Part shown: piece after piece, positions 1 to 64,000 of the stretch
Layout: every line of letters starts with the position of its first letter
How positions within the stretch are numbered: position 1 is the first letter of the stretch
Assembly (NCBI GenBank): GCA_018302605.1
Contig: JAGVZN010000025.1
Location: forward strand, 2,693 to 66,692
From: Candidatus Woesearchaeota archaeon
Lineage (GTDB): Archaea > Nanobdellota > Nanobdellia > Woesearchaeales > GW2011-AR9
Direction of reading: 5' to 3'
DNA: 64,000 nucleotides
Made by a program: the position numbers and the translations under genes
The notes under the pieces: generated by a model
Told to the model about the DNA's origin: nothing
Database searches by the model: none
Seen by the model: the letters and a program-made list of their open reading frames with translations, nothing else

Positions 1-543
1 AAGAGAGATTTAGTAATCATCTTTTGTTCCAAACGTTCGACTGTTGAACTACTCACCAAAAATCTTCGCCTGCAAGGCATCAAAGCTGACATGCTGCACG
101 GGAAGATGACCCAGAACAAACGGCTCCATGTCATCGATCAATTCCACGCCGGGAAAGCAACGATTCTTGTTGCTTCATCTGTTGCCGCTCGGGGCTTGGA
201 CATCAAAGATGTCAGCCACGTCTTTAATTACGATCTGGCGCAGGATCCCCAGGAATATGTGCATCGAATCGGGCGGACAGCGCGTGCCGGAGAATCAGGC
301 AAAGCAATCACCCTTTTGAGCCATCTGGATCACGATACGTTCCGCCAGATCCTTTCCCGCTACCACCTAACCGTCCATGAGCTGCCCAAAGAGAATTATC
401 CTTTGTTGGGCTTCAACACACACTTTGAAGACCGTGAACGTCGTGATGGCGGTTTCCATCGGGGCAGCCGCTTTCCGCGTGATGAACGACGTCCTTTCCC
501 TCCGCGCCGGCGCAATTACTCCCGGTCATTGACCCGGAATTGA
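1..543 (+). CDS. DEAD-box RNA helicase, C-terminal part (5' end lies outside the window)
   Basis: The frame of ORF 91..543 stays open back to nt 1. Helicase C-domain motifs are present (ILVASSVAARGLDI, HRIGRTARAG), followed by an R/D/E-rich tail. Confidence 0.8.
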   Translation, partial: KRDLVIIFCSKRSTVELLTKNLRLQGIKADMLHGKMTQNKRLHVIDQFHAGKATILVASSVAARGLDIKDVSHVFNYDLAQDPQEYVHRIGRTARAGESGKAITLLSHLDHDTFRQILSRYHLTVHELPKENYPLLGFNTHFEDRERRDGGFHRGSRFPRDERRPFPPRRRNYSRSLTRN

Positions 544-597
544 GCTGATGTAGTTTTTGGTGAAATGGGGGTTTATCTGTCCAATTCAGAATTCAGG

Positions 598-1023
598 CTA
601 AAAAAGTCTTGCTTTAATCCTATCGTATGCAGAAAAAACCCTTTCTATGTCATCGATAGTCGGCCTTCTTTCAAAATAACCAATCGCCAATGTATCTAAT
701 GGAAGATTCTCTCGATAAGCTACTACTCTTTTTACTCTTTTTTCTGTTCCTTCTGTTATTGTTCCGATTAAATCTAAAGCTTCACTTTCAGCGGTATTTT
801 TTACAATCCTATACTTTGTTAAATTTAACTCCATTTGTTCTGGTGAAACAACTGCAGAAAATAAAAATCCCAAACTAAATCCAAAACCGTCTCCAGGATT
901 TTCTTCTGAACCTCGTAATCCGAAATGTCCGTCTATCAAAGGGGAATATCTGTATGGTTTTTCCTCTAAATAGTCAAAAATCTCTTCCATCCAGCCGGGA
1001 ATCTGTGGGGGTACTTCAGCCAT
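598..1023 (-). CDS. hypothetical protein (141 aa), AT-rich gene
   Basis: Clean ORF with no recognisable motif. Its composition looks more AT-rich than the neighbouring genes. Confidence 0.45.
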   Translation of the reverse strand: MAEVPPQIPGWMEEIFDYLEEKPYRYSPLIDGHFGLRGSEENPGDGFGFSLGFLFSAVVSPEQMELNLTKYRIVKNTAESEALDLIGTITEGTEKRVKRVVAYRENLPLDTLAIGYFERRPTIDDIERVFSAYDRIKARLF

Positions 1024-1087
1024 GATAGAATAAGATATTGCTCATTTCTTTATAAAAGTTTGGGCAAAAAAAGCACAATTCACTTTC

Positions 1088-3592
1088 TCACCCGAACCGA
1101 TCAAGACTTCTCTGCTCTTCCAATCGTTTCACTTTTATCTTGCGCATCAGGTCGTCATCACGCTCCAGCAGCCGTTGAATTTCCTGCGCCCTGGCAATGA
1201 CCGGCTGAGGCAGGCCGGCGGCCTGCGCTACGTGGAGGCCATAACTCTGGTCCGTTCCTCCGGCAATCAGTTTCCGTAAGAAGACAACGTTCCCCTGTTC
1301 TTCTTTGACGGCAAGGTTATAGTTTTTTATTCTCGGCAGCTTCTCCGCCAGGGAATTCAAGACGTGGTAATGTGTTGCAAAAAGCGTTTTCGCTTTAAGC
1401 ACGTTATGGATATGCTCAGCGACGCTCCAGGCGATGGAAACGCCATCAAAAGTAGATGTCCCTCGGCCGATCTCATCCATGATCAGCAGGCTTCGTTCCG
1501 TGGCATTATGAAGGATTGCTGCGGTTTCAGTCATCTCCAGCATGAACGTGGACTGTCCTGAACTGATATCGTCAGCAGCTCCGACGCGGGTGAAAATCCG
1601 GTCGACGATACCCACCAGCGCTTCCTCGGCCGGAACAAAGCTGCCAATCTGGGCGAGGAGGACGATCAGCGCCACTTGCCTCATGATTGTACTTTTTCCC
1701 GCCATGTTTGGGCCGGTAATCAACATCATCTCTCCGGCAGCGAGTGAAATATCATTGGAGATGAAGCGCGGCTCGACTCGTTCAACGACTGGATGGCGCG
1801 CCTTGCGTATCTGGAGGACACTCTCGTCTACGAAGTGCGGGCGGCAGTACTGATATTCAACTGCCGTCTTGGCAAAAGAGCAAAGCACGTCAAGCATCGC
1901 TAATTTCCGGGCGATTTCCTGAAATTGTTCAATGTGTTGGAGAAGATCCTGAAGGATCTGTTGATATAATTGATACTCCAATTCGTTCATCTTCTCTTCG
2001 GCGGTAAGGATCTTTTCTTCAATCAGCCTTAGTTCTTCCGTGATAAACCGTTCGCCTTGGGCCGTCGTCTGTTTTCTGATGTAAAGAGCAGGGACATTTT
2101 CGAGATTTTTCTTTGCCACTTCGATAAAATAACCAAAGACGCGGGTATATCCGATTTTGAGATGGGCGATCCCGGTCCGCTCTCTTTCCCGCTCCTCGAT
2201 ATTCTGAAGAAAACGCCGGCTGTCTCTCTTGATTGTCGCCAATTCAGCTAATTCAGGGTGAAATTCTGGTTTGATCATCCCCCCTTCCCGGATCGTAGCG
2301 GGAGGGTCATCACGCAACACTCTGATAAGAAGATCAAGCATCGGCGTCAGCAGCGGCAATGATTTTATCTCCTGAAGCAATGGCGACGAAGGTGCGTTTT
2401 GCATTTTCAGTTGAATGTTTGGAATGGACTGCAGGGAAGTACGAAGCGAGATCAGATCACGTGGAGAAGCCGTCCCATACTGAACTCTCCCCATCAAACG
2501 TTCAATGTCGGCAATTTTTGTGAGGAGAAAACGCAGTTCTTCACGAAGAATCATCTCTTTAGCCAGAATCTCCACCGCATCCAGCCGTTGTTCGATCTCT
2601 TTCACATTGAGCAGCGGCTCGCGCAGCCATTTCCTGAGCAGCCGTGATCCAGCCGCGGAATTGGTCATTTCCAAGATGGAAAGAAGTGTTCCCCGCGGGC
2701 TTCCATCGCGGATGTTCTGGAGGATTTCCAGATTGCGGAACGTACTGGCATCGAGCAGCATCGTCTGCTGGTTGCTGCGCAGGACCAGAGTCTTGATATG
2801 GGCTGCTGAATTCTTCTGTGTATCAATGACATAATGAAGAAGAGCGCCAGCCGCACCGATCATGGAAGAATCTGCACTGATTCCAAAAGAATCAAGGGTG
2901 GGCCGCTGGAAGTGATCCAACAATTTCTGCCCAGCATTTTTCTTGCTGAAAAAATAATCATCAAGCGTGTTCACGGCACAGCCTTGCGCTTTTATCTGCT
3001 GGATCAGTTCGGTGTTAACCTGCAGGCTTGCGGGAATGATGCACTCTCTCGGCCGAAGCCGGACCAGATCGTGCAGGACTGCACTCTCCTGAGCATGACT
3101 GGTTACCCAGAATTCTCCGGTGGAAATGTCGCACCAGGCGACGGCATGTTCATCTTTGGAAACGGTTAATGCCAAAAGATAATTATTTTCTTTTTCTTCG
3201 AGGATCGACGATTCGATCACCGTTCCGGGTGTTACAATCCGCACCACGCCGCGCTTGACCAGCCCTTTGGCTAGCTTTGGATCTTCTAATTGCTCAATGA
3301 TCGCCACTTTGTGGCCTTTTCGGATGAGTTTGCCCAAGTAGGGATCGAGTGCATGAAAAGGAATCCCGGCCAAAGGCGCGCGTCTTTCTCCCTTTCCCCG
3401 AGCAGTAAGTGTAATTTCCAGTTCCCGCGCCGCAGTAACTGCATCTTCATAAAACATCTCGTAAAAATCCCCCATACGCAGCATGATCAGGCAGTCGGGA
3501 TGGATTAGTTTGGCATCACGATATTGTTTCATACCCGGAGTAAGGTTCTCCGGTTGAACATCAAAGACGCTGGGGGGGTCTGCCATATCCAT
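1088..3592 (-). CDS. mutS: DNA mismatch repair protein MutS (MutS1 type)
   Basis: N-terminal TPGMKQY..GDFYEMFYEDA..LAGIPFHA, Walker A GPNMAGKST and DEIGRGTS motifs. I place the start at the ATG at 3592 (MDMADPPS), 19 nt downstream of a TTTAAA box. The longer track ORF (to 3745) reads through a repeat element. Confidence 0.9.
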   Translation of the reverse strand: MDMADPPSVFDVQPENLTPGMKQYRDAKLIHPDCLIMLRMGDFYEMFYEDAVTAARELEITLTARGKGERRAPLAGIPFHALDPYLGKLIRKGHKVAIIEQLEDPKLAKGLVKRGVVRIVTPGTVIESSILEEKENNYLLALTVSKDEHAVAWCDISTGEFWVTSHAQESAVLHDLVRLRPRECIIPASLQVNTELIQQIKAQGCAVNTLDDYFFSKKNAGQKLLDHFQRPTLDSFGISADSSMIGAAGALLHYVIDTQKNSAAHIKTLVLRSNQQTMLLDASTFRNLEILQNIRDGSPRGTLLSILEMTNSAAGSRLLRKWLREPLLNVKEIEQRLDAVEILAKEMILREELRFLLTKIADIERLMGRVQYGTASPRDLISLRTSLQSIPNIQLKMQNAPSSPLLQEIKSLPLLTPMLDLLIRVLRDDPPATIREGGMIKPEFHPELAELATIKRDSRRFLQNIEERERERTGIAHLKIGYTRVFGYFIEVAKKNLENVPALYIRKQTTAQGERFITEELRLIEEKILTAEEKMNELEYQLYQQILQDLLQHIEQFQEIARKLAMLDVLCSFAKTAVEYQYCRPHFVDESVLQIRKARHPVVERVEPRFISNDISLAAGEMMLITGPNMAGKSTIMRQVALIVLLAQIGSFVPAEEALVGIVDRIFTRVGAADDISSGQSTFMLEMTETAAILHNATERSLLIMDEIGRGTSTFDGVSIAWSVAEHIHNVLKAKTLFATHYHVLNSLAEKLPRIKNYNLAVKEEQGNVVFLRKLIAGGTDQSYGLHVAQAAGLPQPVIARAQEIQRLLERDDDLMRKIKVKRLEEQRSLDRFG

Positions 3593-3610
3593 CTTTTCCC
3601 TCTTTCCACT

Positions 3611-3617
3611 TTTAAAG
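3611..3617 (-). promoter_or_regulatory. TATA-like box (TTTAAAG) for leaderless mutS; it is palindromic and also faces element A1
   Basis: An AT box lies 19 nt upstream of the mutS ATG. The same spacing pattern is seen at many genes in this window. Confidence 0.4.
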
Positions 3618-3631
3618 ATTATTGTAATCAA

Positions 3632-3791
3632 GGGCCTAGTAAAAAAAGTCGTCCGCCTGGCCTGAAGATTGACCGTGGGAAGCGATCTCCAGAAACAGGT
3701 GCGAAAACAAGCAACTTGAATGGCAGATCCCGCAACCATTAACACAACTGGTTTTCGCCGCGGTCGCCAGGACGACTTTTTTCACAGAGCT
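3632..3791 (+). mobile_element. MITE-like hairpin element, family A copy 1 (160 nt)
   Basis: The termini AAAAAGTCGTCC...GGACGACTTTTT pair with each other. The element is flanked by the direct repeat (T)GTAATCAA at 3623-3631 and 3791-3799. It is homologous to 11819-11981 and 44910-45071. Confidence 0.7.
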
Positions 3792-4215
3792 GTAATCAAA
3801 TGAAAGAAAGACAGCTCACTTTTTTCACCAATTTTTTTTACCAAAAAATCACCGTAAATTCCTTTTCCTGTTGAAAAGAATTACCCCTTTTTCTCCGACG
3901 AGAAAATAAAAAGAATCGTCGTGAAAAAAAAGAGGGAAACATTAATATAAGATAACCTCTATACTAGAATCATCAATTAAAAGAGGTGTGTGATTCAATG
4001 GCTAAGAAAAAAGCAGCTGCTAAGAAAAAAAGACAATAAGTAGGCATTGTCCTTAGCTCAGCATTTGGTTATTCTTTCTTTTTTTTTCTTTTTATCATTC
4101 TTTCTCAAAACCATTTTCTTTCAGAATCATCCTCTCTCAGAATCATCCTTTCTCTGGTTTTGCTTCCGTTTCTTTTCCGAAGATTAGTTTGAGGACTATT
4201 TGAGAATTAGTTTGT

Positions 4216-4836
4216 TTACTGATTTTCCCCTTTCAGCTTTCGGTGTTTATGGTAGTGCGCGCTTCTCACACCATCTTCTTTGATGCTCTTTTTTCTCAAT
4301 CCGAAGAGGATGAGCCAGCCGATGACGGAAATAATTGCAACGAAGAACAGCGTATACGCGAAACCGATAAATTCAGCAATTGCCCCTCCGATTGCGGCCG
4401 TCCCGGCAGTTCCTAATCCGGTTGCCGTCGAATAAAGGCTCCATTCGTAGCCTTCATGCTTCTTGTCCAGATTAATGCTCCATAACGCCAGCCACGTTGG
4501 AAAAGCAAGGGCACCGCCGATACCGTAAAGCACCTGCGCCGCATAAATATGATAGATGTTGGTCGAGAAAAGATAGAGGATCGGCGTGAGCACAGTCAGA
4601 AAAGCACCAATCAACAGCCATCCCACTTTGTTATCATGCTTGTCAACATAGCGTGAAAAAGGGAGCTGGGTAGTGCTCTTCACGAGAAGATAGATCGTAC
4701 TGGCGACGCCTGCCGTAAAGATTGTGCCGCCGGCAATATTATCTTTCACAAAAATGGCAAAAATCGGGCCGATCAGTCCAAAACCGGTGGCCACGAAGAG
4801 ATCCGAAAGAAGCAAGAGCTTGATTGTATTATTCAT
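4216..4836 (-). CDS. MFS-like membrane protein, half-size (about 6 TM, 206 aa)
   Basis: Six hydrophobic helices and G-rich MFS-like loops. It is half the usual MFS length. Confidence 0.55.
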   Translation of the reverse strand: MNNTIKLLLLSDLFVATGFGLIGPIFAIFVKDNIAGGTIFTAGVASTIYLLVKSTTQLPFSRYVDKHDNKVGWLLIGAFLTVLTPILYLFSTNIYHIYAAQVLYGIGGALAFPTWLALWSINLDKKHEGYEWSLYSTATGLGTAGTAAIGGAIAEFIGFAYTLFFVAIISVIGWLILFGLRKKSIKEDGVRSAHYHKHRKLKGENQ

Positions 4837-4851
4837 TAGTATTACCTTTTT

Positions 4852-5997
4852 CTATCTTCGGCGATGGACACGGGCAACAACGTGTGCCGGATGCGGATCG
4901 TTAAATTTTAATTCTACGATGAGGCGGTTCATCACCTGATCACGGGTAATATATCCTATCGTCTGTTTTTTCTCCTTAACCGGAATGATCTCTGTCTTTT
5001 CTTCCAAGAAAAGGCGGAAAGCAGTATAGGCAGAAGCTTTCCGAGCCAAAGAAGGAAGACGTGATAAAGGCAGGGCAAGTTGTTTTACTTTCATCACTTT
5101 CTGGAGCTGCGGGGAGATCTGGGCCAGCCGCTGCAGGTCGATAACTCCCTGGAATGCCGCGCCCTGCACGACAAAAAAACGTTTCCCAGAAAGAGCATCT
5201 TTCTTCAGGAATTCAGAGAAAGGCAAGTCTGCCGAAAGTACGGGCAGGTCGGTCTGCAGCAGCTCTTCAACTTTTACGGAAGAGAGTGTCTCTTTCACGA
5301 CGACTTGCTCATAGCTGGTGCCAGCGATGACATAGAGAAATCCTCCTAAGAGAACAAACCATAATCCGTTCGCTGTTCCGGCGAAGAGAGCATAAAGACC
5401 GAGGAAGAAAAGAACGCCGGCGACAAATTTTCCCCCGCCCGCGGCTATCCGCGTCGCTTTTTTCAGGTCTTTGAAGTATCCATACAAAACTGCCCGAAAA
5501 GCTCTTCCCCCATCTAAAGGATATCCCGGGACAAGATTGAAGATGGCCAGGACAAGATTCAGTTGAAAGAGATAATAGTTTATCGCCGTGACATAGAAAT
5601 TCACATCCCAGCGATATAGTCCATAACAGAGGCCCGCCAGAACCAGGGAAAAGAGCGGACCGGCGATGGCCATCAAGAATTCTGATTTTGGTTCGATGTC
5701 TTCTTTAGAGATTCCGGCAACTCCGCCAAAAAAGAAGAGGGTGATGGAATTGACTTTAATCTTCTTCCAGCGCGCAACCAGCGAATGGCTTAACTCATGG
5801 AGAAGGACGGAAACAAAAAGGAGGAGTGCGGCGCTGATGCCCATCAGCCAATAACTTTGAGTAGCAAGATTGGGATAATATTGCGGGAAGAAGCCGCCAG
5901 CCAGGCTCCATGACAGGATGACAAAGATAAACCACCAGGAAAAGTGGAGATAGATGTCAACTCCCAGAATACGCATGACTTTCGTTCCGCTCTCCAT
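4852..5997 (-). CDS. M50 site-2 protease family zinc metalloprotease with C-terminal CBS pair
   Basis: HELSHSLVA (HExxH) lies within a TM helix. NLVPGYPLDGGR motif and a CBS-like C-terminus are present. The start may be M8 (5976). Confidence 0.8.
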   Translation of the reverse strand: MESGTKVMRILGVDIYLHFSWWFIFVILSWSLAGGFFPQYYPNLATQSYWLMGISAALLLFVSVLLHELSHSLVARWKKIKVNSITLFFFGGVAGISKEDIEPKSEFLMAIAGPLFSLVLAGLCYGLYRWDVNFYVTAINYYLFQLNLVLAIFNLVPGYPLDGGRAFRAVLYGYFKDLKKATRIAAGGGKFVAGVLFFLGLYALFAGTANGLWFVLLGGFLYVIAGTSYEQVVVKETLSSVKVEELLQTDLPVLSADLPFSEFLKKDALSGKRFFVVQGAAFQGVIDLQRLAQISPQLQKVMKVKQLALPLSRLPSLARKASAYTAFRLFLEEKTEIIPVKEKKQTIGYITRDQVMNRLIVELKFNDPHPAHVVARVHRRR

Positions 5998-6101
5998 TTA
6001 TACTCTTGAGGGTGTATTCCTTTAAAATGCTTTGTCATCATTAAAGAATGGGGAATAAGAATGGAGCGAATGGCTTTTTCGGGATTCTGTCAGGATTATC
6101 T

Positions 6102-6872
6102 TTAGCCATTCTTTTTCGGCACTAACTCTTGAGCTATCTTCCATACCTCCAGAAAGTAGAACTCCATCGCCTTGGCTAATGGACCATGTAAAATCTGTAG
6201 ATTATATCTTTCCGGCGCCTCGCTTCCTTTTAGCGTGATTTTACATTCATTGCCGTCTGCGACAAAAATAGAAAAGTTGTCCAAAGGCATGTATCTAATC
6301 TTTATCCCGGCATCCCGATATGCCTGGATGACACTCCATTTCTTTTCCGGAGGGCCGACAAGGATAATGCGCACATCTACGCCCCGTTTGACGGCAGCAC
6401 GGAATTCGTGCAGACGATGATATTTGTCCGCGACTTGTGTCATTTTCCAGCCGAGGATATAATATGTTTTCTGGACACGTTTGACCACATCACTATAGAT
6501 GTTCATTGAAGCTTCCTGGCCCTGTGTCAGGCGGATAACTTCTTTTTTTTCAGAAAACATTTTGCTGTGAAAAATTTCTATGGCATCCTGCACAAGATCA
6601 TCTTGCAATCGGTGTAATTCTTCCTTCTTTTTGGCGATTAACGATGCAACACCATTTTGCGGATGGATGGCCTCATAGCAGGTGGTGCCTCCGCTAAAGT
6701 ATTGAACCAATCCTTTTTCAACAAGCTTTTTTGCCGCGGGATAGACTGCCGTTGGTGGAAGCTGGGAAAGTTCAGAGATCTTTCGTGCATTGAGTGAGCC
6801 AAAAGCCAGCAAGGTCTCATATACTTTTGCTTCGTATCTGGTCAATCCCAATTGGCGTAGTTTTGTTTCCAT
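6102..6872 (-). CDS. TrmB-family transcriptional regulator
   Basis: N-terminal wHTH (LGLTRYEAKVYETLLAFGSLNARKISELSQLP) followed by a TrmB-type C-terminal domain. Confidence 0.7.
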   Translation of the reverse strand: METKLRQLGLTRYEAKVYETLLAFGSLNARKISELSQLPPTAVYPAAKKLVEKGLVQYFSGGTTCYEAIHPQNGVASLIAKKKEELHRLQDDLVQDAIEIFHSKMFSEKKEVIRLTQGQEASMNIYSDVVKRVQKTYYILGWKMTQVADKYHRLHEFRAAVKRGVDVRIILVGPPEKKWSVIQAYRDAGIKIRYMPLDNFSIFVADGNECKITLKGSEAPERYNLQILHGPLAKAMEFYFLEVWKIAQELVPKKNG

Positions 6873-6929
6873 TAATGATCCATAATTAATAATAATTTAT
6901 AAATATTACGGCCAATCCTGAGTATTATA

Positions 6930-7057
6930 TAAAGAGAAGTTTGAATAATTCAATTATTGATTTACAAACTTCTCAAGAGGAGGTGAAATAGTCGTAATTT
7001 TGGCTTGAACCAAACGATTTATTTACCAAAATTACTCTTTTTCAAACTCCTCTAAAG
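6930..7057 (+). repeat. Mosaic hairpin element, family D copy 1 (two hairpin modules)
   Basis: GAGAAGTTTGAATAATTCAATTATTGAT..CAAACTTCTC and GTAATTTTGGC..CCAAAATTAC hairpins. This copy is the reverse complement of 39681-39869 minus two inner hairpins. Confidence 0.6.
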
Positions 7058-7082
7058 AAGAATAACCGGAGGATTGAGATAC

Positions 7083-7913
7083 ATGGATTACAACACAGAA
7101 AAACAAATAGTCTTACAGGTCGCCGAAGAAGCGGCAAAAGAGATTCGTAGATACTATTTTGGGGATTTTATGGTTACGGATAAAGCAGACGGTACACCGG
7201 TAACTAACGCAGACATTGCAGCTAATCGGATTATTGTCGATGGGCTTCAAAAAGCGTTTCCAGAAGACGGAATTATTAGCGAAGAATTGGATGATATTGC
7301 TGGTGGAAGAACGTGGTACATCGATCCCATCGATGGAACAAAACAGTTCATCAGCCATAGTGATCAATTTGCCATTCACATCGGGCTTGCAGAAGAAGAA
7401 AAGCCAGTCTTTGGTCTGGTCTACAAGCCGCTGACGCACGAAGCCTATGCGTCTCAAGAAGATGGCGCCGGGCGATTGTATACCATCAACGGTGGGGAGG
7501 GGCAGTCGAAACTGCATTTGCGAAAAGCAGATGATGATCTGATCCTCATTACAAATACGCAATTTCTTCGTAGTGGGTATGGCCTAAAAATTATTGAGGA
7601 ACTGGGCAGGACATTCAAAAATGGCTGCCGGATTATGACTTCCGGTTCTCAAGGGCTGAGAATGATGAAAGTAGCCGAGGGGTTTGCCGATGCAAGTATC
7701 ATCAACATGCCTAACGGTTGCAGCACCTGGGATCTGTGTGCGCCACAGGCAATTGTGGAAGCAGTCGGCGGCTACGTTGCGTATCTTGATGGAAGTGCAA
7801 TAACATACTCTGGTCAAAGAGGACTAACCCAAGATTTCATCGTCGCGCGTTCCAAAGAGCTGGGAATTAATCTTTGCTCGGTGATTAAATCGGTGCTGGC
7901 GGAAAGAAAATAA
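7083..7913 (+). CDS. inositol monophosphatase / CysQ-type phosphatase family protein
   Basis: EELD and WYIDPIDGT metal-binding motifs. ATG at 7083 is preceded by GGAGG; the track start at 7074 is TTG. Confidence 0.75.
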   Translation: MDYNTEKQIVLQVAEEAAKEIRRYYFGDFMVTDKADGTPVTNADIAANRIIVDGLQKAFPEDGIISEELDDIAGGRTWYIDPIDGTKQFISHSDQFAIHIGLAEEEKPVFGLVYKPLTHEAYASQEDGAGRLYTINGGEGQSKLHLRKADDDLILITNTQFLRSGYGLKIIEELGRTFKNGCRIMTSGSQGLRMMKVAEGFADASIINMPNGCSTWDLCAPQAIVEAVGGYVAYLDGSAITYSGQRGLTQDFIVARSKELGINLCSVIKSVLAERK

Positions 7914-7936
7914 TTGTTCTATTCCCGCATCTTTGT

Positions 7937-8797
7937 CTATTCCACGATGACTTTCATTGCTTTCGTGGTCATGTACACGTCAGTAAAGAAACACTTCAGC
8001 GGCTGGTCAAATGTCCACTCAAAAGAATCACCGGGCAATAATTTTCCGCTTTTAACTTTGCGGCAGGCTTGAGTACCGATTAATTGAGAAGAGGGAACTG
8101 AACCCGTTCGCACATTGCTAAACAGCACCGTATCTCCCGCTTTCAGAGTCAAGAGTTCCGGGGAGAAGCCGTAATTAGTCAATTCAACAACGATGTCTGC
8201 GCTTTTCGGAACAGCGGCAACAGCTCCGCCGGTAAGATCATCCGCAGTATTCTCTTCGGGATTTGGTTCTTCCTTCTTTTCGGCGGCGGGCAATGCTTTG
8301 ACAATCTCAATGTCGACCTCTTCCACAGCGCCGGCATCAGCACCTTTCAGCACATCGACAAACAGGTCAACGAACTTCAGCTTTAGTTTATGAAAGAAGC
8401 CTTTGGCCTGGTACGTGATCTTCTTTTCACCCAAAGCTTTTTGCAACTGGGCCAGCGGATTTGGCGAGATCAGGATCTGGGCCACTGTCTTTTCATCAGT
8501 ATACACTTCCAGTGACGGATCGGAAACTTCATTGAGGCTGAGCGCTTGTATCTTTTTGTCTTCGGTGATGATTCCGATGATTGATTCTCCTGCACCATTC
8601 TTGAGATGGACATTGATCCGTTCGTCGCCGAATAATCTGGCTACTGGCCCGGACAATTCCTGGCCGACAGCTTCGCCCTGAACTTTCATGATCTCTGCTT
8701 CCAGATTGACCTGTTTTGTTTCAGCCAAGGCTAAGGGGATGGTGAGGATGAGAGCAAAGATCAGTACAATCACGAAAGGTCTGCTTTTCATGTTCAT
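7937..8797 (-). CDS. secreted protein with an SCP2-like middle region and a cupredoxin-like C-terminal domain (tentative)
   Basis: N-terminal signal peptide. The domain assignments are weak and come from pattern resemblance only. Confidence 0.5.
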   Translation of the reverse strand: MNMKSRPFVIVLIFALILTIPLALAETKQVNLEAEIMKVQGEAVGQELSGPVARLFGDERINVHLKNGAGESIIGIITEDKKIQALSLNEVSDPSLEVYTDEKTVAQILISPNPLAQLQKALGEKKITYQAKGFFHKLKLKFVDLFVDVLKGADAGAVEEVDIEIVKALPAAEKKEEPNPEENTADDLTGGAVAAVPKSADIVVELTNYGFSPELLTLKAGDTVLFSNVRTGSVPSSQLIGTQACRKVKSGKLLPGDSFEWTFDQPLKCFFTDVYMTTKAMKVIVE

Positions 8798-8887
8798 TCT
8801 AAATCATTCACTATATAAAAAGATTGCGGATAGATTTTTAAAGAAAAGACGGCCTGAGAAGAGAAAACGATTTTTAGAGGAAGAAAA

Positions 8888-9184
8888 ATGGCATTAAATG
8901 GAAAATATGTTGTAACAGCAGTTTTAAGCGCACTTGTCGGTTTTGTAGGGGGCATGTATTCTACTGATTATTTCAAACAACCAACCGCAGTCTATGTTCG
9001 AAATCTAAATTATGATACGAGAACAGATCTCATTATTGAAGACCGAGCTGGTGAACGTACCGTCTTTCTTCAAATGATTGGTGGAGATTATATGTGTCTT
9101 GATGAGTACACTAATGGGATAAATAAAGACACCGAAGCATTAGAACAGAAGATTAAAACCGAAGCGGGGAAGATCCCAAAATAA
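8888..9184 (+). CDS. hypothetical membrane-anchored protein (98 aa)
   Basis: Single N-terminal TM helix. The stop lies 2 nt before the next gene. Confidence 0.5.
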   Translation: MALNGKYVVTAVLSALVGFVGGMYSTDYFKQPTAVYVRNLNYDTRTDLIIEDRAGERTVFLQMIGGDYMCLDEYTNGINKDTEALEQKIKTEAGKIPK

Positions 9185-9186
9185 AC

Positions 9187-9816
9187 ATGCTCCGTAAAAG
9201 TCTTGCCTCCTTTGCCCTGCTTTCCAGTTTAGTGCTGGGGCAAGGTTGTCCATACTTGTATCGTCAGGAAAACGCACTCACCGAACAACTCACTGAACAG
9301 CAGCAGAAGAATAAAACAGCCGTCCTGCTGATCGATATGCAGGATTATTTTCTGAAAGATGTCGCGGAAGCCGAGCTGGAAAAAGAGATTCCTCATCAAA
9401 TTGCCGTCTTGCGCTACGCGCAGCAGCACGGCTTGCCGATTTATGTCTTAGAATTGGAACGGCCGCAAAACGATGACCGCAAAGAAACAACTCAGCGTCT
9501 GAAAATGGTTCTGAATGACGGCCACTATCGTACGATCATCAAGCGGGAGAAAAATGGGTTTCAGAAAACAAACTTAGAATCACTTCTCTCCCGGGGCGGG
9601 GTTGAACAGCTGGTCTTGATGGGTGTTTATGCTTCATTCTGCGTGCAAAGCACAGCTCGAGGCGCGATTGAACGCGGCTATTCAATCATCACCAGCCCAG
9701 AGTTGATCGCCGACGCTGCGGAAGCAGAAGGATATTACGAATCTATTGATTGGTATGAACGAAAAGGCAAAGTTTTTGCGACGCATGAGAAATTGTTAGA
9801 GTACCTGAAAGAGTAG
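9187..9816 (+). CDS. isochorismatase-family cysteine hydrolase, lipoprotein-like signal
   Basis: AVLLIDMQDYF and LVLMGVYASFCVQSTARGA motifs. N-terminal LVLGQGC lipobox-like sequence. Confidence 0.75.
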   Translation: MLRKSLASFALLSSLVLGQGCPYLYRQENALTEQLTEQQQKNKTAVLLIDMQDYFLKDVAEAELEKEIPHQIAVLRYAQQHGLPIYVLELERPQNDDRKETTQRLKMVLNDGHYRTIIKREKNGFQKTNLESLLSRGGVEQLVLMGVYASFCVQSTARGAIERGYSIITSPELIADAAEAEGYYESIDWYERKGKVFATHEKLLEYLKE

Positions 9817-9823
9817 GAAATTA

Positions 9824-9979
9824 GTATTTGTTTAGCTTTTCCGGCAGGCCGCGCATCCGAGCGGAAATCTGCAAAGGTATTTTCTGCTTCTCGCTGTGAA
9901 CCAGAAGATTTCCGCGCCAAGCTAGGAACAAAATCTCTTCAGATGCGCATCTTGGCCTTGCCGCCAGCTAAACAAATAC
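9824..9979 (-). mobile_element. MITE-like hairpin element, family C copy 1 (156 nt)
   Basis: Termini GTATTTGTTTAGCT...AGCTAAACAAATAC. A perfect 8-bp direct repeat GGAAATTA sits at 9816-9823 and 9980-9987. The element lies between two convergent stop codons. Confidence 0.75.
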
Positions 9980-9984
9980 GGAAA

Positions 9985-10278
9985 TTATTTTCCCTCAGCA
10001 CTCTCTTCTGATCCTTCAACTCTTGCTTCTAACGCCGAAAGCTGACCACGTAAACTTTGATTGATGTATTGCAAATCCTCGATCGTTTCTCTGTGCTCTC
10101 TAGCTCTGTGCCTTTCTGAAGAAGCAATCGCTAATCCGCCGATAGTTGACAGAACGTATTCTTTTGTCAGAAGACCACCCACTAACCAACCATAACCAGC
10201 TACTTCTATTAATAGACCAAACTTATCCGTTCGTCGGAACCAATCTTTCCCTTGTGTGTACATCTCATGTAAAGTCAT
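9985..10278 (-). CDS. hypothetical small membrane protein (97 aa)
   Basis: ORF immediately downstream of rtcB, with one hydrophobic segment and a coiled C-terminus. Confidence 0.5.
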   Translation of the reverse strand: MTLHEMYTQGKDWFRRTDKFGLLIEVAGYGWLVGGLLTKEYVLSTIGGLAIASSERHRAREHRETIEDLQYINQSLRGQLSALEARVEGSEESAEGK

Positions 10279-10290
10279 TTTCTGTCCACT

Positions 10291-11793
10291 TTACCCCTTC
10301 ACATTGCCGATTGGCTTCAACGCCACGACCGGCCGGGTAATCCCCGCTTGATCTAAAGTATCGACAACAACGTCAATGTCTTTATACGCTTCTCCTGCTT
10401 CTTCGGCCAAACCTTTCATCGTTACGGCATGAACATAGATTCCCCGTTGTTCCATATCGTGCTGTAATTTTTCGCCTTTGATCGTACGCATCGCCTGCGC
10501 TCGGCTCATCGTCCTTCCAGCGCCATGGGCCGTAGAGGCAAAAGTCGTATCGGCGCTGTCCGTCCCTAAGAGAAGATATGATCCAGTTTCCATTGACCCG
10601 CCAAGGATGATCGGCTGGCCAATTTTTTGATATTCTGCCGGTAGATCTTTTGCCCGGGCTGGGCCAAAAGCGCGTGTTGCTCCTTTGCGATGGACGAGCA
10701 ATGTTTTTTCTTTTCCGTCAATGACATATTTTTCTAACTTGGCAATATTGTGAGCGACATCATATACAAGGTTCATTTCCATCTCTTCTGCCGTCCGGCC
10801 CAAAACCTTGCTGAATACTTCACGGATGCGGTGCGTGATGACTTGCCTGTTGGCAAACGCCATATTCGCCGCACAGGCCATCGCTTTAAAATAATCTTGT
10901 CCTTCCGGCGAATAAAATGGCGCACAGGCCAATTCTTTGTCGCGGATTTCAATGCCATATTGAGGCATGACATCTAAAAAGAGCCGTAGATAATCTGTAC
11001 CGACCTGATGGCCCATGCCTCTGCTGCCGCAATGGACCATCACGACAATCTGTCCCGGCTTGCTAATTCCCATCACTTTAGCTGCTTCTTTGTCAAAAAT
11101 ATTCTCTTCTTTCACGACTTGGATTTCTAGATAGTGATTACCGCTTCCTAAAGTTCCCAACTGATCAAAGCCGCGCTTGATCGCCCGATCTGTTACTTTG
11201 CTGGGATCCGCCCAGGTGATTTTCCCGTGATCTTCGATATGTTCGATATCGCGCGGCGTGGCCAAGCCTTTCTTCAGACACCATTGTGCACCGTCACGCA
11301 TGACTTCTTGGAATTCTTCTTTAGAAATCTTGATAAAGCCTTTACAGCCGACGCCTGCCGGGACAGCTTTGTATAATTCATCAACTAACTGCTTGATCTT
11401 TGGCTGAACTTGATCGATAGTCAGATTTGTCGTCATCAGGCGCATACCGCAATTGATATCAAAACCGATGCCGCCGGGCGAGATGATGCCTCCGGCATCG
11501 ACATCAAACGCGGCAACTCCACCGATCGGAAAACCATAACCCCAGTGGCCGTCAGGCATACAATAGGCATAGCCAATAATGCCCGGTAGTGTGGCTACAT
11601 TGGTCACTTGTTCAAAAACACCCGCATCCATGCTCTTGATCAATTCTTCGTTGGCAATAATTCGTGCGGGAACGCGCATCCCTTTCTTGTACGATATTGG
11701 CAATTCCCAAGTCGTATCATTGATCTTCTTTAATTCTGGCGGAGGGCCGGCGGGTTTTTGGTCATGTTCCATAGTCTGGTTGTTCTTTGGCAT
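10291..11793 (-). CDS. rtcB: RNA-splicing ligase RtcB (tRNA exon ligase)
   Basis: Full-length match to the RtcB pattern (GFDINCG, HCGSRGMGHQ, HGAGR). The start may be the second ATG at 11772, given the TATA box at 11797-11806. Confidence 0.9.
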   Translation of the reverse strand: MPKNNQTMEHDQKPAGPPPELKKINDTTWELPISYKKGMRVPARIIANEELIKSMDAGVFEQVTNVATLPGIIGYAYCMPDGHWGYGFPIGGVAAFDVDAGGIISPGGIGFDINCGMRLMTTNLTIDQVQPKIKQLVDELYKAVPAGVGCKGFIKISKEEFQEVMRDGAQWCLKKGLATPRDIEHIEDHGKITWADPSKVTDRAIKRGFDQLGTLGSGNHYLEIQVVKEENIFDKEAAKVMGISKPGQIVVMVHCGSRGMGHQVGTDYLRLFLDVMPQYGIEIRDKELACAPFYSPEGQDYFKAMACAANMAFANRQVITHRIREVFSKVLGRTAEEMEMNLVYDVAHNIAKLEKYVIDGKEKTLLVHRKGATRAFGPARAKDLPAEYQKIGQPIILGGSMETGSYLLLGTDSADTTFASTAHGAGRTMSRAQAMRTIKGEKLQHDMEQRGIYVHAVTMKGLAEEAGEAYKDIDVVVDTLDQAGITRPVVALKPIGNVKG

Positions 11794-11796
11794 TTC

Positions 11797-11806
11797 TATT
11801 TAAAGG
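11797..11806 (-). promoter_or_regulatory. TATA-like box (TATTTAAAGG) upstream of rtcB, palindromic core
   Basis: It lies about 25 nt upstream of the ATG at 11772 and 13 nt from the start of element A2 on the other side. Confidence 0.4.
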
Positions 11807-11818
11807 TTTCTTCGAGAA

Positions 11819-11981
11819 AAGCTTAGGAGAAAAAGTCGTCCGCTTGGCCTGAAGATTGAGCGTGGGAAGCGATTTACAGGAACAGGTGTGAAAACCAGCG
11901 ACGGGAATAGCTCGTACGCAACCATCCACACCACCGGTTTTCGCCACGGTCAATGGCCAGGAGGACTTTTTCTCCAGAGCC
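11819..11981 (+). mobile_element. MITE-like hairpin element, family A copy 2 (163 nt)
   Basis: Homologous to 3632-3791. It is flanked by TTCGAGAA (11811-11818) and TTCGGGAA (11982-11989). Confidence 0.7.
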
Positions 11982-12074
11982 TTCGGGAAGGCACAATCTT
12001 TTTTGTGAGTGATAGTGAGCCGCTTATTCGTTTTGAATGTGAATTTTTATAAATAATCCCCCCAAAAGGTCGTC

Positions 12075-12839
12075 ATGACACATTATTATCCAAAATTAGG
12101 TGAAATCCTGCGGGGAACAAATGGTGGAAGCAAAGTCGTCCTTAACCAGCATTTTGTGGACTGGCAAGAGCGGATAGAAGACCATCTGAAATTCCGACGG
12201 AGAGACAAAAGGTATTATCATGATGATGATAATGAAACTGCCCTCTTTCGCTATGCTCAGGAACATCAGGATCACTACGGGAAAGCCCTCTCCGGCCAGG
12301 AAGCGTTGGTTTTAATCCACCCTTTGTACCTTCCGTTAAGCCACCCGTATCTCTTGAAAGAAAAAAAGCATCAAACAGAAGCTGAGGACTATCTTCACAC
12401 TCTCTTGCAATTTTTGCAAAAGAGAAAACAGAAAGAGGATAAAGATGTTGGTGTTATTCTTTTTGATACGTTGTACCACTATACTGCGGCCAGCAGCCTT
12501 CTTCTGGAACAAGGCCTGGTTGATGTCGTGCTCTTTACGCTGTATGATGAAGGCGCTCTCTATAGAAACGAGGATATACACTCATTGAACAGAAAAACCG
12601 TCTTCGCCGGCGGCGCGTATAATGGCAAATGTTTTAGCGCGGGAATTGGTGCGTTATGGGGCGTGGTTGATAAGAGTTCGTTGTGGACAATTCCGGAAAT
12701 CATTCTCGATAGTCCTCAGAAATTGTCTGCTTCCCAGAGCTTAAGAGCAAACTGGATCAATTGCAAACGCTATGGTTATCCCATTCCCCATGAACAAGAA
12801 ATCTCTTTAGAACAGCTTGCTCAACGCTGGGGTATCTGA
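12075..12839 (+). CDS. hypothetical protein (254 aa)
   Basis: ORF with a TTTTTATAAATA box about 25 nt upstream. No confident motif. Confidence 0.55.
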   Translation: MTHYYPKLGEILRGTNGGSKVVLNQHFVDWQERIEDHLKFRRRDKRYYHDDDNETALFRYAQEHQDHYGKALSGQEALVLIHPLYLPLSHPYLLKEKKHQTEAEDYLHTLLQFLQKRKQKEDKDVGVILFDTLYHYTAASSLLLEQGLVDVVLFTLYDEGALYRNEDIHSLNRKTVFAGGAYNGKCFSAGIGALWGVVDKSSLWTIPEIILDSPQKLSASQSLRANWINCKRYGYPIPHEQEISLEQLAQRWGI

Positions 12840-12951
12840 ACTGATTGGAAGATCACAAATAAAAATCCCCACCACCGGAAGCAATTGGGTATCATCACAA
12901 ATCAATCATTTTTCCATAATTCTTTTAAAACACGGCCATTATCCCTCGCAG

Positions 12952-13548
12952 ATGCTTACCAAACAAGAATTATTCCGGCAGATCCTGCATATCGCCGTGG
13001 GAATCAGCACCGTTGCCCTTCTTTATTATAACATCCTCAGTTCACTTTCCCTGCTTTTGCTGATCATCAGCGGGATCATCGCCAGCTTCATCAGCAAGCG
13101 CAAAAATCTTCCCCTCTTCAATTTCTTTCTGATCCATTTAGAACGGGAAGAACAGAGAAAAACCTTTCCCGGGCGGGGACTGATTTTCTTTTTCATCGGG
13201 GCACTATTGGTAATAAAGCTCTTTCCTCGAGACATCGCTTACGCTTCAATCATGGTTCTGGCTTTTGGCGATTCCATCAGCCACATCATCGGGGAGCGTT
13301 TCGGTCAGATAAAAAATATCTTTAACGGCAACAGCAAGAAACTCTTTGAAGGGACGATCGCCGGCGCTCTTGTTGGTTTTCTCGCGGCAGCGATCTTTGT
13401 CCCGTTCACCCAAGCCTTTCTCGGCAGTTTTGCCGCGATGATCGCCGAGGTGATCGAAATTGACTTTAACCAGAAACCGTTAGATGACAATGTTGTCGTT
13501 CCTTTAGTTGCCGGGACCGTGATGTATTTGATCCAGATCTATCTGTGA
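12952..13548 (+). CDS. CTP-dependent polyprenol/dolichol kinase-like membrane protein (CTP_transf_1 family)
   Basis: FGDSISHIIGERFG...K.FEGTIAG motif and multiple TM helices. ATG at 12952 lies 22 nt after a TTTTAAAA box; the longer track ORF starts at 12817. Confidence 0.5.
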   Translation: MLTKQELFRQILHIAVGISTVALLYYNILSSLSLLLLIISGIIASFISKRKNLPLFNFFLIHLEREEQRKTFPGRGLIFFFIGALLVIKLFPRDIAYASIMVLAFGDSISHIIGERFGQIKNIFNGNSKKLFEGTIAGALVGFLAAAIFVPFTQAFLGSFAAMIAEVIEIDFNQKPLDDNVVVPLVAGTVMYLIQIYL

Positions 13549-14241
13549 TTTTTCACCCCCGGCCAAAGCCAGCTTTACGACTTTATATCCTTTCTTCCCG
13601 GCTAACCCAAGATGTCCTGTAGCAATCCGATAATGGGTGATATTCTCCTGTTCCAGTGGCAGACGGCTTCGTTCTTCGGACACGACCTCATCACGCGTTC
13701 CCTGGACCACCGTATATTTGATTTCTTCCGGAAGGCCGTCTTCCAGCAATCGCTGAAGATAAGCACTTCCCGGAAGCAGCTGTTCGGCGCTCTTTCCGAT
13801 TCCCAGACGTGCTTTCTGCGTCCCGCCAAAAGGTGTTCCCAAAAAAGTTGCCGTCGCCACAAGTTCGGGAACGATCCGTGACGCATCACAGGTTATCAAG
13901 CCGCCCATGCTGTGCGCAACGAGATGAAGTTTTCGTGGAGAATCCTGGCGCTGATGATATTGGCGGATTGTCTTTACCATCCTCAGCCCCACTTTCTCCA
14001 GATCACCCAGAAACCAATAATAGATGGGAATGACATTGAACTGCTGTTCATACAACTTTGTGGCGATATATTCTAACGAACGCCCGCGCGCACCGTACCC
14101 ATGGGTCAGTAAAACGGTTTCTTTTTCAGGATGAAAAGGGAAAGTCAGTCTTCCCCCTGCTTCTTTCCCGTAATAGATAATCTGTGAACCAAGATGGTCT
14201 AATTCAGCAAAAATACTTTTAATCCTTTCGGTTAAACCCAT
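13504..14241 (-). CDS. alpha/beta hydrolase (lipase/esterase-like)
   Basis: GxSxG nucleophile elbow (AHSMGG) and HGYGARG. The start is taken at the ATG at 14241 (MGLTERI), downstream of a TATA-like box. Confidence 0.65.
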   Translation of the reverse strand: MGLTERIKSIFAELDHLGSQIIYYGKEAGGRLTFPFHPEKETVLLTHGYGARGRSLEYIATKLYEQQFNVIPIYYWFLGDLEKVGLRMVKTIRQYHQRQDSPRKLHLVAHSMGGLITCDASRIVPELVATATFLGTPFGGTQKARLGIGKSAEQLLPGSAYLQRLLEDGLPEEIKYTVVQGTRDEVVSEERSRLPLEQENITHYRIATGHLGLAGKKGYKVVKLALAGGEKSQIDLDQIHHGPGN

Positions 14242-14386
14242 CTTAAGCTGGAAGCGGGGAGGGCTTAAAAATCTTAGGCATATGCTGTTAAAAGTGTCAA
14301 GCTGTAGTGAAACGCACTGAGTGGACAGATACAATAGCCACAGCACAACCACAATCCTTTTAAATCACCTTTCTCTTTACCTTGCT

Positions 14387-14755
14387 ATGGCACAGCCCGC
14401 AAAAAAGAAAAAAGAGTCAACTGACGAAGTATATCCTGCTGAAGAACAAGGCATCCTTCCCCGTGAAACTGAAGATGGACAGGAAGAAGCCATGGCTCTT
14501 GGCGAAGAAGATGAAGAAGTCTATTCCAAAAAAGGCCGGGAATTGCTTGAAGAAGATGACGAGCTTGAACCTTGGGAAGAAGGCTTTATGGAAGGCGCTA
14601 CTGATGCCGGCCAATTGGGGAAAGATGCGCTTACCGGCGAGCCGTTGATGGACGTGGAAGATGTCTCTGAATTGGAATTTGATGGAAAGTTATATCGGTT
14701 TGTCAACGAAGAGAATGCGCAGAAATTCTTAAAGAAGCAGAAAGAGAAAAAGTAG
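14387..14755 (+). CDS. acidic hypothetical protein with a YHS-like C-terminal segment lacking Cys
   Basis: ATG at 14387 lies 25 nt after CTTTTAAATC. The protein is E/D-rich. The domain call is weak. Confidence 0.45.
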   Translation: MAQPAKKKKESTDEVYPAEEQGILPRETEDGQEEAMALGEEDEEVYSKKGRELLEEDDELEPWEEGFMEGATDAGQLGKDALTGEPLMDVEDVSELEFDGKLYRFVNEENAQKFLKKQKEKK

Positions 14756-14840
14756 AGCTATTGGTTTAAAAAAAAGTTTAAGAAGTTAAATGAAGTAAGA
14801 AATCAAATAAAGATAATCTAATTTATTTCTCACTCTAAAA

Positions 14841-16013
14841 TCATCTACTTTTCACTCTCCTACCCTGCGTCTTCCGGAACATCTTTTGAACTTCATTCTT
14901 TGCACCATCAAAGGCTTTTCGTAAAGCCGTAATGATTTCCCAATCGGTAGCAGTCGCCTCCACTAATTTACCAGGATAATCAACACGCAGAGTCACGGAA
15001 TATTTCCGCCGGGCACCATCCCGATCGTATGACTTGAAATGCAGGTGCAGTTTGAAATCATTATGGATCAACCGCTGCAGCTTAAAGCTTTCATTTGCCG
15101 CCACCTTCTGGACACTTTCTTTTTCATAGGCTGTTACGTTCACATCATTGAGCCCGAGAAATTGGATATTGAAATTCTGCGGCACTTCCAGGCTGGCCAC
15201 ATAACGCAGGAGGTCTTTGGCCGTCAATAATCCAACATATTCTTTCCCGGAATAGACCGGCAAAGCAGAAATATTATGGCGGTTCATCATGCTTACCGCA
15301 TCGCGGAAGCGATCTTTAAGATCGATCGTTTTGATATTTTCGTTTGTACTAAACGAGGAAACGGGCAGATTTGCCACCGTCGGAACATCTGCTTCCGCCG
15401 AACGCGTGCCGCCTTTCTCTTTCTTCATCTTGGCGGAAGATTCGCGTTTTGCCGGCCAACGCGTATATTTTTGCAGAATGTCTTGATAACTTAAGATACC
15501 CGCTACGCCCTGTGCGTCAAAGACCGGAAGCTCATCAATTTTCTCTGTGAACATCAGCTTTAAGGCTTTCGATAATGGGTCGTTCCTCATGATCCGGGTG
15601 TTTTTAAGGATACGCAAGTCGCCGACACGGACATCGTTTGTCTCGGGTATTTCTGCCGCTAAATTCAGCAGGGCGAGCACTGGAAGCACGCCAACAATCT
15701 TGTTCGCGCTGACTACGGGTACAAGATCAGCATTGCTTTGATGCAAAGAGTAGGCTGTTTCAATGACATCCGCATGCTCATTAATGACCGGTGCGGCGTG
15801 GAGATAATTTCCAATTTTTGTCCGGACCGGATCAAGATTTACCCGTAATAATTTTTTCTTTTCCACCAGCCCCACGAATTTCCCGCCCCGAAAGACGAGG
15901 CCGGAACGAGAGCCTGTTTTCTGTAATGCGCCGATCATTTCGGAGACGCTCATCTCTGTGTCAAAACGAAGAAAATTTTTATTGATACCCGCCGTAATAT
16001 CCATAATAAACAC
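14841..16013 (-). CDS. CBS-domain protein (about 4 CBS repeats) fused to a ribosome hibernation factor (HPF/RaiA)-like C-terminal domain
   Basis: Repeated CBS-like segments. The C-terminal pattern YSVTLRVDYPGKLVEATATDWEIITALRKAFDGAKNEVQK resembles HPF/S30AE proteins. Confidence 0.7.
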   Translation of the reverse strand: MFIMDITAGINKNFLRFDTEMSVSEMIGALQKTGSRSGLVFRGGKFVGLVEKKKLLRVNLDPVRTKIGNYLHAAPVINEHADVIETAYSLHQSNADLVPVVSANKIVGVLPVLALLNLAAEIPETNDVRVGDLRILKNTRIMRNDPLSKALKLMFTEKIDELPVFDAQGVAGILSYQDILQKYTRWPAKRESSAKMKKEKGGTRSAEADVPTVANLPVSSFSTNENIKTIDLKDRFRDAVSMMNRHNISALPVYSGKEYVGLLTAKDLLRYVASLEVPQNFNIQFLGLNDVNVTAYEKESVQKVAANESFKLQRLIHNDFKLHLHFKSYDRDGARRKYSVTLRVDYPGKLVEATATDWEIITALRKAFDGAKNEVQKMFRKTQGRRVKSR

Positions 16014-16107
16014 CCCGCTATTTCTTGAGTGGAAGAGGGAGAGGAAGAAGTATTTAAAGGATTCGCTTAGTAAACTTTATAAAGAAAAAGCCTCCTCACA
16101 AAGAATC

Positions 16108-16566
16108 ATGGTCATGATCTTAGATTATAAAGATGGCGCATTGACCGCTCGTAATCTCGATCGGGATATTGGTTTCTCAACCCTCTTCTTTGACATGGGC
16201 AGTGTGGGAGCCATAGACCGGCACAGAATGGATCTCGTCTGCCAGTATTTTCCCAGAACACCGAGTGGGCCGCAATTTTTTCAAAACCAAGACTACCAGC
16301 GGAATGGGCCCGCTGATTTGGCGCGGGGATGGAAAGCGCTGGTAGATCATGTGAATGGACTCGACGGGGTTTATGTTACTTTTTCGAGTGTAGATGATTC
16401 ATTAGGTAATGACGGGGCCAGAACTTTTTTATCTTTTTTAGAGCCTCAAAGAATAGAATTGAAAAGATTAGCGGATATGGGTAATCGGAGCGAATATACT
16501 CACATTCAAAGATCGACTTCCCCAGCTAAGGGCCTGAATGACGCTTCCCTACGTCGATATTATTAA
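16108..16566 (+). CDS. hypothetical protein (152 aa)
   Basis: ATG at 16108 lies about 26 nt after CTTTATAAAG. The track ORF start at 15958 overlaps the CBS gene. Confidence 0.4.
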   Translation: MVMILDYKDGALTARNLDRDIGFSTLFFDMGSVGAIDRHRMDLVCQYFPRTPSGPQFFQNQDYQRNGPADLARGWKALVDHVNGLDGVYVTFSSVDDSLGNDGARTFLSFLEPQRIELKRLADMGNRSEYTHIQRSTSPAKGLNDASLRRYY

Positions 16567-16586
16567 TCCGTTATTTCTTAATCCCC

Positions 16587-17039
16587 CTATCCCAATCTCT
16601 CCTGTTTCTCTTTCAGCGTATTGAGGATGAGTTTTGTTTCCGTCCGTTCAATAAAATCATAGGTCTGGATCTTCTTCAAGAACGAATCGAGCATCTTTCG
16701 GCTCTGGAATTTGGCGATGACCACACAATCAAAATTGCCGGTAACATCATAGACGGCAAAGACCTGCGGCTCAACCGCAATTTTTTGCTCGACTTCGAAG
16801 AGCTTCCCTTTAGAAATACGCAGACTAATGATCGCCTGAACGTCGTATCCCAATTTCTCGTAATCAAGTTCTGCCGTGAATCCTTTCAGGACCATTCTCT
16901 CCTGAAGTTCACGCATCCTCTTGAGGACAGTCACCGTAGAAATACCCATCTTTCGGGCGATTTCCCGGGCAGAGAGCCGAGAGTTTTGGAGGAGTATATT
17001 CACTAATTGTTTATCTATTTCATCTAATGAAGAGGTCAT
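16587..17039 (-). CDS. lrp: Lrp/AsnC family transcriptional regulator
   Basis: N-terminal HTH (LSAREIARKMGISTVTV) plus a RAM/AsnC_trans_reg domain. It is divergent from glutamine synthetase. Confidence 0.85.
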   Translation of the reverse strand: MTSSLDEIDKQLVNILLQNSRLSAREIARKMGISTVTVLKRMRELQERMVLKGFTAELDYEKLGYDVQAIISLRISKGKLFEVEQKIAVEPQVFAVYDVTGNFDCVVIAKFQSRKMLDSFLKKIQTYDFIERTETKLILNTLKEKQERLG

Positions 17040-17210
17040 TTTGTGCTAAACATTTGTTTATTTTGAGCGGGATAAACCCAGCAGGACAAAACAGATATTT
17101 AAAGATTGTGAAAATAATAAACAAAGGGAAACTATTCTTGTCAAAATATTAATATACTAGCAGAAAGTGGCTGAAGCATTAAACATAAGTTCAAATGGCG
17201 AGGTGTGAAT

Positions 17211-18230
17211 ATGAATGAAAAGAGAATTTGTGCAGAATACCTGTGGTTGGATGGAAATGAACCGCCGCAGATTCGCAGTAAAATGAAAGTTATGGAACAG
17301 CCGGGTGGGGGCACACCACTTGCGTCTCCTGAGTGGGGCTTTGATGGAAGCAGTACAAATCAGGCCTCCGGTGCTGATTCAGATTGTGTTTTAAAACCAG
17401 TACGGACATATCAGGACCCGATCCGCGCCGGAGGAAAAGGTGGTCATCGGTTAGTATTAAACGAAGTTTGTTTGTCCAACGGCAATCCTCATCCTTCCAA
17501 TACGCGAGCTGCTCTTTCTAAAGTAGTTGAGAGACATGCCGATGAGGGATTTTGGTTTGGGATAGAACAGGAATATACGCTGTTCAAAGACGGCCGTCCA
17601 CTCGGTTTTCCCGCGGGAGGATTTCCTGAACCGCAGGGGAAATATTATTGCGGTGTTGGCGCAGATAAGGCCTACGGCCGCGAATTGGTGGAACGCCATC
17701 TCCAGGCCTGTCTTGATGCAGATGTCTTAATTGCCGGAATCAATGGCGAAGTCATGCCCGGACAATGGGAGTTTCAGATCGGAACGGGCGATCCTTTACG
17801 TGTTGCCGACGATCTTGTCGTCGCTCGCTGGTTATTAGCTCGTCTGGGAGAAGACTATGGCATCAGTGTTTCTTTTGAGCCAAAACCACTGAAAGGCGAT
17901 TGGAACGGTGCGGGGGCGCATACCAATTTTTCAACGGCAGCGATGCGCGAAAGCAATGCCGGGTTTGATGCGATCATCGAAAAGCTACGCGCTCACCACG
18001 CCGAACACATTGGCGTGTACGGGCCAGGTATCGAAGAGCGGCTGACCGGCAAACACGAAACTTGCAGTTATCGAGAATTTCGGGCAGGTGTTTCTGACCG
18101 CGGGGCAAGCGTCCGTATCCCCTGGCAGGTTGAGCGTGATGGCCGAGGTTACATGGAAGACCGCCGGCCGTGTGCCAACATCGATCCGTATGTTGTGCTG
18201 GAAAGAATTATCAGGACGGTGAGTGAGTAG
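17211..18230 (+). CDS. glnA: glutamine synthetase, type II (eukaryote-like GSII)
   Basis: YLWLDG, WGFDGSSTNQA, GINGEVMPGQWEFQIG, DWNGAGAHTNFS and RLTGKHET..GVSDRGASVRIP motifs. ATG at 17211 follows GAGGTG. Confidence 0.85.
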   Translation: MNEKRICAEYLWLDGNEPPQIRSKMKVMEQPGGGTPLASPEWGFDGSSTNQASGADSDCVLKPVRTYQDPIRAGGKGGHRLVLNEVCLSNGNPHPSNTRAALSKVVERHADEGFWFGIEQEYTLFKDGRPLGFPAGGFPEPQGKYYCGVGADKAYGRELVERHLQACLDADVLIAGINGEVMPGQWEFQIGTGDPLRVADDLVVARWLLARLGEDYGISVSFEPKPLKGDWNGAGAHTNFSTAAMRESNAGFDAIIEKLRAHHAEHIGVYGPGIEERLTGKHETCSYREFRAGVSDRGASVRIPWQVERDGRGYMEDRRPCANIDPYVVLERIIRTVSE

Positions 18231-18498
18231 GATTTCTTGTTTTTTTGTTTTTTTTCTCGTTCCATCTGGAAGCAGGAAACGAGATAAAAATGCGAAAGAA
18301 CGAAATGATTTGGGATATGATTTATGGGCAAGAGAACATGGATATGGGCATCGCTGGAAGGCGACAGAAGGGATTTTTAGCGCAATTAAGCGCATCTTTG
18401 GAGAGCAAATTCATGCGAGGTCAGAGCTGGGGATGATTCAAGAAGCAAAAGTAAAGTTTTGGGCATATCAAAGGATGAAACGCCATGGCGAAGCGTAG
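18223..18498 (+). pseudogene. C-terminal fragment of a DDE transposase (IS remnant)
   Basis: YGHRWKATEGIFSAIKRIFGE...IQEAKVKFWAYQ matches the C-terminal signature of IS4/IS5-like archaeal transposases. The N-terminal catalytic part is absent. Confidence 0.5.
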
Positions 18499-18719
18499 CC
18501 AAAGCTACGCTTTAATTATGCAACACAGCATAAAGAGTGAGCGACGTTCGGCAATGTTAAAATCTTGGCAAACAACTAACTATCAGATATCATTCGGACA
18601 AGATTTGTTTGGATATAGTAAATGTGTTAATTCATCGAACATTTTTTCACACATTTACTATTAGTAACTGTGAACAAACATTCGAAAATAATTCACAGTT
18701 ACTATATTAATCGCCCTCG

Positions 18720-19328
18720 CTATATCTTGTCTGATCCCGTCCCATCCATATTCATACCCAAATTCACACCCAAATCACGAACTGGACACTGTGAATAAAA
18801 AGAGAAATATAATTGTCCCATGTCTTCTTCAGGTTTGACAAAAGCATCATAACTTGCCTGGTCGTAGACCTGTTCTTCTAATCCCAGCGTACGGACAACA
18901 GTACGAAGCAGAGGCGGTGTTGCCCGCCATTGGCGGGCCTGCCATTCGATGATTACTCCGTTGATAAAATCTCTGCCGATAAAAGAGGAATTACTATCCG
19001 GGAAATCATAATTTGCTACAAAATGATACCAAGCATGTCCCAGCTCGTGGAATAAAGTTAAATCACGATTATATTCTCGTAACTTAGCGTTCAGGAAAAT
19101 CCTATATTTTTTATCTTTTTCTCGGGGGAGATAGAAGCCATCAAGTTTATCCAGAGATTCGGCCACGATTAATGTGATCTGACTTTTCAGAAAAATGGCC
19201 GCCACGGACTCGGTGAATGGATATTCTCGTAGCAAATCCAAACGAAAGTCGTGAGTATCCAGTTCTTGACGAACGAAAGAATCCAATTCTTCCCAGGACA
19301 TCCTTGCCGGAGCCCGAATATTCATCAA
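18720..19328 (-). CDS. ImmA/IrrE-like (M78) zinc metallopeptidase
   Basis: LTLFHELGHAWYH (HExxH) followed by the EWQARQWRATPPLL pattern typical of M78. It overlaps the udg stop by 4 nt. Confidence 0.6.
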   Translation of the reverse strand: MMNIRAPARMSWEELDSFVRQELDTHDFRLDLLREYPFTESVAAIFLKSQITLIVAESLDKLDGFYLPREKDKKYRIFLNAKLREYNRDLTLFHELGHAWYHFVANYDFPDSNSSFIGRDFINGVIIEWQARQWRATPPLLRTVVRTLGLEEQVYDQASYDAFVKPEEDMGQLYFSFYSQCPVRDLGVNLGMNMDGTGSDKI

Positions 19329-19942
19329 AATTCTCCCAGCACTTTTTGTTGACGCCGTAGTTTAGTCTGTTGATTCTGTTGTTCAATGACTTCTTTGATG
19401 ACCTGAAAATCCTGTTTCATCTCTTCAAATAACTGTGGATTCCGCCCAGAATACAGATAATTTGCCGGGTGGATGACTGGCACAACAGTCACTTGGTGGT
19501 TGGCGATTACAAACGGAAAAGTCTTGCCGCGTAAGGATTTGATGCCCGTTTTCCCGAGGATGCGTTCGGTTGCAAAATTGCCGATCGTGACGATGACTGT
19601 CGGTTTCATTAACTCAATCAGTTGGTCTAATCGCTGCCGGCAGTTTTCCACTTCTTCTTTTGCCGGATTTCGATTATTTTCTGGCCGGCAGAGGATCGTA
19701 TTAGTGATGAAAATATCTTCACGTGACAGATTGATCGTCGCCAGAAGCTCGCCGAGGATTTTTCCGGACATCCCGCAAAACGGGATCCCTTTGCTATCTT
19801 CGGAAGCACCCGGCGCTTCACCGATGAACAGGATTTCTGCTTGGGGATTACCCGAACCGAAAACGACTTGTGAACGTGACTGGCAGAGAGCAGGGCAGCG
19901 TTTGCACTGTGCATATTCCTGTTTAAGGGCAGCGAAAGGCAT
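19325..19942 (-). CDS. udg: uracil-DNA glycosylase, family 4/5 (Fe-S type)
   Basis: CKRCPLC-like Cys cluster (CKRCPALC), GEAPGASED and the HPA..L motif. Confidence 0.8.
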
Positions 19943-20093
19943 ATTCTCACACTGAAATGTTCAAGAATTTAAAAGGATGGCGGTTGGATGAAGAGAGGAT
20001 TGGTATTATAACGAACCTAAGTATAGCCGCCCCATTCGCCACATACCTTCTCTCCGCCTGATTTCAGCGAAATTTTCCAGAGATCTGGCGAGA

Positions 20094-20378
20094 TCATACA
20101 TAATCTGATCTCGACAGTAGTTCTTCATTTACATTTCGGGGATCTTTGTCATAGCCTGGCCCTAATGCATTTAGGTATAATCTTTCTGCTAAGCCGCGTG
20201 ATCCTATTTTTTTAGGTGCACCGGTTGCTTCCAACTCTGCACGATCAAGAACATACCGAATTGAGCGTTCAGCTTCCGTGACGTCGTCCGGTGAAATTTC
20301 CACTGTCGGAACTAATGAGTCTACTGTCCTTTGTACAATGTGAAGTGCCTGTTTGTTAATCCACTGATAGTCTGTCAT
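20094..20378 (-). CDS. hypothetical protein (94 aa)
   Basis: ATG at 20378 is preceded by AAGGAG and TATA-like boxes. The track ORF extends to 20444. Confidence 0.45.
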   Translation of the reverse strand: MTDYQWINKQALHIVQRTVDSLVPTVEISPDDVTEAERSIRYVLDRAELEATGAPKKIGSRGLAERLYLNALGPGYDKDPRNVNEELLSRSDYV

Positions 20379-20545
20379 ATTACAAATCTCCTTTTCTTTA
20401 AAAAGTGAGCTTTGGTTATAAATGTTACTCCTGATAATGAACAAATCGCTCGAACCGAGACCAGGAACAAATATTTTTGTCTAAAAATCAGAGATATCTA
20501 TTTCCAACAGCAACCTTTATAAATCTTGGCTTGGTTTGGCCTGTA

Positions 20546-20740
20546 ATGGAAGAGCAGCCGATTGAGCAGCCCAGCAAGATCAAGCGGTTCTTGAAAGAAA
20601 CAATACGCGTATTAAGAATCACCAAAAAACCCGGTCTGACGGAATACAAAGGACTGCTCAAAGTAACAGGTATTGGCATCTCGATCATCGGGCTCATCGG
20701 TTTTATCATCTTCCTGTTAAAATATGCTTTCGTCAAATAA
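20546..20740 (+). CDS. secE: protein translocase subunit SecE/Sec61-gamma
   Basis: Small protein with a single C-terminal TM helix, immediately upstream of spt5 (conserved archaeal gene order). ATG lies 25 nt after CTTTATAAAT. Confidence 0.7.
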   Translation: MEEQPIEQPSKIKRFLKETIRVLRITKKPGLTEYKGLLKVTGIGISIIGLIGFIIFLLKYAFVK

Positions 20741-21223
20741 ATGGTACATATTATGACCGACACACATATCTTAGGCTTGCGTACAGCAGCAAACCGTGAG
20801 GATCAGGTTGTAGACTATCTTATTTCTAAATTGTTTAAGTCTAAAGGAATCCTGGCAGTTATCCGCCCTCATGGAATGCGGGGTTACATCTTTATCGAAG
20901 CAACTTCTCAACCGGATGCCGAAGCAGTATTACAAGGTGTTCCTTATGCGCGTGGTCTTTTACCACGCGAAATTCCTTATCAGGAAATAGAACATATGCT
21001 TGAGCAGGTAAAGATCGAGATGAACATTCGCAAGAGTGATATTGTGGAGATTATCTCCGGGCCGTTCAAGCGGGAAAATGCTAAGGTCATCCGGATCAAC
21101 AAGCAGAAAGAAGAGATTGTTGTTGAACTGCTGGAATCGGCTGTTCCCATTCCCATTACGGTCAAGATGGACGCGGTAAAAGTCATCAGACGGGAAGAAG
21201 GATCGGAAGATACGGATGAGTAA
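20741..21223 (+). CDS. spt5: transcription elongation factor Spt5 (archaeal NusG)
   Basis: NGN domain (GYIFIEA) plus a KOW motif (DIVEIISGPFKRENAKVIRI). Confidence 0.85.
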   Translation: MVHIMTDTHILGLRTAANREDQVVDYLISKLFKSKGILAVIRPHGMRGYIFIEATSQPDAEAVLQGVPYARGLLPREIPYQEIEHMLEQVKIEMNIRKSDIVEIISGPFKRENAKVIRINKQKEEIVVELLESAVPIPITVKMDAVKVIRREEGSEDTDE

Positions 21224-21234
21224 GGTGAAACAAA

Positions 21235-21636
21235 ATGAATGAAACTCAAGAAATGCTATTGGAGCACATGCGTACATTTCCAAACAAATTGCCATCAGCC
21301 CTATTGGAAGCCACAGTAGAAAGTGAAGTACAGCTTAATCTGGGAGATTTCACTCTGAGAAGAATACCTACTGGAGATTTATTTTATGAAAACATGTTGT
21401 ACCCTGGATTTCAGGGAAAAGATGTTGTTTTTCTAAGTACTCCCGATGTTAGATTCGCATATGACCCCGCAACTGGTGAAGAAATTGCAAATACAATGCA
21501 AAGATATGGTGTGAAAGATAGATCATCACTTTTATCTCAATGGAAAGAGTTGTTAAGATATGATAGCTCACGTTTACGAGGAAAAGGACTAGGCGGTTTT
21601 GCAGATCGACAGGATGAATTTATCAAAGAACTGTAA
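21235..21636 (+). CDS. hypothetical protein (133 aa)
   Basis: ORF only. It occupies the position where L11/L1 genes usually follow spt5. Confidence 0.5.
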   Translation: MNETQEMLLEHMRTFPNKLPSALLEATVESEVQLNLGDFTLRRIPTGDLFYENMLYPGFQGKDVVFLSTPDVRFAYDPATGEEIANTMQRYGVKDRSSLLSQWKELLRYDSSRLRGKGLGGFADRQDEFIKEL

Positions 21637-21639
21637 ATT

Positions 21640-22113
21640 CTAAATTCTCTTTTCGAATGAAGCAAAACCAAACCTTCCAATACTTTCTGATGTCATCCTT
21701 AGACTGTAACCATTTCTTCTAAAGAATCTCCCGGGATCATCGTGTATTCCTTCTTTGGAAAAAACCATTTCCGATTCAAATTCAACAGATGAAGCCCCAT
21801 ACCGCTTTTTGAACAATCTCTCAGCAGTTTCAAGAACTCGCGTACCAAGACCTTTTCCCCGGAACTGTTCTGCTTCTTCGGGAGCTATGTATGTCGTTGA
21901 GACTTCTCCGATAGAAAATCCATCGGCGAGAATTTTCTGGGGGAGAACACGAAAATAGATGTAACCAATATCCCTCTCGGCTTCTTCTACTTCAGTGATG
22001 AGCAGCCGGTTTCTTCCCGATTTTTGCTCTCGTAACCGGGCAACCGTTATTTTGCGTTCTAGAACTGCCGGCTCAGTGGAAAGGTTCTCCCATCCGGGAA
22101 GATAAGTTTCCGA
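21640..22113 (-). pseudogene. GNAT N-acetyltransferase domain ORF without a canonical start (frameshifted fusion or pseudogene)
   Basis: My own translation gives 157 codons from stop to stop with the acetyl-CoA motif FRGKGLGTRVLE. There is no ATG/GTG/TTG in the first ~100 codons. It overlaps the end of ORF 22059-22811 in another frame. Confidence 0.5.
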
Positions 22114-22811
22114 TTACTACCTAAAGGGATTCGAGGGAGGACGATGCTCTTCACTGCGTCGTGTTCTACGATTCCCTGTATTTCTCTGATTTCTCGGTCT
22201 ACATTCTGGGGAAAATTCAATAATAGCTTATTGAAATCTTTATTTACATACCATCTCTCCACCCCAGAAGTATTTACCATATACCAACCAATATTGTAGC
22301 GATAAGCACACAGTTCAAGTACTCTATCGACGATCATCACCGCAAAAGGATCATTTTCTTGGAACAGATCATCGAGGTTTGTTATTTCTCCACTTTCTTG
22401 TCTGATTAACCCCCGGATATCAAGATATGCAGAGGGGATATTTTCCCTTGTTCTTCCGGTTTTTTCAACTAAAGAGAGGTGTCCAATTTTTCTACAGGAC
22501 GTCGTTCCAATTTCGGTAAGATGAAAATCCCCACGCAACATCTGTTCATAGGGATCTTTTGGTTTCGTTCTTGTTGGGTGTTCATTAAAAGTGGCAACGA
22601 TAAGCTGATCTCCTCTTCGATAAAAACCACAGATCAATTCATTTTCTGGTTCGTAGAGGGGTATTGATGAGCTAATTGGATAAGGAATAAGAAACACATT
22701 TCCTTCAAAGTGAAGACGCACAGCTTCTTCCAGTGGCAAAGGAGTGTCTATCGTAATCTCTGCGGGTTTTGGTTCCGCAAATCGCGCGGGGAGGGCATAA
22801 TATCGTGGCAT
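22059..22811 (-). CDS. hypothetical protein (250 aa)
   Basis: The start is taken at ATG 22811 (MPRYYALP), 20 nt from a shared TATA box. The track ORF start at 23042 overlaps the divergent gene. Confidence 0.55.
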   Translation of the reverse strand: MPRYYALPARFAEPKPAEITIDTPLPLEEAVRLHFEGNVFLIPYPISSSIPLYEPENELICGFYRRGDQLIVATFNEHPTRTKPKDPYEQMLRGDFHLTEIGTTSCRKIGHLSLVEKTGRTRENIPSAYLDIRGLIRQESGEITNLDDLFQENDPFAVMIVDRVLELCAYRYNIGWYMVNTSGVERWYVNKDFNKLLLNFPQNVDREIREIQGIVEHDAVKSIVLPRIPLGSNRKLIFPDGRTFPLSRQF

Positions 22812-22830
22812 GTACCTAAAAAAGAGCAAA

Positions 22831-22840
22831 TATTTATAAA
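22831..22840. promoter_or_regulatory. shared palindromic TATA box (TATTTATAAA) of a divergent gene pair
   Basis: It is centred in the 55-nt spacer between the ATG at 22811 (-) and the ATG at 22867 (+). Confidence 0.4.
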
Positions 22841-22866
22841 CATTACTGCTAAATAGTAACAGAATC

Positions 22867-23952
22867 ATGATCCACGATCTGCTTTTGGAAAGGGAACAGC
22901 GTCGAACAATCTCTAAGCTCGGTTTGGATTTAATGATTACACCCGAGGGGAATATTAAAGTAGTTGAAATTAACGGGGTAAATTCGGGGAGTTCCGGTGT
23001 CCGAGAATTAACGGGCAGGGATATTGATTTGGAGATGATCACCGATCTCGCTCAGAATGGCCTTCCTCTGTTTCATCTTGGAAAGTTGAAAGATCAGGTT
23101 TTTCCTCATTTTGTCTCTGAATTATCTCATCAGCAGCTCTTGGCACAAAAATGGATGCATCCACGCGCTCCTCAGAAAACCGCGCGTTTTGTTTTACCAA
23201 TCGTCCCGGAGTCGTCAGATATTCTTGAAGGGATAATCTGGAATGCCGATAGTGATTATTATGTTTTTAATGAGCGGAAATACCTTCTGATCAACCCCTT
23301 TGCGGTTGAACATGCGGCGGGTGATAAATCACGAGTTCATGCTTTGTTTCAGGGCGATCTTTTAGCTCCACTACGGCCGAAAATGGCCTTTGTTGTTCGG
23401 GCAAATAAAGAGTGTGATGTTTCAGATTTTAAACCAAATACGACATATTTGGTTCTAAAACCAACAGATGAAATGATCGGCCGTAATGTGATCGTTGTCC
23501 CTACGGAAGATGTTTTCTGTCCTGATGGAAGTTTAAAAGAGCATCCTTTAGCTGCCTATCGGCGTCGTGAGGAAGGTTGGTATCAAGAACCGAATGTCAT
23601 CATGGAAGAATTGATCTCCAGTAAAAAAATCGGCTCTTCACGAACAGGGAAAGAGCATAATGGGTGTATGCGTTACCTGATTTTGGTGGAGAGCGATAAA
23701 GGTGAAATCACGATCAAGCATTACGGGGGATATTGGCGTCTTGCACCGAGTTCAATCCAAGATTCTAACCTCCAAAGACAGCTTGTTGCAAATTATTCTA
23801 ATGGTGCTATTCCAGAACATATTTCTGATGATGATCTTGCGGAGGTAAGGAAATGTGTTGATACTTTTGTTCCGGTTCTCTATCGCCGTATGCTTCGTCT
23901 GCCTATTAATGACCGGCCAGATGATCTTCCGCTAGAAGCGTATTGTTATTGA
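22867..23952 (+). CDS. ATP-grasp-like ligase family protein (tentative)
   Basis: VVEINGVNSG and YLVLKPTDEMIGRNV..GCMRYLILVE patterns resemble ATP-grasp folds. Confidence 0.5.
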   Translation: MIHDLLLEREQRRTISKLGLDLMITPEGNIKVVEINGVNSGSSGVRELTGRDIDLEMITDLAQNGLPLFHLGKLKDQVFPHFVSELSHQQLLAQKWMHPRAPQKTARFVLPIVPESSDILEGIIWNADSDYYVFNERKYLLINPFAVEHAAGDKSRVHALFQGDLLAPLRPKMAFVVRANKECDVSDFKPNTTYLVLKPTDEMIGRNVIVVPTEDVFCPDGSLKEHPLAAYRRREEGWYQEPNVIMEELISSKKIGSSRTGKEHNGCMRYLILVESDKGEITIKHYGGYWRLAPSSIQDSNLQRQLVANYSNGAIPEHISDDDLAEVRKCVDTFVPVLYRRMLRLPINDRPDDLPLEAYCY

Positions 23953-24040
23953 TCAGTATCTGATTTATTGAGGTTTTTTCGATAGGGTCTTTTCTTGCGA
24001 AAGATTTAAGTATTTTGTTCTTCGAAATCTGCTCCATTAT

Positions 24041-24194
24041 ACGGCTGTGGTCAAGTGGTACGCGCTAAGGTTTCTGCGGAAACCCGCTGACCTTGCCCGC
24101 GCAAGATGACACGAGCTTCCCACGAAAATATTTTCGGAATAAGCTTGTAGTCCGGGTTCGATAGATATGTAATCCGAATGTCCCGGCAGCCGTA
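24041..24194 (+). tRNA. tRNA-Gly(CCC) interrupted three times (D-loop, 37/38, T-loop)
   Basis: Hand-folded. Acceptor ACGGCTG/CAGCCGT with C2:G71, G3:C70 and A73. D stem GTCA/TGAC is separated by a 46-nt insert (24061-24106). Anticodon stem CGAGC/GCTTG with loop TTCCCA, a 19-nt intron (24123-24141) and A38. T stem CCGGG/CCCGG has an 18-nt insert (24162-24179). A TATA box lies about 28 nt upstream. Confidence 0.55.
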
Positions 24195-24198
24195 TTTT

Positions 24199-24546
24199 TT
24201 ATATTAACCCTAAGCTGACCTTTAATGCCTCATTTACTTTCTCTACTGTTTCTTCATCTAATCGTCCTATTCTTTTGATGAGCCTTTCTTTATCAACAGC
24301 TCTAATTTGATTTAGAAGTACTTTTGAAGTCTTTTCTATTTCTGCGTTCTCTTTCGTGATCAAAACCTCGATTGGAAATACTTTTTCCGTATGCTGGGAG
24401 GTGATTGGCGCAATGATGGTCATCGGGCTATATTTGTTTCCGATATCGTTTTGGATAATAATTGCAGGTCGCAATTTTTTGATTTCGTGTCCAATAGTAG
24501 GATCAAGACTTACCGTCCAAATATCTCCTCTCTTTATCTCTTTCAT
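24199..24546 (-). CDS. mazF: MazF/PemK-family endoribonuclease toxin
   Basis: IKRGDIWTVSLDPTIGHEIKKLRPAIIIQND and QIRAVDKERL motifs. Confidence 0.85.
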   Translation of the reverse strand: MKEIKRGDIWTVSLDPTIGHEIKKLRPAIIIQNDIGNKYSPMTIIAPITSQHTEKVFPIEVLITKENAEIEKTSKVLLNQIRAVDKERLIKRIGRLDEETVEKVNEALKVSLGLI

Positions 24547-24765
24547 TTAGTCCCAGCTAGGTGAAGCACTTTCCCACTCTTTGTTCAGCTCTTTGTCTTC
24601 TGTTGCTTTTACTTTATATGCGGTAACTAGCTCTCTTACAAGGTTCTTGTGTTTAACTTCAGAGACAACCCTCTTAATAACTTCATCATAGCTCTCATCA
24701 TCAGTTTTAATTTCATCTAGGACATTTTTTGTACTTTTATGAATTTTAACTGTTGTCGTTTCCAT
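24547..24765 (-). CDS. putative antitoxin (COG1753-like, VapB/MazE functional analogue)
   Basis: A small gene abutting mazF (its stop at 24547 is adjacent to the mazF start at 24546). The KIHKSTKNVLDEIK..ESYDEVIKRV pattern is typical of archaeal antitoxins. Confidence 0.6.
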   Translation of the reverse strand: METTTVKIHKSTKNVLDEIKTDDESYDEVIKRVVSEVKHKNLVRELVTAYKVKATEDKELNKEWESASPSWD

Positions 24766-24850
24766 GGTATACCCAAAGTATACTGCTTATATAAATTTTT
24801 GGTTTTAATTCCCATATCTTTATTAATTACACTTTTCTTTCAGATACTAT

Positions 24851-25046
24851 GGGCGCGTAGTTCAGTGGTACTTCGCTGGAATTCCAATGGTTTGCCGGAA
24901 GCACAACAGAATGCACCGTTCGCAACGGTGAGATCTCGGGTTCAATCAGATGTCACGTCATCTGAAAGACGAAGCGACTTCGCAGATTTGCTCAGTCGCG
25001 AATAATTTAGAGAGGTCGTGAATCTTTGAAAATCCCGACGCGTCCA
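24851..25046 (+). tRNA. tRNA-Ala(CGC) with a D-loop insert and an 86-nt T-loop intron
   Basis: Acceptor GGGCGCG/CGCGTCC with the G3:U70 Ala identity pair. D stem GTTC/GAAT is split by about 38 nt (24871-24908). The anticodon arm CACCG-TTCGCAA-CGGTG is intact. T stem TCGGG/CCCGA has the loop TTCAA[24946-25031]AT. Confidence 0.75.
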
Positions 25047-25175
25047 TGTTTTTCACATAGAATAAGCACTTAATAGCAAATCTCGTAAATTATGGAACTT
25101 GTCGAGATCTGCTAGTATAGTAAAGTGCCCATCTCAAAGTTCCATTATTTTTGTACTTTACTATAACAACCAGAT

Positions 25176-26126
25176 TTAGTACGTCACTAACCGCTGTTCG
25201 CCCCTTCTCGCATAAAATGCATGAACACCATCTTTCTTGAAAAGTATTGCTGCCGGTTCTCCTTCTCCATAAGTCGGACACATCCCGACATCGATATTGA
25301 AAATGTGGTCGCCGAAGCAAGTTACCCCTTCCTGCGGCGTGTGTCCGATGACAACATAATCGACGCCGACATTTCGGACGAGCTCCTCCACTTCTTCTCG
25401 GTTAAGGGAATTCAGCTGGCGATCCCAGAAAATACTATGGCCGTCAACCAAACGATGTTTAAGAAATTTCTGACTTGCGCTGCCAAATTGCACACTATCA
25501 GTAGCCACATGCTCCTCAAAATCTTTGACATAGTGTTTTAAAGATTGAGGATTTTCCAAAGAAGTGGGGATCCCGCCATGAACAAAAAGAATGTTTTTAT
25601 CTTGCATCTGGGCAAGATAAAGAGGTTGAAGTTTGCGCATCCAACTGCCAATGTCTCCTCCTCGCGCCATTCTCTGGACGTAATCCTCTAAAGCAGTACG
25701 CGGAGTAGACCCAAATTCTTCGAGAAAAGCCAGCCCGCCGTTCCTTCCGTGGACAGTACATCGGTAGTATGCGGAGAGCAGATCATCATCTCTGGGTTGA
25801 GTTGTGAGCAAATCTCTGGCTCTTCCCAGTCCGGCCAGGGCAAGCAATTCATGATTGCCAAACAATTCATGTACCTGCGTAGGGTTTTCCTCTTGAAGAC
25901 GCATCAGTGTTTCGATGACTGTTAGGTTCTGCCTTCCCCGATCGATATAATCTCCGGTAAAGACCAATTCAACCCCCTGGCGAAGTTCAAAGTATGGAGC
26001 ATTGCTAAAAATAGCATACTTTTCTTCTAATTCTTCCAGCAGACATTGTAAAGCCGGAAAGTGTCCATGGAGGTCTCCGATCCCAATCAGGAGCGACTCT
26101 TCTTGAGGATTTTGATGATTGTTCAT
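25176..26126 (-). CDS. PPP-family Ser/Thr phosphatase / ApaH-like metallophosphoesterase
   Basis: GDLHGH, GDYIDRG and GNHE motifs in canonical order. Confidence 0.8.
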   Translation of the reverse strand: MNNHQNPQEESLLIGIGDLHGHFPALQCLLEELEEKYAIFSNAPYFELRQGVELVFTGDYIDRGRQNLTVIETLMRLQEENPTQVHELFGNHELLALAGLGRARDLLTTQPRDDDLLSAYYRCTVHGRNGGLAFLEEFGSTPRTALEDYVQRMARGGDIGSWMRKLQPLYLAQMQDKNILFVHGGIPTSLENPQSLKHYVKDFEEHVATDSVQFGSASQKFLKHRLVDGHSIFWDRQLNSLNREEVEELVRNVGVDYVVIGHTPQEGVTCFGDHIFNIDVGMCPTYGEGEPAAILFKKDGVHAFYARRGEQRLVTY

Positions 26127-26343
26127 TTGTCTATGCTCTCAACAGTGAGTTATCTGAATTATTGAGAGATTCTTTAAATATGTTTCTGCTCGGTTTTCGG
26201 CACAGTTCATTTTCTGAGTGATGAAAAAATCTAAAATCACTCACTTTTTTTCTGTGTCCTTTTTTTTCGAATGGCAGATACACGGGCTAAGGCCGCATAA
26301 TTCATCAGAATCTCCATGCGCTCCATAGGCAACTATTTTAAAA

Positions 26344-26565
26344 ATGGGAAAATCACTCACTTTTCGAGGTATAATGAAAATAGTTATAGGGGGATTGTTG
26401 TTGCTTAATGCCTATGTTTGGCCATTATGGATGGGCATTGACGGTTGGGTTGCATGGGTTGCTGTTTTAATGGTTCTTGGTGGTGTATTAAAATTAGTCG
26501 CACCAACCTGTCCTCATTGCGCAGCAATGTGCGGTGGAGTGATGGAAGCTAAGAAAAAGAAATAA
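26344..26565 (+). CDS. small membrane protein with C-terminal CPHC..C motif (73 aa)
   Basis: Two TM helices. ORF only. Confidence 0.45.
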   Translation: MGKSLTFRGIMKIVIGGLLLLNAYVWPLWMGIDGWVAWVAVLMVLGGVLKLVAPTCPHCAAMCGGVMEAKKKK

Positions 26566-26598
26566 GTTTTCTTTTTTTAATTTTTTTAAATTTTTATT

Positions 26599-27321
26599 CT
26601 AAAGTGGAATTTCTATTACGATTAGTTTTGCTGCACTAAGAGCAGTAAGTGTCAGAGAAGGAACTTCTTTGATTTCTAAAGAATCTCGAGAACTAATCAT
26701 TTGATCGTTAACTTTTACACTTCCTTCTACACTAAAGACAAACAGTCCTCTCCTCGGGTTTAAATGATATAATATTATCATCCCCAGTTCCAAGTCGCCA
26801 CGGAAAAGACTAGCATCCTGATTAATTGTTAGATTATCTTTGCTTTTTTCTCCACTAACAATCGGGTATAACCTATTTTTAAACAATTCTTGTTCAAACC
26901 GTTTCTGTTGATAGCGTGGCTTTAAGCCGTATTCTCGCGGTTCGATCCAGATCTGAAAGAGATGGACCGGCTGTGTATCACTCGGGTTGATTTCAGAATG
27001 AGCAACCCCCGTGCCGGCAGTCATTGTCTGAACTTCACCAGCAGTTATATCTGTTTTGGATCCAATACTATCTTGATGTTGGACGGTCCCTTCAATGACA
27101 AGCGTAATAATCTCCATATTATCGTGTGGATGGGTAGAGAAGCCTTTTTGAGGAGCGATAGTGTCGTCGTTGAAGACAGCCAAAGTACCAAAACCAGTTC
27201 TTTGAGTATTAACGTAGCGTCCGAAGCTAAAGCTGTGAACTGACTCTAGCCATTTGAATTTGGTGAGACCCCGTTCTGTAGATTTGTGAAGAATGATCGG
27301 CACTTTCACGAATATTCCCAT
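26599..27321 (-). CDS. pirin-family cupin protein
   Basis: WLESVHSFSFG and HPHDNMEIITLVIEG motifs. The start is uncertain (27321 or 27393). Confidence 0.8.
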   Translation of the reverse strand: MGIFVKVPIILHKSTERGLTKFKWLESVHSFSFGRYVNTQRTGFGTLAVFNDDTIAPQKGFSTHPHDNMEIITLVIEGTVQHQDSIGSKTDITAGEVQTMTAGTGVAHSEINPSDTQPVHLFQIWIEPREYGLKPRYQQKRFEQELFKNRLYPIVSGEKSKDNLTINQDASLFRGDLELGMIILYHLNPRRGLFVFSVEGSVKVNDQMISSRDSLEIKEVPSLTLTALSAAKLIVIEIPL

Positions 27322-27354
27322 AATTCTTTTAAAGTAATCGCTTTTTGGCAGTAT

Positions 27355-28029
27355 ATGAGACCACAACAAGAGTATTGGGACAAAGTTTGGCAAGAAAGAG
27401 ATTGGTGTATTGCCAGCAACTTTGGTTACGGTTTGCTTGATGATTCGGATCCAGAATTTCTTGTGGGTAAGGACGTCCTTGATGTTGGTTGTGGTAATTC
27501 TGAGTATTCATCGATTCCGGATAACACAAAAATGTTTATCGGCGTTGATATTTCTGGAGTTGCACTCCGGAAAATAAAACGGGAGTCTACTCGTGGCGGT
27601 TTGCTTCAAGCGTCAGCACTCGCTCTTCCTTTAGGGGACAACGTTGTCGATTATAGTGTCTGTTTTGAGGCTCTCCCACTTTTTGGTGAACATTGTGGTG
27701 TTGCTTTGGCAGAGATGGCGCGCGTTTCGCGTGAAGGATTGCTTTTTACAGTCTCTCATCCCGATCATAAGTTGGCTCTTGGAAACCATTCCCCTCGGGA
27801 TCTTCCTTTCGGGAAGTTATTTACGGGAACTGCCGTTAGCGTGACCGCGTTTACTGAATCGGAGATCAGTACTCTTGTCACTTCTCTAGGAATGCATTTA
27901 GAGACGCTTGCCATTTATACTTTTAATCAAGTGATGAATTATGGTGTTCCGGTCAGGCAGCAGACGGCCTATGTACATGGTAATGAGAAAGAAGCGATGT
28001 ATGTGAAAGCAGTCCATCCCAAAGTTTAA
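27355..28029 (+). CDS. class I SAM-dependent methyltransferase
   Basis: VLDVGCGNS motif I and the LPLGDNVVD acidic loop. ATG at 27355 lies about 22 nt after TTTTAAAG. Confidence 0.75.
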   Translation: MRPQQEYWDKVWQERDWCIASNFGYGLLDDSDPEFLVGKDVLDVGCGNSEYSSIPDNTKMFIGVDISGVALRKIKRESTRGGLLQASALALPLGDNVVDYSVCFEALPLFGEHCGVALAEMARVSREGLLFTVSHPDHKLALGNHSPRDLPFGKLFTGTAVSVTAFTESEISTLVTSLGMHLETLAIYTFNQVMNYGVPVRQQTAYVHGNEKEAMYVKAVHPKV

Positions 28030-28056
28030 AAAGTAAGTTAAGATTTGTCTTCTTAC

Positions 28057-28167
28057 GCCAGCGTGGCACAATCCGGTACTGCGTCAGCATCTGCATGACG
28101 AATCTCGAATCGAATTGTGAGCGAACTGATCCTTCTGGGATTCCCGGTTCAAATCCGGGCGCTGGCG
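28057..28167 (+). tRNA. class II-like tRNA (Ser-like: 3-bp D stem, long variable arm, G73); anticodon region interrupted and isotype unresolved
   Basis: Acceptor GCCAGCG/CGCTGGC. D arm GCA-CAATCCGGTAC-TGC. Variable arm TCC-TTCT-GGA resembles that of tRNA-Leu at 52631. The T arm CCCGG-TTCAAAT-CCGGG is intact. About 30-36 extra nt lie in the anticodon region that I could not splice unambiguously. A TATA box lies 25 nt upstream. Confidence 0.5.
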
Positions 28168-28244
28168 CTTTCTATTTGCTTTTTCGTTTGTTGTTAGCCC
28201 GGATTTGAACGGGGTCACGAACGGAGCGAAGCGGAGTGACTCGA

Positions 28245-28301
28245 CCCGGTTCAAACAGATGTTCACGTTACGGTGAGTCTAAGAAAATCCGGGCGCTGGT
28301 G
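28245..28301 (+). other. orphan duplicate of the preceding tRNA 3' end (T arm plus acceptor strand), carrying a T-loop intron
   Basis: CCCGG-TTCAA[ACAGATGTTCACG...AAGAAA]AT-CCGGG-CGCTGGT-G. No matching 5' acceptor strand is nearby. An inverted T-arm-like piece lies at 28196-28214. Confidence 0.5.
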
Positions 28302-28309
28302 CTTAACGT

Positions 28310-28490
28310 ATGGGGCCCTGTTGAATACCCTCGAATACTTGGAGAGGTTGAATTTTAGTGCAACGTTCGGCGGAGCCGAAAAAATCAAAGTAAATTTGGA
28401 GTCCGTCCATTAGGCGAACAAAGTGAGCAATTCAGAACAATGGTCAAAGGAACAATTTTATTTAGTAGTTCGTCGTAAGGGGAGGGGGTG
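28310..28490. repeat. left arm of a long imperfect inverted repeat bracketing the AIPR gene
   Basis: Four colinear blocks (ATGGGGCCCTGTTGA, TAAATTTGGAGTCC, GGAACAATTTTA, GGAGGGGGTG) recur as reverse complements at 30271-30390. Confidence 0.55.
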
Positions 28491-28495
28491 TTAGT

Positions 28496-30208
28496 TTAGT
28501 TCTCAAATAAATTTTCTATTTCTCTTTTTAGATATGCAGGAACACTCTCAGATACAACTTTGTATGTATCTTTATGTTTAAAGAAATCTCTTTGTCCTGA
28601 GTCAACATCTACAAATTTAGATTTTTCATACTTCTTGTATATGATGTCAAATAATTGTTTTACTGGAGATTCGTTAAATTCAAATGATTTACTATTCAAT
28701 TTTTTAAAGAGTTCATTTAGTTTAAGATTATTATTCAAATCACTGCAATGGTCATAAATTACTCTTAATACATGGAAAGAAGCTAATTTGTGAAATCTCT
28801 TTCTTTTTTCTCCGCGATAGTTTTTACCTATCCTCGAAATATAATCCCATATAATGTAAGGTATTAAATAATCTAATGGTGTTTTTTTGTCTTTAAAAAC
28901 ATCACTAAAATGGCTTGAAAATAGGTCATCCTCATGTGCGTGTGAGGTGTGGGGAAGTTTAATTATCGCCAGATTACACTTAATCAAATCTATATTTTTT
29001 ACACATTTCAAAGCATTTATTCTTGAAGATTTTGCTCTTTCTTCCCTAAATTGTCCCTCTTTTCTTTCAAAATAATAACCTAATGTTTCTAAATGTCTTT
29101 GTAATCTGACTTGGAGAGGGTGATTTGACTTTAACATTCTTTCATCAACGGGAGTTTGTCTGTTGTTTGCTTCGATTATACCATCAATTAATTCTTGATT
29201 GATTAAACTGTCTCCAATTTCAACAATCTTAGCAAACAAACAAGAATCACTAGGTCTATTTTCTCCTATTGTGCTAATAGTTTGACAACCATTTATTATT
29301 TGTGGATTCTTTAAGATTATTTTTTTGTCTTCTTTTAACAAAGTAACTTTTTCTGATAAAATAGTTATTCCATTGTTGAAATACCAGAAATTTTGAGGCT
29401 GTTCTGCCAGAGTGTCTTTCATAGCTTTATTAGGTTTCTTCGATTCACTATAAAATATTCTTACATTTCTTGAAAATAACTTTTCTTGTATTTGTTTAGC
29501 TGGCGGCAAGGCCAAGCGGTGTATCCACAGAGACTTTGTTCCTAGCTAGGTGCGGAAATCTTCTGGTTCACCGCGAGAGGCAGATTCACTTGAGATATTT
29601 ATCAAATAGGCATTAGGATTTTTTGGTCCCTCCATAAGTTCCAAATACGAAATTTCAACATCTCCTAATTCAGGGGTATGCCCATGCTTCCATTCTTCAT
29701 ATTTTCGTTCGATTTCTTTTGCGGAGATTATTTCTACGCCCTGACATTTATTGTCATAAATTGAGTAGTTTGGATTAGATTTATTTGTGGTAATAAAGTA
29801 CAACTTTACTTTATATCCGTCCTCTTTTATCAATCTTATAGCTTTGTCTAATTTTTCTTTTAAACTCGCATGGATATACGCTCTTAATTCGTAATAATCA
29901 AATGTTCCAGTTAGATACTCATAGACTTTATTTAGTTTGTTCAGTTCATCTTTGTTAAATGGGGATTCTCCAATCTCTCTAGAAAATTTAGATTGAATTA
30001 TTTTTATTGTTTTTATGTTGTGATCTATAATCACAGCATCACTTCCAGCATCTTTCCCTCTGTCTGTAATTACTTCAGTTATTTCAGAATCAGCTAAATT
30101 TTCTGTATCTTTGATATACCAAAAAATGAATGCTCTAAAATCTTTTATCTTAAAACGATTACTTATCTCATCTATCTCTTGTAAAAATTGAGTTTTCCAG
30201 TTAGCCAT
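28496..30208 (-). pseudogene. AIPR-family abortive-infection protein, interrupted in frame by a repeat element carrying a TAG stop
   Basis: ORFs 29546-30208 and 28496-29515 are in the same frame and separated by one TAG. The C-terminal part has AIPR hallmarks (LFSRNVRIFY, FWYFNNGITI). The gene is strongly AT-rich. Confidence 0.7.
29488..29585 (+). mobile_element. family C element, truncated copy (about 96 nt) inside the AIPR coding sequence
   Basis: Matches the first ~96 nt of the 9824-9979 element (read on its minus strand), beginning GTATTTGTTTAGCTGGCGGCAAGGCCAAG. Confidence 0.6.
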
Positions 30209-30270
30209 TCTAATACCCTATTGATAATTAAATAGGTCTCATATTTATAAATTGTTCTTTTTCGGTTCGT

Positions 30271-30390
30271 CACCCCCTCCTCGCTTTTAGTTTTGAATTA
30301 TTTTAAAATTGTTCCCATTCTATTTTTTAGGACTCCAAATTTATTGTATTAAACTGGCGTTTCAACACCGCATGGCCTCAACAGGGCCAT
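30271..30390. repeat. right arm of the inverted repeat bracketing the AIPR gene
   Basis: CACCCCCTCC, TAAAATTGTTCC, GGACTCCAAATTTA and TCAACAGGGCCAT appear in mirror order relative to 28310-28490. Confidence 0.55.
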
Positions 30391-30412
30391 GTCTTTCTTT
30401 CATTTGTCAGAT

Positions 30413-30943
30413 TCACTTCTCAGAAGAGCAGGAAAACTGGTTTAGCAGATATGCTCTGATCAAAGCTCTTCTCCGCAATTTTCTGTCGTGAGGAAGTGCG
30501 ATCTTTACTCCCCCCAAATCCTGAACCTGTGTAGAATCATAGGCCAGAACAGTTAATGCTAGTCTGCGTTGTTCTTCCGAACTCAGATTTTGGGCAGCAT
30601 AACGAGCTAAATTCTGGAGAGCATTGGGGATGAACATCAAGTACAAATTATTTCTTCCTGAATAGGGTGCTACCCTTGTCACGATCCCTTGTTCAATTTT
30701 ATCTTCTGGCCGGTCGATAGGTACGTCCCCCGCATCGAGTAATAATTCCGTTCCGTTAGCAACAATTTCCTCAATACTCCTTACCATTGCATCATTTCCT
30801 GCTTCCGTAAATTCTTTTAGCGTAATCTCTCCGCTTCTGGAAGAAGCAATACTCCGTAGATATATTGGAAATCGGGAGCGTAGTTCTAGGTTGATTTTTT
30901 CCAAAGCTCCACGATAACAACAAACTTCGACAATTTTTGACAT
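30413..30943 (-). CDS. hypothetical protein (176 aa)
   Basis: ORF only. Confidence 0.5.
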   Translation of the reverse strand: MSKIVEVCCYRGALEKINLELRSRFPIYLRSIASSRSGEITLKEFTEAGNDAMVRSIEEIVANGTELLLDAGDVPIDRPEDKIEQGIVTRVAPYSGRNNLYLMFIPNALQNLARYAAQNLSSEEQRRLALTVLAYDSTQVQDLGGVKIALPHDRKLRRRALIRAYLLNQFSCSSEK

Positions 30944-31016
30944 AAATTGTTATTTATTCACTTTCTTTAAAAAGGTTAATCCACGTAATTGTTACTCAGA
31001 TTTAATCCACTTGTTC

Positions 31017-32201
31017 TTACTCATACCGTAACGCGTCTACTGGTTTCAATTTCGAACCTTGATATGCCGGCAGAATCCCCGAAAGAACTCCAACAACAAA
31101 CGCAAATAATAAGCCGAACACGACAATTGCTGGCTCGATGGTGATGTTTAACGTAAATCCAGCTTCTTTAGATATAGAACCAACACCGAGAGCGATTCCT
31201 GTTCCTAAAGCGGTTCCAATGATCCCGCCGACTAATCCAATTAAACCTGCTTCGATGATAAAGAGCTTGAGGACATCACTATTCCGCGCACCGATGGCTT
31301 TCATGATGCCGATCTCTTTCGTCCGCTCTAAAACGCTGGTATACATCGAATTCATGATGCCGATGGCGCCGACGATCAAAGAAATGGCCGCGATGCCGAC
31401 CAGTACGATCTGCATCACTCCGAGAATTTGATTGATCTGTTCGAGGATCTGTGATGATGTCAAGACTTGAAAATTAGTGTCTCCTCTCTTCCGTTCGAGA
31501 TCTCTCTTGATCTTTTCTTGCAGTTGGGGTATTTCTGTCGTCGACTTTACTTGAGCGATGATCGCATCTACTTTTTCTGGTTCGTGGAAGATTTCACGCG
31601 CAGATTCCAGAGGGATGATGATTTGGTTATCATCTTGGGCGTTGCCGATCTCTTCGACGATGCCCACAACTTTAAATTCCATCTTGTTAATTGTGATCTT
31701 GTTGCCGAGACGTATTTCTTTCCCGAACAATTCTGTTGCGGCTCGAGCACCAACGAGGGCAACTCCTTTCTCGCCTTCTTTAATAAAACGACCTTCTTGC
31801 AAGCCGACGCCCATATCATCGTAGAACTCTTTGAAGTTATCCGTGGGAAGCGCAGTTATGGAAGTAAATCCTTTCTGTTGATGATATTGCACTTCCGTGC
31901 TTCTGAACAGTGTCGGCAGGACATAGGAGAGTCCGCCGATCTTCTTGATCGTCTCGACATCTTCGATCGTCAGCCCTTCTGATACATGTCCAGGACCTTG
32001 GAATCCTTTAGCGGAAATCATAATCCGATTAGCGCCGAATTGTTCAAACTGTTCTTCGATTGTACTCTCTAAACTACGGGAAATGGTGATGAGGGAAATA
32101 ATCGCTGCAACGCCGATGACAATGCCGACGACGGTTAACCACGACCGTAATTTACGATGGCGGATACTGTGCACCGCCAGGTGAAAGTAATCAAGCAGCA
32201 T
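31017..32201 (-). CDS. ABC transporter permease, FtsX/MacB type
   Basis: N-terminal TM helix, a large extracytoplasmic domain and a C-terminal FtsX 3-TM bundle (MKAIGARNSDVLKLFIIEA). Confidence 0.85.
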   Translation of the reverse strand: MLLDYFHLAVHSIRHRKLRSWLTVVGIVIGVAAIISLITISRSLESTIEEQFEQFGANRIMISAKGFQGPGHVSEGLTIEDVETIKKIGGLSYVLPTLFRSTEVQYHQQKGFTSITALPTDNFKEFYDDMGVGLQEGRFIKEGEKGVALVGARAATELFGKEIRLGNKITINKMEFKVVGIVEEIGNAQDDNQIIIPLESAREIFHEPEKVDAIIAQVKSTTEIPQLQEKIKRDLERKRGDTNFQVLTSSQILEQINQILGVMQIVLVGIAAISLIVGAIGIMNSMYTSVLERTKEIGIMKAIGARNSDVLKLFIIEAGLIGLVGGIIGTALGTGIALGVGSISKEAGFTLNITIEPAIVVFGLLFAFVVGVLSGILPAYQGSKLKPVDALRYE

Positions 32202-33042
32202 GTTTTCGTTTCCTCTTGCGCTGATACCAAAAGAATATCACGATGATCAGTACAACAATCAGGATGATGGAAAGAGTAGAACTTTTTTCCGGCACCAATC
32301 CCCGCAGTTTTGCTTCTTCGGGCGTGTACACTTTCAGTTTTAGTAATTTTGGTTGGCTGATAACATTGTTGTCCGTGTCGCGATATTCCACCGTCAAGGC
32401 CAGGATAGGATCAGTTCCTTTAGGGAGAATAGTAAACTCTTCAGTTTCAAAGTCGCCGACATCAACGTCTCCAATATATAACGATTGCGGAGAGATGACT
32501 TCGTAGTATGGGCTCTCCTGCATGGTCACTTTGAGAAATTTAATCTGCATCAAGCCGTTATTGACAAATTTCAAGACGACGGGGCCGGATGTGCCCACCA
32601 TTGTCACTTTTGATTCTCCGAGAATCAGGTCTAGTGCCGCTTTCGCTTTGACTTCGATGCTGATCATCGACGTTTTGCTGATGTTATTTTGGCTGACAAT
32701 CACCGGAATTTTGTAGATGCCTGGTGTTGCTGTTGGCAGAGCTCTGACAAAGAGAGATACCATTTCGTGATCGTGGTCATCAATTTTGTCAATGACCATA
32801 GTATTTGATGTTGAGACGGGTGCAAAAGGCACATTTGTTAAGTCTAACGAGACGAGGATGTTTTCTGCTGTTTCGTCTGCACTATTATCCAACGTCAAGC
32901 GTAGTGTCAATTCTTCCCCTGGTAAAACGGTCTGTGGTTCGACTGTAAATGATGTCACTGCCACTTCTGCACCGACTACAGGGAGAAAAAGCACAGCTAC
33001 AGCCATGAGAATGGCAATCTGTATTCCTACTTTTGTGTTCAT
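32191..33042 (-). CDS. secreted beta-rich protein with a C-terminal TM anchor, ABC-transporter associated
   Basis: Signal peptide from ATG 33042 (MNTKVGIQIAILMAVAV) and a C-terminal hydrophobic anchor followed by KRKRK. It sits between the ATPase and permease genes. Confidence 0.55.
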   Translation of the reverse strand: MNTKVGIQIAILMAVAVLFLPVVGAEVAVTSFTVEPQTVLPGEELTLRLTLDNSADETAENILVSLDLTNVPFAPVSTSNTMVIDKIDDHDHEMVSLFVRALPTATPGIYKIPVIVSQNNISKTSMISIEVKAKAALDLILGESKVTMVGTSGPVVLKFVNNGLMQIKFLKVTMQESPYYEVISPQSLYIGDVDVGDFETEEFTILPKGTDPILALTVEYRDTDNNVISQPKLLKLKVYTPEEAKLRGLVPEKSSTLSIILIVVLIIVIFFWYQRKRKRKHAA

Positions 33043-33052
33043 TGTTTTTCCC

Positions 33053-33775
33053 TCATCGTTTTTTATGACTCTTTTGAGTTTGTGTATGACTAGTGATCTT
33101 ACCGTCTTTGAGATACACAATCGTATCGGCTAATTTTGTTAATTCGTTATTATGCGTGACGAGAATGATTGTCTTTCCCTGTCGGTTGAGATCTTTGAGT
33201 AAAGTCATGACTTCGTCTCCTGTTTTAGTGTCGAGATTTCCGGTTGGTTCGTCGGCCAGGATAATTTCTGGATCATTGATCAGGGCACGGGCGATAGCTA
33301 CTCTCTGTCGCTGGCCTCCAGAAAGCTGATTGGGAAGATGTTTCATTCTATTTTCCAAGCCGACTCTTTGGAGAAGCCTTGCTGCTTTTCTCATCCGTTC
33401 GTCTCTTGAGACATCTTGAAACATCATCGGTAGGGCGACATTTTCTAAAGCATTGAGGCTGGGAATGAGATTAAATATCTGAAAGATAAAACCAATTTTC
33501 TTCCCGCGGATTTGGGCCAGATCACTTTCTTCGAGGAGGTTGATATTATGTTCTCCGAGGTAGATTTTTCCTTTTGTTGCGGTGTCTAAGCAGCCGACAA
33601 GATTCATCGCTGTGCTCTTTCCAGAGCCGCTGGGGCCGACGATAGCCACAAAATCCCCCTGCCTAATCTCTAAAGAGATGCCATCGATTGCCGGAACGTC
33701 TATTCCGTCGAGATGATAGGTCTTATAGACGTCTTGAAGAGAGATGACTGGTTGGGCGGTTGTAGCCATAATCAC
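33053..33775 (-). CDS. ABC transporter ATP-binding protein (MacB/LolD-like)
   Basis: Walker [10 protein letters not shown], signature LSGGQRQR, Walker [12 protein letters not shown]. Confidence 0.9.
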
Positions 33776-33967
33776 TTTTAAAGAAGATTCTTTTTAAATG
33801 TTTAGGGTGGATTTATTATTTCAGAATCAATATCCTTTATGACCTATAATAGCGGATGTAAGTAATTAATATTTAGACCGCTATTATGTTCGGAGGAACA
33901 AACAAATTACTATTAATCACTTTGTTCCTCCGTTATAGAATTTAGGATAAAACAATCTCGAAAAAGT

Positions 33968-34282
33968 TCACTTCTCAATCATCTCAATTTCGATATTGAG
34001 ACCATCCGGAATAGGCACCCGCATGACCAAGCGCAATGTTCGTTCATCGGCGGAAACATCGATCAGGCGTTTGTGGATCCGCATCTCATAACGCTCCCAG
34101 GTTGCTTTTCCTTCTCCAGAAGGGGATTTACGGGTGGTTACTTTCAATTTTTTGGTTGGAAGTGGGATGGGGCCTTTGAGAACGACACCCGTCTTCTCGA
34201 CGATAGACTTTATGTCAGTACAGATCTGATTAATCTTATCAATCTCGGTACTCGCCAATTTGATCCGTGCATGTTGTGCCAT
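33968..34282 (-). CDS. rps10: 30S ribosomal protein S10 (uS10)
   Basis: ARIKLAST...[35 protein letters not shown] pattern. It lies downstream of EF-1alpha, as in archaeal str-type operons. Confidence 0.9.
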
Positions 34283-34438
34283 AGTTTTTGTTTCCCGCAT
34301 GATAAACCCGCGGTTTCTTATCATGCCCTATCGTGAGGGATTTTCCCTCAATGCCGATGGCTTATATTTAAGCCTTTCCTTTCACGACAAATCACTTGGA
34401 ATTATTTAAAAATAAAAAAATAAATTATGATCTCATAT

Positions 34439-35731
34439 TTACAGTTGTTTCTTGACAAGATCGATACACATTCCCGCAGCAACAGTCGCACCGGAATCGC
34501 GGATAGCGAAGCGGGACATCTGAGGGATATCCGTGTTCTTTTCGATGACAACTGCCTGCATCGGCTTCAATTTGACGATCGCCGCATCACCGTTACGCAG
34601 GACTTCTTTGTTTTCCGTTACTTCCTGACCCGTTGTCGGATTGAGCTTCTTGATGATTTGTTCAAAGCGGCAGGCAACCTGTGAAGTGTGGATGTGGAAG
34701 ACCGGCGTATAACCGACGGTAACAACACTCGGATGACTCATGATCACAACTTGAGCAGTGAACTCTGTCGCAACGCTTGGTACATTATCGGCTGGGCCAA
34801 GAACGTCTCCACGGGCGATATCTTTCTTACCGATACCACGCACGTTGAAACCGATGTTATCCCCTGGTTCAGCTTGGTTGACTTGCTCGTGGTGCATTTC
34901 AATTGTCTTGACTTCACCAGAAACACCTTTGCCTTCACGTCCGGGTACGACAACAACTTTGTCACCGACTTTCATAATGCCCGTTTCAACACGGCCGACG
35001 GGAACAACACCAATACCGGTGATGTTATAGACATCCTGAATCGGCAGGCGCAGAGGCAGATTAGTTGGTTTTTGCGGCGTATCAAATTTATTGATCGCTT
35101 CTAAAAGAGTATCGCCAGTCCACCACGGCATTTTCGCAGATTTTTTGGTGATATTTTCACCAGGGAAAGAAGCGATCGGGATGAAACGCACCAGATCAAC
35201 TTTCCATCCTGCCTGAGTGGCGTGTTTTTTCACTTCTTCGACTACTGCTTTATAGCGGGCTTCGGAGAAGTCAACACCGGAAATATCCATCTTGTTAACA
35301 GCGACCATCAACTGGCCGACACCAAAGATTTTGGATAATTTCAGATGTTCAATAGTTTGAGCATTTACTCCATCGTTAGCGGCAACGACAAGAACAGCGC
35401 AATCGGCTTGTGATGCACCGGTGATCATGTTCTTGATGAAATCCCTGTGGCCGGGAGCATCGATGATCGTAAAGTAATATTTATCTGTATCAAAGCGTTT
35501 GTGGGCAAGATCGATGGTAACTCCCCGCTCCTGCTCTTCTTTGAGATTATCCATGACGAAAGCAAATTCGAAGCCTTTCTTACCAAGCTGTTCTGCTTTC
35601 TCTTTCAATTTGCGCATCGCCTGTTCGTCGACGTTTCCCGTGTCAAATAGTAAACGTCCTACGGTCGTGGACTTACCGTGGTCTACGTGACCGATGAATA
35701 CCAAGTTAATGTGTTCTTTTGTTTTTGCCAT
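34439..35731 (-). CDS. tuf: translation elongation factor aEF-1alpha
   Basis: [17 protein letters not shown] and NKMD GTPase motifs. Full length at 430 aa. Confidence 0.95.
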
Positions 35732-35817
35732 TTTCTCTATTACTCCTCCGTTTTTTGAATGGAATTTGTTGTTTTATAAACCACTCTCGGTGTATCTGTC
35801 TCAGGGAGATGTTTTGT

Positions 35818-37647
35818 TTATAAAGGTTTCGGTGGTGCTGGTGATAGGCGCTCGGCAGCGATTCTGGCCAATGCCTGCGTGAAAAAATCCACAAATGTTC
35901 GATCGTAATCGCCCGCGCCGGTGACATGATGCCCCAATTCGTGGATGTAGGTGTCAGCAAAATTTTTAAGATCGCCTAATTGGTCTCGCATTATACCGAT
36001 ATATTTCGTTCCATCGGGGAGTGTTGTATGTACACCCAAAGAACCGATGATCTTTCTTCCGGCTTTGGTATATAATCCGGAATACACCCTTACGTTAACC
36101 GGAATCACTTCTCCGAGAACAATCCGGCTTAGATCATCTACTCTGCTGAGCACTGCTTGTTCTTCGCGAGTAAGATCGGCAGGTTCAACCCAACGATATT
36201 CTGTCTCTGAATTAATTTCTCGAATAAGAACGTCGGCTCTTTTGATGCCTACCTCATTAAGATGCATTGCAACATACGGATGTAACGTAATCGGACGATA
36301 GCCCATTAATTCGGCATCAGCGTTCTCGTTAGTGTTTGTAGAAGCGATAATGGCATCGTCGCCATACATCTCTTGAAAAATACGCGCCCATGGGGATTGG
36401 TAGCGGGGAGATGATTTTGTAAAAGATGTATAATCAAAAGATCTCAGCTTTTCTTCGATTAGGGAAAGTTCCGAAATTGCGAATTCCTTAATTCCATTTC
36501 TGATTGTTTTTATCAGGGGCTGTTTAAAAACAAATCTCGGAGGAAATTCTTCTGTCGTTAAAGAATCCTGCTGAGATTTTCCAAGTGCCTCAAATTCCGT
36601 ACAGGGATGGTAAAAATCTGGTTGATCATGCGCTTCCTGCAGGATCCGGTGAATGACCGTCGGATTGTCACAGTTCTTCAACAGATAACGAATCTGACCA
36701 AGAACAGTATCCCGGTCGGCGGTCTTTCGGTCTGGGGAGATGTTATCGATTCCCAGATCATAACTAAATAAGCTTTTCCCAGACCAGCTAAAGCGTATGC
36801 CTTTGACAAACAATGAAGGGGGATTACCTTCTCCCAAATCGAGAATTCGGGAAGGATGAGCCAAAAATGAGTGAGGGGCATACCATTCTGTGTAACGATC
36901 ATTGAGGGCCAATACGTTGTTTGGCAACCCATATATCTCATCAAGGAAATCTTCGGGTGGGTTGACGAATACTGTCCGGGAACCTTTTATCTGATCTTTT
37001 CTCAGAGAGACTTGAAAACACAATTGTTTGATCTTTTGGTCGTCCACCAGATGTTCTTCTAACGTTGGCCGGGCCCGCCAGTTTTGTGAGCGGTATTCTA
37101 TCGAGATGCCCTGTCGTAAAGCAGCAGCGGCAATTAATTTCAATCCTTCGCCAAATTGGCCGATGCTGAACGTATCTACGCCTTTGGTCGAAAATAAGAA
37201 AGATAACAATCTGTAATCGTAACCAGAACCATCATCTTCAAAGACGACTTCTGTCGTCTTGGCTTCTTCATCGGCATCTTTCAACGCGACGTATTTCCCA
37301 TTTTGTTTCAATTTGACTGAGATTGTTGTTCCTTTGCTGTCTGCCGGCAAATGATTCGCAATTCCATCGAGTACAATCCTTTCCAGGCCCCAAGTGTCTT
37401 TTCTATAGTCGAGGGTGATACTAGTCGGTAGAAGAATATCTTTCTCTTTCTTAAAGACCTTCCTCCAAAGATTAGATAGGAAAGGAAAATAACCATCCCT
37501 CTTTTCTGTAGCTGGGGGGACCAGATAATCATACCCATCAACTTCGTGGCCGAGCAACACGCGGGCAACTGTTTTGGACACGGCTTTTTCAAACTGGGTG
37601 TTGAGAGAGCGCCGCCCCTGTTCTAATATCTCGAGTAGATCACTCAT
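35818..37647 (-). CDS. GHKL (Bergerat-fold) ATPase fused to a C-terminal HExxH metallopeptidase-like module
   Basis: N-box LDGIANHLPAD, G1 box EDDGSGYD, G2 box IGQFGEGLK. The C-terminus carries YIHELGHHVTGAGDYD. ATG at 37647 (MSDLLEILE) overlaps the upstream small gene. Confidence 0.65.
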   Translation of the reverse strand: MSDLLEILEQGRRSLNTQFEKAVSKTVARVLLGHEVDGYDYLVPPATEKRDGYFPFLSNLWRKVFKKEKDILLPTSITLDYRKDTWGLERIVLDGIANHLPADSKGTTISVKLKQNGKYVALKDADEEAKTTEVVFEDDGSGYDYRLLSFLFSTKGVDTFSIGQFGEGLKLIAAAALRQGISIEYRSQNWRARPTLEEHLVDDQKIKQLCFQVSLRKDQIKGSRTVFVNPPEDFLDEIYGLPNNVLALNDRYTEWYAPHSFLAHPSRILDLGEGNPPSLFVKGIRFSWSGKSLFSYDLGIDNISPDRKTADRDTVLGQIRYLLKNCDNPTVIHRILQEAHDQPDFYHPCTEFEALGKSQQDSLTTEEFPPRFVFKQPLIKTIRNGIKEFAISELSLIEEKLRSFDYTSFTKSSPRYQSPWARIFQEMYGDDAIIASTNTNENADAELMGYRPITLHPYVAMHLNEVGIKRADVLIREINSETEYRWVEPADLTREEQAVLSRVDDLSRIVLGEVIPVNVRVYSGLYTKAGRKIIGSLGVHTTLPDGTKYIGIMRDQLGDLKNFADTYIHELGHHVTGAGDYDRTFVDFFTQALARIAAERLSPAPPKPL

Positions 37648-37807
37648 CCCGCACCTCAACCGGTTTCAACAGTGCTTTTCTTAATACTTTGATCTTCAAT
37701 TCTACCAGTGTGCCAGGAGATAAATCTCCTTCCAGAATTTTGGGAAGCACGATTATTCCCTGCTTCCCGTGTTTCGCTACTTGTTTAGTAAGAGTAAATT
37801 CGACCAT
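37640..37807 (-). CDS. AbrB/MazE/SpoVT-like small DNA-binding protein (55 aa), not in the ORF track
   Basis: My translation is MVEFTLTKQVAKHGKQGIIVLPKILEGDLSPGTLVELKIKVLRKALLKPVEVRDE. Its stop overlaps the GHKL start (ATGAGTGA), which suggests translational coupling. Confidence 0.45.
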   Translation of the reverse strand: MVEFTLTKQVAKHGKQGIIVLPKILEGDLSPGTLVELKIKVLRKALLKPVEVRDE

Positions 37808-37939
37808 GGATGTATCACCGATGTATCTTTATGATCCGCCGATACAGCTCAAGAACACCGTTTATTGATAAACTTTTCGGTTAATTTGTTTCTTGGCAGT
37901 AGTTAAAAATCAAATAAACATGGAGGTCGCCCGCGCCTA

Positions 37940-38764
37940 CTAAAACTTTACTTTTAGCACTTTCTCTTTTCCTGCCTGCGCGACCAGAAGATCATAGATT
38001 GCCAGATAGGGCAGGACTAAAGAAACACTGCTGGCATACAGTCCTGCTCCACCGATCGGGAGAATCACTTTTTGCCCGGCCAAAGCCGGATCATCGTCGA
38101 TAAACAGCCGGGTAAGATCCGCCAACTCGGCGCTGGTCGGAAAAGGAGTTCGTGTGGCTGCTTCCATCGAAGAAGGAGTATATTCCTCTAGCATCGTTGG
38201 GGAGAGGGGAACAGTATTTCCTGCACTTTTCTCGCTGGAAATGCTACTGTCCTTTTCTCTGACCTGAGAAAAAAGTACCTGAGAAAAAACTTTTTGCCTT
38301 ATTTCTTCGGAAAGAATTTTTCCTTGGGAAAAAATATAGCCGCAGCGTTGCGTCCCTTCCTGAAAATATCGAGCATGAATTATTTTTTCTAATGAGTCCT
38401 GTTGTCGGGAAGATAAATATCGTTGTTGGGAAGAAGCTTGTCCTTCACGGCCAAGAATCGCTTGGTCAATGCGGAAATCATATTCAAAATCTGCTTCCGC
38501 CAATTGCGCAAACACCCAATCCCAGCGTCCTTTTAATTCATGGAGTGTATTTCTCCAGCCTTCATCTTCATCGCGGTATGTGCAAATGTGAAGCTGCCGG
38601 GAAGTACTTTTTGTCCCGACGAGTGCTTTTAAAGGATGCAGATGGGGACATTCCAAATTTTCCCGCGCGCCGCAGAGTTGTCTTTTGCCAAAAGGAAGCT
38701 GATACGTTCCTTCATTCTCCAGGCAGAATTCCCATTCTTGTGGCGCAATCGTTTTTTTGCTCAT
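37940..38764 (-). CDS. hypothetical protein (274 aa)
   Basis: ORF only. The N-terminus is Cys/His-containing and the centre is S/Q-rich. Confidence 0.5.
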   Translation of the reverse strand: MSKKTIAPQEWEFCLENEGTYQLPFGKRQLCGARENLECPHLHPLKALVGTKSTSRQLHICTYRDEDEGWRNTLHELKGRWDWVFAQLAEADFEYDFRIDQAILGREGQASSQQRYLSSRQQDSLEKIIHARYFQEGTQRCGYIFSQGKILSEEIRQKVFSQVLFSQVREKDSSISSEKSAGNTVPLSPTMLEEYTPSSMEAATRTPFPTSAELADLTRLFIDDDPALAGQKVILPIGGAGLYASSVSLVLPYLAIYDLLVAQAGKEKVLKVKF

Positions 38765-38769
38765 GTGTT

Positions 38770-39060
38770 AAAACGCGGAGTATTCCACCACTCTCCACAG
38801 TGAAAAGAATATTTCACTGGGACACTAATGAAGTCGTTGCTTCATTAAGTGTTTCGAGTGGTGGTTTGCAAGCAAACCACTTATTTATCAGTGGAATACT
38901 TGCGTGCAAGAAATGAGAAAACGATCTCATTTCTGCACAGAAAACAAATCGTTGTTTGTTTTCTTGTGCTCAAAATTAGGCAGGGGTGAGCGAAGCGAAC
39001 ATGCCACCGGTCTATTTGACCGGTGGTCCCCTGCCTATTTTGACAAGAAAGAGTACTATC
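38770..39060. repeat. array of 5-6 intergenic hairpin modules (family D/E mosaic, copy 3)
   Basis: It shares ATCTCATTTCTGCACAGAAA with 39681-39869, and shares CCACAG-hairpin-TGGGAC..AATGAAG..TTGCTTCATT with 44786-44838. Confidence 0.5.
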
Positions 39061-39082
39061 TTTCTTTGTGTACTATTGATTA

Positions 39083-39349
39083 TCAATGAACCCCATACGA
39101 TCTCTCTTCAAGAAGAAGAATATCTCCGTTGGGGATATACAAGCAGGATTGCTGTTCTGTGAGCAGGTACTTCCTGAATCCAAAATACGAAAGCGGTTCT
39201 CCTTTTTCAGTATCTTCTCCGGCATCATTTCCCGCATCATTTCCAGAATCGAGATATAGCATACCTCCTTGCGCAGCGATAGTTCCTTCGAGAGTTTGTT
39301 GTTGATGGCTTTCCCTTTCTTCCCGACGAGAACGATCAGATAGGCCCAT
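39083..39349 (-). CDS. hypothetical protein (88 aa), low confidence
   Basis: It starts 4 nt after the stop of 39353-39655. It competes with the overlapping ORF 39073-39549. Confidence 0.3.
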   Translation of the reverse strand: MGLSDRSRREERESHQQQTLEGTIAAQGGMLYLDSGNDAGNDAGEDTEKGEPLSYFGFRKYLLTEQQSCLYIPNGDILLLEERSYGVH

Positions 39350-39352
39350 AGT

Positions 39353-39655
39353 TCACCGATGATTATAGACCTCTTTTTTCGTGAGATCTTTGAGATATGA
39401 GGCGGGCATTTGGCTTTGTTTGTCGGGATTATTTCTCCAAAAAGAATTGAAAGCGTCTGCATGACAGCATAAAAATTCATCGATGGCCTTTTCCATATCG
39501 CCGCCCAGCTCTTCGGCAATGATCTGGACCAGCTGGAATTGAGCGACAAAATAATCGTGCTGTGGAAAAACAGAGCAAGGTTCTTGATCTTTAAGCATTG
39601 CTGACGCAGAAAGAATTATTTTTCTTTGATATGCGTCATATATTCCGCTGATCAT
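39353..39655 (-). CDS. hypothetical protein (100 aa)
   Basis: ORF only. Confidence 0.4.
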   Translation of the reverse strand: MISGIYDAYQRKIILSASAMLKDQEPCSVFPQHDYFVAQFQLVQIIAEELGGDMEKAIDEFLCCHADAFNSFWRNNPDKQSQMPASYLKDLTKKEVYNHR

Positions 39656-39680
39656 GCGCTGACATTACCTTGTTTCTTTC

Positions 39681-39869
39681 TTTAGAGATGTTTGAAAAAG
39701 AGTAATTTTGGCAAATAGGTTGTTTATTTCTAGCCAAAATTACGACCACCAGAAATAGAACAGAGATTCTATTTCTGTGCAGAAATGAGATAGTTGTTTC
39801 ATCTCTTGCATTTCAAATTCTCTGGAGAAGTTTGGAGATCAATAATTGAATTATTCAAACTTCTCTTTA
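39681..39869 (-). repeat. mosaic hairpin element, family D copy 2 (four hairpin modules)
   Basis: It is the reverse complement of 6930-7057 with two extra hairpins inserted between the shared modules. Similar 13-mers flank it: CCTTGTTTCTTTC and CCTTGCGTCTTTC. Confidence 0.6.
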
Positions 39870-39883
39870 CCTTGCGTCTTTCT

Positions 39884-40753
39884 TTATTTCGTGTCTCGCC
39901 GCGGGCTGCTTCCTTCTTCTTCTGGCACACGGTAAAACGGTGAGTGCGCCGGCTCTTTCTGGTTAATTCTCCAGACGTCTTCTAATTCAGACATTTCCGT
40001 TGCCAGGCCAAATCCTCCGCAAATGCCCATTGCATGCGGCATACATATCCGGATCTGCCCAACGAGATAGATCCTTCCATCATCCTCTTTAACAAAGACC
40101 GGACTGCCGCTGTGCCCCGGCTGGACGGTGATATCAAGCATAGTATAATAGTGGCCGTCTAATTCCACCTGCGGGTTAAAGACGATACCTTTGGTCACGC
40201 CTCTCTCAAACGCAAGAGGCACGCCGAGGACGTACACATCATCGGCCAGATGTTCCTGCAATGATGAAACTTCATAGGCACGAGAGACATACAATGGTGT
40301 TTCAGCGCGCAAGACAACCGTGTCTAAACTTTGATCTTCACGGATCAGTTCCAGCAGGATGTCATCAGCGGAATTGGAGTCATACTTGCTGTCGACGATA
40401 GCGATCTCTTGTTCTATCTTTTTCCAGACTTTTGCCGGCATCGCGCTAAAGAAATCAACCCTGCTGATCTCATCGGGAAGGTTGACCACGTGATGGTTGG
40501 TGGTGACATAGGACCAGCCGGCCTCTTGTTTATATGCCAGCCCAGACCCAAACTGGGCGGTGGTAAAGGTATCCCCGTTCTCATCTTGATACTTCCCTTT
40601 GCTCCGTACGCAGACAATGGATTTAAAAATATCCTCCAGCGGATCGCTCTGCACGCATTGCTGTTGAGATTCGACGGGATAGCAGACACTAGAACAGCCG
40701 GGTGCGGAGATGATAGTCGCTGCAGCAACGATTGCCGTCAGTAGCTTTTTCAT
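39884..40753 (-). CDS. trypsin-like (S1/Trypsin_2) serine protease lipoprotein
   Basis: Lipobox IISAPGC after ATG 40753. Catalytic His (TTNHHV), Asp (DTVVLR) and Ser (GHSGSPVF) are present. Confidence 0.7.
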   Translation of the reverse strand: MKKLLTAIVAAATIISAPGCSSVCYPVESQQQCVQSDPLEDIFKSIVCVRSKGKYQDENGDTFTTAQFGSGLAYKQEAGWSYVTTNHHVVNLPDEISRVDFFSAMPAKVWKKIEQEIAIVDSKYDSNSADDILLELIREDQSLDTVVLRAETPLYVSRAYEVSSLQEHLADDVYVLGVPLAFERGVTKGIVFNPQVELDGHYYTMLDITVQPGHSGSPVFVKEDDGRIYLVGQIRICMPHAMGICGGFGLATEMSELEDVWRINQKEPAHSPFYRVPEEEGSSPRRDTK

Positions 40754-40885
40754 GGGAAATACCTCTTTTCTGCCTATGCTGATCAGCACGAGCAATTATT
40801 ATTCTCTGGAATGTATTTCCCGTTCAATAAGTTTTTTTACATCGGTCTGCCCTTTTTCTTGGACACGTATTTAGTTTGCTTGAGC

Positions 40886-42112
40886 TTATTTTTGGGAAAC
40901 GACAGTTCTACTGCAACGCGAAGGATCAACATAGGCGTGTTCAAAACGCTCGGCAAGGCGGACAATATCGCCATCCCTCTTTGAGGTAATTTCCACGGTC
41001 CAAAAACCCATCATATTATCTAAATTTCTAACCTCATGAAACTCATCCGCTAATTTCATTGTCCCTGCCTGGAAAACGTAGACATTACGCAGAAGGTTCA
41101 TATCCGCTTTATGATAATGGCCGATTTGAAGGATATGCGGCTTTATTCTCCTGCCGTTAGGGTTGGTCATGTTCTCAAAAGAATATAAAAGCATCGTCAG
41201 ATTCTTGATGATTTGCTGTGGCTTGTAAGATAATGTCCGTGCAGAACCATCTCCGGGATGTAGCATCATCATGATTGTATTACGTTGTTCTGGTGGGAGA
41301 TGATCAGGCCCGATTCTTACTGCCCCAACCCGGCCGCTACCAAGTTTTTTACTTTCCAAAATTCGAGCAAGATGCTCCGGGTCATAGTCATCTCTCCCAA
41401 AAACATCTTCTATGCTCTCGCTTTTAAGATATTTCATATCTCCTCGGGCAGATGCTATATGACGACAGATGTCTACTCCGGCGTTTGTTTGAAAGAAATG
41501 GTCATGATTTCCCGCAATAAAAAAAGTCGTCACTCCTTCACGGCGAGGCCATTTAGTAATTACGCGTTCGTACTGGCCATCAAAGGTCTGGCATCCGTCA
41601 CGTAAATAAAGGTACATATCCCGATGAGCAAAAGCGCCATCTACCAGGTCTCCGGAGTGAAGAATGGTCTTTGCACCAATAGCGACTGCCCGATCGAACA
41701 TCTTTTCCAAGCCTTCGATATTATCATGTTTTGACCCAATGTGCGTATCGCTTACAAAAATGTGACGGGAAGTATAGGTCGGATCAATCGTGAGACGATA
41801 GCCTGGCGAAACTACTTTAATCTGTTCTGATCCATCTAAAACTAAACCTTCCATGCTTCTGACACTTACTTCTGCAGGACCTTTCTTTTTGCCGTTGGAC
41901 AATGCTTCTTCAATTCCGTCATAGATTATTTGGTATAACGCCTGAGTATCTTTGGGAGATAACCCACTATGACCACAGAGAGCAAGCAGATCTGAAGGCT
42001 GGCTAGCTTCTAGGTCATTGAGAATTATTCCTTTGAGAAATGCTTTTAATTCAGCGGGTTTTTTCCCCGATTTTATTAATTTTTGATCCAAACTGCGTTC
42101 ATCTATTTCCAT
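40886..42112 (-). CDS. calcineurin-like metallophosphoesterase with an N-terminal ~120-aa helical domain
   Basis: All motifs are intact: VSDTHIG, HSGDLVDG, AGNHDH, LHPGDG, IGHYH. Confidence 0.75.
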   Translation of the reverse strand: MEIDERSLDQKLIKSGKKPAELKAFLKGIILNDLEASQPSDLLALCGHSGLSPKDTQALYQIIYDGIEEALSNGKKKGPAEVSVRSMEGLVLDGSEQIKVVSPGYRLTIDPTYTSRHIFVSDTHIGSKHDNIEGLEKMFDRAVAIGAKTILHSGDLVDGAFAHRDMYLYLRDGCQTFDGQYERVITKWPRREGVTTFFIAGNHDHFFQTNAGVDICRHIASARGDMKYLKSESIEDVFGRDDYDPEHLARILESKKLGSGRVGAVRIGPDHLPPEQRNTIMMMLHPGDGSARTLSYKPQQIIKNLTMLLYSFENMTNPNGRRIKPHILQIGHYHKADMNLLRNVYVFQAGTMKLADEFHEVRNLDNMMGFWTVEITSKRDGDIVRLAERFEHAYVDPSRCSRTVVSQK

Positions 42113-42145
42113 TTTTAAGTACCCCCCATTTTCCGATTAAAAAGA

Positions 42146-43168
42146 TTATTTCTCTTTCGGTTTGGTCATGCTTCGTTTCCAGACGGGAAATGTCTCGACA
42201 TACGTCCAAATCTTCTCCTCTTCCGGAATAACATTGAGGATCATAAAGCCAACATTGCAGCTATATGCTCGATCTCGCATCTTAAGCGTCTGATGTTGCA
42301 GCCCGGGGAGTTTAAGAGCTTCTACGTCCTGATAACGGCTGTACCATAACTGCTGGGTGCCACTGACAAGCCAGATATTTGGTTTGTCGCCGCCGGTCAT
42401 CGCCTCTAATTTCTTTTGAGGTTGATATGATACACCGTAAGTATAATAGGGCCGCTCATTATAGATGCGAATCGTAAACGATTTCTTCCCATCTGGATTA
42501 AAAACGAGATCTGTTTCAACGACACCAAGATAATTAAAATCATTTTGTGCTTCACCAATATCATGCGCAGGGTTAATCTGACCAACTTCAAATGTTGCAT
42601 CAGCATGACCGAGAATAAAATGGGTTGTGATTCCCGTATTCTTTGGGAAATGATCTTTTAGTAATTCTATTTGCTCTTCTAATTCTACAGTTAATCTGTC
42701 AGCCTGGCGGTATCGCTTATCTGATTTCCCTGCCAAAACATTTCCACAATGGAGAACGTGTTCAATGCCTTGATCTGAGAAATAACGATAAGCGGCTCGG
42801 ATGACGCCGTGGTCAGTTGTAGGCGAGCCATAATGGGTATCGCTAACGATTCCAATGCGCAGGCCAATTTTTTCCTCGCCCATGACCATTACTTTTCCCA
42901 GCGGAAAGAGATCTTCATGTGTCCACTTAGTAACATCGATGCTTTCTCTGGTTAAAATCCGGTTATTATGGACATAAATATTCGCTCCCCACAGGGGGAT
43001 GTTTTCCAATAGTACCAGTGCTTCTTGCGGTGACAGCTCGACCATATCTGAAAAATGGCTAAGGAGCATTCCCTTTTCATGCATTGTTGCTTTCTTGAGT
43101 CTACTCAGAATCGCTCTTCTCCCACTACGCCAAATTTCTCTCATTCTCTTCTCTTGTACTGCATCCAT
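42146..43168 (-). CDS. metallophosphoesterase paralogue with degenerate metal-binding motifs
   Basis: IVSDTHYG is retained, but GD is replaced (HCGNVLAG) and GNHD is replaced (ILGHAD). It shares the SY(K/Q)PQ segment with the 40886-42112 product. Confidence 0.65.
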   Translation of the reverse strand: MDAVQEKRMREIWRSGRRAILSRLKKATMHEKGMLLSHFSDMVELSPQEALVLLENIPLWGANIYVHNNRILTRESIDVTKWTHEDLFPLGKVMVMGEEKIGLRIGIVSDTHYGSPTTDHGVIRAAYRYFSDQGIEHVLHCGNVLAGKSDKRYRQADRLTVELEEQIELLKDHFPKNTGITTHFILGHADATFEVGQINPAHDIGEAQNDFNYLGVVETDLVFNPDGKKSFTIRIYNERPYYTYGVSYQPQKKLEAMTGGDKPNIWLVSGTQQLWYSRYQDVEALKLPGLQHQTLKMRDRAYSCNVGFMILNVIPEEEKIWTYVETFPVWKRSMTKPKEK

Positions 43169-43262
43169 TATTTCCTCCCCCCTGTCTGTTATTCTTTACT
43201 TTGATGTTTTTATGAAACATTTCTCTTTTTCTTACTTTTTTTTTAAAACAACATGTTTTAAT

Positions 43263-44024
43263 CTACAAATAATCATCCGCTAACGGCGTGTCGGTAAGGA
43301 AAGCGCGGATCGTCCCTGCTTCGATAATCCCTCCCAGCCCGCGCAGTTCTTTCGCATTATCCTCATAGCGAAAATTGATCTCTCCGGCATAGAACGGAAC
43401 GCCTTTCTGGAAAATGTAAAATCCGCCGCCGGAATAACCTTGATTGATGTCTCCGCCAACAATCTGATGAGAAATCCCAACCTCTTTTTCTCCGGCGACC
43501 CGGCCGAAGAAAAGAGTCCTTCTCTCAAAGACCGTAAAACCGACCCCCGCACCCAAATAGCCCGGCAAGAGGAGCGAGGCAATCTTGCCCGGGAACGCCG
43601 AACCATATCCTCCGTTGAGCTTGAGCAAAGCCAGATCACTGTCGGCATCAATTTTGAATATCTCCGGTAGAAGATCATACACTTCCGGACATACTTCCAC
43701 TGCTAAAGAGGAACTGCGGAGGTTGTGGAGCGCCGTCAGGACATAATTATCCCCTGTTTGATGATCCTCTAATAATGTTCCGGAACCAAAACCATCATCA
43801 TTTAAGATGCGAACCGACGAAGAGAGCAGCATTTCAATTGTCTTTCTGTTGAGATGAAAATCAGTATAATCAAAATTATCGAAATCTTTCCTGCTCTCCG
43901 CACGAACCGGTGAAGTCTGCTCAGCAGGGTTGACTAATTCAGAAATTGTTCCAGAGGGAGAAGGAGAACAAAAAGACATCGAGAGAGACAACAGAAAGGG
44001 CGCAATCGTCCTCCTGAATTTCAT
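43263..44024 (-). CDS. trypsin-like serine protease, lipoprotein-like signal
   Basis: MKFRRTIAPFLLSLSMSFC signal from ATG 44024. His (LTALHN), Asp (DLALLK) and Ser (GYSGGG) are present. The track start is 44060. Confidence 0.7.
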   Translation of the reverse strand: MKFRRTIAPFLLSLSMSFCSPSPSGTISELVNPAEQTSPVRAESRKDFDNFDYTDFHLNRKTIEMLLSSSVRILNDDGFGSGTLLEDHQTGDNYVLTALHNLRSSSLAVEVCPEVYDLLPEIFKIDADSDLALLKLNGGYGSAFPGKIASLLLPGYLGAGVGFTVFERRTLFFGRVAGEKEVGISHQIVGGDINQGYSGGGFYIFQKGVPFYAGEINFRYEDNAKELRGLGGIIEAGTIRAFLTDTPLADDYL

Positions 44025-44040
44025 CTCGTAGCAAACCTCC

Positions 44041-44379
44041 TCATGATATTTCTCCAACAATCACCGGTGCTTTTTCAATCTTTCCTTTATCTTCCGAGGG
44101 ATTACTTTTCCTCAGCTGATTGATGTAGCCGACGATTTCTTTAACGTTATCTGATGCAAAGACCACTTTGGCATTTTTAGGAAGCGGGCTATGCCGGCAA
44201 TTCTTGCAGACAAAGCGGCTGACGGCCGTGCTGATCTGCAGATAATTACAATGCGGACAATGGGCCAGCGCAAGCTGCTTGCTTCCTTTACACCCATAGC
44301 AGATTTTACTATAGCGATGGATCGTCTGGAAATACGAATCACATTTAGTACAGCGCCTTATCTTTGGAGATAATTGCAT
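44041..44379 (-). CDS. double zinc-ribbon protein (112 aa)
   Basis: Four CxxC pairs: CTKC..CYGC and CPHC..CKNC. Confidence 0.5.
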   Translation of the reverse strand: MQLSPKIRRCTKCDSYFQTIHRYSKICYGCKGSKQLALAHCPHCNYLQISTAVSRFVCKNCRHSPLPKNAKVVFASDNVKEIVGYINQLRKSNPSEDKGKIEKAPVIVGEIS

Positions 44380-44765
44380 TGGTTACACAGATGGGTGGTT
44401 ATTGCTCGTTTGATATAATATGACCCGTCGAAGTTGACGCCCAGGACATTGTCATTGTGTTCTTTCATCTGGATATTGCAATGCGGACAAAAAGCATCTT
44501 TCATTTCTTTTCTCTTTCCTTTTGCCGAGAGATAAGAATGGTAGAGCGAATGTCGAATGTGCATGGGCTTATTTTTGGAAAATACTGCTGTTTTCACATC
44601 ATCCACCCCCCTTATCAGTTCATCTATAGTAATAAACGAATATGTTTCTAAAAAGTGATTGAAGATATATTCTTTCTGTATATGAAGTATATTCTTCTTT
44701 GGAAATTCCTCTTTTGAAAAAGGCACGTACTTCTTTCTTTTATGCAAAAATAGCCAGAAAACCAT
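44358..44765 (-). CDS. zinc-ribbon protein (up to 135 aa, start uncertain)
   Basis: C-terminal CPHC...CNQC. The annotated ATG lies inside an upstream hairpin, so a later start (for example M68) is possible. Confidence 0.4.
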   Translation of the reverse strand: MVFWLFLHKRKKYVPFSKEEFPKKNILHIQKEYIFNHFLETYSFITIDELIRGVDDVKTAVFSKNKPMHIRHSLYHSYLSAKGKRKEMKDAFCPHCNIQMKEHNDNVLGVNFDGSYYIKRAITTHLCNQCNYLQR

Positions 44766-44875
44766 TGACTTTAGTCAATGGATGTCCACAGCAAAGCTAC
44801 GACTTTGCTGGGACGCCAATGAAGCCTTTGCTTCATTGACGGCTTCACGCATTTTTATGATTTTTTGGCTTAACA
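44766..44875. repeat. three tandem intergenic hairpins (family E modules)
   Basis: CATTGACTTTAGTCAATG, CAGCAAAG..CTTTGCTG and CAATGAAGCCTTTGCTTCATTG. The middle part is homologous to 38795-38848 with compensatory stem changes. Confidence 0.55.
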
Positions 44876-44909
44876 AATCTATCTTGAAAAACAGAAGTCG
44901 TTGACCGTT

Positions 44910-45071
44910 GGCTCCGGAGAAAAAGTCCCCTTGGCCATTGACCATGGCAAAAACCAGTCGTGTTCAGTGTTGCAGAACTCGCCATTCAAGCATATCGTTT
45001 TTGCACCTGTTCCAGGATACCGCTTCCCACGGTCAATCTTGAGACCAGGCAGACGACTTTTTCTCCTAAGC
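44910..45071 (-). mobile_element. MITE-like hairpin element, family A copy 3 (162 nt)
   Basis: The reverse complement aligns over its full length with 3632-3791 and 11819-11981. Confidence 0.7.
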
Positions 45072-45081
45072 ATTTATCATC

Positions 45082-45257
45082 GTACGTATTAAGTCTGTGC
45101 TTGGGCAGGTCGGCCTGCCTCGTCTCGCCCGGAAATGGTAATCAACTTCTCTCCAAAAATATTCTCGAAGATGAGCGAAACTCTGAATTTCTTGCTCAAA
45201 GCCAACGCTCGGCAGGCCATCTTGACCAAGCCCGCACAGACTTAACTTAATACGTAC
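45082..45257. mobile_element. MITE-like hairpin element, family B (176 nt)
   Basis: Terminal inverted repeat GTACGTATTAAGTCTGTGC / GCACAGACTTAACTTAATACGTAC. The 8-bp direct repeat TTATCATC sits at 45074-45081 and 45258-45265. Confidence 0.7.
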
Positions 45258-45301
45258 TTATCATCCTAACCTTTAAAAAGAAACAGCAATTCTTCAGAGT
45301 C

Positions 45302-46342
45302 ATGCTTACCGACAAACAAGTTGCTTTCCTGCGGGAAGAACTGGCACTGGCAAAGAATCCATTGTTCTTCTACGATGGCGATGCCGATGGTTTGACTGCT
45401 TTCCTCCTCTTGTATCGTCTCCATCGGGAAGGCAAAGGCTTTGCCCTCAGTACTACCTCTACTTTAGGCGAACAATTTCTGCGGAAGGTGGAGGAATTCA
45501 ACCCCGACAAGATTTTCGTTCTTGATATTCCGCTGGTAACCCAGGAATTCATCGATGGGGCAAAACGACCGATCTTCTGGATTGACCACCATCCCGTTCA
45601 AGACCGGACTGGAGTGCATTATTACAATCCCCGGATCAAAGAACCTTCGGCCTATATTCCGACGAGCAGGATGGCCTGGCAGGTCAGCGAACGGCCAGAA
45701 GACCTGTGGATTGCCGTGGCCGGCTCTTTGGCGGATTGGCATGCTCCTGATGAGTTGTTGGACCAATTTGTTCAGCGCTATCCTTTGCTGCTTCCAGAAA
45801 AAAGTGACTTGGCGACGATGATCTACACGCAGCCGGTGGGAAAATTGGTGAAATTTTTCTTTTTCATCCAAAAGGGGCCCTCTTCGGAAGTGCGTAAATC
45901 GATCAAAGTCCTGACAAGGATCAACGCGCCGGAAGAGATTTTTGAGCAACAGAATGCTGCCGGAAAATTCCTCTTTAAGCGCTTTGCGGCAATCAACCAG
46001 AAATATGAAGCAGTTTTGACTAAAGCCAAAAAAGTAGTGACGAGCAGCAAGATCATCCTCTATAAGTACACTGAAAATGAATGGTCATTTACCGTCAACC
46101 TGGCTAATGAATTGATGGCTTTCTATCCTGATAAATATGTGGTCATCGCTCGCCAAAAAAGCGGCGAGATGAAATGCAGCCTGCGCGGCAAGAACATCTT
46201 GTCTCTACTGCAGCGGGCACTCGTCGGAGTAAGTGGTTCTGGCGGGGGACATGACGATGCCTGTGGTGCCGTCATCAAAGAAGAGGATTGGGATATCTTT
46301 TTCCGAAATCTTAATGAAGCAGTAACGGCTTCCTCAATCTGA
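45302..46342 (+). CDS. DHH/DHHA1 phosphoesterase (RecJ/GAN- or NrnA-like)
   Basis: DGDADG, VLDIP, WIDHH and GGGHDDACGA motifs. Confidence 0.8.
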   Translation: MLTDKQVAFLREELALAKNPLFFYDGDADGLTAFLLLYRLHREGKGFALSTTSTLGEQFLRKVEEFNPDKIFVLDIPLVTQEFIDGAKRPIFWIDHHPVQDRTGVHYYNPRIKEPSAYIPTSRMAWQVSERPEDLWIAVAGSLADWHAPDELLDQFVQRYPLLLPEKSDLATMIYTQPVGKLVKFFFFIQKGPSSEVRKSIKVLTRINAPEEIFEQQNAAGKFLFKRFAAINQKYEAVLTKAKKVVTSSKIILYKYTENEWSFTVNLANELMAFYPDKYVVIARQKSGEMKCSLRGKNILSLLQRALVGVSGSGGGHDDACGAVIKEEDWDIFFRNLNEAVTASSI

Positions 46343-46343
46343 G

Positions 46344-46610
46344 ATGGCCTACCACTCTTTCCTTTTTCCTGTTCTGGTTGTGATCTTAGGGCCTTTTTGT
46401 GGATTCCTCCTTGCCCGGATCGCGGAAGAAGAACTTCTCCCCGCTCGGAAATATCTGATTCCCTTAGCCTGGATTTTGGGAGCGGGTGCTTTCCTGACGC
46501 TCGCTTTTCTCTTTTCTGATCCCAGTCTGTGGCCGGTTCTTGCTGTTGTCCTCTTTCTCTGGGGCATGAACTTTGGAGTTTTGTCTTATGAACATTGGTG
46601 GAAAAGATGA
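46344..46610 (+). CDS. small membrane protein (88 aa)
   Basis: Three hydrophobic helices. It starts 2 nt after the DHH stop. Confidence 0.45.
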   Translation: MAYHSFLFPVLVVILGPFCGFLLARIAEEELLPARKYLIPLAWILGAGAFLTLAFLFSDPSLWPVLAVVLFLWGMNFGVLSYEHWWKR

Positions 46611-47272
46611 GACAGAGAGCGACGCTGGAAGAAGCAGTCAAAGAGAAAGTGCTGTCTTTACTGGAAGAGACATTGAGCAAGAATCTGGGAATAATTGTCC
46701 CGCAATTAGAGACAGATATCACCGCTAAGCTTGCCCAGGGTTCTTTTCCGATCTATATCCAACGAGATCTTCATTTTACGGAAGCAAAACAAAAATTTAA
46801 AGAACATTTTCTGCGGCGCGAATTGGAACGCCACTTTGGCAATATTTCACTCACTGCCCAGGCGCTGGGGATTAATCGGAGAAGCTTGCATCGTACTATT
46901 CACGAATTCCGGATTCTGGTTCAGAGAGGAAAAGCTCAGAGAGGAAAGAATGGCGAACAGCAGCAGCAGCAGCAGCAGGAGCAGAAAGAAGTAGGAGAGA
47001 CGATTCGCCAGACTTTAGATCAGTATAAAGATGTGTTCCATCCTTTGAAGATGGAAAAGCTCTATGAAAACATCTCGACCCTCTCCCAGGATATCGCCAG
47101 CCTCCTCCCTCCGGTTCAGTTCAGCTGGAAAGAAGCAGAAGCCGAATTTGAACGGCAATTCCTCCGCGAAGCGTGGCTGAGGAACAAGCAGTCCTTTCTG
47201 TCGATGGCACGGGATATCGGCTTGCGTCCGGAGACCTTATCACGGAAGATGAAGAAGCTGGGATTGAGATGA
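46595..47272 (+). CDS. protein with two Fis-type HTH (HTH_8) modules joined by a poly-Gln linker
   Basis: FGNISLTAQALGINRRSLHRTIHEF and QSFLSMARDIGLRPETLSRKMKKLGL. A (CAG)n tract lies at about 46958-46985. Confidence 0.6.
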   Translation: MVEKMRQRATLEEAVKEKVLSLLEETLSKNLGIIVPQLETDITAKLAQGSFPIYIQRDLHFTEAKQKFKEHFLRRELERHFGNISLTAQALGINRRSLHRTIHEFRILVQRGKAQRGKNGEQQQQQQQEQKEVGETIRQTLDQYKDVFHPLKMEKLYENISTLSQDIASLLPPVQFSWKEAEAEFERQFLREAWLRNKQSFLSMARDIGLRPETLSRKMKKLGLR

Positions 47273-47296
47273 AAAAGCGCCGGAAGATAGCTGAAA

Positions 47297-48250
47297 TCAT
47301 CTGAAGAAATAGGTTATTAAATGTTCTAATGCTTTTCGGATAGCTAGCTCCGGTCTTTTCTCTGAATAAAACTCGCCGTGAGTCTGGACAAAAATTTTTG
47401 TGTTGTAAAAATAGATGATAATCTCTTTTTCTCTCTTCTCGCCGTCGATCACGGCTCGAATCAGAAATGGAAATTTCAGAATGGGTATTTTCTTAATTAA
47501 TTTTTTTGGTTCGTATTCCTCTCTATGCCATTCCCCTTGGTAAAGTGCTAGATGAAGAGAAGAAGCACGGGCAAAGCTCACCGATTCCTCTTCCTTCCGT
47601 TCGGGGATGGCTTTGACGGCAATCACTTTTCCGGGCAATAATACTTGAAGCTGTCTCTCGATTGTCCTTTGGATATATTCCTTGTTCTTGCGCAGATAAT
47701 TGTTCCCCAATTGCTGTTTCTCGAGAAGCCAGTCTAAAGCTTCAACATGAAGATGTGAATAGATGCTCTCCCAATACATCTCCGACTTATGGACAAATGT
47801 ACTGATATTAATAGTTGGATCCACTAACTGTTTTGCTCTTGCCCATCCCCCTATCCAATCACTAGTCGTATGTAGCCATTTCAGGTATCTTTCAAAAGAA
47901 CGAAGGTCATGGATTACAATTCCCAGAAGTTCGGCAATATGGCTGGGTATGGAATCTTCCCGGCGTAAGATTCGTTCGTACTCGGTCCCAATATGTCCTT
48001 CAACCATGGCGATCTTATCCTGAAGACGGAACAGAAAACGAAATGCTTCCACAACTGTTTTTTCACACCAATGTTCAATGGATGGTCGTAAAGTATTCGC
48101 TCCAGATTTGATTGTTTGTCTAACTTTATCTAAATTCTCATGGATTTTCTTGAATTGAGGTAATTCCCTTTTTAGAACGCTAATGGCATATTTGAAGGTC
48201 AATTTCTCTTCTGCGATAATTTTCTCGAGTTCTGCTTGGAAATCAGCCAC
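47297..48250 (-). CDS. hypothetical protein (317 aa)
   Basis: ORF only. Confidence 0.5.
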   Translation of the reverse strand: MADFQAELEKIIAEEKLTFKYAISVLKRELPQFKKIHENLDKVRQTIKSGANTLRPSIEHWCEKTVVEAFRFLFRLQDKIAMVEGHIGTEYERILRREDSIPSHIAELLGIVIHDLRSFERYLKWLHTTSDWIGGWARAKQLVDPTINISTFVHKSEMYWESIYSHLHVEALDWLLEKQQLGNNYLRKNKEYIQRTIERQLQVLLPGKVIAVKAIPERKEEESVSFARASSLHLALYQGEWHREEYEPKKLIKKIPILKFPFLIRAVIDGEKREKEIIIYFYNTKIFVQTHGEFYSEKRPELAIRKALEHLITYFFR

Positions 48251-48380
48251 TTATCCAGAGAATCAAAGAGAGTATTTAATCTTTTTGTTGGGGTGACAAA
48301 TCCAATGAACCTAGACAAAAATAGATACCCACTCTCACTCGAAAACTATATAAGCAAAAATAGCTTTCCCCGCAGTTCAG

Positions 48381-48800
48381 ATGAAAAAGAGGCGGAAAGA
48401 TGTTCATATCGGAAAAAACCCGGCGAGATATGAACGCCATCCGATTTTCCGCCAGCATCTGACCCGCGGACAGAAAGCAGCCGATAAGATATCAACCTTC
48501 GGCGGAAGCTGGACTTTCCTTGCTGTTTTCTTTATCTTTCTCGCCTTTTGGATTGGAATTAATTCCTGGTATCTGCTCAGCGACTATTTTGACCCCTATC
48601 CTTTCATCCTGCTCAATCTTATCCTCTCCTGTCTTGCTGCCGTGCAGGCGCCGGTCATCTTGATGAGCCAAAATCGCCAGGCGGAGCGTGACCGGATTGA
48701 TGCAAAGTATGATCACCAGATCAACCGGAAAGCGGAACGGGAGATCCAGTATTTACATAAACGGTTTGATGACCTGGAAAAAACACTGCGTAAGAAATGA
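48381..48800 (+). CDS. DUF1003-family membrane protein
   Basis: FGGSWTF...DPYPFILLNLILSCLAAVQAPVILMSQNRQAERDR pattern. Confidence 0.6.
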   Translation: MKKRRKDVHIGKNPARYERHPIFRQHLTRGQKAADKISTFGGSWTFLAVFFIFLAFWIGINSWYLLSDYFDPYPFILLNLILSCLAAVQAPVILMSQNRQAERDRIDAKYDHQINRKAEREIQYLHKRFDDLEKTLRKK

Positions 48801-48899
48801 GATTAAACGTATTTTTTTGAGTACAGATTTAGTTGAATAAAATCTGGATTAGCTCACTAGCGAAATATTTATTAAGATACACCTAGGATTAATAAACCG

Positions 48900-49388
48900 A
48901 TGGCAATCAAAATTTTCCTAACGGGGGGGACTTTCGATAAAGAGTATCACGAGCTAGACGGCTCTCTCTTTTTCAAAGATACACACCTGCATGAAATGCT
49001 CAGACTTGGGCGGAATCGTGTTCCGGTAGATACACGCACTTTAATGATGATCGACAGCTTAGATATGACCGAAGCTGATCGTGAAACAATCGCCCAAAAT
49101 GTAATCAAAACTGATGCCGATAAAATTCTCATTACACACGGCACCGACACAATGGTAGAAACCGCCCAAGTGCTCGCTGAAAAAGTCAAAGGTAAGATTA
49201 TTGTTTTAGTTGGTGCAATGATTCCCTACAAGTTCGGAAATTCCGATGGTCTTTTCAATCTTGGCGCGGCTCTTGCTTTTGCTCAAACTTTACCGGCAGG
49301 TGTGTATATCGCTATGAACGGACAATACTTTGCTCATGACAACTGTCGCAAAAATAAGCATACGGGTTATTTTGAATCCTTAAAGTAA
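48900..49388 (+). CDS. L-asparaginase-like N-terminal domain protein (162 aa)
   Basis: LTGGTFDK and ITHGTDTM motifs. It is short compared with full asparaginases. Confidence 0.6.
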   Translation: MAIKIFLTGGTFDKEYHELDGSLFFKDTHLHEMLRLGRNRVPVDTRTLMMIDSLDMTEADRETIAQNVIKTDADKILITHGTDTMVETAQVLAEKVKGKIIVLVGAMIPYKFGNSDGLFNLGAALAFAQTLPAGVYIAMNGQYFAHDNCRKNKHTGYFESLK

Positions 49389-49428
49389 GTCGTCCCGCCT
49401 TTTTCTAAAGGGGCCAACCTGGTGCTTT

Positions 49429-49815
49429 TCATTCCACCAGCAGCACTTTCTTCCCTTGGCGGATGGTCAGATAAGGCTTCTTCAGATGCTTCTTGAGTTC
49501 CTTGTCCTGAGTCAAGACCAGCCGGCCCTGATGTGAATGCCCAACTAATTCATCATCGACAAAATCGGTGGAAGGGATCACCTGTACTTTTTTGATCTCC
49601 AATAATTTGAGGGCAATCGCCGCCGCAATTTTATATTTCCCGCGCTGTTCCAATTGAATTCTCTTTAATTCATCAATAGTCCCACTTAATACGGCCAGCT
49701 TGTAGGGAAAAAGACAGGATTTCTCTATCTCTAAGAATAGGTCTAATTTCTGTTCTCCTACCGCCATGACCGCGTTAGTGTCCAGGATGATCGTTTTTGT
49801 TCTTGTTGTTTTCAT
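49429..49815 (-). CDS. PIN-domain protein, Fcf1/Utp24-like
   Basis: ILDTNAV acidic motif and C-terminal LTQDKELKKHLKK. Confidence 0.65.
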   Translation of the reverse strand: MKTTRTKTIILDTNAVMAVGEQKLDLFLEIEKSCLFPYKLAVLSGTIDELKRIQLEQRGKYKIAAAIALKLLEIKKVQVIPSTDFVDDELVGHSHQGRLVLTQDKELKKHLKKPYLTIRQGKKVLLVE

Positions 49816-49838
49816 GTTTGGACATTCTCAGCCTGGTG

Positions 49839-50696
49839 TCATCCGTTTTTTTCGGTCAAGAGAATGATCTGTTGTTGGGCTTTAATCCAGAAAAGCCGGG
49901 TGAGAACAATAACCGTGGCGAAGAAGATTGTAGACGAGACAAGAAGAGCAAAAGAGGTGGAGAGTTCCATCACCAGCTTTACGAGATATCCGGCTCCCAT
50001 AATGAACAAAAAAAGAATGACGGCCAAAGGCAGTGAATAACGAATCTTTTTTATTCCTGTCGTAAAACTCTGCCAAAACATTTTTTTCAAACTAGAAGCG
50101 CCGATCTGGGCTGCGGCGCAAATGAAGAGATAATAAACCACTAGGAATAAATAACCGAGCATGGTCAGCCTGGCGTAAAGCCGTTCCTGATCGGGGTCGC
50201 CAAACAGCGATGCCTTGACAGTTACGGAAAAAAGAATAAAACAGGACAATCCTAGAATAATAACCAATAAAACAAAGTACAGCCAGCGCTTTCGTTGTTT
50301 CTGGAGTACATCTTTCCATGAGGAATATTTCTCAAAGAACGAATGACTGCCCAGCCAGAGGGCGGCATAAAGAGTCACGGCGATAATGGCAAGTGAGAAT
50401 AACCAGCGCAGCGCATATGTCTGGACAAGTTGGTAACTCTGGTATAAAGGAGTTATGTCTTCTAAAAAAGGCTGGCCGTCACTTATTTTTTGGGGATCAA
50501 GGTTGGCTTGTTCTACTTGATTAAGGACCCCCTGGGTTCCCACCAGCATCTGTTGGAGGTTTGTCGTCGTGACACTGCCCAAAGCACCAAAAAAGATGAG
50601 CTGAAGAAGAATGAGAATGACAAAGAAGACTTTACGTTTCTGGATAGCCTGTGCTGTTTCTGTTCCTGCCTTGTTAATCAGTGATCCAAAATGCAT
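49839..50696 (-). CDS. polytopic membrane protein (285 aa)
   Basis: Six or more hydrophobic helices and no further motif. Confidence 0.55.
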   Translation of the reverse strand: MHFGSLINKAGTETAQAIQKRKVFFVILILLQLIFFGALGSVTTTNLQQMLVGTQGVLNQVEQANLDPQKISDGQPFLEDITPLYQSYQLVQTYALRWLFSLAIIAVTLYAALWLGSHSFFEKYSSWKDVLQKQRKRWLYFVLLVIILGLSCFILFSVTVKASLFGDPDQERLYARLTMLGYLFLVVYYLFICAAAQIGASSLKKMFWQSFTTGIKKIRYSLPLAVILFLFIMGAGYLVKLVMELSTSFALLVSSTIFFATVIVLTRLFWIKAQQQIILLTEKNG

Positions 50697-50739
50697 AAAT
50701 GAGTGTTAGCGTTATAGTTTAAAGACTTTTCTCTCCCGC

Positions 50740-50800
50740 GTATTTGTTTAGCTGGCGGTAAGACCAAGAGAGGCCAGGCGGCTGACTTTTTTGACAGAGC
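50740..50800 (+). repeat. 61-nt chimeric remnant joining a family C left end to a family A-type right end
   Basis: GTATTTGTTTAGCTGGCGGTAAGACCAAG is followed by GGCCAGGCGGCTGACTTTTTTGACAGAGC. Confidence 0.5.
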
Positions 50801-50898
50801 CATTCCAACCAGAATGTTTATATAGGCTGCCTTTCTTTTCTTGAAATATATATATCCCCTCCAAAAAATCAAACTGGATATATGTTATCTGTGATCTT

Positions 50899-51864
50899 AT
50901 GGAATACCGCAAATTAATTTCTTTCGGAAAAAATAGTTTTGTCATTTCTTTGCCTAAAAGTTGGGTGCGCCAGAATAATCTCCAAAAAGGCGTTTTGATC
51001 TATGTGGAAGAACAAGAGAATAATCTTCTCTTAAGTTTGGGGAGTAAACAAGAGACTGTAGAAAAAGTAAAGGAGATCCCCGTAGACGGAAAGAGTGTGC
51101 GCCGCTTAAAACGCGAGATCATCTCTGCCTACATTAAAGATTACAAGACGATTGTTCTCTTTGGAGAAGAATTAAAAGATAAAGCGGTAGATATCCAGGA
51201 TACGATTCAGAATCTGATGGCATTGGAGGTGATGGAGCAGACTTCTCGTAGATTGGTTGCACGGGATTTTCTGGACATGAGTACCATTTCCATCATCAAT
51301 CTTCTCCGCAAGGTCGATGTCATCATTCGGGCGATGATGGAAGATTGTGAAGAGATGTTTGCCAAAGATGATTATGAAAGTATCCTTCATCGCGATAGTG
51401 ATATTAACCGTCTGGCGTTCCTGATCTTCCGGGCAGTGGATTTCGGCCTGAACAATTCGGCATTTATCTATAAAAAGCAAAACCTGACCAGTCAGAAATT
51501 GCTGACACACTGGTGGACGGTGTATCATCTGGAAGCAATCGGCGACGATGTCAAGCGCATCGCCCGCTATATGCGGATGACTCATCTCGAGCCAAAGCAG
51601 CGTGACTGCTTCTTGAAATTATTAGCGACGGCGAAAGAGACCTATTTGCGTGTGCTGAAAGGCCTCTATGCTGAAGATGTCGAATTGGTCCATGCCGTTT
51701 TGGATATGAAAGAGAAGCTGATTGATGATTGTGAAACTTTCTACCAAGCCAACAAGAAAGTGGAAAACGCCGGCCCGCTGGTCGATCATCTCAAGTCGAT
51801 CATCACCGAGATCTATAGCTTAGGCAGGGTTATTTATCAGTCGGATATTAAAGAAAAAGCGTAA
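50899..51864 (+). CDS. AbrB/SpoVT-domain plus PhoU-domain regulator
   Basis: N-terminal FGKNSFVISLPKSWVRQNNL swapped-hairpin motif. Two PhoU-like helical repeats (EAIGDDVKRIARY). Confidence 0.7.
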   Translation: MEYRKLISFGKNSFVISLPKSWVRQNNLQKGVLIYVEEQENNLLLSLGSKQETVEKVKEIPVDGKSVRRLKREIISAYIKDYKTIVLFGEELKDKAVDIQDTIQNLMALEVMEQTSRRLVARDFLDMSTISIINLLRKVDVIIRAMMEDCEEMFAKDDYESILHRDSDINRLAFLIFRAVDFGLNNSAFIYKKQNLTSQKLLTHWWTVYHLEAIGDDVKRIARYMRMTHLEPKQRDCFLKLLATAKETYLRVLKGLYAEDVELVHAVLDMKEKLIDDCETFYQANKKVENAGPLVDHLKSIITEIYSLGRVIYQSDIKEKA

Positions 51865-51924
51865 GTTATTTAAATAGTACGCGTAATTTTTATTCTCAGA
51901 TGTTCTGATGGGGGGGTATTAAAA

Positions 51925-52497
51925 ATGAGTTTACGCAATGTTGTAGCCGGTAGTTTAGCCACGCTTCTGCTGTCTGGTTGTGACGGAAAAGAAGAAGAAG
52001 AGAAAGAGCGCATTGGTCGTGTTGTTGTCGATGAAATAGAAGAGATCAGCAAAGAAGTGACGAAGCGATTCACATTTTTAGAAAATGATTCTCCATTAGA
52101 AGAGAAAGCGCGTGATCTGATGGAATATACTGCTGAAATTGGTGTTGAAGTTAAAGATGGTCTCCCCGTGTTCGCCAATGATGTTAGATCATCTAAAGTA
52201 ACTCTTGATAATGGGATGATCCTTGTTGCTCGGCAGTATGAGGGGCGTGCGAATAAGGACGACAGATCCATTGTGTGGCATGAAGCAAGGGGCTATAGTT
52301 TTCTATCAGTTGATACCGGCCGGATGAGATTTCAATTTTTTAATCTCGATGGTTATGATAAGACAAGACAGGTAGAAGCGTATGTCCGTGGACCTGCTTC
52401 TGTAGTCAATCGAGATATACACTCTCTGGTTGAAGCAGCTCTTGAAAGTGCTTATCAATCGATTGTCCATCCGAAAAGCGGCTGTGTTGATCGATAG
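51925..52497 (+). CDS. hypothetical lipoprotein (190 aa)
   Basis: LLLSGC lipobox. Confidence 0.5.
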   Translation: MSLRNVVAGSLATLLLSGCDGKEEEEKERIGRVVVDEIEEISKEVTKRFTFLENDSPLEEKARDLMEYTAEIGVEVKDGLPVFANDVRSSKVTLDNGMILVARQYEGRANKDDRSIVWHEARGYSFLSVDTGRMRFQFFNLDGYDKTRQVEAYVRGPASVVNRDIHSLVEAALESAYQSIVHPKSGCVDR

Positions 52498-52630
52498 GGA
52501 TGACGATTTTTAGACAGTGACTTTCAGATTACTTTTTTTCTCTCTCATTTCTCTGTTTCTTTTCTCTCTTTTCCCCGGTCCAAAAAAGAAAGATTTTTAA
52601 ACGAGATAACTCCCTGCTCTGCTGATGAAT

Positions 52631-52855
52631 GCAGGGGTAGCAAAGCCTGGTCAAATGCGCAGGACTTAAGCCCCATAACGGAACACCAATCAGCATGATT
52701 GGCTTCATCGCGAAGATATCCTGTTCCTTAGTGGATTCGGGAGTTCAAATAGATGTCACGTCACCTGAAAGACGAAGCGACAATCGCTGATCTCAATCAC
52801 GATGTCGCAGGAATTCAAAAGAGGGCGTGTATCTTTGAAAGTCTCCTCCCCTGCA
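52631..52855 (+). tRNA. tRNA-Leu(UAA) with a canonical 37/38 intron (47 nt) and a 92-nt T-loop intron
   Basis: Acceptor GCAGGGG/CCCCTGC plus A73. 3-bp D stem GCA/TGC. Anticodon stem CAGGA/TCCTG with loop CTTAAG[52671-52717]A. Long variable arm. T stem GGGAG/CTCCT with TTCAA[52749-52840]GT. A TATA box lies about 27 nt upstream. Confidence 0.75.
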
Positions 52856-52861
52856 CTTATC

Positions 52862-52879
52862 GCCCCCGTGGCTCAGTGG
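52862..52879 (+). other. orphan copy of the first 18 nt of tRNA-Thr, fused to intron-like sequence
   Basis: GCCCCCGTGGCTCAGTGG is identical to 53005-53022. It is followed by CAGATGTCACGTCACCT, which is the 5' end of the T-loop intron family. Confidence 0.5.
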
Positions 52880-53004
52880 CAGATGTCACGTCACCTAAAA
52901 TGTGAAGAAAATCACATTTTTGTGCAAAAATAGGTTTAGAGTTCCTATTTTTTGCATCTGAAAGACGAGGTGACCTGCGCTGCGCTTAGTCACCAGAAAT
53001 TATT

Positions 53005-53135
53005 GCCCCCGTGGCTCAGTGGTTGAAGAAATTCCACGAAAGAGCGTGTCCTTGGTATGCGAAAACAAACAGGACAAGGTCGCGAGTTCAATTGCTGATG
53101 TCCAAAACATCATCCTGAAAATCTCGCCGGGGGCT
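53005..53135 (+). tRNA. tRNA-Thr(GGU) with three short inserts (D-loop, a 13-nt 37/38 intron, a 29-nt T-loop intron)
   Basis: Acceptor GCCCCCG/CGGGGGC. D stem GCTC/GAGC is separated by about 24 nt. Anticodon stem TGTCC/GGACA with loop TTGGTA[53058-53070]A. T stem GCGAG/CTCGC with TTCAA[53092-53120]AT. Confidence 0.7.
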
Positions 53136-53157
53136 TATTTTTTCTCCAGAACCAAAC

Positions 53158-55395
53158 CTATTTACATTTCCCTTGTTCACAAGCCGTATACTCAACACCA
53201 CAATCCGTAACACCGGCCTCGATTTTTTCATTGGTATCGGGATCACATTGATACTGATAAAGAACGTTTCCTTCACAGATATCAGGATATGGTACGTTAT
53301 TGAAATCGAAGACCATGCCCGCAGCTGTCGGCTCATTAGCCGGATCAGTGTCAATACAGGCTTTGACACAGGCAAAAGTCTTGCTCTGCGGATCTGCCTG
53401 ATCGGAGAATATGTTACAGGTCTCTCCCCCAGCGCAATAATAAAATGAGGAAACGGGCACAGTTCCCAGACAATTAAAATCTACAATTCCTTTCCCGGGG
53501 CCGAGAGAGAAACAGTAATCGCTCTTAACATACTGGTTGCCATGATGATCTATTCCATCAACTTTACCTTTCTGCGGAAAATTTTTCCCGCCATCCGAAT
53601 CTTTACACGTTGGCTGATACGGCGAAGGGATACATTGCAGTGTCGTCTTTGCCGCTCCTTCGATAACTGTCACCTCTCCAACACAGATCTCATTGATCTT
53701 ACACCAAGAATAGGAGATGATGGGGAATCCTCCGTTACTACATATCCAATCGTGAATCGCATCGCCACTACTGTTGTGTGTGCACCCATCATTCTCATTG
53801 AATTCCCCTCCATCTTTATACATTCCGGCAACATACCCTTTGACCGGATAATTCATCGTTCCATCAGAATCAAAACAACTCGGCATAAATCCCGGCACGC
53901 AGGCTAACGTCGGCTCGCCATCGATCAGCTCTTCGAGGCAAATCTCATCAGCCAGGCACGGCTCGGTGATTGATTTCACTTTATTCCCCTCACAAGTATA
54001 GTCAACGATGAACTCACTTTCATTAGAATTTGAGCATTGATCATTTTTGGTCGTAATTGAACCATTTAGTTCGAGTAAGAGAACTGAACCTTTTACACTC
54101 ATGTTTCCTTTGCCATCGGTATCGTGACACTGACTGCAGGCACCATTAACGCAGGACATGCCATACTTGCAGTTGGTGACATCGGTATGCCATGTTCCGT
54201 CTGCACTACAGATGACGTGAAGAACTTTGTCTACTTCGCTTTCCAAGCAGAAGCCAATATGCCAATCGCTATCATAACTATACAGTGTTGCGAGAGGATA
54301 TTTCCCCTGTGGATCTGGTTCACTGCAGAAATCTTCGTCCACGGGAACACAGCTGTCCTTAACCCCATCGCCATCAAGATCATAAGGATATTCCGTCTGG
54401 ATACCAACGAGTAGATTTTCCGGACAAAGATCGAGGATACAACTCTCCGCAAAGCCATCATTGTCGTTATCATACGGAAATTCCTCCTGCACACCGGCCA
54501 ATGCTGGACAGAAATCAGGAGCGCAGCTATCAGCTGTCCCATCACCATTGGTATCATACAAAAAATCGGTCTGGAGGCCTTCCACAAAAGGACAAATATC
54601 TACCGCCGCACAGCTTTCACCCCATCCATCGCCATCGTTATCGTAAGGGAAACTAGTTTGCAGGCCGGGCAGATCCAGACAGACATCCTCCGGCTGGCAG
54701 TAGGCTTCTCCCACGGAATTGAGCGCGCAGGTTGATTTGGGAAGATAATCCTGGCATTTCATCCCTTTGCCATTCGGCAGACCATCTGAACAATAAGATT
54801 CGATCAGGACCATTGGCCCTTTACACACATCCGGGAACGATTCCATAATCTCCGGGTCGGCAGAAAAGCTGAATGTTGTCGTCCCACCCCAGCCTAATGA
54901 GGGATCACTGTTGGGAATGGTCTCCTCAAAGAAATCGCCAAACACGCTTTTCTGGAAGAACACCTTTGTGTCATCAGAATCTTTACAGACAACCTCTTCT
55001 AAGGTGATGCACTTCCCAGCCAGATAGATCGGCTTTTCTGGCGGGCACCATTCCTGATGGTGGTCATTGCCAACTTTTACCCAGCGCTCATCTTCGGGTT
55101 CTTGATTTGTCTCCGGAGAGATTTCCGCATCTGGAACAACGGCATCGGGCTGTCCTGAACCAGCAGTATCTGGATGAGGGAAGGGCAAGACAAAAGAAAG
55201 TCCATCGGGCATTGTGTGTCTGTAGGTAAAAATATCCGGAAAAGATGACGTTGCTGAAACCTCTTCTGACCCCTCTCGTGTTTCCTGGAGCGCATCTGTC
55301 AGAGAATTTTGCAATGGAGTTTCTGCCGTTCCGCCACAGGCGAGAATGATCCCGCTTAAGCCGCTGAGAACATAACTCTTGAACCGCCGTCGCAT
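53158..55395 (-). CDS. large secreted Cys-rich surface protein with four TSP3-like Ca-binding repeats and repeated Cys modules
   Basis: Signal peptide or lipobox (ILACGG). Four repeats of the form YD.DGDG...SC. Four modules start with C.D(S/T)DG..N...KG. Confidence 0.7.
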   Translation of the reverse strand: MRRRFKSYVLSGLSGIILACGGTAETPLQNSLTDALQETREGSEEVSATSSFPDIFTYRHTMPDGLSFVLPFPHPDTAGSGQPDAVVPDAEISPETNQEPEDERWVKVGNDHHQEWCPPEKPIYLAGKCITLEEVVCKDSDDTKVFFQKSVFGDFFEETIPNSDPSLGWGGTTTFSFSADPEIMESFPDVCKGPMVLIESYCSDGLPNGKGMKCQDYLPKSTCALNSVGEAYCQPEDVCLDLPGLQTSFPYDNDGDGWGESCAAVDICPFVEGLQTDFLYDTNGDGTADSCAPDFCPALAGVQEEFPYDNDNDGFAESCILDLCPENLLVGIQTEYPYDLDGDGVKDSCVPVDEDFCSEPDPQGKYPLATLYSYDSDWHIGFCLESEVDKVLHVICSADGTWHTDVTNCKYGMSCVNGACSQCHDTDGKGNMSVKGSVLLLELNGSITTKNDQCSNSNESEFIVDYTCEGNKVKSITEPCLADEICLEELIDGEPTLACVPGFMPSCFDSDGTMNYPVKGYVAGMYKDGGEFNENDGCTHNSSGDAIHDWICSNGGFPIISYSWCKINEICVGEVTVIEGAAKTTLQCIPSPYQPTCKDSDGGKNFPQKGKVDGIDHHGNQYVKSDYCFSLGPGKGIVDFNCLGTVPVSSFYYCAGGETCNIFSDQADPQSKTFACVKACIDTDPANEPTAAGMVFDFNNVPYPDICEGNVLYQYQCDPDTNEKIEAGVTDCGVEYTACEQGKCK

Positions 55396-55610
55396 CTGTC
55401 GTTTGGCAGGTATCTATCTTATAAGTGTTTATCACTTACAATATAATCATTACGATATATGTATCTGTTTAGCCTTTTTGGTATATCCCAAATGAATTAG
55501 GCTCGAAAGCTAATTCCTTTTAGTAGATATATCACTGAGAAAGAATATTCTGAAACATCTGTTGGCTGCCCAATACAAATAAATAAGAATGTCCCTCCTC
55601 TTCCCCGTCT

Positions 55611-56552
55611 ATGCTTCCGCCAATTTCAGCCCATCTCCATGATCTTATCCAAAATTTCTCGGAAAAGGATACATTTTTGCTCGATGATACCACAGTTGCT
55701 TTTGATCAGCAACGCTATCAACGAATCTTTGATCTTCCAGAAACCCGAACCATTGCTTTCGTTGACGGCGGTCAGGCAGAAATCGTCCGCGCCGGTAATT
55801 TTACCGTTTCGTTCATTAGAATTCATGCTCAGATCTTTGCCGACCTGAAAAAGAAAGATTTTCAGCACCATGAATTTTTTGTGGTTACGACCGCGAACTG
55901 GCATCACGATAAGATCTGGTATAAAAGTGTTATTTTTACAGAAAAAGAAAAATTATTCCCCGAAGAACAGCTCTTTGTCGATTCAGCTGATCCGTTATTA
56001 CGGCGAGGAGCCGAGCGGGCAGGTACCGATTTGATCATGTCGATGGCGCGGCGGTTTGCCGAACTGGCAGTGGCGAAAAAGATCAACGCCGATTTTGTCG
56101 TTTTAGATGGAACGCTGGAAGCAACATTCCCTGGCGAGGAGAAAGTGCTTGCAGAACTGCCCAGTACTGTTTGCGCCATCGCCAAGTCATCTTCGCTTCT
56201 TACCCAAAAAGGCAATAGCCCGGCAGTCCTTTTGCAGAAGTACGGCCTAACTCAACCCTGGTTTTATCCGCTGAATGAACGAACGGCGTTTGTGAAATTG
56301 CATGCCAACGCGAAGCATGTCTTCCGCTTCGCCGGAAATCGAGAAGTCTTACCCTATTTATTACCTCATGCCGCTGATGCGCTCTTCCTGGGATATCCTT
56401 ATGGCTTAGTCTTTGCAGATAAAATGGCCCGGGTGAGTAATCAGGAACAGAAAGCTCTTAGTGCCAGAATTCTGCTCAGTTCTGAAAATAAAGATATTCT
56501 TGAATATCTTACGACACAGGACGCTCATGCCATTCTCGATTCGTTAGGATAG
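55611..56552 (+). CDS. NurA-like nuclease domain protein (tentative)
   Basis: The IAFVDGGQ, VVLDGTLEA and GYPYGLVFADKMARVS patterns resemble NurA catalytic segments. Confidence 0.5.
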   Translation: MLPPISAHLHDLIQNFSEKDTFLLDDTTVAFDQQRYQRIFDLPETRTIAFVDGGQAEIVRAGNFTVSFIRIHAQIFADLKKKDFQHHEFFVVTTANWHHDKIWYKSVIFTEKEKLFPEEQLFVDSADPLLRRGAERAGTDLIMSMARRFAELAVAKKINADFVVLDGTLEATFPGEEKVLAELPSTVCAIAKSSSLLTQKGNSPAVLLQKYGLTQPWFYPLNERTAFVKLHANAKHVFRFAGNREVLPYLLPHAADALFLGYPYGLVFADKMARVSNQEQKALSARILLSSENKDILEYLTTQDAHAILDSLG

Positions 56553-56804
56553 GCGATAGCCGGGTTTAATTTGGGTAGAAGAAGGTTCATAGCTTTCTGT
56601 TGTTATTTGCGTCCGTTCAATGATCCTTTGATCTAACAACGAGACAAGAGCACGTTCATAGTCTTGCATTTCTACTGGATTTTCAGTGCTTCCGATTCTG
56701 CCCACGACGGTGTTAAGCAGTTTTTCCTGAGAAAGTTTCTGTTGTGGAGCATTAACTAACAGATTGACGATAGCTTCTTCCAGAGAACTAACCGTGACCA
56801 TCAC
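56544..56804 (-). CDS. small hypothetical protein, possibly winged-helix (86 aa)
   Basis: ORF only. Confidence 0.4.
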   Translation of the reverse strand: MMVTVSSLEEAIVNLLVNAPQQKLSQEKLLNTVVGRIGSTENPVEMQDYERALVSLLDQRIIERTQITTESYEPSSTQIKPGYRLS

Positions 56805-56871
56805 CTTTCGACAGCGGTGACTTTAAAAATCTTTATGGAAGATAGTTCGGGATGGTTGGTTAAGAGGTGTT

Positions 56872-57282
56872 ATGTGCAATATTACTCCGGGCGCTACATT
56901 TATATTTTCTCTCGCGTTCATTATGCTTATGAATTTGTCAAATATTAAAAAAATGGCTTCTCAAGCGAGAGCGGACTTTGAAGCTCGAAGAATTGATGAA
57001 GCTGAATTGAAACAGTTATATCAACAATATAATCCTCTTGAGGATATTTATTCTTTTATGAAAAGTGCAAGAGAAATGTTTCCAAATTTAAATTGTGGAT
57101 TAGCAACGGTCTATTTGCAGAGATTACTTCTAGATGGAAAAATTATAAACGGAAAATATAAAGATAATAATCACACATTTCTCTTGCTTGAGGAATCAGT
57201 TGTTGTTGATATAACATCTGACCAATATGGTGGTCCTAGCGTTTATGTCGGTTCGCTTCAAAGTCCTTGGTCATTAGAGTAG
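56872..57282 (+). CDS. hypothetical protein (up to 136 aa), AT-rich
   Basis: ORF only. The start is uncertain. Confidence 0.4.
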   Translation: MCNITPGATFIFSLAFIMLMNLSNIKKMASQARADFEARRIDEAELKQLYQQYNPLEDIYSFMKSAREMFPNLNCGLATVYLQRLLLDGKIINGKYKDNNHTFLLLEESVVVDITSDQYGGPSVYVGSLQSPWSLE

Positions 57283-57337
57283 CGCTCCTGCGTCATACCG
57301 TCGGTCGCTACGCTCCCTCGTTCGTCTTGCAGGCTCA

Positions 57338-58381
57338 TCACATAACAGCGATCGCGATGTTAGCCGCCCTTTCCGCTTCCGCCCGAACCCGCCGATACTC
57401 GTTGAGGAACTGCTGGGCAATCTCCTCACTGTCAATGATGAGGACATTTTCGTCATTCCTTTCATTGCCATTATTTGTCGGATTCATCGAGCCGGTGATC
57501 ACCGTCCGGTCATCGATGATAAAGACTTTATGATGCATCGTCTGAGGGTTGCCATCTTTTAATGTGCTGATGCCATTCTGATTGAAGCGTTGAAACGGGC
57601 TGTCTTTTGTTGCCTGGCGTCGTTCTATAACACCTTCCACGCTAACGCCATCGAGATTCTTCAGCAGGAGAATATTGGCAATTTTTTCGTGCGTGAACGA
57701 AAAAGTCATGAAATAGATCGATCGCTTCGCCTTCTCCAGCTCTCTGCTAATCTGCTGAGCGCAATTGTCTTCTGGACAAAAATAATTCTGGATGGTCGTG
57801 TTTTCGGCAAAGATGATCTGGTTTTTAACTTCACGGCCTTTTTTGAATGTGCCGTTCCATAATTCAGCAAACTCGTCTTCGTAGTTCCCAACGAGAGTCG
57901 GCAGATCAGTGATCAGGAGGTTATTATTATTCTTCTGTACGCCGTTTTCGGTCGGATTAGTCGAACCGGTAAATAACCATTGCTGGTCAATGATGCAGAA
58001 TTTGTTGTGCATCTCTCCAAATGCATCAGGCTTGACGAAGATTTTGTTAAACTTCTGCAAATAGTTATTATCCGTGACCAGACGGACATCAATGGATTTT
58101 GCTTTCTCGATAAGAAGCTGCTGCAGGCTGGTGAGTCCGATGTCATAGAGAGCACAGTGGATGGATTGTTCTGCCTGTCCCAGCAGGCGCAGGATGTGTC
58201 CTTCACAATCATCTCTGGGACACAAAAAAACACGTAGAGAGCCACTATCCTCTATCCCACTTTGTAAGGAGACTGATTTCTGTTCGATGGTTATCTGTTC
58301 AATTGGGTAAGCCTGTCCAAAAACAAGAGCAAGACTGAGAAAAGCCAGGCACAGTGAGAGGATTATTTTGCGATGCATCAC
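57338..58381 (-). CDS. secreted phospholipase D / Nuc-like protein with two HKD motifs
   Basis: HNKFCIIDQQWLFTGSTN and HHKVFIIDDRTVITGSMN. N-terminal signal peptide. Confidence 0.8.
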   Translation of the reverse strand: MMHRKIILSLCLAFLSLALVFGQAYPIEQITIEQKSVSLQSGIEDSGSLRVFLCPRDDCEGHILRLLGQAEQSIHCALYDIGLTSLQQLLIEKAKSIDVRLVTDNNYLQKFNKIFVKPDAFGEMHNKFCIIDQQWLFTGSTNPTENGVQKNNNNLLITDLPTLVGNYEDEFAELWNGTFKKGREVKNQIIFAENTTIQNYFCPEDNCAQQISRELEKAKRSIYFMTFSFTHEKIANILLLKNLDGVSVEGVIERRQATKDSPFQRFNQNGISTLKDGNPQTMHHKVFIIDDRTVITGSMNPTNNGNERNDENVLIIDSEEIAQQFLNEYRRVRAEAERAANIAIAVM

Positions 58382-58504
58382 CGCCCCTGATTTTTCATTA
58401 TTCTTAAAGAGATGTGTACTTAATTAAAGAGATTGCAGGATGATTAATAGGGTAATCGGAGGACAACCGCAAGCCTTTTAAACTAGCGTTCACTAAAATA
58501 AGTT

Positions 58505-58681
58505 ATGACTCACGGAATAACCCCTCACGATTCACCAGCAACAGCCGAATCCCCTTATGGGGAACTGAAAAAAGAAAAGCTTTCCCAGAAGAAAAAGAAT
58601 CCGCTGGACAAGATGCTTGAAGAACTAGAAACCTATGAAGAAGGCTGTGACGAAAAAGATCTCCTGTCCTCCGGTGAATAG
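58505..58681 (+). CDS. hypothetical small protein (58 aa), low confidence
   Basis: ATG-initiated ORF found by hand. It overlaps ORF 58635-58829 in another frame. Confidence 0.3.
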   Translation: MTHGITPHDSPATAESPYGELKKEKLSQKKKNPLDKMLEELETYEEGCDEKDLLSSGE

Positions 58682-58829
58682 GATGGGTCTTGATGATTCT
58701 CTGGATATCGAACTCGTTTCCAACAAAACATATAAGATCAGCTGCTGTCGTTCTTATCTGACGCCGAAAGGCAGATGCTATACCTGTCCGGAGGAGGATC
58801 TGGAGCGGGATCCGGATGAGGAAGAGTAG
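58635..58829 (+). CDS. hypothetical Cys-containing small protein (64 aa), low confidence
   Basis: Track ORF with CC...C..C residues. Its stop codon lies within the flanking repeat of element F. Confidence 0.35.
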   Translation: MKKAVTKKISCPPVNRMGLDDSLDIELVSNKTYKISCCRSYLTPKGRCYTCPEEDLERDPDEEE

Positions 58830-58832
58830 CGG

Positions 58833-58994
58833 CTAATATGAAACCCTCTCGCGTTGCTCGGTTACTGCCAGCTCCGCACTTGCTGTAGAACACAATCAGC
58901 GACGTTCCCCGTAGGGGGCAACCCCCTTGTCGCTTTGATATTTCTATCGAGAGTACTCCGCAAAGGGCAGTAACTTTAGGGTTTCATATTAGCC
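58833..58994. mobile_element. MITE-like hairpin element, family F (162 nt)
   Basis: 17-bp perfect terminal inverted repeat GGCTAATATGAAACCCT / AGGGTTTCATATTAGCC. The 10-bp direct repeat AAGAGTAGCG sits at 58823-58832 and 58995-59004. Confidence 0.75.
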
Positions 58995-59074
58995 AAGAGT
59001 AGCGTAATACATATAAACAACAACATACTCCCAAACGGTATGCTTACGCCAACAACGCAGTTCTGGTAGAAGCT

Positions 59075-59356
59075 TTGGTCAATCAGTACGAAAGTCCGGC
59101 GTTAGGAACTCAGGAAATAGCAGAAGGATCATCAAGAGGCCATATTGTGAAAAATGTGATTATACGCGGCGTCACCCGTGACCTGAGCACGTCTGGGCGT
59201 CAGTTTGTCGAAATTCATCAATGGAAAGATATTCCGTCAGGATTGGAAAAACTTCTTGACGATCTGCCGGAGCACGTAACAGAATTGCTAAGGAAAGAAT
59301 ATTCTGACCCCGGTGTTACTCCTTACACATTTGATTTCCTCCCCGGTGAGATTTGA
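59075..59356 (+). CDS. hypothetical protein (93 aa)
   Basis: ORF only. Confidence 0.4.
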   Translation: MVNQYESPALGTQEIAEGSSRGHIVKNVIIRGVTRDLSTSGRQFVEIHQWKDIPSGLEKLLDDLPEHVTELLRKEYSDPGVTPYTFDFLPGEI

Positions 59357-59440
59357 TATTTAATCTAATACTGCTCTTTAAGATAGGGTGATTATTTCTA
59401 ACCCGGAACTTTAATAAAGAAATCGGCTTCTTATCAATCC

Positions 59441-60199
59441 ATGAAACTGATCTCCTGGAATGTCAATGGCATCCGCGCCTGTCTGCGCAAAGACTGCCTC
59501 AATCCCGTCGTTGAAAAGGAGAAACCGGATATCCTCTGTCTCCAAGAAACGAAAGCGCATCCTGAGCAAGTTGACAAAATTCTCTCTGATTATGAGTACC
59601 AGTATTGGAATAGTGCGAAACGACCGGGGTATTCCGGAACGGCTATCTTTAGTAAAGTGAAACCCAAAAGTGTCGCCTATGGCCTGGGAAAAGAAGAACA
59701 CGATCAGGAAGGCCGCGTGATCACTCTGGAATTTGATCATTTTTTTCTGGTCAATGTTTATGTTCCCAATTCCGGACGCGGCCTGCCGCGTTTGAAATAT
59801 CGGGAAACCTGGGATCATGATTTTTTGAGCTACCTCCAAAATCTAGAGAAGCAGAAACCAGTGATCATCTGCGGTGATCTTAATGTTGCTCACACAGAAT
59901 TAGATCTGGCAAATCCCCAAGAGAATTATAACAAGACGGCGGGGTATACGCAGGTGGAAATAGATGGATTCAGCGGCCTGATCAAAGGGAAATTCATCGA
60001 TACGTTCCGTGAATTTGAAAAAAATGGGGGGTATTATTCATATTGGGGGCAGTGGAACAACCTGCGGGCGCGTAACATTGGCTGGCGGATCGATTACTTT
60101 CTTATCTCGGAACCATTACGCTCCCGGCTGAATCATTCTTTTATCTTGCCGCACTATCTCGGTTCAGATCATTGTCCGGTAGGGATTGAATTATTTTGA
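59441..60199 (+). CDS. xth: exodeoxyribonuclease III (Xth-type AP endonuclease)
   Basis: MKLISWNVNGIRA, LCLQETK, GDLNVAH and SDHCPV motifs. Confidence 0.9.
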   Translation: MKLISWNVNGIRACLRKDCLNPVVEKEKPDILCLQETKAHPEQVDKILSDYEYQYWNSAKRPGYSGTAIFSKVKPKSVAYGLGKEEHDQEGRVITLEFDHFFLVNVYVPNSGRGLPRLKYRETWDHDFLSYLQNLEKQKPVIICGDLNVAHTELDLANPQENYNKTAGYTQVEIDGFSGLIKGKFIDTFREFEKNGGYYSYWGQWNNLRARNIGWRIDYFLISEPLRSRLNHSFILPHYLGSDHCPVGIELF

Positions 60200-60258
60200 T
60201 ACTCTAAATCAGTAGTAAATAAACAAAACCTTTATAAAAACATCCTCCTCGTAAATCC

Positions 60259-60942
60259 ATGACTATGGACTGGGATTATTCATCGTGGATGGAAAGAAAG
60301 AGAAACATCTATCTATTTAGAGATACAGATCATACTTCAGCGAGAATACAACGTTCCCTACTGAGTGAAATAGAGCGGTTGGCTTGTAACGGTTCATTAT
60401 CTGTAATAGTGGTTGAGGGGATTATTGGTACGTTTCCAGTACAATTTGCACCTGGTCAGCTACCGAGAGATCTTGAAAACGCTTTAGAACGAGCAGCAGG
60501 AAATTCTCGTTGGGAGCAAATGAGACTGTTAGCTTACAGATGCCGACAACCGATTGCCTCTAGACAATTTTCGATCTCCGGTGCAGAAAATAGTTTTCTT
60601 CTCACGGAACATAGAAAAATTAGGAGCAGAATTCACGAGCTTGGCCGTAAATGGGTGGAAGAAGGCTTGACGGATACAGAGAAAATAGAATCATCATATC
60701 TGATGAATAGGGGAGAGCCTTTCTTCGTCAATAAACGAAGTAGATTTGCCGTTGATCTGATCTTTCGCATGGAACAACCTTCTTCTGGTCATATTGGTTT
60801 GCTCTATGGAGATGGTCACTACTCCGAGATTATTGATGGTCTTACCGAACAAGGCATAGGTTATTGTACTTTTTTTCCAGGAGAACCAGACGATCGTGTT
60901 GCGAAATTGAAAGAGATGAGGAAAAAGCTAAGCAATCCGTAG
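60259..60942 (+). CDS. hypothetical protein (227 aa)
   Basis: ORF only. Confidence 0.5.
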   Translation: MTMDWDYSSWMERKRNIYLFRDTDHTSARIQRSLLSEIERLACNGSLSVIVVEGIIGTFPVQFAPGQLPRDLENALERAAGNSRWEQMRLLAYRCRQPIASRQFSISGAENSFLLTEHRKIRSRIHELGRKWVEEGLTDTEKIESSYLMNRGEPFFVNKRSRFAVDLIFRMEQPSSGHIGLLYGDGHYSEIIDGLTEQGIGYCTFFPGEPDDRVAKLKEMRKKLSNP

Positions 60943-61530
60943 GAGTAGCAATTCCTTTTCCAACTCTTCTGCCCTTTCCCGATCCCATTTCCGGATCAGT
61001 CCCAGATATTTCTTTCCCAAAGCAATACTTCCCACGCAGTCCGAATTGCACGGAAAATGAGAAAGCAAAACTTGGTCTGCCGCCCTTTTCGTCAGATTGG
61101 TGAACATATTTGTCGGCTTCAGCTGGAGGTTAGGATTCTGCTCGCTAAAGCGTTTGCAGAAGAAATCAACACAGCAGCCCGGATATCCCAAGAGGAGTCC
61201 TAATTCTTTATCTTTCCCTGCCGCTTCAAAATGGCTTGCTTGCCAGGCTTTATACTGATCCAATGAAAGATAGACAAAGAACATCCCCGGTCGGAGATCG
61301 GTCACGGGGAGACGGATGCCTTTATTGGAATAATTACTCCCATCAGCGAGATGTACTTTAAATCCGGACTTAACCAAATAAATTTCATTTTCTTTGCAGA
61401 ACTGTTCGACCTGGGGCAGTTCATACTCATAAAATCCCTGGCGGACGACGGGCTTGAGGCCAGCAACAAGGAGAAGGATCTCCTGTGCTTTGGTCTTAGA
61501 ACCGAAGATGCGGGCGAGTTTGCTGATCAT
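60928..61530 (-). CDS. hypothetical protein with a GYPGCC motif (200 aa)
   Basis: The start is taken at ATG 61530 (MISKLARIF). The track ORF extends to 61839 through repeat-containing sequence. Confidence 0.5.
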   Translation of the reverse strand: MISKLARIFGSKTKAQEILLLVAGLKPVVRQGFYEYELPQVEQFCKENEIYLVKSGFKVHLADGSNYSNKGIRLPVTDLRPGMFFVYLSLDQYKAWQASHFEAAGKDKELGLLLGYPGCCVDFFCKRFSEQNPNLQLKPTNMFTNLTKRAADQVLLSHFPCNSDCVGSIALGKKYLGLIRKWDRERAEELEKELLLLRIA

Positions 61531-61594
61531 GGAAAAGAAGAGAAAAGAGAAGAAGATTATATTATTTTCTGAAATGGAGTAAATGCGTCTTTGT

Positions 61595-61618
61595 GTACGT
61601 ATTAAGTCTGTTCTTGGG
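61595..61618 (+). repeat. solo family B terminus (24 nt, 23/24 identical to 45082-45105)
   Basis: GTACGTATTAAGTCTGTTCTTGGG. No matching right end is nearby. Confidence 0.5.
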
Positions 61619-61639
61619 TGACCTGCGCTTTTGCGGTAA

Positions 61640-62254
61640 TTATATAAACTTGATTTTCTAGCATTACCTATCGCAAAAAGAAAAATAACTTCAAAAAAGA
61701 GGCGTGCACTCTCTCCGGGAGAGAAATATCCCAAGCTGCTTCTCCTGCTTTTTTCTATCATCCTTGCTACCTTCCTGATTATCGAAAGGGATGTTGCCCC
61801 CCTGCAACGGTTTATTTCTTCCTTCGGTCTCTTTGGCATATTCCTTGCCGGATTTCTCTACGCCTACAGTTTCACGGCCATCCCAGCAACGGCACTTCTT
61901 CTGCTTTTGGCTCCAGAGCAGAATATTTTGCTTGCCGGCCTGATTGCCGGAAGCGGGGCGATCATCGGTGATTTCATCTTCTTTAAGTTGATGCGCGGTT
62001 CTTTCTCGGAAGAACTCCATCGCCTTGCCCGGGAAAAAACGGTTGCGGCGTTAGGAAAACCTTTTCGTCGTTTCAAGAACCCCCTCCTTATCGCCCTTGC
62101 CGGCCTTGTCATCTCCTCACCCCTGCCGACAGAGATTGGCGTCGCCCTATTTTCTTCATTAAAAGAGATGACCACCAAACGGTTCTTAGTCATCGCTTAT
62201 ATCTTGCACACGGCCGGGATTTTTGTAATTTTGCTGATTGGGAAGGTGTTGTGA
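61640..62254 (+). CDS. membrane protein (DedA/VTT-like?), stop-to-stop open frame with an unresolved start codon
   Basis: The track starts at TTG 61907. However, the frame is open from 61640 and encodes an additional TM helix (LLLLLFSIILATFLII) with no ATG/GTG/TTG available. Confidence 0.45.
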   Translation, partial: LYKLDFLALPIAKRKITSKKRRALSPGEKYPKLLLLLFSIILATFLIIERDVAPLQRFISSFGLFGIFLAGFLYAYSFTAIPATALLLLLAPEQNILLAGLIAGSGAIIGDFIFFKLMRGSFSEELHRLAREKTVAALGKPFRRFKNPLLIALAGLVISSPLPTEIGVALFSSLKEMTTKRFLVIAYILHTAGIFVILLIGKVL

Positions 62255-62261
62255 ACGACAG

Positions 62262-62413
62262 GCTCTGTAGAAAAAGTCAGCCGCCTGGCCAAGAGGTTGC
62301 CTGAGAACTGCAATGAACTGAAGTTATTGGTGCTGCTCAGCCGTATCCCGAGTAGCAAGAGCAGCACGAAGGCAACGGCCAGGCTGACTTTTTCGAGATT
62401 TTCTACAGAGTCC
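62262..62413 (+). mobile_element. MITE-like hairpin element, divergent family A copy 4 (152 nt)
   Basis: Family A termini (GCTCTGTAGAAAAAGTCAGCC...GGCTGACTTTTTC..CTACAGAG) with a different core. The perfect 9-bp direct repeat GAACGACAG sits at 62253-62261 and 62414-62422. Confidence 0.75.
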
Positions 62414-62458
62414 GAACGACAGAAACTCTTTTAAACCCCCCCTCCCATTTTAGTTCAA

Positions 62459-62641
62459 ATGACCAATCTAGTCGTCCGTACGCAGGTAAAAGACCTCCTC
62501 AAAGATTCTGGAATGGGGGTAGAAAATATGTCCGGCGATTTTATGGATGTTCTCGATGAAAAAGTAAAAGAGATTGTTTTCACCGCCACCAAAAGAGCAA
62601 AAGAGAATGGCCGTAGAACGGTAATGGCCAAAGATCTTTAA
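62459..62641 (+). CDS. short histone-fold (DUF1931-like) protein, 60 aa
   Basis: The VKDLLKDSG..V..MSGDFMDVLDEKVKEIVFTATKRAKENGRRTVMAKDL pattern resembles archaeal histone-like singlets. ATG lies about 25 nt after CTTTTAAAC. Confidence 0.55.
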   Translation: MTNLVVRTQVKDLLKDSGMGVENMSGDFMDVLDEKVKEIVFTATKRAKENGRRTVMAKDL

Positions 62642-62647
62642 GGGCGT

Positions 62648-63355
62648 TTATCTATTTTTAGGTACGCTGGGTGTCGACAGATCTGAAGAAGGAGAGCTTT
62701 GAAAGAGAAGTGTATGTCTAACCGGCTGCTGTTCTTGCTTCTCTTCTTTTAATTGTTGGATCCTCTCTTCAACTTGAGCTATTCTCTGTTCGAGGAGTGG
62801 AATAATCCCTCCGTTAGTCCCATCTACTTTTTTCTTTTCCAGAAATTTTTTAAGAGATCCCAAGCGCAGCTCTAATTCTACCAGAGAAGAATGCCCATCT
62901 TTTACCGCTTGGCGCGGGAGAACGCGAGCGATCTCTCGGCTGAGTGCTACATCTTGTTTGATTTCCTGACGAGAAACTACTTCTGCCAACAGATGGCTTA
63001 AGCGATCCACTTTCCGCTGCAGATCTTTATCCTCGGCGGCAGCCAGACGCTTGTGCAGGAACTCATTCTGTTTCTTTAAAAGCGTAATCTTATCTGATTC
63101 CCGTTTCTCTTGCTTCTGCAAGGCGTGCTCCACATTCAGGACAGAATGCAGAAGTTCCTCTAAATGAAGAATCTCTTTCCTCAGGCTGAGGCGGGGCACT
63201 TTTTTTTGTGCAGAAAGATACTTGAGCTCTTCTATGCGCTGGCGAATCTTTTCTTTTGGAATCTGCCGCGTCGACTGGGCATATGCTTGTGCGGCGAGTA
63301 CGAGGCTGTGCCGCGCCCGAAAAAGATCAATATTCGTCAAATCTACTGACTTCAC
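62648..63355 (-). CDS. coiled-coil protein (235 aa)
   Basis: Heptad-rich and K/E/L/Q-rich. It overlaps the upstream gene by 4 nt. Confidence 0.55.
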   Translation of the reverse strand: MKSVDLTNIDLFRARHSLVLAAQAYAQSTRQIPKEKIRQRIEELKYLSAQKKVPRLSLRKEILHLEELLHSVLNVEHALQKQEKRESDKITLLKKQNEFLHKRLAAAEDKDLQRKVDRLSHLLAEVVSRQEIKQDVALSREIARVLPRQAVKDGHSSLVELELRLGSLKKFLEKKKVDGTNGGIIPLLEQRIAQVEERIQQLKEEKQEQQPVRHTLLFQSSPSSDLSTPSVPKNR

Positions 63356-63861
63356 GAGAAAACACCCATCCTCTTCTTTGATTCGGGCGGCGGCGGCGGG
63401 GGGAGATTTGTCTCAAAGCTCGGACTTGTCGGCATTGCTGGACGTGGCGCAAGCCGGCTTGGACCGCTTGGCGCTCCCATCGTATGCTGCACGGGGTAAG
63501 GTAGAGCACTCCGACTTGGAGAAACTCTTCCTCCACTTGGGCGAGCTGTCACATCACCGAGCCGGTCGGAGATGGCAATCATTCCTCGGGCAATTGTTTC
63601 GTTCTGGCTGACGACAGCATCGATTTTTTCGATAACCGTACGTAGATTCTTGCTTGGATCGTCTGTTTTCAGGCCATCTAATACTCTTTGAAAGATGCCC
63701 GTTAATTGATGAATGTTTTCTTTGAGGCTTTCCATTTCCAGAAACAGTTCATTCAGCCGCGTATCGGGCTGAGTTAATTTCTTCCTGAGGTCATCGATAT
63801 CTTGTTTAAGATTGTCTAATACCTGATGTGGAACATCAGAATCTGCTTTGTTCATGCGCAT
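63352..63861 (-). CDS. coiled-coil protein with a Pro-rich C-terminus (about 169 aa)
   Basis: ATG at 63861 lies downstream of CCTTTATATAT. The track start is 63954. Confidence 0.5.
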   Translation of the reverse strand: MRMNKADSDVPHQVLDNLKQDIDDLRKKLTQPDTRLNELFLEMESLKENIHQLTGIFQRVLDGLKTDDPSKNLRTVIEKIDAVVSQNETIARGMIAISDRLGDVTARPSGGRVSPSRSALPYPVQHTMGAPSGPSRLAPRPAMPTSPSFETNLPPPPPPESKKRMGVFS

Positions 63862-64000
63862 CACCCTTTCTTGATGGGTGAAGTGAAGAGAATGTGATAT
63901 ATAAAGGTTTCTTGGGCTGGGCACAATCCGAAAAGTGAGTGATGGTGACGCCAAATGGTCGCTGAAGGATAGCTATAATACTAGAAAATGCGAGATGGCT

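What the first reader, a model, noticed from the sequence alone, without database searches (positions are those of the whole stretch)
52862..53022. 18-nt duplicate of the tRNA-Thr 5' exon flanking a 125-nt intron-like insert that itself contains two nested hairpins
GCCCCCGTGGCTCAGTGG occurs at 52862-52879, 6 nt after tRNA-Leu, and again as the true 5' end of tRNA-Thr at 53005-53022. Between them lies sequence that begins like the T-loop intron (CAGATGTCACGTCACCT) and resumes that intron pattern (TCTGAAAGACGAGGTGACC) only after a ~65-nt segment made of two extra hairpins. The break point is in the D loop, where the other tRNAs carry inserts. There are three possibilities: a target duplication made by a mobile intron-like element, an alternative or split 5' exon, or a recombination scar.
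Basis: seen in the sequence. Interest (0 to 1): 0.6.

Follow-up and report, generated by a model that had tools for sequence, protein, structure and literature searches.

The report
Duplicated tRNA start beside mobile intron
The repeated 18 bases are most likely a dead spare copy of the start of a threonine tRNA gene, left when a small intron-like mobile repeat settled there; the same footprint at tRNA and 5S rRNA genes of related tiny archaea gives a rare view of how archaeal tRNA introns spread.

Summary
The 18-mer occurs exactly twice in the genome, 143 nt apart. Contigs from three independent metagenome studies each span both copies without a difference.

The 125 nt between the copies is a member of a repeat family I call E. 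E also sits as a clean T-loop intron in the neighbouring tRNA-Leu and in many other tRNAs. A separate two-hairpin repeat is nested inside this copy.

The layout is not a one-off. [quoted passage not shown] recurs at Thr(CGU), Thr(UGU), Asn and another tRNA in related genomes. A mirror form recurs at the 3' end of 5S rRNA genes.

In older loci the upstream fragment has decayed, while the downstream copy always fits the acceptor stem. A same-genus relative has the orthologous Leu-Thr locus with no repeat, no E and no introns.

I therefore read the upstream copy as a DNA-level by-product of E insertion or recombination, not a used exon. The mature tRNA should come from the 53005 copy through RNase P and the splicing endonuclease.

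The closest precedent is the Caldiarchaeum tRNA-Thr(GGU) fragment model (Sugahara 2012). This looks like a miniature, gene-free variant of it. Earlier notes of this scan recorded the intron family and a similar duplicated 5' fragment on other DNA.

The parts
52631..52855 (+). tRNA-Leu(UAA) gene. Exons 52631-52670, 52718-52749, 52842-52855. 47-nt anticodon-loop intron 52671-52717. 92-nt T-loop intron 52750-52841, which is E copy 1.
   Evidence: The in-silico spliced sequence folds as tRNA-Leu(taa) in ARAGORN. G003 has the same gene without the T-loop intron.
52856..52861 (+). 6-nt spacer CTTATC. Its last 5 nt resemble the leader TTATT in front of the real tRNA-Thr.
   Evidence: 23-nt match with one mismatch.
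52862..52879 (+). Copy A: a duplicate of tRNA-Thr positions 1-18 (acceptor 5' strand, D-stem 5' strand, D loop up to GG). Interpreted as a non-functional fragment.
52880..52896 (+). E copy 5, left part of the conserved core (first hairpin arm and loop). Identical to the start of the tRNA-Leu T-loop intron.
52897..52956 (+). Nested two-hairpin module: hairpin 1 about 52897-52920, hairpin 2 about 52922-52956. It contains runs of T5 and T6. It belongs to a separate repeat family.
   Evidence: Six copies in the own genome. Nested in E at several positions in other genomes, including the same core position in G208. A strain variant carries changes in it.
52957..52968 (+). E copy 5, right part of the conserved core (TCTGAAAGACGA).
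52969..52994 (+). E copy 5, second hairpin (P2, GGTGAC...GTCACC). It is 26/26 identical to P2 of the E copy in front of tRNA-Thr(CGU) in G463. Its 3' strand can pair with positions 7-18 of copy A.
52995..53004 (+). 10-nt tail or leader (AGAAATTATT) directly in front of tRNA-Thr. It leaves no room for a TATA box.
   Evidence: Compare the G003 leader and promoter.
53005..53135 (+). tRNA-Thr(GGU) gene; copy B is 53005-53022. Exons about 53005-53023, 53041-53057, 53071-53092, 53122-53135. Introns: D loop 53024-53040 (17 nt), anticodon loop 53058-53070 (13 nt), T loop 53093-53121 (29 nt). Boundaries are good to +/-1-2 nt.
   Evidence: The spliced form is a perfect tRNA-Thr(ggt) cloverleaf. It differs from the intronless G003 gene by one compensated acceptor pair.

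Best explanation
[quoted passage not shown] E is a small, protein-less, intron-like repeat. In T loops it behaves as a spliceable bulge-helix-bulge intron.

Here E is joined by its exact 5' end to tRNA position 18/19, after the D-loop GG. The first ~23 bp of the gene (a few leader bases plus positions 1-18) are present on both sides. An intact gene therefore survives downstream, and a dead fragment remains upstream.

Expression, inferred: tRNA-Leu, fragment, E and tRNA-Thr are transcribed together, or from a start inside the nested module. RNase P cuts in front of copy B. The splicing endonuclease and ligase then remove the three short introns.

[quoted passage not shown] The other candidates are a chimeric cDNA made by one of the two reverse transcriptases (about 20%) and a staggered-cut target duplication or replication template switch (about 20%). 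One insertion of 52880-53040 at position 19/20 could also have delivered the D-loop mini-intron, as in the Caldiarchaeum model.
For: - The insert is a bona fide E copy: core plus P2 hairpin, closest to the neighbouring tRNA-Leu copy in its 5' part.
- E is patchy, which fits gain and loss. It is in 29 of 114 family genomes with 1-33 copies, in 2 of 401 genomes sampled across the order, and in two of four genomes of the genus.
- G003, of the same genus, has the orthologous locus: an 80%-identical flanking gene, the same gene order, an intronless tRNA-Thr with its own TATA box, no repeat and no E.
- The layout recurs. Of 110 distinct E cores, 42 were called clean T-loop introns, none with a flanking repeat. 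At least 16 others have an exact direct repeat of 11-31 nt ending within 13 nt of the E 5' end, about 0.005 expected per locus.
- The hosts of these repeats are Thr(GGU), Thr(UGU), Thr(CGU) in one syntenic locus across three genera (sometimes two units in tandem), Asn, one more tRNA, and 5S rRNA 3' ends in five genomes.
- In the tRNA loci read, all but G436 (8 nt further on) and G435 (after GCG) break right after the D-loop GG.
- Copy B pairs 7/7 with the acceptor 3' strand in 12 of 12 loci. The fragment is down to 4-6/7 in three loci, and its D-stem strand differs in seven.
- The E-side end of the fragment travels with E. Two loci of G014 (Asn and Thr) share the same junction and a rare core variant. 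The 5S fragments of different genera share CCTG(A)CG where the host 5S genes read have CCCGCG.
- RNase P RNA is present.
- The fold using copy B is 5.3 kcal/mol more stable, and copy A is then sequestered by E.
- DNA contigs of independent studies confirm the structure.
Against: - No RNA data exist, so which copy is used and where transcription starts are inferred.
- In this genome the two copies are identical, so decay cannot be shown here.
- No TATA box lies within 40 nt of copy B, and the module carries T5 and T6 runs that could terminate read-through from tRNA-Leu. How tRNA-Thr is transcribed is therefore unexplained.
- The mechanism is not identified. E has no terminal inverted repeats. 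The duplication length varies from about 12 to 45 nt. T-loop copies show no duplication. The fragment is far better conserved than the neighbouring intergenic DNA in the Thr(CGU) locus, which could mean selection rather than gene conversion.
- A 7-nt repeat (AGAAATT) flanks copy B. The D-loop mini-intron ends like an E intron (CCAC-GAAAG). Copy A could therefore once have been the real exon of a large D-loop E intron.
Confidence: 0.65

Rival explanations
1. Alternative 5' exon. Copy A is a used exon. 52880-53040 (E, leader, copy B and the mini-intron) is one 161-nt D-loop intron that shares its 3' splice site with the 17-nt mini-intron. Two routes would then give the same mature tRNA.
For: - Copy A ends in GTGG, which can pair with the CCAC just before the 3' splice site.
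- The intron end CCAC-GAAAG resembles the ends of E T-loop introns.
- A 7-nt repeat AGAAATT brackets copy B, as if copy B had been inserted into an older intron.
- DPANN-type splicing endonucleases are reported to accept relaxed motifs (abstracts of PMC3239211 and PMC5829648).
Against: - The fold with copy A is 5.3 kcal/mol worse and lacks an inner helix next to the 5' bulge.
- Most related loci have no D-loop intron behind copy B, so their fragment has no 3' splice partner.
- Fragments decay in relatives.
- The 5S loci show the same layout with E antisense to the host RNA.
Confidence: 0.08
2. Functional leader or small RNA. The fragment plus E is kept because it acts in cis or trans, for example as a decoy or chaperone for the tRNA 3' strand, as a processing platform, or as a carrier of promoter and terminator signals for the tRNA.
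For: - The fragment is much better conserved than the flanking intergenic DNA in the syntenic Thr(CGU) locus.
- Units persist across three genera and occur in tandem.
- One E subtype ends in a TATA-like box at promoter distance from the tRNA.
- The P2 3' strand pairs with 10-11 of 12 positions of the fragment, checked by hand in two loci.
- The 5S fragments stay near-identical to their own 5S gene in each genome.
Against: - Fragments carry disabling changes, and some come from a different tRNA-Thr type than the gene behind them.
- E was not found in most family genomes searched, nor in two of the four genomes of the genus.
- The same conservation is expected from young copies and from gene conversion.
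- No RNA evidence exists.
Confidence: 0.12
3. Split-tRNA 5' piece. Copy A with its trailing sequence is a separately used 5' part that is trans-spliced to a 3' part encoded elsewhere, as in Nanoarchaeum or Caldivirga.
For: The fragment ends at a known intron or split-type position and is followed by structured RNA.
Against: - A complete tRNA-Thr with the same 5' end lies 125 nt downstream.
- The 18-mer has only two copies.
- BLAST of the element against the genome found no complementary leader elsewhere.
- There is no promoter in front of copy A.
Confidence: 0.02
4. Artefact or chance. The repeat is an assembly chimera or a coincidental match between tRNA-like sequences.
For: The genome is a metagenome-assembled genome (MAG), and repeats can mis-assemble.
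Against: Contigs from three independent studies span both copies with no difference. Chance expectation is 0.03 even with 3 mismatches. The layout recurs in other genomes.
Confidence: 0.01

Closest known systems
tRNA-Thr(GGU) gene disruption model in Caldiarchaeum subterraneum (Sugahara et al. 2012, PMC3293823; read)
   Same: - A 5' fragment of tRNA-Thr(GGU) lies upstream of an inserted sequence.
- An intact tRNA-Thr(GGU) follows, carrying an extra intron at the border of the repeated segment.
- The authors note that tRNA-Thr may be a preferred target.
- The structure is explained as integration by recombination between an element-borne tRNA-like site and the gene.
   Different: - There the insert is 1.87 kb and encodes a putative recombinase; here it is 125 nt with no gene.
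- There the repeat covers positions 1-27 and the intron sits at 24/25; here they are 1-18 and 19/20.
- Here the insert is itself a member of a tRNA intron family.
- Here the layout recurs in many genomes and at 5S rRNA genes.
Transposed BHB introns of Thermoproteales (Fujishima et al. 2010, Mol Biol Evol; known to me and named in earlier scan notes, not read here)
   Same: Related intron sequences occupy different tRNA genes and non-canonical positions, which implies intron mobility.
   Different: As far as I know, no flanking duplications of exon sequence and no free-standing or rRNA-associated copies were described. The lineage here is DPANN.
Integrase-mediated integration at tRNA genes (SSV-type and pNOB8-type elements), with integrase-less derivatives mobilised in trans
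   Same: Direct repeats of a tRNA gene end flank the insert, with an intact gene on one side and a partial copy on the other. Three tyrosine-recombinase genes exist in the genome.
   Different: - The repeats are only 12-45 nt and of variable length.
- The hosts are unrelated in sequence (tRNA 5' ends, 5S 3' ends, E itself).
- No integrase was linked to E.
MITEs with target-site duplications
   Same: E is small, non-coding, structured and multi-copy, is flanked by direct repeats, and carries nested insertions.
   Different: E has no terminal inverted repeats. The duplication is not of fixed length. Many copies (T-loop introns) have no duplication at all.
Split and permuted tRNA genes (Randau 2005; Chan et al. 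2011, PMC3218864, abstract seen)
   Same: A tRNA fragment ending at an intron-type position stands apart from the rest of the gene.
   Different: Here the complete gene is present and adjacent. No complementary leader and no orphan 3' part were found.

Membership tests
BHB tRNA intron (for the 125-nt insert) | Lies inside the mature-tRNA coding sequence, so removal is needed to restore the cloverleaf | tested here: not met
   With copy B as the 5' end, the insert lies wholly upstream of the gene. The gene 53005-53135 gives a perfect cloverleaf without it.
BHB tRNA intron (for the 125-nt insert) | Bulge-helix-bulge at both junctions | tested here: not met
   No 4-bp helix can form between the end of copy A and the bases before 53005. 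Only the distant CCAC at 53034-53037 pairs with it, at a cost of 5.3 kcal/mol.
BHB tRNA intron (for E copy 1 in tRNA-Leu) | Removal restores a valid tRNA; exon-intron helix next to the T stem | tested here: met
   The spliced Leu is a valid cloverleaf. The minimum-free-energy (MFE) fold pairs TTCAAA with TTTGAA and AGAT with ATCT.
E repeat family | Conserved ~25-nt core (hairpin CAGATG-N6-CATCTG plus GAAAGRCGA) followed by a second hairpin | tested here: met
   The core is present but interrupted by the 60-nt module. The P2 hairpin is 26/26 identical to that of a G463 copy.
Transposon or MITE with target-site duplication | Direct repeat of target sequence at both ends | tested here: met
   18 nt exact, 23 nt with one mismatch. 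Recurs in at least 16 loci.
Transposon or MITE with target-site duplication | Terminal inverted repeats and fixed duplication length | tested here: not met
   The ends CAGATGTCAC and GTCACCAGAAA are not inverted repeats. Duplication lengths run from 11 to 31 nt exact, up to about 45 nt with gaps.
Integrative element at a tRNA gene (Sugahara / pNOB8-type layout) | Partial tRNA copy, insert, and reconstituted tRNA in direct orientation | tested here: met
Integrative element at a tRNA gene (Sugahara / pNOB8-type layout) | Integrase or recombinase gene inside the insert | tested here: not met
   The insert is 125 nt with no ORF. Recombinase genes exist elsewhere in the genome, but no link was shown.
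Integrative element at a tRNA gene (Sugahara / pNOB8-type layout) | Empty site in a close relative | tested here: met
   G003 orthologous locus, synteny confirmed.
Split tRNA | Separate 3' part elsewhere, with a leader complementary to the trailer of the 5' part | tested here: not met
   Only two copies of the 18-mer, and no complementary match to the element in the genome.

The most novel reading that the evidence does not exclude
The fragment-E cassettes are footprints of the mechanism by which a family of archaeal BHB tRNA introns moves. The intron travels with a short arm copied from a structured-RNA gene and enters new genes by recombination in that arm, or as a chimeric cDNA joined at RNA ends. 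The same element would then yield clean introns, 5' fragments of the kind that seed split tRNAs, and new introns at the border of the repeat. This would be the first mechanistic evidence for the mobility of protein-spliced tRNA introns.
Probability: 0.3. Interest if true: 0.75.

Novelty: new variant of a known kind. Interest (0 to 1): 0.55.

Why it matters
How archaeal tRNA introns, multi-intron tRNAs and split tRNAs arise is an old open question. Intron "transposition" has been inferred from sequence similarity, but almost no footprints of the event are known.

Here one small element occurs in three states:
- as a clean T-loop intron;
- as an insert flanked by a duplicated tRNA 5' segment;
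- as an insert flanked by a duplicated 5S rRNA 3' segment.

An empty site exists in a congener, and chimeric fragments point to recombination. That makes the question testable, in population metagenomes and in vitro.

There is also a practical point for annotation. Standard tools find no tRNA in this window, and fragments like copy A can be mistaken for exons or for split genes.

Tried and rejected
- ARAGORN and Rfam at gathering thresholds find no tRNA in the window. Genome-wide, ARAGORN with introns allowed makes 14 calls, some spurious, and the Rfam tRNA model gives 9 hits over its cut-off. The genes therefore had to be spliced by hand.
- A sigma-70 promoter scan was not used, because it does not apply to archaea. 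A search by eye found no TATA box in front of copy B or copy A, only a weak TTTAGA in the module loop, so the tRNA-Thr promoter is unresolved.
- The joints (skip 47 at 52670/52718; skip 314 at 52750/53065, with side 29) come from other organisms' tRNAs. They are not evidence for an excised form.
- The two reverse transcriptases score below the group II intron cut-off. Their class, and any link to E, were left open.
- I looked for a common target motif among tRNA D loops, T loops, 5S ends and E itself. Only a weak "G|C" junction and a loose TGG..CAG resemblance emerged, and I rejected these as evidence.
- A scan of genome contigs for the fragment-E junction gave only 7 stretches, mostly loci I already held. 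The metagenome-contig scan, structure prediction and protein searches were not used because they do not bear on the question.
- I considered and rejected a C/D-box guide RNA reading of the core (GATG...CTGA). The two boxes are only 9 nt apart, which leaves no room for a guide.

Full report
**What is there**

The window comes from a 1.16 Mb, 32-contig genome, about 90% complete. Earlier scan notes call it a groundwater Woesearchaeota-type DPANN archaeon. Its relatives carry record titles such as Nanoarchaeota / Nanoarchaeia archaeon.

The 18-mer is present exactly twice in the window and in the genome, at 52862-52879 and 53005-53022. The match extends to 23 nt with one mismatch if 5 leader bases are included.

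Standard tRNA finders see nothing here, because the genes are broken by several introns. Spliced by hand, 52631-52855 gives tRNA-Leu(UAA) with a 47-nt anticodon-loop intron and a 92-nt T-loop intron. Spliced the same way, 53005-53135 gives a perfect tRNA-Thr(GGU) with introns in the D loop (17 nt), anticodon loop (13 nt) and T loop (29 nt).

Contigs assembled from runs of three different studies span both copies of the 18-mer with no difference, and pieces from a fourth study cover the stretch between them. A strain variant keeps the same architecture, with changes mostly in the nested module. The repeat is therefore real DNA.

**What the insert is**

The 125 nt between the copies has three parts:
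- The left and right halves of a conserved ~25-nt core. The core is a 5-6 bp hairpin, whose stem co-varies between copies as AGATG/CATCT, AAATG/CATTT and AAGTG/CACTT, followed by GAAAGRCGA.
- A 60-nt two-hairpin module that splits the core.
- A second hairpin, P2.

The same core starts the T-loop intron of the adjacent tRNA-Leu, a T-loop intron at window 24947-25032, and another on contig C31. It also occurs at two further places in the genome. I call this family E.

E is patchy:
- It is in 29 of 114 genomes of the family, with 1 to 33 copies.
- It is in 2 of 401 genomes sampled across the order.
- Within the genus it is in this genome and in G002. It was not found in G001 (83% complete) or G003 (89% complete).

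The nested module is a separate repeat. It has six copies in this genome. It sits inside E at several different positions in other genomes, including the same core position in G208.

**The empty site**

G003 is of the same genus. It carries the orthologous locus: the upstream protein gene is 80.6% identical, and the C-terminus of the downstream surface-protein gene is conserved.

There, tRNA-Leu has only its anticodon-loop intron. A 95-nt spacer follows, with a T-rich stretch and a BRE/TATA box. The tRNA-Thr(GGU) is intronless. The T-loop E intron, the fragment, E and the three Thr introns are thus differences that arose within the genus.

**The layout recurs**

I collected 110 distinct E cores from the fetched loci and sorted them by context.

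- Forty-two were called as clean T-loop introns, directly after TTCRAA plus up to four further bases, with no flanking repeat.
- At least 16 others have an exact direct repeat of 11-31 nt whose upstream copy ends 0 to 13 nt before the E 5' end, mostly within 8 nt. About 0.005 such repeats are expected per locus from the window sizes.

In the tRNA cases, the upstream copy is the first 17-19 nt of a tRNA plus 0-5 leader bases. In this locus and the Thr(CGU) and Asn loci it is cut right after the D-loop GG; in G436 the break lies 8 nt further on, and in G435 after GCG. The downstream copy begins an intact tRNA. The hosts are:
- Thr(GGU), here;
- Thr(UGU) in G436;
- Thr(CGU), in one syntenic locus shared by three genera, sometimes with two fragment-E units in tandem;
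- Asn(GUU) in G014;
- probably Val in G435.

The same layout is found at 5S rRNA genes in this genome (contig C2), G002, G005, G022 and G208. There the last 17-30 nt of the 5S gene plus its trailer are repeated on the far side of E. Rfam confirms the 5S genes, and E lies antisense to them. In G503, short E units sit inside other E copies, with an 11-12 nt repeat of the host E start.

**Which copy is functional**

In 12 tRNA loci the downstream copy pairs 7/7 with the acceptor 3' strand. The upstream fragment pairs only 4-6/7 in three of them. Its D-stem strand differs from the gene's in seven. In three of the loci the fragment matches the gene behind it at only 13-14 of 18 positions, and by my reading two of these are of a different tRNA-Thr type. 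So the fragment is not held as an exon.

In the present locus the copies are identical, so I compared folds instead:
- Forcing acceptor stem, D stem and the exon-intron helix with copy B gives -91.9 kcal/mol.
- Forcing them with copy A gives -86.6 kcal/mol.
- In the better fold, copy A is tied up by the 3' strand of the E P2 hairpin.

RNase P RNA is encoded, so a long leader can be removed. The 5S loci, where E is antisense to the host RNA, argue that the duplication is a property of the DNA and not of RNA processing.

**How it arose (inferred)**

Three observations constrain the mechanism.

1. The left edge of the repeat lies 0-5 nt before tRNA position 1. That is roughly where transcription should start, judged from the TATA distance in G003 and in G436.
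2. The right edge is at a fixed structural position, and E is always joined by its exact 5' end.
3. The fragment is chimeric.
   - In G014, the Asn and Thr(CGU) loci share the E-side end of the fragment and a rare core variant, while the outer part matches the local gene.
   - In 5S loci of different genera, the E-side end reads CCTG(A)CG where the host 5S genes read here (G000, G005, G208) have CCCGCG. The outer part tracks each genome's own 5S.

The third point is what a crossover inside a short element-borne arm would leave. It would also explain the bias towards Thr and Asn, whose 5' ends are almost identical. I therefore favour recombination between the gene and an arm that travels with E.

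Other routes stay open. A chimeric cDNA joined at RNA ends is possible: two reverse transcriptase genes exist, of undetermined class. A staggered-cut duplication or a replication template switch cannot be excluded. Three tyrosine-recombinase genes exist, but none is linked to E.

The 18/18 identity here shows only that this event, or the last conversion, is recent.

**Open points**

- No TATA box lies in front of copy B or copy A, and the module contains T5 and T6 runs. How tRNA-Thr is transcribed is therefore unknown.
- A 7-nt repeat (AGAAATT) brackets copy B, and the D-loop mini-intron ends in CCAC-GAAAG like an E intron. Copy A may therefore once have been the true exon of a large D-loop E intron. 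Equally, one insertion of 52880-53040 may have delivered both E and the mini-intron.
- I could not separate vertical inheritance with gene conversion from repeated insertion at the Thr(CGU) and 5S loci.

**Comparison with what is known**

The nearest published case is the tRNA-Thr(GGU) locus of Caldiarchaeum subterraneum. There a 5' fragment (positions 1-27), a 1.87-kb element with a putative recombinase, and a reconstituted gene with an extra intron at 24/25 were explained by integration through an intron-bearing attachment site. The authors suggested that tRNA-Thr is a preferred target (PMC3293823).

The present structure has the same three hallmarks. It differs in four ways: it is 15 times smaller, it has no gene, its insert is itself a tRNA-intron family member, and it recurs at several tRNA genes and at 5S rRNA genes in a DPANN family.

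It fails the tests for a BHB intron at this position, for a classical MITE and for a split tRNA (see the membership table).

Earlier notes of this scan had recorded the T-loop intron family in this window and elsewhere, and a duplicated 5' exon-like fragment in another Woesearchaeota genome. I used them as leads only.

**Verdict**

The upstream copy is most likely a non-functional by-product of the arrival of a mobile, intron-like element. This is a new, miniature and recurrent variant of a known kind of tRNA gene disruption.

Noticed in passing
G000:C2 about 78900-79060 (L034, minus strand); also L031, L039, L059, L078: An E copy sits just downstream of the 5S rRNA gene, antisense to it. It is flanked by a direct repeat of the last ~28 nt of 5S plus its trailer. 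The same layout appears in four other genomes, in tandem in G002.
   Followed up: partly
window 52897-52956; G000 C5, C6, C7, C27, C31; L010 about 1111-1200: A 60-66 nt two-hairpin repeat family (hairpin 1 loop GAAGAAnATC; hairpin 2 TGTGCAGAAA...TTTCTTGCA) with co-varying stems. It often lies near gene starts, and it is nested in E at three different positions. One copy lies just downstream of tRNA-Thr in G003.
   Followed up: partly
G503 loci L106-L125: One family member carries 33 core matches. These include chains of ~47-nt mini-E units, each inserted after the first 11-12 nt of another E with that piece repeated. Some introns appear to have the reverse complement of the core next to the 3' splice site.
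   Followed up: partly
window 53093-53121 and 53024-53040: The 29-nt T-loop intron of tRNA-Thr (GATGTC...CCTGAAAA) looks like a minimal E core. The E core alone (hairpin plus GAAAG) would form a compact bulge-helix-bulge with the universal T-loop TTC. The D-loop mini-intron also ends in GAAAG.
   Followed up: no
G000:C5:2328-3401 and G000:C21:40461-41564: Two reverse transcriptase genes of about 360 aa in this 1.16 Mb genome. Their best match is below the cut-off of the group II intron RT model, and their class is undetermined.
   Followed up: partly
window 51865-52630: About 770 nt, with ORFs 51925-52497 (+) and 51870-52271 (-), lie between the conserved upstream gene and tRNA-Leu. G003 has only about 60 nt there, so this is a probable insertion.
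   Followed up: no
L057, L083, L101 (genus g43): E copies start 4 nt after what looks by eye like the 3' end of a tRNA gene (...GGTCCA TTTC | AAATG). This is a fourth context for E, besides T loop, D-loop fragment and 5S.
   Followed up: no
G000:C31:3525-3600 (L004) and G002:C3 (L044): A free-standing E copy that is not inside a recognisable tRNA and is conserved between two genomes of the genus. It is preceded by an A-rich TATA-like stretch.
   Followed up: no
whole genome: The Rfam tRNA model detects only 9 tRNA genes above threshold, and ARAGORN detects none in the window. Most tRNA genes of this organism must be hidden by multiple introns.
   Followed up: partly
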